Positions 1-64,000 of a stretch of 64,000 nt of DNA are shown piece by piece. The stretch covers positions 612,600,558 to 612,664,557 of the forward strand of contig NC_133619.1 in the NCBI RefSeq assembly GCF_048593235.1. Reading direction: 5' to 3'. The notes below the pieces were generated by a model. That model had not been told where the DNA came from, ran no database searches, and saw only the letters and a program-made list of their open reading frames with translations. The position numbers were made by a program, and so were the translations under genes. Every line of letters begins with the position of its first letter. Within the stretch, counting starts at the first letter, position 1. The stretch is from Sminthopsis crassicaudata (taxonomy: Eukaryota).

Positions 1-24180: not shown

Positions 24181-26830
24181 AAACAATTGATTCATTGACA
24201 TACAATAAATTTCAAGATTTTTTACATTTTTGAAAATTCTCAATATGTATTATATACTTTTGTTTCAAACACTTATATTGTATGGCTTAGCAATGAGTTT
24301 ACAAGATTTTTGACACATTTTTTAATTCTAAATCTTGAAACTACATTTTTGTCACATTGTCTATTAAGTTTACTTTTGATGAATAATTCTTCCCTTCCCC
24401 CAAGTCTAGCTTTGATGATGGATAATCATTTCATTTTTGGCAATTTTTATTGTTTTCCCCATTCAAGCCCAGATTGTCACAAGATGTAGAAAAAGGTGAT
24501 AGAAAGGAGGGGTAGGAAATTCAGTTTTTTAGAATCAGATTCTCATTAGTTTCAACTGGATCTGTTTAGTTTCTGGACCATACTATTGATTTTCAAGGAT
24601 ATATTGTCATTAACCAAGAGATAGAAAACCTTTACATCAACAAGCATTTATTAAGCTTCTACTATGTGTTAGGCACTAAGGATACAAACACAAGGATTGA
24701 AACAATCCCGATTCTTACATTCTAATGACAATAATTCAGAGAGTTCATGCTTCTTAAGAAAATTGACAAGAAAATTACACGAACGATGCCGATTGAAGTT
24801 AGTAGAACCAGGAGAACATTGTACACAGTGACAAAAAAGATTATGTGATAATCAACTATGATGGACTTGGCTCTTCCCAACAATGTGGTGATTCAAGGAA
24901 GTTCCAATAGAGCTGGCATGGAATACATTGATTTTCAATGGGGAGTTAAATCAGGTGAATTTCCAGGCCATTGAAAAATACTTATCTCCATCTCTTGAAT
25001 AAACTTTTTAACCTTCTGTATATGTGTCATAGTGCAAGATATTGTGCAATATTTTTGACACTGAAGAACTGTGTGAACCTAAGCACGTCACCTAAATTCC
25101 TTAGCTATCAGTTTTTTCATCTGTAAAAGGGGAATAATAATATTATGTACCTCACAGAATTGTTGTAAAGACCAAAGGAGAAATATAAATATTTATATGT
25201 AATATTAATATATCATTTATATTTAATATTAATATATTTAACATATAATCATTTAATTCTATTGCTATTTTATTATTGATTAATATATCATTATATATTA
25301 TCTATATAATAATACATTATAAATATATTAATATATAAATATATTAAAATTAATATAATTTATATTATATATACATATATGTGAAAGGTATATTACACAT
25401 TTTAGAGCATTATATAAATATTCTTCTGGAAGCCTGAATAGCCTTCAATCATTTCTTTTTTGGTTGTCCTCTATTCATAGTTTGAATCCATCACAGATAG
25501 TGACCAGTAAGAAACAAAGGTCTTAGGCCTTTTCCCTCTAACACCCAAAATCTGTCCCCATGAAAATGGACCTTGGTGCTTTGTCTCAATATTTTATTTC
25601 AGGTGAAGAAGATGTACCTACAGATTTTAATTATGTGAATATAAAAAGGTCAGGAGAATAAAGCAATAGAGTCTAAGAGTTTAAGTCCATTCCAAGTTTT
25701 ACAGATAGTCTATTACTAATGTCCTGAGAATCAAGGAATGACCTTCAAGTCTCAATAGTATCTGAAATATAGAATTATTCTTCAGTCCAGCCCCTTTTAG
25801 ATGGGAACTTGATGGGACCAATGCTATGTAGAAATACTTATTTGATAGACAAGCAATTCTCACAACACTAAAGATAGCATCTCATATCTTATCACAAACA
25901 AATTAGAAAAGCAAGGAAGGAGAGTCTTTTTATACAACTATGGATTGACCAAACAATGGACAGAGACTCACAAGACATAAAAAGGTTAATTTTTATTACA
26001 TTAAATTTAAACTGTTTTGCATAAAAAAGCAATCAAACAAAAATTAAAGAGCAGATTCCTCACATATATAGAGAACTGAACTAAATTTATAAGATTATGA
26101 GCTCGAATTGTTAAGTGCCCAATTGATATGAATAGGCAGTTTTCAGAAGAAGAAATTAAAGCTATCAATTAAATCACATGAAAAATGCTCAAAATCACAA
26201 ATAGAGAAATTTTCAGATTGGATAATATGACAAAAAAGGAAAATGAGAAATAATGGAAAGGATGTGAAAAGGCGGTACAGTAATGCACTTTTGATGGATT
26301 TGTGAAGTGTCTAATCACTCTGGAGAAGAATTTGGACTATATAAAAGGACTATAAAACTGTGCATGCTCTTTGACTCAGCAATACTACTTCTAAGTCTGT
26401 ATCACAAAGAGATTAAAGAAAAAAGAAAAGGTCCCATATATACAAAAATATTTTTAGCAGCTCTTTTTTTGTGGTGATAAAGAATTGGAAATTGAGGGAA
26501 TGCTCATCAATTAGGGAATGTCTGAACAAGCTGTGGTTATATAATTGTAAGGGAATACTATACATAAGAAATGACAAGCAGAAAAACCCAGCAAGCCTTA
26601 CATGAACTGATATAAAGTGAAGTACACAAAATTAGGAAGACATTATATAAAACTAGGAAGATATTGTGTACACTAACAACAATACTGAAAGAACCATCAA
26701 CTTAGCTACTCTGATCAATGCAATGATTTAAGACAATTAAAAAGGACTCATGATGAAAAATACTATTACCCTCCAGAGAGAGAACTAGACTTTGAATGTA
26801 TATTTTTTTCACAAGATGGCCAGAGCCCAA

Positions 26831-26834
<4 letters not shown>

Positions 26835-26921
<87 letters not shown>

Positions 26922-29838
26922 TTTTTATAATTATAACTTTTTTGACAGTACCTATGCATAGGTAATTTTTTTTTACATTATCCCTTGTACTCCCTTCTGT
27001 TCCGAATTTTTCCTCTCCTTCCCTCCAACCCCTCCCCTAGATGGCAGGCATTCCTATACATATTAAATATCTTAATAGTATATCCTAGGTACAATATATA
27101 TGTGCAGAACCGAATTTTGTTGTTATTGTTACAAAGGAGGAATTGTATTTGGAAGGTAAAAATAATCTGGGAAGAAAAACAAAACAAAACAAAATAATAA
27201 TAATGCTCACAGTTTACACTCATTTCCCAGTCTTCCTTTTCTGGATGTAGCTGATTCTGTTCATCATTGATCAATTGGAATTGGATTAGCTCTTCTCTAT
27301 GTTGAAGATCTCCACTTTCATCAGAACACATCCTCATACAGCATCATTGCTGAAGTGTATAATGATCTCCTAGTTCAGCTCGTTTCACTCAGCATCAGTA
27401 CATATAAGTCTCTCCAAGCCTCTCTGTATTCCTCCTGTTGGTCATTTCTTATAGAACAATAATATTCCATAACATTCATGTACCATAATTTACCCAACCA
27501 TTCTCCAATTGATGGACATCCATTCATTTTCCAGTTTCTAGCCACTACAAAAAGCTCTGCCACAAACATTTAGGCACATACAGGTCCCTTTTCCTTCTTC
27601 AGTATTTCCTTGGGATATAAGCCCAGTAGTAGCACTGCTGGGTCAAAGGGTATGCACATTTTGATAACTTGTGGGGCATAATTCCAGATTGCTCTCCAGA
27701 ATGGTTGGATTCTTTCACAACTCCACCAACAATGCATCAGTGTCCCAGTTTTCCCACAGCCCCTTCAACATTCATCGTTATTTGTTCCTGTCATCTTAGC
27801 CAATCTGACAGATGTGTAATGATATCTCACAGTTATCTTAATTTGCATTTCTCTGATCAATAGTGATTTGGAACACTCTTTCATATGAATGGAAATAGTT
27901 TTAATTTCATCATCTGAAAATTGTCTGTTCATATCCTTTAACCATTTATCAATTGGAGAGTGGCTTGATTTCTTATAAAAAATTCAATTCTCTGTATATT
28001 TTGGAGATGAGGCCTTTATCAGAACCTCTAACTGTAAAAATGTTTTCCCAATTTGTTACTTCCCTTCTAATCTTGTTTGCATTAGTTTTGTTTGTGCAGA
28101 AACTTTGTAATTTGATGTAATCAAAATTTTATATTTTGTGATCAATAATGGTCTCTAGTTCTCCTTTGGACACAAATTCCTTCCTCCTCCACAAGTCTGA
28201 GAGGTAAACCATCCCATGTTCCTCCAATGTATTTATGATCTCGTTCTTTATGCCTAAATCTTGGACCCATTTTGATCTTATCTTAGTATATGGTGTTAAA
28301 TGTGGGTCCATGCCTACTTTCTGCCATACTAATTTCCAGTTTTCCCAGCAGTTTTTGTCAAATAATGAATTCTTATCCCAAAAGTTGGGATCTTTGGGTT
28401 TGTCAAACACTAGATTGCTATTTTTATTCACTATCTTGACCTGTGAACCTAACCTATGCTACTGATCAACTAGTCTATTTCTTAGCCAATACCAAATGGT
28501 TTTGGTGACTGTTGCTTTATAATATAGTTCTAGATCAGGTACAGCTAGACCACCTTCATTTAATTTTTTTTTCCTTACTTCCCTTGAAATTCTCCACCTT
28601 TTGTTGTTCCATATGAATTCTGTTGTTATTTTTTCTAGGTCATTAAAATAGTTTCTTGGGAGTCTAATTGGTATATCACTAAATAAATAGATTAGTTTAG
28701 GGAGTATTGTCATCTTAATTATATTTGCTCAGCCTATCCAAGAGCACTCAATGCCTTTCCAATTATTTAAATCTGACTTTATTTTTGTGGCAAGTGTTTT
28801 GTAATTTTGCTCATATAATTCCTGACTTTCCTTTGGTAGATATATTCCCAAATATTTTATACTATCGACAGTTATTTTGAATGGAATTTCTCTTTGTACC
28901 TCTTGCTCTTGGATTGTGTTGGTAATGTATAAAAATACTGAGGATTTATGTGGATTTATTTTGTATCCTGAAACTTTGCTAAAGTTCTGAATTATTTCTA
29001 ATAGCTTTTTAGCAGAGTCTTTGGGGTTCTCTAAGTATACCATCATGTCATCTGCAAAGAGTGATAGTTTGATTTCCTCATTTCCTACTCTAATTCCTTG
29101 AATCTCTTTCTCAGCTCTTATTGCCGAGGCTAGCATTTCTAGTACTATATTGAATAGTAATGGTGATAGTGGACAACCTTGTTTCACTCCTGATCTTACA
29201 GGGAAAGGTTCCAGTTTATCGCCATTACATATGATGTTTACTGATGGTTTTAAATATATGCTCGTTATTATTTTAAGGAATAGTCCATTTATTCCTATAC
29301 TCTCAAGCGTTTTTAGTAGGAATGGATGTTGGATTTTATCAAATGCTTTTTCTGCATCTATTGAGATGATCATATGGTATTTATTAATTTGATTATTAAT
29401 ATGGTCAATTATACTAATAGTTTTCCTAATATTAAACCAGCCCTGCATTCCTGGTATAAATCCTACTTGATCATAGTGTATTATCCTAGGGATGATTTTC
29501 TGAAGTCTTTTTGCTAATATCTTATTTAAGATTTTAGTATCAATATTCATTAAGGAAATTGGTCTATAGTTTTCTTTCTCAGTTTTCAATCTACCTGGTT
29601 TAGGTATCAGTACCATGTCTGTATCATAAAAGGAATTTGGTAGCACTCCTTCAATCCCTATTTTTTCAAATAGTTTATATAGCATTGGAGTTAGTTGTTC
29701 TTTAAATGTTTGGTAGAATTCACATGTAAATCCATCTGGTCCTCGGGATTTTTTCTTAGGGAATTGGTTGATAGCTTGTTCTATTTCTTTTTCTGATATA
29801 GGACTATTTAGACTATTACTTCTTCCTCTGTTAATCTG
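26835..29838 (-). mobile_element. 5'-truncated L1 (~3.0 kb) with RT domain, disrupted; (TA)40 tail
   Basis: 373-aa ORF with PGPDGF-like, [10 protein letters not shown] and LFADD motifs; stops/frameshifts downstream; TSD gagcccaaacat at 26823-26834 and 29839-29850. Confidence 0.93.
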
Positions 29839-31282
29839 GAGCCCAAACATGCTTGCATGGCTTCACATGAATGATGGATATTGTATTCCTTGATTTCTCA
29901 ACAGGTAGGGGTGAGGGTGAAGGGAGGGAGAAAATTTGTGACTGAAAGTAAAATAAAAATTCAATGTAATTGGAAAATATTTAACAAAATAAATAAAAAA
30001 TAGTGACATAAAAAAACAAGAAGGATAAGAGTTAAAAGAAATCTTTGTTCCAAACTTCTATGATTAATGTGTGATATCCAAAACATTTGGAAGATTAAGG
30101 CAGGCAGCTAACCAACATGGGTTGACACAATCAGGTTGTGTAGAGACTGGCACATAGTAAATGCTTGATACATATTTTGATTAATTGGTAGATTGCTCTG
30201 CAAATATTAAAATGCCATATAAATGCTATTTTTGTTACAATTAAAATCTGTAACAATAAGAGCCATTTCATGATGTCCGGTCACCTTTCAGTCATGTTCA
30301 GTTCTTTGTGACCCCATTTGGGGTTTTCTTGGCAGAGATATAGAGTTCTCTAGCTCATTTTTTAGATGAGGAAATGGAAGCAAACAGATTTAAGTGACTT
30401 GACCAGAATCACACACCAGTAAGTGTTTGAAGCCAGATTTAAGTTCAGGAAGATAAATGTTCCCGATTCCAGGTCCAGTGCTGTATTCATTTCATCATTT
30501 AGATTCTTTAGCAAATTATGGTCAAACGATATAAACAGGCAGATTGAAAAATAAATACAAGCTATCAAATAAATAATGTTCCAAATCCTTAGTAATGAGA
30601 GAAATGCAAGCTACATTAACCCCAAAGTTTTCATCTTATATCCATCAAATTGAGAGAAAAAAGGGCAATTATTGGAGAGATTATAGAAAGACAGACATAC
30701 TAATATATTGTTATTACTGGAGCTGGAAATTGTTTCAACTAATCTGGAAAGCACTTTGGAATTATATCCCCAAAATTATTTAACTGTGAATACCCTTTAC
30801 TCCAGAGAGATCAGAGAGGACTCACATGTTTAAAAATGTTTACAATGGAACTTTTTGTTTTAATAAAGGGGATGGCCTTTGGGGAATGGCTGAACACAGT
30901 ATCATATGTGACTCTATTGGAACATCATTGTGCCCTAAGGAAAAAAGAAAGTCTTAGATTCAAAGAAACCTAGGAATACTTTTATGAACTGATGCAAAGT
31001 GAAGCATCAGGAAAATAATTTACACAACGACTACAATATTACAGAGGAAAACAACTTTGAAAGACTTAGTAACTCTTACCAATTCAGTGAGCAGCCACAT
31101 TGCCAGAAGAGCAACTATGACAGAGCATGAATTTCCACTTTCTCACAGAGAAGTGATAGATTTCAGAGGTGTAAGAGAATACATTTTCTGACAAGACCAG
31201 TGTATGGATCTTTTGTTGTTCTTGATCCTATATATTTGGGGAGCATCTGGGGAGAGAATGTTGTTTAAATTTTTGGGGGGTG

Positions 31283-32160
31283 TCAGATTGGCTAAGATGA
31301 CAGGAACAAATAATGATAAATGTTGGAGGGGATGTGGGAAAACTGGGACACTGATACATTGTTGGTGGAGTTGTGAAAGAATCCAACCATTCTGGAGAGC
31401 AATCTGGAATTATGCCCCAAAAGTTATCAAACTGCATGCCCTTTGATCCAGCAGTGTTACTACTGGGCTTATATCCCAAAGAGATCTTAAAGGAGGGAAA
31501 GGGACCTGTATGTGCCAAAATGTTTGTGGCAGCCCTCCTTGTAGTGGCCAGAAACTGGAAGATGAACGGATGTTCATCAGTTAGAGATGGCTGAATAAAT
31601 TGTGGTATGTGAATGTTATGGATTATTATTGTTGTATAAGAAATGACCAGCAGGATGACTTCAGAGAGGTCTGAAGAGACTTACAGGAACTGATGCTGAG
31701 TGGAATGAGGACCAGGAGATCATTATATACTACAACAACAATACTGTATGAGGATGTATTCTGATGGACGTGGCCCTCTCTAACAATGAGATGAACCAAA
31801 TCAGTTCCAATTGTTCAGTGATGAAGAGAACCAGCTACACCCAGAGAAAGAACTCGGGGAGACGATTATGACTACATAGAATTCCAGATCCCTCTAATTT
31901 TGTCCACCTGCATTTTGGATTTCCTTCACAGGCTAAATGTACACTTTCAAGGTCTGATTCAAAACAAGTGGACATATATTATATATATATATTGTATTTA
32001 ATTTATACTTTAACATATTTAACATGTATTGGTCAACCTGCCATCTGGGGGGGAGGGGAAAAATTGGATCAAAAGGTTTGGCAATTGTCAATGCTGAAAA
32101 ATTACCCATGCAAATATCTGGTAAATAAAAACTATTATAAAAGAAGAACAATAAAAAATT
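31283..32160 (+). mobile_element. 5'-truncated L1 3' fragment
   Basis: [29 protein letters not shown]; A-tail; approximate TSD aaattt(tt)gggggg. Confidence 0.88.
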
Positions 32161-32699
32161 TGGGGGGGAGGAGAGAAAGTTATGAGTGACAGAAAAGGGA
32201 GCAGTAATGATTTCCCTAAAAAAAATTGTGCTAATGAAACATTTAGAGCAAACAAAAAAGAAAGCAGATAGAAACTGAGATACCGACAAACAACAGCGTT
32301 GGAATTACCCTGTTAAATTTATTCTAGATTCAAAAAAAAAGTAAGCCTTCATAATTGAAATGCGTGGTTTCACAAGTACTTCTCTTTTTCTGTTCTTCTT
32401 TTTATTTGATATGATTGTATTTGATGCCTGTCGAGTTCATAATATTCTAAAAAGATTTTATGGCCTGGTTTTCCGTTAATTTGGTCAGTCTAGTTCAGTT
32501 CACTATTTTTATCTGGGAAAAAAAATCCAAGTAAAGTGAGATACCCCCGCCCAAATCTACACTATGTGATGTCTCTGGCTGGAAATCCCAGCGTATTTAT
32601 ACTATTTTAAAATACATTTTTGATTGATAGACGACGTGGTTACGTCACCTGTATTTCCCATTGCGCCCCCCCCCCCCCCACGCTCATTAATTCCTGCTC

Positions 32700-42679
<9,980 letters not shown>

Positions 42680-42874
42680 CTGCAGCCTGACCAATCCTGG
42701 CCAGGCCAGTGCCCTCGGCCCCATCAACCCGCCTTTGCCTTAACCTGCCGAGCTCGGCCTTTCAGATTCTCCAAGTCCTGGTTTTCCTGGATCCTTCCTG
42801 GATGGGAGACCTCTGGCCTCCTACCCTGTAGTTACTGTTAAGGACCAGGGCTGAGACTTGTCCTGTCCTGATGG

Positions 42875-42880
42875 AATAAA
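42875..42880 (+). terminator. Polyadenylation signal AATAAA of AKR7A2
   Basis: ~195 nt after the stop codon. Confidence 0.8.
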
Positions 42881-44191
42881 AGCAACTGTTGCACAAGAGA
42901 GTGGGTGACCTGGAGTGAATAGGAGCTAGGCCCTTCAGGGGCTGTTGGGGTCCTTGGTCCAAAGGCACCACTGTGAGAGACATAGTGCTGGAAAGGAATG
43001 GAAGGGTGGGGTGGGGGGAGGACCTTGGGGCAGGTAACCTGGCCCACATGGGCACAGCACGCCTTGCCCGGCTACTTTGGCTGCTGGCCCTGTCTGACCT
43101 CTGGCAGAGGAAGGCTAACCCCTTGGCCCTTGTCAGCTTTCCTAGCTGAGCAGCTCTGCTTCCCCAGTCACTATGGACTGGGATCCAGTGTCATTCCTCA
43201 GGCTGCCTGGCCTGGGGGGAGAGCTTGGGCCACTTCCCTTTTCAAAGTCAGGGATTGTGAGGGCTCTCCCAAAAGAGAAGGGGAATTTTACTGGGGTGGA
43301 GGCAATGGCCAGGTCTGAGAAAATCCTATAGAAGCAAACATGGGTAGTTTAGAGTAGAAGGTGCCTGAGATCTGGACTCATGCTGACTTAGATCTACCAT
43401 GTGATCACAGAAATGCATGCTAGGAAGCTTGTTTGCTCATCGAAAACCTGAAGCACATTGGTGTGCCTCATGAGTCAGGTAGGCCCCACCAAGAGGGCTC
43501 CTGCTGCAGCCCTGTTCTTCTGGGCAGCTCCCCCTTCTCACATGTGACCAGACAGATGGTGTCAAGCGCGGCAACTTCTCCAAGCACAGAACACTTCTGG
43601 GGCTGTTTGCGCACAGAAAACTGTTTAATGGTCTTACACACATGTCCCTCTAAGTGCCAGAAACCTCCCCCTGTCCAAAGAGAAGTTTGTGAGTCCTGAG
43701 TCAAGCTCGGGATTGGCAGAACCTGTCTTGTTGGGCGCAAGAAACCAAAGCACAGCTTCCAACTTGGGGAGCCAACCAGGAAATTTTCAACGCAGGGGCT
43801 TCTCCCCCACAGCTCTTTGGCCGCCTTCTATGTCCTCAGCCCATGCCTGGGACACGAGGGCTTCCTACAGTTGGCCATTATCTACTCCATCTTCTGAGTG
43901 ACTGTAGGTCGCCGGCTTACTAACCCCAGCTGGCAGGGCCTCTGTGTGCATCTGGCCTACTGCATGGGGGCATGAAGCTCAGCAAGTGCCAGGGGCTGCA
44001 TCTCCCCCCTGACACTTTCTGTCCCCGACATCTGGGAGGAGGGGAGGGAGTGGAGCTGGGAAACACCAGGCTGGAGACCTCCAGGGCTTGTGGGGTTTGG
44101 GCTGAGGACCAGAGAGAAGGGGCAGCAGGGAGCCAGCCCTTTCCCTTTGCCTCCAGGAAGAGCCCAGGGGCGCCCAGTCCATGGACAAGGC

Positions 44192-44197
44192 TTTATT
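44192..44197 (-). terminator. Probable polyadenylation signal of MRTO4
   Basis: tttatt on + (AATAAA on -), ~130 nt past the stop codon. Confidence 0.7.
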
Positions 44198-44328
44198 CCA
44201 TATAAAAGTACAGTCCTGAGGGCACTGCGCCTCTCTCCCTCCTGAGAGTCCTGCAGAATGAATCTCTACTCCCTTAGCAATGGGAGGCAGCCTGGCCCGA
44301 CCTGGGGACTCCAGACTGAGCCCACCGG

Positions 44329-44484
44329 TCAGTCATCGTCGGAGTCCTCCGATTCCTTTGAGGAGCTGATGTCATCGTCATCTTCCTCTGCATCCTCCCC
44401 TAGGTGCTCAAACTTGCCTGACTCAGCCTGCCACAGGTATTTGATGTTAACTCTGAACTCGGCCATTTCGAACCCAAACAGCTT
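44329..44484 (-). CDS. MRTO4: MRTO4 exon 8 ([10 protein letters not shown]...DSDDD*)
   Basis: 156 nt; ctgcag| acceptor; TGA. Confidence 0.93.
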
Positions 44485-47400
44485 CTGCAGAGAGCACAGG
44501 GGTGGGGAAGGTTAGGGGCAGAAAAGCTGAGGCACAAGGGTCTCAGCTGCCACTCCCAGCCCCCCTCACTCACCAGGACTCGGGCCTGCTCGGGGGTCAG
44601 CACGTCGCCCTCCTTGCACACTTGGTAGTCAGAGAGCAGGGTCACCACACCTGTGGAGAGGGTTGGGCTGAGGCAGGCCCACAGGGGATCCCATCCACCA
44701 CGGCCCCCGCTGGCCCTGGGCTCTTCATGAGGAGTCTTGAGTCAGAACCTCAAGAGTCACACGCGACCCCTACCCACCATGCCTAACAGTGCATATGCTC
44801 TCACACACCCCACAGCCCACCACCTCTAAGGGGGGGGAAGCCTGGGCCGGGTTTCCAAGCCAACCCAAGCCACGCTTCCTTTACCTTTCTTGAGGGCAGT
44901 GGGGAGGCCGAGCTGCCTCAGCTGGGGCTCCATCGAGTGGGGGAACTGCTCTAGGGGCCCTGCATCCAGGCTGACGGTGAAGGTGGCTTTGTTACCTGCC
45001 CGCGCGTAATCCATCTCAGTGTATTTACTGAACCACCTGGGGGGTGCAAGGAAGGAAGGGAGTCACTGCCACAGCTCTTGTCCAATGGCTCATGTAAGCC
45101 AGAGGCCATTGCTCTGGACCCCCAAGCCCAAAGGCACAGCAGTAGCCAGCCTCCTCACCTGCTCATTTTAGAGGCCCAAGTCCCACAGGCAGAAGGAGGT
45201 AGGATCCATGCCCAACATGCTCACACAGGACCTGTGCAGGCCCAGTAATATGTGGGGACCAGGCTAGGAGGATCCTGGGCCCAGGTCCCTGACCTTGGTG
45301 TACCTAGGCACTGGTTAATAAATGAACTAGGCAGCTGAGATGGTGGGAGGCTCAGGAAGCCCCTCAGCCTTGCTAGCAGCAGTGTCCTTCGCCTACCCGG
45401 CCCCCAGGAAGCCTCATGTAGATGCTGGCTGCTCGTCTACCTGGGCCTGTGTGCTCCTCCAGAGCCTGTGATCGGAGCTCAGGACCGTCCTCCCTACCTA
45501 GTAGGACTTGCTCTGGGTGCAGAGGCCTGGCCTGGGCCCAGCCTGTGACATCACAACTTTTTCAGTTGTACCAGAACTGAGCCCTGGGCCCAAAGGCTCC
45601 AGAGCACTAAAGGTGAAGAAGAGTAGGGAGCCTAGAGACCCTCCCAGCCTGTCCCAGCAGCTCTCCTGGGCTGGCCTCCAGGGGCCGGGTCTGCTTCTCC
45701 CCTCAGTCACAAACCCTCCCAGTCTCAGCACTCACTCATTCACTTCCTTCTTTGTTCTGTTGGTGAATAAGAGGCCGACTTCACCCCTCAGTTTCTTGCT
45801 GACCTTTGGGAAACAAACAAACAACCTCATGTCACCAGGGCCCAGGGGAGCTGCAGATGCGTCGAGGTGTGGAACTCCCAGCCCCAGTCCTGGAGTTCCA
45901 GCCACTGCTTGAACTTCCCCACAAGGCAACCCCTGTCATTGCCGGGCAACTCTGGGACGCTGCCCACTGAGCCGCCAGGACCAAAACCCGTATCTCCCGC
46001 ACCAGCCAAGGCCTTTTTGTTACTTTCATGCTCACAAGGGTCATTATAGATTAGGTTGAGTTGGGGGTGGTCCAGAAGGGGCAGGGGACAGAAGAAGATC
46101 AAGTCAGAGGGAGAGGATCAAGGATGGGCAGCTGCTCTCCCCAGTCCTGCCCGAGGCCGGTCTTCTCTGTGGGGGACACATTTCTTCTACCCTACCTGCA
46201 AATTAGGGAAGTCACTCCCTTAGAACCGGGGCCCTTAACCTGGCATCTCTAAACTTGTTTTTAAAAGGCCAGCCAACCCTATTTTGATAACTCTATTTAA
46301 GTAGTTTCCTTTGTAATCCCATGCACTTATTTTGTAGATTAAAAAGCCTGGCTTTTAAAGAGTTGAGGTTTAGGGTCTTACCAGAGACACTGTCAAAGGA
46401 GGGCTCGTAATGCAGCAAAACAAGTCATGACTAGGTGAGCTGCTCCCTCCCCAACTTTTATTCTGTTGTTCCTCAGAGAAGAGGAACAAAATGGCTCTGG
46501 TAGAGAAAGTGGTGAACCACTTGGGGAGGAGGAGTGAGACCAAAATGTTTTGTGGATGTAGGGGCAATGGTAGGGAGAGGGCAGGGTCTCCCAGGTGCTC
46601 AGCACCCAAGCTCTGGAAGCTCTAGAGCTCCAAGAAGCCAGGCTCCCTCTGTCCTGCTCATACACATTTCATGCTCATAGCAGGGTACATGTAACTGGCT
46701 AGGGGGGCCCTGTCTTAGACCAGTAGAATGGGATCTCCCCCTCCCCCCAGGATATAGAGCAAGGGCCCACCTGGTGCAGGTTGTCCTTATATTCATCAGC
46801 AGGACCTCGACCCAAAGCTACCATCATGACTTTGTTCTTGCCAAAGAATATCCTGCAGAGAAAGACAAGGAAATTATCAGGTGGAAATGATCTTTCCTGG
46901 GTTCTTTCTCTACTTTCCAGGGAAATTCTGCAAGGTGTTTATGGACCCAAGCACCAGGAATCTCAGTGCTGGCTCGGCGCCTCCTCACTAATTAATGCCT
47001 GTAAGCAGATCCCTTCCCCTCCATTTCCAGTTTTAAAATGATAATAGTCCTTGATCTGACTGGCCTGGGAGGAAAGTACTCTGTGAGCCTCAAGGCACGA
47101 CAGAAATGGAAATCACTCCTGTCATTATTGAGCTGCTTGCCCGATGGCTAGGCTGGGAAGGTGGAACCCCTGGACCTGAAAAGGGCATGAAAACTTCACA
47201 ACAACCCTGGAGGGGGATGCTGCAGATAGTATTAGTCTCATTTTAAAATGACGGTGAACCATAGAGGTTAAGTTACTGGCCCAGGGTCACAGAGCTCAGG
47301 TAAGATGTGGGACTAGAATTTGCATCCAGCACTTTCTCTTCTAATCCTGCTGTTGGTCAAATCAAGATGGAAAGGACTTTTGTATAATATTTGTATGACA

Positions 47401-50400
47401 TTTTGTATAATATTATGACAGGAGCAGGCAGTATTTTTGATAGATAAAAATCCAAGCTATTAGCACTATCACAAATATCAAAGCAATGCTGAGGTTCCAG
47501 TTCTCATCCATCAGGGCAACAAAGAAGAGTAACAACAAGGATAACAAATGAATGCTGAAGGGGCCGCAGGAAAATGGGTACACCAATGCCCTGTAGATGC
47601 AACTGTGACTGGGCTGCCTCTGCTGGCAGGACTGGGAACGATGCCCAAAGAGCTCCTAAACAAAACACATCTCTGACCTAATTATATCATGACTTGGCCC
47701 TTAAGAACAGGGACTGTCTTTTATCTTTCTTTGTATTCCTAGTGCTTAGCACAGCATCTGCACATAGTGGGCCTGGAGTGATTGACTTGGACTATTCCCC
47801 AAAAGGAAAAAAAGAGGTCAAGGACCTGTATGTACAAAAACATGAATAGCAACTCTTTTAGAGCTCTGATCAAAGCAATGATAAATCAGAAGACCAAAAG
47901 ATGGAGGAGGAAACGTGTTACTCCTGCCAAGGAGGAAGTGAACTTAAAAAGAGAGATGGATATTTTTGGATATGACCAATATAGGAACGTTTTGTTGACT
48001 TATTTTATTACTTATTTAAGAAAGGGACAGATAGGGCCTGTATCCCAAAGAGATCATAGAGGGAAAAGGATCCACATGTGCATAAATGTTTCTAGCAGCT
48101 CTTTTTGTAGTGGCAAAGAATTGGAAATTGAGGTGATGCTCTTCAATTGGGGAATGGCTAAATAAGATGAGAGCACCAACTGCTGAGGTGTCAGGAGGAC
48201 CTGAGTTCAAATCCAGCCTCAGGCACTTAATACTGGGCAAGTCACTTAACCTCAATTGCTTGGGGGAAGGGAGGGAATAAACCCAAAAAATTGATCAAAG
48301 GGAAGAAGGTGGTGGAAGAGACAGATTATAAAACTTTTAAAAACATATGAATTTATTCTAAAGAGAATAGATTTTAGGACACCAGGATTCAAGTGTAAAC
48401 TGTTCTACCACTAGCTGTGCGACCATGACCACGTCCCTTATTTCTAGGCTTTGGTTCCTAAATCTTTAAGGCATTTTTTAACTCACAGAATTTTTATGTA
48501 AATGTCAGCTGTAGCTTTCCTATGTCCCATCATATTCTCTCTGCTATCATATTTAGCCTGTGAGCTCTTTTGGAGCTCAGAATATGTCATTTTCCATCTT
48601 TCAATCACTAGTATCCAGCATGTAATAAGCATTTAATAAAAGTCAGTTCAATGAGAAGGAAAGTATAATATGAGATAGAATATTTTTGAGGAACAGAGAT
48701 TTGCAATTCCTGGAGATGAAGACATATATGCTGGCAATGCCCAAGATCAGCAAGAACTGCAGTGTTTACCAGAGAAGGGAACTGGGAACTCAGAACAGAA
48801 GGCCAGCCATTTCTTGTCATATGAAAAAATACTCTAAATTACTCTTTAGAGAAATGCAAATTAAGACAACTCTGAGGTACCACTACACACCTCTCAGATT
48901 GGCTAAAATGACAGGAAAAGATAAAGATGAATATTGGCAGAGAGGTGGGAAAACGAAAACACTAATACACTGTTGGTGGAGTTGTGAATGGATCCAATCA
49001 TTCTGGAGAGCAATTTGGAACTATGCCCCAAAAGTTATCAAACTGTGCTTACCCTGTGATCCAGCAGTGTTTTTACTGGGCCTGTATCCCAAAGAGATCA
49101 TAGAGGGAAAAGGACCCACATGTGCAAGAATGTTTCTAGCAGCTCTTTTTGTAGTGGCAAAGAATCGGAAATTGAGGCGATGCCCTTCAAATGGGGAAAG
49201 GCTAAATAAGTTATGGTATATGAAAGCAATGGGAAATTATTGTTTAAGAAATGATGAATAGAGTGATTTCAAAAAAGTCTGAAAAGACTTACATTTACTT
49301 GATGCTGAGTGAAGCAAGCAGAACCAAAAGAACATTGTACACAGCAACAAGAAGATTATGTTTAGACTCGGCTCCTTTTAATAGTGATGTGATTTAGGCC
49401 AATTCTAAGAGACTTAGGGTGGAAAAAAGCCACCTGAATCCAGAGAACTATGGAGACTGAATGTGGATCAGAGCATGGTACTTTCACCCTCTTTTTGTTA
49501 TTTGTGTTTTTTCTCCTTTTGATCTGACTTTTCTTGCACAGCATGATGAATATGGAAATATGTTTAAAAGAATTGCACATGCTTAACCTATATCAGATTG
49601 TTTGCTATCTTGAAGAGCAAGGAGAAAAATTTGGAACATAGGTTTTGCAAAGGTGAATGGTGAAAGCTATCTTTGCATGTATTTGGAAAAATAAAATACT
49701 GTTTCAAAAACAAACAAAAAGGAGGAGCAACCCTCCCCCTCCCCTAGCTCCCTCCTTACCTGCTGTGCTTCCATGCATTCCTGATGTCCTTCAACTTGCT
49801 GTTCCTCATGTTTGCCACAGAGAAGATGAAAATGTATTTGTACGTGTCCACACATTTTCGAAGCTGTGAGGAAATTCGAGGGGCACGGTGTTAGGCAACT
49901 TAGTCCCCCCATAACATCTGAGCCTGTGACAATGTGTACATAGCTCTCTGCTCCCTACGCGAGGGCTGGGGCCAGCACTGCTGGTAACAGTATCCTGCAA
50001 CACTGCAGCACGTAATAAACACTTGTGGAAATTAATTAGTCAATGTTTTAGGAAAAAATAAGGCTGGGACTTGTTACTGGCCCTGCTGTCTAGACCTGAA
50101 TCCCTATTTCTACAGAGGTTTCTATTCCCTGGGTTTACAACCTGAGTCACAGTCCCCTGTTCTCTTGCTTCCATTAAATCCTGTGTCAGGTCTTTTGTTG
50201 ACTCTAGTCCCTGAAACAGAGCCTGACACCCCCCCCCCAAAAAAAAAACCTTGCACACATAGGCCGCACACCTGAAAATTTTTCTTTCCCACAGAATCCT
50301 CAGCTTTTTTTAAAGAGTGAACTCCAGCTGCTTCCAGACCAAGGCCTCCAGGCTCTTTCCCTGGCCCTGACTGGCCCCTCCCCCTCCCTTTGGCTCAGAC

Positions 50401-51468
50401 TCTGACCCCACCTGGCTCAGAATAAATGTAAACAGACATTGTTTCTATGCTGGCTAGAGAGCCCAGGAGACTGAGGTGGTCTCCCCTCAGGCCTGCTGAT
50501 CCCTCTGGCCAGAGGACCCGGCTCACAGCTCCTGACCCCTACCCTGTGGAACCTTTCCTCACGGCACCAAGACATCCTGTGGGCGGCCCCAGCCCTGAGG
50601 AGCCTAGTTCTTACCCCTCCCCTCCCGCTGCCCTGCCGGCTCTTACCTCCCCTATCAGGTTCTGCTTGAGTTCTAGGCCCTTCTTGGCGGTCTTCGTCAG
50701 GGACACTGCGGAGGAGAGAGCAGCTTAGAGAGGCTTTAGGGCTGGGGAAGGACCAGGGTGCTATGGGTCGGACAGGGGGCCTGGAGCTCGCAGACCCGCT
50801 GTCCCTGGGCCTAAAGCAGGCTGCCAAACCGTGGCCGATGCCTTCATGCAGCAAAGAAACGGGCCTCGGATGGGCTGGACTGGAACTCGGACCCTGAACC
50901 CAGGCAGGGGCCGACTTAATGCAGGCGGGTACACAGCAGGTGATGAATAAAGGCTCACGGGCAAGAACAGCCTCTGGACACGGTCCGGTGTGTCCAGAGC
51001 CGGGCGCCGCGGCGGGCCGGGGATCGCGTCCCTGGCACGGGGCAGATGATGGCTTGCCTCAGTTTCCCCATTTGTAAGCAGCATAAGTCTTACCCAGGGA
51101 TCCCTGGAAGGCGCTCAGCCCAGGGCCCTGCACACGGTAAGCGCCATGTCAAGGCGCTCCCAAGCCCTAACCGCGGACCCACACGCCGGGTCCCAGCACC
51201 GACGGGCGCCGACCTGTGATTCGGGACAAGTGCTGACCCTCTCCATCTCCTCTCCCCCCGTTTTCCTCGGTAGAGGAGGAACGAACGCGATGTTGGCAGA
51301 GAGAGACCCTGCTCCTCCCCAGCCTCAGTTTCCCCAGGTGCAGTACGCAATCCCTGCTCGGGATGGGATGGGGGGGTCTCGGGCTCCCCAGAGAGACCGC
51401 CCCCCGCCCCCAGCTCCGGCCAGCGGCCCTCACAGCTCACCCTTCTTGTCGCGTTTGGACTTAGGCAT
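44329..51468 (-). CDS. MRTO4: mRNA turnover protein 4 homolog (60S biogenesis factor, uL10/P0 paralog); 8 exons, 726 nt, 241 aa
   Basis: Exons 51468-51441, 50705-50647, 49863-49760, 46852-46771, 45803-45736, 45036-44885, 44650-44574, 44484-44329; all GT-AG in phase; [15 protein letters not shown]...acidic tail DSDDD*. Confidence 0.97.
44574..44650 (-). CDS. MRTO4: MRTO4 exon 7 ([25 protein letters not shown])
   Basis: 77 nt; GT-AG. Confidence 0.95.
44885..45036 (-). CDS. MRTO4: MRTO4 exon 6 ([14 protein letters not shown]...PTALKK)
   Basis: 152 nt; GT-AG. Confidence 0.95.
45736..45803 (-). CDS. MRTO4: MRTO4 exon 5 ([22 protein letters not shown])
   Basis: 68 nt; GT-AG. Confidence 0.95.
46771..46852 (-). 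CDS. MRTO4: MRTO4 exon 4 ([14 protein letters not shown]...DNLHQ)
   Basis: 82 nt; GT-AG. Confidence 0.95.
47440..49720 (+). mobile_element. Cluster of L1 3' fragments and SINE/MIR pieces in MRTO4 intron 3
   Basis: ORF 48686-49261 contains [15 protein letters not shown]...IHCWWSC; 3'UTR and A-tail ~49700. Confidence 0.8.
49760..49863 (-). CDS. MRTO4: MRTO4 exon 3 ([34 protein letters not shown])
   Basis: 104 nt; GT-AG. Confidence 0.95.
50647..50705 (-). CDS. MRTO4: MRTO4 exon 2 ([19 protein letters not shown])
   Basis: 59 nt; GT-AG. Confidence 0.95.
51441..51468 (-). CDS. MRTO4: MRTO4 exon 1 coding part (MPKSKRDKK)
   Basis: 28 nt; G|gtgagc donor. Confidence 0.93.
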
Positions 51469-51745
51469 GGTGCTCCCACACGTGCGCCCTCCCGGCTACG
51501 CTTGCGAGGACCTCGGAACCGCGAGGGCTCTTGGGATGCGGGCGGTCCAGGGTGCCTAAGTCTAGTGCCTGATTCCGGCTCCCGGCACTTCCGTGACCTC
51601 GCACAGTAGCGTGCTCGGTCGCCCCGCCTCCGCGCCCACTTCCGGCGTTCGCGCCTGCGCCTTCCTCCTGGCTGAACCTGCAGGGCCGGAAGCGCTGTGC
51701 ATGCCGGGCCGGCGGCGGGCCGGACCCTCAGCCGGTTTCTCCATC
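51469..51745. promoter_or_regulatory. Bidirectional CpG-island promoter MRTO4/EMC1 with ETS (GABP-type) sites
   Basis: 277 bp between divergent ATGs; CACTTCCG 51586-51593, CACTTCCGG 51637-51645, CCGGAAGC 51686-51693. Confidence 0.85.
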
Positions 51746-51840
51746 ATGGCGGCGGCACTTGCCGCCCGGCTCTGGCTCTGGGCCGCGCTTCTGGCCTCGG
51801 CGACGGCCGTGTACGAGGACCAAGTGGGCAAGTTTGATTG
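51746..51840 (+). CDS. EMC1: EMC1 exon 1
   Basis: 95 nt; TG|gtgcgt donor. Confidence 0.95.
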
Positions 51841-54800
51841 GTGCGTATGTAGGGTGAAGGCCCCTCCTGAGGCAAGAGGGGTCTTGCGAGATAGTGGGGG
51901 AACGCAGCTTGTCTTCCCGGTCGCATAACCTCGGGGTCAGGGGTCACCATCCGGGCAACCGGAGGTGCATGGGTCAAAGGTTACTACGGGGATACTCTCC
52001 GTTCCCATTCTCTGGGAATCTGAATCACATAACTCGAGGGTCAGAAGTCACTGACCCGTAGTGAGCTCGCTTCCACACGAACTTGTTCCAGAACTGGTCA
52101 TTCATTCCCATCTCCCCCCTTTCGGGATGTTGGGGATCCTGCGGTTGGCCCTCGTGGGGCTTGGGAGGGGTGACCCTCGTGCTGAGTGAAGCAGGACATG
52201 GCTTAGAGCTGCAGCTGGAGGGCGGCCCCGCAGGCCGGCGCCCATTGTACAGATGAGGAAACTGAGACCCAGAGAAGCCGGGGAATTTGCCCGAGGTCAC
52301 AGAGGCACAGGCGGGGTCTGAACCGGGCTCTGTTGTAACGTTTTCAGTTCTGAAGTTCCCGGGGCTCCCTGTCCCCCACCTCTGACATCCAGGATGATTC
52401 CTTTCCAGTTCCAACCTATCCCAGTCCCTTTTAGCCCCGGTGTTTGTGGTTCTAGGTTCCCTCTGGTTCTGACCTCCCGGGTTCTAAAGGCCCTCCCAGC
52501 TCTGACATCCCGGGTTCTAAGGTTCTCCCAGTCCTGACCTCCCGGGTTCTAAGGGCCCTCCCAGCTCTGACATCCCGGGTTCTAAGGGCCCTCCCAGCTC
52601 TGACCTCCCGGGTTCTAAGGCCCTCCCAGCTCTGACACCCTGGGTTCTAAGGGCCCTGCCAGCTCTGACCTCCTGGGTTCTAGGGGCCCTGCCAGCTCTG
52701 ACCTCCTGGGTTCTAAGGGCTCTCCCAGCTCTGACATCCCGGGTTCTAAGGGCCCTCCCAGCTCTGACATCCCGGGTTCTAAGGTTCTCCCAGTCCTGAC
52801 CTCCCGGGTTCTAAGGGCCCTCCCAGCTCTGACATCCCGGGTTCTAAAGGCCCTCCCAGCTCTGACCTCCCGGGTTCTAAGGGCCCTCCCAGCTCTGACC
52901 TCCCGGGTTCTAAGGGCCCTCCCAGCTCTGACCTCCCGGGTTCTAAGGGCCCTCCCAGCTCTGACCTCCCGGGTTCTAAGGGCCCTCCCAGCTCTGACCT
53001 CCCGGGTTCTAAGGGCCCTCCCAGCTCTGACCTCCCGGGTTCTAAGGGCCCTCCCAGCTCTGACCTCCCGGGTTCTAAGGGCCCTCCCAGCTCTGACACC
53101 CTGGGTTCTAAGGGCCCTCCCATCTCTGACATCCTGGGTTCTAAGGGCCCTCCCAGCCTGACATCCTGGGTTCTAAGAGCCCTCCCAGCTCTGACCTCCT
53201 GGGTTCTAAGGGCCCTCCCAGCTCTGACCTCCCGGGTTCTAAGGGCCCTCTCAGCTCTGACCTCCTGGGTTCTAAGGTTCTCCCAGCTCTGACCTCCTGG
53301 GTTCTAAGGGCCCTCCCAGCTCTGACCTCCCGGGTTCTAAGGGCCCTCCCAGCACTGACCTCCTGGGTTCTAAGGGCCCTCCCAGCTCTGACCTCCTGGG
53401 TTCTAAGGGCCCTCCCAGCTCTGACCTCCTGGGTTCTAAGGTTCTCCCAGCTCTGACATTCCATGTTCTAAGGGCCCTCCCAGCTCCAACATCCTGGGTT
53501 CTAAAGGCCCTCCCAGCTCTGACCTCCTGGGTTCTAAGGACCCTCCCAGCTCTGACCTCCTGGGTTCTAAGGGCCCTCCCAGCTCTGACCTCCCGGGTTC
53601 TAAGGGCCCTCTCAGCTCTGACCTCCTGGGTTCTAAGGTTCTCCCAGCTCTGACCTCCTGGGTTCTAAGGGCCCTCCCAGCTCTGACCTCCCGGGTTCTA
53701 AGGGCCCTCCCAGCACTGACCTCCTGGGTTCTAAGGGCCCTCCCAGCTCTGACCTCCTGGGTTCTAAGGGCCCTCCCAGCTCTGACCTCCTGGGTTCTAA
53801 GGTTCTCCCAGCTCTGACATTCCATGTTCTAAGGGCCCTCCCAGCTCCAACATCCTGGGTTCTAAAGGCCCTCCCAGCTCTGACCTCCTGGGTTCTAAGG
53901 ACCCTCCCAGCTCTGACCTCCTGGGTTCTAAGGACCCTCCCAGCTCTGACCTCCCGGGTTCTAAGGGCCCTCCCAGCTCTGACCTCTCGGGTTCTAAGGG
54001 CCCTCCCAGCTCTGACCTCCAGGGTTCTAAGGGCCCTCCCAGCTCTGACCTCCTGGGTTCTAAGGGCCCTCCCAGCTCTGACCTCCTGGGTTCTAAGGTT
54101 CTCCCAGCTCTGACATTCCATGATCTAAGGGCCCTCCCAGCTCTGACCTCCTGGGTTCTAAGGGCCCTCCCAGCTCTGACCTCCCGGGTTCTAAGGGCCC
54201 TCCCAGCTCTGACATCCCGGGTTCTAAGGTTCTCCCAGTCCTGACCTCCCGGGTTCTAAGGGCCCTCCCAGCTCTGACATCCCGGGTTCTAAGGGCCCTC
54301 CCAGCTCTGACCTCCCGGGTTCTAAGGGCCTTCCCAGCTCTGACCTCCTGGGTTCTAAGGGCCCTCTCAGCTCTGACCTCCTGGGTTCTAAGGTTCTCCC
54401 AGCTCTGACATTCCATGTTCTAAGGGCCCTCCCAGCTCTGACCTCCCGGGTTCTAAGGGCCCTCCCAGCTCTGACCTCCTGGGTTCTAAGGGACCTCCCA
54501 GCTCTGACCTCCCGGGTTCTAAGGGCCCTCCCAGCTCTGACCTCCCGGGTTCTAAGGGCCTTCCCAGCTCTGACCTCCCGGGTTCTAAGGGACCTCCCAG
54601 CTCTGACCTCCCGGGTTCTAAGGGACCTCCCAGCTCTGACCTCCCGGGTTCTAAGGGCCCTCCCAGCTCTGACCTCCCGGGTTCTAAGGGCCCTCCCAGC
54701 TCTGACCTCCCGGGTTCTAAGGGCCCTCCCAGCTCTGAGCTCCCTGGTTCTAAGGGCCCTCCCAGCTCTGACCTCCCGGGTTCTAAGGGCCCTCCCAGCT

Positions 54801-57800
54801 CTGACCTCCCGGGTTCTAAGGGCCCTCCCAGCTCTGACCTCCCTGGTTCTAAGGGCCCTCCCAGCTCTGACCTCCTGGGTTCTAAGGGCCCTCCCAGCTC
54901 TAACCTCCTGGGTTCTAAGGGCCCTCCCAGCTCTGACCTCCCATGTTCTAAGGGCCCTCCCAGCTCTGACACCCTGGGTTATAAGGGCCCTCCCAGCTCT
55001 GACCTCCCGGGTTCTAAGGGCCCTCCCAGCTCTGTCACCCTGGGTTATAAGGGCCCTCCCAGCTCTGACCTCCTGGGTTCTAAGGGCCCTCCCAGCTCTA
55101 ACCTCCTGGGTTCTAAGGGCCCTCCCAGCTCTGACCTCCCGGGTTCTAAGGGCCCTCCCAGCTCTGACACCCTGGGTTATAAGGGCCCTCCCAGCTCTGA
55201 CCTCCTGGGTTCTAAGGGCCCTCCCAGCTCTAACCTCCCGGGTTCTAAGGGCCCTCCCAGCTCTGACCTCCCGGGTTCTAAGGACCCTCCCAGCTCTGAC
55301 CTCCTCGGTTCTAAAGGCCCTCCCAGCTCTGAGCTCCCGGGTTCTAAGGGCCCTCCCAGCTCTGACCTCCTGGGTTCTAAGGGCCCTCCCAGTTCTGACC
55401 TCCTGGGTTCTAAGGGCCCTCCCAGCTCTGACCTCCTGGGTTCTAAGGCCCTCCCAGCTCTGACCTCCCGGGTTCTAAGGGCCCTCCCAGCTCTGACATC
55501 CCGGGTTCTAAGGCCCTCCCAGCTCTGACCTCCCAGGTTCCAAGGGCCCTCCCAGCTCTGACATCCCAGGTTCTAAGAGACCTCCCAGCTCTGACATCCC
55601 ATGTTCTAAGAGCCAGAAGTAAATGGAATTGTATTCCACAATTGGGACTAATCTGCAGAGGCATAGACAGGAAAAGGAGTATCGGGCAGATAGAGTAGTT
55701 TGGTTAGAATATATTGTGCATAAAGGGAAGTGATGTGTTGGAAATATGGGAAAGGTAATCTAACTCAACAGAGGGTCACCTACAGAGGAGCATCTCGAGG
55801 ACCTTGATACATTCTCTTTCCATTTGGACTTTACTATGTAGGGTATTTTTGATGACAATCGTGAACCCTTAGGAAGCATTTGCTTTTGTCATCTTACTGA
55901 TGGAGAAAACAATCCTTATGGCTGCATTTTATCCCTACTAAATTCAGTGCTTTTTTTTAATATCAAGAAATAGTAAACACAACAGGATCTCGTGTTCTGT
56001 GTACCTGTCAGTCATTTATGTGAATGAAGATGTTGTTTGCTGTAGAAAATGGCTTGTGAAAATCTTCCTTATTCTTTTTCCTATTGTCATCAAGAATGCC
56101 CTCCAAAAAAATAATAATGATAATTCTCAAAAATAATTGTATAACCATGAAAAAGGTATGAAGGTTGCTAGTCTTTGCTGCCTTATCATCAACCTTATCT
56201 GCAAGGTTGCTGTCTGTCCCTGATTTTTTCTCATTTATTTCCTGTCTGCTTTTTCAAAGTCAACTTTTGAATTCTAAATTCTATCCCTTCCTTTCTTTCC
56301 CCCCATATTGAGAAGGCAAGCAATTTGAATAGGTTTTACAAATGTAGTCATGTAAAACACATTTGCGCAAAAGTCACGTGAGCTTTTTCTTTTGTTTTTA
56401 AAGAATCTTGAGGTATTCTTGACTTTGTTGGGTTTCTCTCCAAGCTTTCTGAACATTTTACTTTCTATTACTTTTCTCCTCTTTCATGAAGCAAGTCTAC
56501 TTGAAATCTTTCACACGCTATATTCTTTCATAATATTTTGCAAATGAGTTTCTATCTTACACTATTGTTGCCCCACATGTTTGTACTTAGCAAAGTGTGT
56601 AAGATTACAAAGAATCAAATTGTGTTAGAATAGATTTATAAAAATATTAAAAAAAAAATCCGTGGGTCCTAGATTAAGAATTATTCCAATCAAGTAAAAT
56701 GACAGGAAACATTCCAAATCTATAGATGCTTGCCAAAAAAATTCTCAGCTTTTTGGCCTTCTTGTGATTTCTTTAATTAGTTAAAGAAGTTCCTTAAACT
56801 TCTCTAAGAAATCATCTTGGTTTATATCATTGTGGTTTCCTTTACTTCCCATTTTTTGGCATCAGTCGCTTGTTTGATAACATCTGGACTTTGTACTTAT
56901 GAATGAGTGGTGGTATTACATATAGCTGATTCAGAAATTACTACATTGCCTTCCATTTATTTAATATGTAAACCTTGTAGGGGTATGATCTTGGTCTATG
57001 CTTTAATTAAGTTTGTAGTGTTGTGATGCAGTTGGTCATAATTTTACTCTTATAATAAAGAAAAATAGTTAAACAGAAACATTATACTGTGAACCTGTCT
57101 TGCTTTGTATATATAGTCAATAAAGATTTATTAAGCTCCTGTTATGTGCCAGGTAGCATGCTAAGAGCTGGGGATATAAAATATGAAAGAACTTAAAATA
57201 TAATGGGGAAGAAGGCATACCGCAGGAAGCTGGAAATGGAACAGGAATTGGGGTGGAGAGGGAACATGGAAGAAAAGTCAGAGAAGTCCCAGAGTTGTAC
57301 AGCCAGAGCAGAAATGAGGAGTCCTGTTCTTCCTAAATAGGTCACTACTCTTCTGAGTAGTGTTTCTCCATGACTAAAATAACTCGTGACTTCAGAATTT
57401 AGGTTTCTTTTAGTGCCCTTTTCATGTACATTCTTGTATGATATGGTCATTGTGTATGTTCTTTTGACTCTCCTTTCATTGTCACTTGAATGTGTATCTT
57501 TCAGTGTCTCTCAGAATTTCTCTTAGAGTTATTACTAACAGTTAGTAATCCATTATTTTAGGGAAGAACTGGAAACAAAATAGATGCCCATTGATTGGGG
57601 AATGGCTAACCAAGTAATGGTACACAAATGTACAGTGATGGGATAGCATTGTGTTGTAAGAAATGATGAGTAAGGCAAAATAAGCATGGGAAGGCTTCTA
57701 AACTCATGCAAAGTGAAGTCAGCAGAACCAGAAAAAAATGTGTGCATAGCTACCACAACAATGTAAATGGAACAACAACACAGTGATTGAAACTAAGTGA

Positions 57801-58579
57801 TAAGAAGTAGTAGTAACCAAATTTGCTGCAAAGAGGAGAGATGAGAAGGCAGTTCCTTCCTTCACTTCTTTGTAGAGGTTGGAGGGCCAAGCCATGGAAC
57901 TTAGCAACTTCTGTCAGACTTTTTTTCTGCATTAGTTAATTTTGCTGAACTTTTCCCTCTTTTTTAATTATGTTATTTTTTTTTAAAAATTGTTAGCAAA
58001 CAATGTACACATGTAGTGAGTAGGAAGTGAGGTAAAAAAAATATGCATTTAAAAGTTTATTTTAAAAATATTTCATTATGTTCATATGTATTTGGTGTCT
58101 TAAAAAAAAAAAAAGAATTTTGCGTTCTCTTAGATGGATTCTTATGTTTTCCTGTCTCTCTATAATAAAGTTATTACTTAATTACTTTACCATAGTGTTG
58201 AAGTGACCTTGAGTTCTCATCATTGTGCCAGTGGAGGGCAGGCAAGCCCTGACAAGTCTTTTCAAGCTAGAAATCCTTTGGCTGCAGGAGATGAATTTTT
58301 TGGACATAGCAACTTCTGAACACTACCTACTAATCTTGAGAAGACATAAGTCTCGGAAGAAAGCCAAAATAACATATCATTGAAGTTCAATACAGAACTT
58401 CAGAACAGAAATACAGAATATTTATTTTTTAAATTTTTTTTAGCAAGAAAAGATTGTTCTCTCTATTTTATAGGTAGAGAAATTGAGGCCTATAAAAAAA
58501 TGGGATAATGAGAAGAGTGATGGACTTGGAGCAAAAGAGACTTTTGTTCTGCCTTTGACACTTCCCATCAAGTGAACTT

Positions 58580-58617
<38 letters not shown>

Positions 58618-61600
58618 CTTTTAATTTTTTTTTTATTATATATATATATATATATATATTTTATAATATTATCCCTTGTATTCATTTTTCCAATTTACCC
58701 CCCCTCCCTCTATTCCCTCCCCCCGACGACAGGCAATACCATACATTTTACATGTGTTACAATATAGTCTAGGTACAATACATGTTTGCGAATATCCAAG
58801 TGAACTTTCTTAGTCTCAGTTTCCTTAACTATAAAATGGAAATAATTCTCACCAACTCCTAGAACAACTTTGAAGATCATTTGAAATCATGAAAGTAAAT
58901 GAAATAAAGCCATTCTGAGGTACTACCTGACACATTGAATTGACTAAGGTGACAGGAAAAGATAATGATGAATGTGGGAAAACTGGAACACACATTCATT
59001 GTTGGTGGAGTTGATCTAACCACTTTGGAAGACAATTTGGAACTATGCCCAAAGGGCTATCAAACTGCATAGCCTTTGATCTTGCAGTGTCTCTTTTGGA
59101 TCTTTATCCCAAAGAGAGCATAAAAAAAGGGGAAAGGACCCACATATGCAAAGATATTAGTAGCAGCTCTTTATGTGGTGGCAAGGAATTGGAAATTGAG
59201 TAGATGCCCATTAATTGAGGAATGACTGAATAAGTTATGGCATATAAATGTAACAGAATATTATTGTTCTATAAGAAACAATCAGCAGGTTGATTACAGA
59301 AAAGCCTGGAAAGACTTACGTGAACTGATGCTGAATGAAGTGAGCAGAACCAGGGGAACATTGTACATAGTTAGCATCATAGTATGTGATGATTAACTAT
59401 GAAAGACTTAACTCTTCTCAACAATACATTGGTTCAAGACAATTCTAATAGACTTGGGATGGAAAATGCTATCTGTATCTGGAGAGGGAATTATGGAGAC
59501 TGAAATCAGATTGAATCGTAGTGTTTTCACCTTTCAAAAAATTTATTTGCTTTTTCTTTCTTGTGATTTTCCCCTTTGTTCTGATTTTTCTTTCATAACA
59601 TGATTAATATGTTCAAAATGATTGCACATGTATAACTTACATCAAATTGCTTACTGTCTTGAGGAGGGAGAATGTAGGGAAGGGAGGGAGAGAAAATTTG
59701 GAACTGAGAAGTTTACAAAACTGAATGTTGAAAGCTATTTTTACATGTATTTGGAAAAATAAAATACTATTAAAAAAGAAAAGAAAATAGATAAAATACA
59801 ATGCTTTGCAAACCTTAAAATTGTCAATTTCTATTATTACAAGTCATTTTATTCTTTTCTCTTGGGGTTCAGTTAGAATAGTTCTAAGAACAAGGTGCTA
59901 ACCTACTATTATTTTATTTTAATGGTTTTAGACTGTCATTCAGGAGGATTAAATCTCCCTTTTTTTGGTAATTGAAAAAGAGAATTAGGGTATCCACTTA
60001 TCTTTTGTAGATTCATTGAAAGTATCTTTGATAGCTGATATGATGATATGAAAGTACCTTTGATAGCTGATATGATGACAGGATAACTTGTATCTCATTC
60101 TCTTTCCACACTGTTAAAAGTGATATTTTGAAATTTTTTCATTCCTTCTAATTTGTTCAAGGTAATAGGTATTTAAAAATATTAGATTTTTATTGATCAC
60201 TGTTATGTCTGGATACTTGTGGGCAACACTTCTTTCTGTAATGCTACTTTACTTTTCATATACTTTATTTGTCTAATTCTCAATGATGTTTTGGGGCTAA
60301 CATTTGTATAATATGAAGAATTTGTCATTTATTAGTTTATAAACATTAGCAAACTCCTGGTAGATGTGTCTGGCTCCCTGATTCTGTCTTTCTAGGTATC
60401 TAGTAGCAGCTACCTTTTTGCAGCCTATAGTGATATGCTGCAATTTCCATCACTTCATTGCATAATCTACAATAATAGAAAAATCTTCTTAACCTCAACT
60501 TTCCTAATTGTGTTTGGTGACATTACTTTTTGTCATCTTAGTAGCAATTCTGGAGTTTGTATTGTGAAATTTTTAGTGCCTTTATTTTTTTCCCCTGTTC
60601 AGATTTAAGTACTTTCTCAATGTCTACTTTTAACTCATCTGGAATTTTGATTATGCATTCAGTGCAGCTTCTGAGATGGAAATGCAAGAAAGTGTGTGTT
60701 CTTAGCCGCTTAATTTTGGCCTAACTGTCAACAATACTCCATCAGCCAACATAATGCTATCCATATGTGGATATTGGTGCAAATGGAGAAATATTGAATG
60801 CTGTGGATAAATTCATTTCTCTTAGCAGTAGATTTCCTTTTTTTTTTTTTTTTTTAATTAAAGGTTTTTATTTTCAAAATATATGCATGGATAATTTTTC
60901 AACATTGATTCTTGCAAAACCTTGTGTTCCAAATTTTTGCCTCCTTTCCCTAACTCCCTTCCCCTAGATGGCAAGTAATCCAATATATGTTAAATCCAAT
61001 ATATATATATACATATTTATACAATTATCTTGCATACAAGAAAAATCAGATCCAAAAGGAAAAAAAAATGAGAAAGCAAACAAAATGCAAGCAAAACACA
61101 AAAACAGTGAAAATGCTATATTGTGATCCACACTCAGTTCCCACAGTCCTCTCTCTGAATGCAGATGGCTTTTTTCATCACAAGACCTTTGGTATTGTCC
61201 TTAAAAATTTCATTGTTGAAGAGAGCCAGGCCCACCAGAATTGATAATCTTGTAATTTTGTTGTTACTGTGTACAATGATCTCCTGGTTCTGCTCACTTC
61301 ACTCAGCATCAGTTCATATAAGCTTCTCCAGACTTCTCTGAAATCATTCTGCTGGTTGTTCATCTCTTACCGAACAATAATATTTCATAACATTCATATA
61401 CCATAACTTATTCAGCCATTCTCCAACTGATGGGCATCCACTCAGTTTCCAGTTTCTGTGGCAGTATACTTTGCAGAGATGTACACATAGATGATGAATT
61501 TGACATATGCATTGCCAGAGCTAGCTCAGTGTTTGGTGGGGGCTCTGAAAGAAAGTGTGAGAGAGTAGTAGTTAGTAGTTAGTTAGATTGCTTACCAAAT

Positions 61601-64000
61601 TGAAGGTCTCTAGAGCCATTGTGATGGCTGTGAAATTAAATTGAATTAAAGACAACCATCAGTGTGGATTTAGAGATGAAGCTATTTCTTATACTTTTGT
61701 TATGATATAGTATTGGCAAATAATAAGAACATTCATGTCTTGAAACTATTTCATGCACACTTGTAGTTTGTCTACTTTGGTGGGCAATACCATGTGCACT
61801 GAAATGTTTCTGGCTGCTGGTGTATCGGATTAATTTTTTGGAAGGCAGGCCACTCATTTTGTTATATCAAACCTGTAATCTTCAATTTGTCTAGATCGTA
61901 ATTGTTCTCTGGGAGGAGGTTTTTTGGGGAGCTTCTGGAGGCAGCCAGGAGTTAAAGTCTTTACTGTCTCTTTCCAAATCTTATCTCCAGATCCTTTGTT
62001 TTCTCCTTCAAGTCTTGTCTCCTTCACTTGGGGCTCGGCTAGCTTTCTTAGAGGCCTCTCTCTCTCTCTCTCTGGTTCCTGAGAGCTTTTGTCTGTGTCT
62101 CCAGCCAGCACAACAGTGGAATTTTGAATGACTCTCTTGACTCTGAATCTCCTAGAGTGTGGGAATCAGACTCCGCCTCCGAGAGTGGGCTGGTGGGTAC
62201 TCCCTGGGCTTGTGAGAGCTTCTTAAAAAGTATGCTCTCTTAAAGGTGTGAAAGGTGTGAACTCTGAACTAGAGAATTGTTAAGTACCATGCTAAATTAG
62301 ACAACCAATTTAGCACCTTGTAAGAATCCTAATACAAACTGTTATCATGAGGGTTTCAAATAGATCCATATTGTGTGGCCTTTCTATTGCTTACATCCAT
62401 AGTCAGTTACATTTAACCAAGCAAGGTGCTGACCCAATTAGTATTGTCATCAAAGTCCAATTGGCCAACATTTCAGGATTCTTGCCTGGCCTTTACAGTT
62501 TGTGGTCTCAGGGCACTTGGCAGCCCTCGCCCTGACATTCCTTTATTTCATTCTTGTCCTCAAAGGAAATAGCCAGTAGGTCCCTGGTGGGACTCTGTTT
62601 AATGAGATACTTGGCTTATATACTTATATATGCTCATAAGATACTTGAGTTTTGTATAGAAGCGGTCATCTGGTTGGAGATGGTAATTGGGTACTAATGT
62701 GGGCATCCTCTAGGAAATAGGATGAGTATTTGAGTTTTGTTTTGTCAAGCCAGCTGATCTTTTGTGTGCTGAAAGGGAAGACAGTAAAAGCTACAGTCCA
62801 TTATTGATGACTTCATAAAGGGGATTCCTTTGTTTTGCTTGATTGTTCTTTCTTGTTACAAAGGAGGACTTCTACTTATAGGAGAGAGTAAGGTTGTGAT
62901 AGAGAGAGAAACATCCTTTTTTTTTCCCTCCTCAAAGAAACATCACTAAAACAGTAAACTCCACAGAAGAAAACAATAAATATTGCCCCCATGTTAAATT
63001 TAATGTGCGCTTGTAAAAACCTCTCTCTCAACATCACAGTTTACTATCTTTTTTTTTTTTTTGTTTTATTTTTGTTATATTGAAATGTTTATATTGATAA
63101 TTGTTCATCTTATAACCAAAAAAATTTTTTTTTTTAATTATATAATCAAAGCTGTCTTGAGGGTCTTTGGGGGATTTTTTTCTCTTTGAATTCAGTGACA
63201 ATAAGTGGAGAGTTATTAGATTGGAGGCTTGTTGAGGACAACACTTTTATCTCTTCTTTAATATTAGCCAGCATACCCAATTCTATACATGGAATAGATG
63301 CATTTCATTAACTGAGATAGGATCAATTTTTACCTAATGCTGTTCTGTCAATTCTCATGTGGTACTTTGGGGATCTTATCTATAAGTTATTCCCTTAAAA
63401 TTTTTTTTGCTAAAGGCATAAAGTAATTATATAAGTTAATAATATTGCTTTATTATTTCTAAAGTACTTCCTTTACAAAAATCATGGTGTAAAAATCATG
63501 CCTGTTTTATATATATAGAAATAGATTCAGACATGAGGTTATGTACAATTCTTCATATAAGCTAATGAGTGATTAGACTCAATATTCCTCGTTTCAGTAT
63601 TCATTCTATTACACTATGCTTCCTTCATCTCTCATAGATCTAAACGGGATCTTAGAACCTCTTTCTCTCCTCCCAAAAATGATAAAATGGCCTGGAGAGA
63701 GACTTTTAATTTCTTTTCTTCTTGAACATATACTGTTTCTTTCTAACTTATTTAGAAACAAATCTCTTCAGGAGCCAGTGATCATATCCCTAAATTCAAT
63801 AATGAAGAATATACCACTTTGCATTTGTATTGTTCTGTTAACTTTTAAAATAATTTATGTAATATTAACTGAGCTCTTGCTTTCCTCTATCTCCATATTC
63901 AGGAGGCAACAGTATATAGGGAAACTCAAGTTTGCCTCCTTAGAATGTGCCCCTGGATCGAAGAAAATGGTTGTGGCTACTGAGGAGAATGTGATTGCAG
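51746..64000 (+). CDS. EMC1: ER membrane protein complex subunit 1, 5' partial (exon 1 51746-51840; exon 2 from 63903, running off the window)
   Basis: Signal peptide [21 protein letters not shown] then [11 protein letters not shown]|[14 protein letters not shown]...[10 protein letters not shown]; 12,062-nt GT-AG intron 1. Confidence 0.96.
52440..55610 (-). repeat. 33-bp minisatellite, ~95 units, reverse orientation relative to the AKR7A arrays
   Basis: + strand unit CTCTGACCTCC(C/T)GGGTTCTAAGGGCCCTCCCAG is the reverse complement of the AKR7A unit. Confidence 0.98.
58584..58796 (-). mobile_element. Very short young L1 3' end with long poly(A), inserted in a MIR-like element
   Basis: 15-bp TSD caagtgaactttctt at 58569-58583 and 58797-58811. 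Confidence 0.9.
58910..59790 (+). mobile_element. Older L1 3' fragment
   Basis: ORF2 C-terminal and 3'UTR similarity; A-tail. Confidence 0.8.
60640..61640 (+). mobile_element. RTE-clade LINE RT fragment interrupted by an antisense L1 3' fragment (~60838-61460)
   Basis: Decayed translation ...[15 protein letters not shown] | [20 protein letters not shown]...; gcagta duplicated at 60825 and 61461. Confidence 0.7.
61860..62340 (-). mobile_element. Solo-LTR-like element, same family as 11280-11760
   Basis: Shared ordered motifs; starts TG. Confidence 0.5.
63903..64000 (+). CDS. EMC1: EMC1 exon 2 (partial)
   Basis: Pyrimidine tract + cag| acceptor at 63901-63902; phase matches exon 1. Confidence 0.95.

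What the first reader, a model, noticed from the sequence alone, without database searches (positions are those of the whole stretch)
52440..55610. The same 33-bp minisatellite occurs, inverted and ~95 units long, at a non-paralogous site in EMC1 intron 1
The AKR7A duplication explains two arrays but not this one. A near-identical consensus at an unrelated locus 15-43 kb away implies local transposition or ectopic conversion of a VNTR, or a dispersed minisatellite family. Inverted arrays flanking AKR7A2 exons 3-7, MRTO4 and EMC1 exon 1 are also substrates for inversion or fold-back pairing. Many units carry CCGGG versus CTGGG, consistent with CpG methylation and decay beside a CpG-island promoter.
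Basis: partly seen in the sequence, partly recalled or inferred. Interest (0 to 1): 0.7.

Follow-up and report, generated by a model that had tools for sequence, protein, structure and literature searches.

The report
Old multi-locus intronic minisatellite, EMC1 copy
A 3.1-kb run of about 96 copies of a 33-base unit really sits in the first intron of EMC1, upside-down relative to two smaller runs of the same unit in two neighbouring AKR7A genes. It looks like an old, non-coding repeat family found at several places, not a recent local jump, so it is a fairly ordinary finding.

Summary
Tandem Repeats Finder gives 95.8 copies of a 33-bp unit at 52468-55614, inverted relative to arrays at 9212-9718 and 37135-38070. 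The consensus is identical except at two CpG sites. The big array (A3) lies 627 bp into EMC1 intron 1. Its flanks share nothing with the AKR7A arrays, which sit at the start of intron 2 of two paralogs.

The arrays share unit types, so they have one ancestor, but neither is a recent copy of the other. A3 has fixed TG at one CpG site where A2 keeps CG. A1 and A2 have fixed CA at the other site where A3 keeps CG. The paralog introns differ by K2P 0.12-0.14, so the arrays are old.

A3 still turns over in place: it holds a perfect 361-bp block duplication.

Three other coded organisms hold about the share of exact words expected from consensus units. One public short-read contig encodes a diverged array of the same unit beside a different MIR copy.

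I could not check that it is the same unit.

Verdict: new member of a known kind (multi-locus minisatellite), low to moderate interest.

The parts
52468..55614 (-). A3: about 96 units of 33/32 bp in EMC1 intron 1. The unit is written in the CAGAGC... orientation, which is the minus strand here.
   Evidence: TRF; unit table; core search
52340..52467 (-). Decayed unit-like stretch between A3 and the MIR remnant
   Evidence: Read from sequence; last parsed unit scores 4
52200..52339 (-). Old MIR-type SINE remnant (core and B-box part), forward on the minus strand, with its head end abutting the array
   Evidence: Sequence. A 32-nt core match to another copy at 6826-6857. The MIR identity rests on general knowledge of the MIR core sequence.
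53180..53933 (.). Perfect direct duplication of a 361-bp (11-unit) block inside A3: 53180-53572 equals 53541-53933
9212..9718 (+). A1: 15 units at the start of intron 2 of AKR7A paralog 1
37135..38070 (+). A2: 28 units at the start of intron 2 of the AKR7A2-like gene. It begins 17 nt after the splice donor.
36926..37117 (+). AKR7A2-like exon 2. Its last 7-8 bases plus the donor continue the phase of the repeat unit.
   Evidence: PDB 2bp1_A residues 101-163, E 1e-29; flank-to-unit alignment 20/24
8999..9192 (+). Exon 2 of AKR7A paralog 1
51746..51841 (+). EMC1 exon 1 coding part (32 codons).
   Evidence: local translation
63901..63999 (+). Start of EMC1 exon 2
   Evidence: PDB 6ww7_A and 8eoi_A, E 8e-11
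44829..45062 (-). Open stretch holding an MRTO4 exon. The gene lies between A2 and A3.
   Evidence: PDB 8fkr_SQ residues 114-166, E 9e-28
50619..50650 (-). Best solitary match to the unit in the window (20 of 22), at the donor of MRTO4 exon 2
   Evidence: Score 36 against a shuffled-unit mean of 15.9, sd 3.1, max 29.

Best explanation
A3 is a genuine, non-coding, intronic minisatellite (VNTR). It belongs to an old multi-locus family of one 33-bp unit.

All three arrays in the window descend from one ancestral, already polymorphic array or unit that carried two CpG sites. The AKR7A copy was doubled by the gene duplication. The EMC1 copy separated at least about as long ago.

Since then each array has evolved on its own, by CpG decay and by unequal exchange or replication slippage that amplifies blocks of units. 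That turnover is how A3 grew to 96 units. No sequence feature points to a function.

Shown here: the arrays, their positions, their shared and private variants, and the recent block duplication. Inferred: the age, the family's spread outside this window, and the lack of function.

How the unit first reached the second locus is unresolved. The candidates are carriage on a transposable element and templated copying at a site that resembles the unit.
For: Same unit at an unrelated site:
- Searches show one unit in three arrays. One search shows no flank homology for A3.

Common ancestry from more than one unit type:
- The variant carrying both 25A and 31T occurs in A1, A2 and A3.
- A 32-bp variant occurs in A2 (unit 5) and nine times or more in A3.
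- The 15T variant occurs in A1 and A3.

Not a recent copy:
- Positions 7-8 read TG in 82 of 82 A3 units, but CG 8, TG 8, CA 3 in A2.
- Positions 26-27 read CA 14 of 14 in A1 and CA 18, TG 2 in A2, but CG 39, CA 32, TG 7 in A3.
- CCCGGG occurs 0, 0 and 43 times in A1, A2 and A3.

Age:
- The paralogous introns differ by K2P 0.12-0.14, and both paralogs carry the array at the same place.

Turnover in place:
- An 11-unit run is identical at lag 11. This is a perfect 393-bp match at period 361.
- The variants lie in blocks along the array.

Spread beyond these loci:
- Organisms B, C and D hold 0.20-0.26 of the sampled words. Words built only from the two main unit types make up 0.235 of the positions.
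- P0031, an ORF on a 960-bp Logan contig, translates a diverged array of the same 11-codon unit, including the GPLEP core. It runs into a MIR core that is not the window's copy, and its flanks match nothing in the window.
- Earlier scan note s1-179208 reports a dispersed 33-bp family about 2 Mb away. This is an unverified lead.
Against: - No genome-wide count was possible, so 'dispersed' rests on indirect evidence.
- P0031 comes from an unknown organism. It could in principle be a very diverged orthologue.
- Reading the shares as consensus words assumes the words are sampled by position.
- In this 64-kb window the unit occurs only in the three arrays. It has no significant solitary copies (nhmmer E above 0.3), as a purely local origin would also predict.
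- The end of AKR7A exon 2 plus its donor is in phase with the unit, which hints at a birth at AKR7A.
Confidence: 0.58

Rival explanations
1. Local birth and one-off copying in cis. On this reading the unit arose at the AKR7A exon 2 donor, and is made of the exon end, the donor and the intron start. A multi-unit piece was later copied in inverted orientation into EMC1 intron 1, 14 kb away, by replication template switching or templated break repair.
For: - The 26 nt before A2 (exon end plus donor) align to the periodic unit at 20 of 24. Only about 1 in 10,000 random 26-mers of the window reach a similar score.
- The unit looks like a splice donor followed by G runs.
- A short distance and an inverted orientation are typical of template switching (general knowledge).
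- There are no solitary copies elsewhere in the window.
- Earlier notes describe splice-donor minisatellites elsewhere in this genome (unverified).
Against: - The fixed differences at both CpG sites mean any copying was ancient, not recent.
- P0031 points to at least one further locus beside another MIR copy.
- Note s1-179208 reports a 33-bp family at very many places.
- The pre-array 'unit' is truncated.
- The donor of MRTO4 exon 2 matches the unit about as well (20 of 22). Donor-like similarity can therefore arise without an array.
Confidence: 0.22
2. Carried by a transposable element. On this reading the unit derives from part of a SINE or LINE, either a MIR-type 3' tail or a SINE head. The arrays then grew independently from separate insertions of that element.
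For: - A 20-nt motif that I recalled as the tail of marsupial MIR/CR1-type elements matches the units with 1-3 mismatches (114 hits).
- A diverged copy of such a tail lies at about 6885-6938 in the window, and agrees with the unit at about 19 of 24 positions by eye.
- A CR1 consensus primer holds a related motif (PMC3350527).
- MIR remnants abut A3, A1, A2 and the P0031 array.
- 23% of human minisatellites and satellites derive from transposable elements, and some of these are multi-locus (PMC3389668).
Against: - The arrays share no element sequence in their flanks.
- nhmmer with a unit profile finds nothing significant in the masked window. It does not hit the three SINE heads at about 1550-1650, 15588 and 48185.
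- The tail motif covers only about 24 of the 33 bases, and its consensus is from memory.
- The adjoining MIRs lie in different relative orientations and meet the arrays with different parts.
- MIRs are so common that adjacency is weak evidence.
Confidence: 0.15
3. Assembly artefact. On this reading the array, or its placement in EMC1, does not exist in the animal.
For: - Long homogeneous arrays are error-prone in assemblies.
- The perfect 361-bp duplication could be an assembly error.
Against: - Two samples from two studies hold 0.74-0.85 of the sampled words of flank plus array. That includes more than the flank and consensus words.
- The unit variants are structured, and some are shared with A1 and A2.
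Confidence: 0.03

Closest known systems
Multi-locus tandem repeats (mlTRs; Ames et al. 2008, as cited in Ahmed & Liang 2012, PMC3389668)
   Same: One minisatellite unit forms arrays at more than one non-paralogous locus. After initiation each array grows by local duplication of units.
   Different: Derivation from a transposable element, the usual source of mlTRs, is not shown here. The number of loci is unknown.
Classical GC-rich hypervariable minisatellites (Jeffreys type, for example the 33-bp myoglobin-intron repeat family)
   Same: A 33-bp GC-rich unit with strand asymmetry, an intronic position, internal variant repeats, and a GCTGG-containing core-like stretch (by eye, from memory).
   Different: In Jeffreys families only a core of 10-15 bp is shared between loci. 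Here the whole 33-bp unit is shared. Length polymorphism was not tested.
Splice-donor minisatellites. These are arrays that start at an exon end and repeat its donor. Earlier scan notes s1-179211 and s1-176098 cite human ABCA7, F7, IFI6 and CBS.
   Same: A1 and A2 start 17 nt after the AKR7A exon 2 donor. The exon end is in phase with the unit. 11 units of A1 and 13 of A2 carry GAG|GTCAGAG.
   Different: The repeated 'donor' has C at +3, which is a weak donor. A3 is antisense to EMC1, so it carries no donors. Use of the decoy donors was not tested.
The 'dispersed SINE-head minisatellite family' of this genome (scan note s1-179208)
   Same: Same genome, same unit length (33 bp), several arrays within tens of kb, found in other coded organisms, and arrays next to old SINE remnants.
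   Different: The identity of the unit could not be checked. In my window the unit shows no significant similarity to SINE heads.

Membership tests
Minisatellite / VNTR | Head-to-tail tandem array of a 10-100 bp unit | tested here: met
   TRF: period 33, 95.8 copies, 91% matches
Minisatellite / VNTR | Internal variant repeats and signs of unit turnover | tested here: met
   42 unit types in A3; perfect 11-unit block duplication
Minisatellite / VNTR | Length polymorphism between individuals | not testable with these tools
All listed runs are kept as short-read contigs.
Multi-locus tandem repeat family | The same unit at two or more non-paralogous loci | tested here: met
   The consensus is identical except at positions 7 and 27. 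A3 flanks are unrelated to the A1 and A2 flanks.
Multi-locus tandem repeat family | Loci dispersed over the genome rather than clustered locally | tested here: inconclusive
   Only indirect evidence: word shares in organisms B-D, the P0031 contig and note s1-179208. The metagenome and viral scans were empty.
Minisatellite derived from a transposable element | The unit aligns significantly to an element consensus, or the array overlaps an annotated element | tested here: inconclusive
   A tail motif recalled from memory matches at 17-19 of 20, and a diverged in-window copy lies at about 6885-6938. nhmmer gives E above 0.3 everywhere outside the arrays. No Dfam or Repbase library was on hand.
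SINE-head minisatellite family (s1-179208) | The unit is homologous to a SINE head | tested here: not met
   The three SINE heads in the window are not hit by the unit profile. The resemblance to the MIR B-box is about 58% by eye only.
SINE-head minisatellite family (s1-179208) | Same unit sequence as the arrays near RCC2 | not testable with these tools
Findings look-ups by sequence and by relatives were blank.
Splice-donor minisatellite | The array starts at the exon end and repeats the donor | tested here: met
   This applies to A1 and A2 only. Exon end plus donor align to the unit at 20 of 24. GAGGTCAGAG occurs 11 and 13 times in sense. It does not apply to A3.
Splice-donor minisatellite | The repeated donors are used in RNA | not tested
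   No RNA reads could be laid.

The most novel reading that the evidence does not exclude
A minisatellite whose unit was born at the AKR7A exon 2 splice donor (exon end, donor and G-rich intron start) has been copied without any transposable element into other introns. These are EMC1 intron 1 and perhaps the arrays near RCC2. The copying would be by template switching, or templated break repair, that lands where the local sequence resembles the unit (splice donors, MIR B-boxes). That would be a homology-guided way for a VNTR to 'transpose' in cis.
Probability: 0.12. Interest if true: 0.65.

Novelty: new member of a known kind. Interest (0 to 1): 0.3.

Why it matters
It matters little for gene function. 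The array is non-coding, poor in CpG, and antisense to EMC1.

It is a clean, base-resolved case of one complete 33-bp unit kept at non-paralogous loci for tens of millions of years. The CpG-site states order the events. If the family's other members were mapped, it could show how minisatellites reach new loci, which is still poorly explained (PMC3389668 states that the postulated mechanisms explain only 6% of TE-derived tandem repeats).

There are practical points too. The inverted arrays A2 and A3 bracket essential exons, so they are a place to look for structural variants. The AKR7A arrays put 11-13 weak decoy donors right after a real donor.

Tried and rejected
So there are no spanning reads, no depth test and no cross-species junction test.
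EMC1 exon 1 was only read by local translation.
- One exception: the findings look-up was asked for 52440-55610, but the tool itself widened it to 50940-57110, which covers those places. It returned nothing.

Searches that came back empty:
- Exact-pattern scans of metagenome contigs (two) and viral contigs (one) found nothing. These collections probably hold no dasyurid DNA.
- A word-indexed protein search with an array ORF found nothing. Homogeneous arrays probably collapse in short-read contigs.
- A protein search with AKR7A exon 2 plus read-through returned 81 ORFs from other vertebrates. None carries the unit after the exon and none is from a close relative.
- Findings look-ups by sequence, relatives and extra words added nothing.

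Ideas tested and dropped:
- A back-translation test for a proto-unit in those read-through tails was not significant (best score 26, controls 25).
- CTCF-motif and tRNA T-arm readings of the unit were considered by eye and dropped.
- I first took the identical consensus across arrays as a sign of constraint or conversion. I rejected this, because a majority consensus of a slowly turning array simply keeps the ancestral state.
Full report
THE OBSERVATION

Tandem Repeats Finder reports three arrays of one 33-bp unit:
- A1 at 9212-9718: 15.3 copies, 94% matches.
- A2 at 37135-38070: 28.2 copies, 87% matches.
- A3 at 52468-55614: 95.8 copies, 91% matches, as the reverse complement of the other two.

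A 19-nt core of the unit, allowing 3 mismatches, occurs 123 times, against 0.05 expected by chance. Every hit is inside these arrays.

I cut the arrays into units. A3 has 96 units: 82 of 33 bp and 14 of 32 bp. The majority unit of each array differs only at unit positions 7 and 27. One exact unit type is present in all three arrays. The window holds no N.

GENE CONTEXT

According to earlier notes of this scan, the genome is the fat-tailed dunnart.
- The exon just before A2 (36926-37117) matches AKR7A2 residues 101-163 (2bp1_A, E 1e-29).
- AKR7A2 exon 1 lies near 33.3-33.6 kb, and exons 3-7 lie at 38362-42676. So A2 is in intron 2, beginning 17 nt after the donor.
- A1 sits at the same place in a second AKR7A paralog.
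- MRTO4 runs on the minus strand from about 51.47 to 44.4 kb (8fkr_SQ, E 9e-28).
- The EMC1 exon 1 coding sequence is 51746-51841. It was read by local translation only.
- EMC1 exon 2 starts near 63901 (6ww7_A residues 33-64, E 8e-11).

A3 therefore begins 627 bp into the 12-kb EMC1 intron 1.

IS A3 PARALOGOUS TO A1 AND A2?

It is not. Two kb on each side of A3 has no blastn match at the A1 or A2 flanks. The A1 and A2 flanks match each other at 83-85% over hundreds of bases. Intron K2P between the paralogs is 0.12-0.14. So the AKR7A array predates an old gene duplication.

HOW THE THREE ARRAYS ARE RELATED

They share more than the consensus:
- The double variant 25A plus 31T occurs in all three.
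- A 32-bp variant occurs in A2 and repeatedly in A3.
- The 15T variant occurs in A1 and A3.

So the common ancestor already had several unit types.

Two dinucleotides behave as decayed CpGs:

| Positions | A1 | A2 | A3 |
|---|---|---|---|
| 7-8 | TG 12, CG 2 | CG 8, TG 8, CA 3 | TG 82 of 82 |
| 26-27 | CA 14 | CA 18, TG 2 | CG 39, CA 32, TG 7 |

Both deamination products occur at each site, so CG is ancestral at both. A3 has lost the first CpG entirely. A1 and A2 have lost the second. Neither lineage can be a recent copy of the other.

The simplest order of events is that the CA state became fixed in the AKR7A array before the duplication. On that order the split from A3 is at least that old. 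This step is inference.

The identical consensus is not evidence of constraint, because a majority consensus of a slowly turning array keeps the ancestral base.

A3 IN PLACE

Units 51-61 equal units 62-72 exactly. At base level, 53180-53572 equals 53541-53933, with a period of 361 bp. The CG and CA variants lie in blocks. So the CCGGG/CTGGG pattern records a few mutations amplified by unit turnover.

A3 has a GC fraction of 0.625 but a CpG observed/expected ratio of 0.16. The promoter island at 50400-52440 has 0.64. The array is therefore outside the island, and its low CpG fits long-term methylation. Methylation itself was not tested.

DISPERSED OR LOCAL?

This is the crux, and I could only test it indirectly.

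(a) Runs of the same organism from two samples hold 0.74-0.85 of the sampled words of 51300-56400. Three other coded organisms hold 0.20-0.26. Words made only of the two main unit types cover 0.235 of the positions of the query: 0.095 for the CCCAGG type alone and 0.153 for the CCCGGG type alone. If the words are sampled by position, the other organisms hold just the consensus words of both types.

(b) A full HMMER scan with an array ORF found P0031.
- P0031 is a 225-aa ORF on a single 960-bp Logan contig.
- It translates a diverged array of the same 11-codon unit and runs into a MIR core.
- Its two ends match nothing in the window.
- Its MIR part resembles the window's MIR copy only at the level of the family.
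- It is therefore most likely another locus.

(c) Note s1-179208 reports a 33-bp family 'at very many places' in this genome, about 2 Mb away. I could not verify that the unit is the same.

Against dispersal:
- The window holds no significant solitary copy (nhmmer E above 0.3).
- The metagenome and viral scans found nothing.

WHERE THE UNIT CAME FROM

This is unresolved. There are three leads.

(i) The end of AKR7A exon 2 plus its donor aligns with the periodic unit at 20 of 24. About 1 in 10,000 random 26-mers of the window do as well. However, the donor of MRTO4 exon 2 is the best solitary match in the window (20 of 22; score 36 against a shuffled-unit mean of 15.9, sd 3.1). The unit is therefore simply donor-like, with G runs.

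(ii) A tail motif of MIR/CR1-type elements that I recalled from memory matches the units at 17-19 of 20. A decayed copy of such a tail lies at about 6885-6938.

(iii) By eye, the unit resembles a MIR B-box at about 58%. MIR remnants abut A3, A1 and A2, and the P0031 array.

None of these passes a proper test here. The three SINE heads in the window are not hit by the unit profile.

COMPARISON WITH KNOWN KINDS

The closest kind is the multi-locus tandem repeat (PMC3389668). A1 and A2 also fit the description of a splice-donor minisatellite. This is a new member of a known kind.

LIMITS

Exons were searched singly by reference.

Noticed in passing
window 37100-37170 and 9175-9245: The AKR7A arrays start 17 nt after the exon 2 donor, and the exon's last bases are in phase with the unit. 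11 units of A1 and 13 of A2 carry GAG|GTCAGAG, a weak decoy donor with C at +3, directly after the real donor.
   Followed up: partly
window 50619-50706 (-): MRTO4 exon 2 and its donor hold the best solitary match to the unit in the window (20 of 22). Further unit-like pieces lie just upstream in the exon and just downstream in the intron.
   Followed up: partly
window 53180-53933: A perfect 361-bp (11-unit) tandem duplication inside A3. It is either very recent turnover or an assembly duplication.
   Followed up: partly
window 52468-55614: Each unit holds the nuclear-receptor half-site AGGTCA: 68 copies in A3 on the minus strand, and 11 and 19 in A1 and A2. In the EMC1 sense, 72 units read CCCTCCCAG|C, which looks like a splice acceptor. 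No function was tested.
   Followed up: no
window 37824-37866: One A2 unit is lengthened to 43 bp by a run of 13 G.
   Followed up: no
protein P0031 (Logan contig, 960 bp): An ORF that translates a diverged array of the same 11-codon unit, followed by a MIR core. The organism is unknown and the DNA could not be fetched.
   Followed up: partly
window 6700-6950: A cluster of old MIR-type pieces. One has a 3' tail at about 6885-6938 that resembles 24 nt of the minisatellite unit.
   Followed up: partly
window 10021-10125 vs 38362-38466, and 8999-9192 vs 36924-37117: The AKR7A exon after the array (exon 3) is 95% identical between the paralogs. The exon before it (exon 2) is 86% identical and the introns 88-89%. 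This is uneven divergence, possibly from patchy conversion or from different constraint.
   Followed up: no
run X19: One very large run of the window's own organism holds only 0.24 of the words, the same share as the other species. It looks as if only the consensus array words were kept.
   Followed up: no
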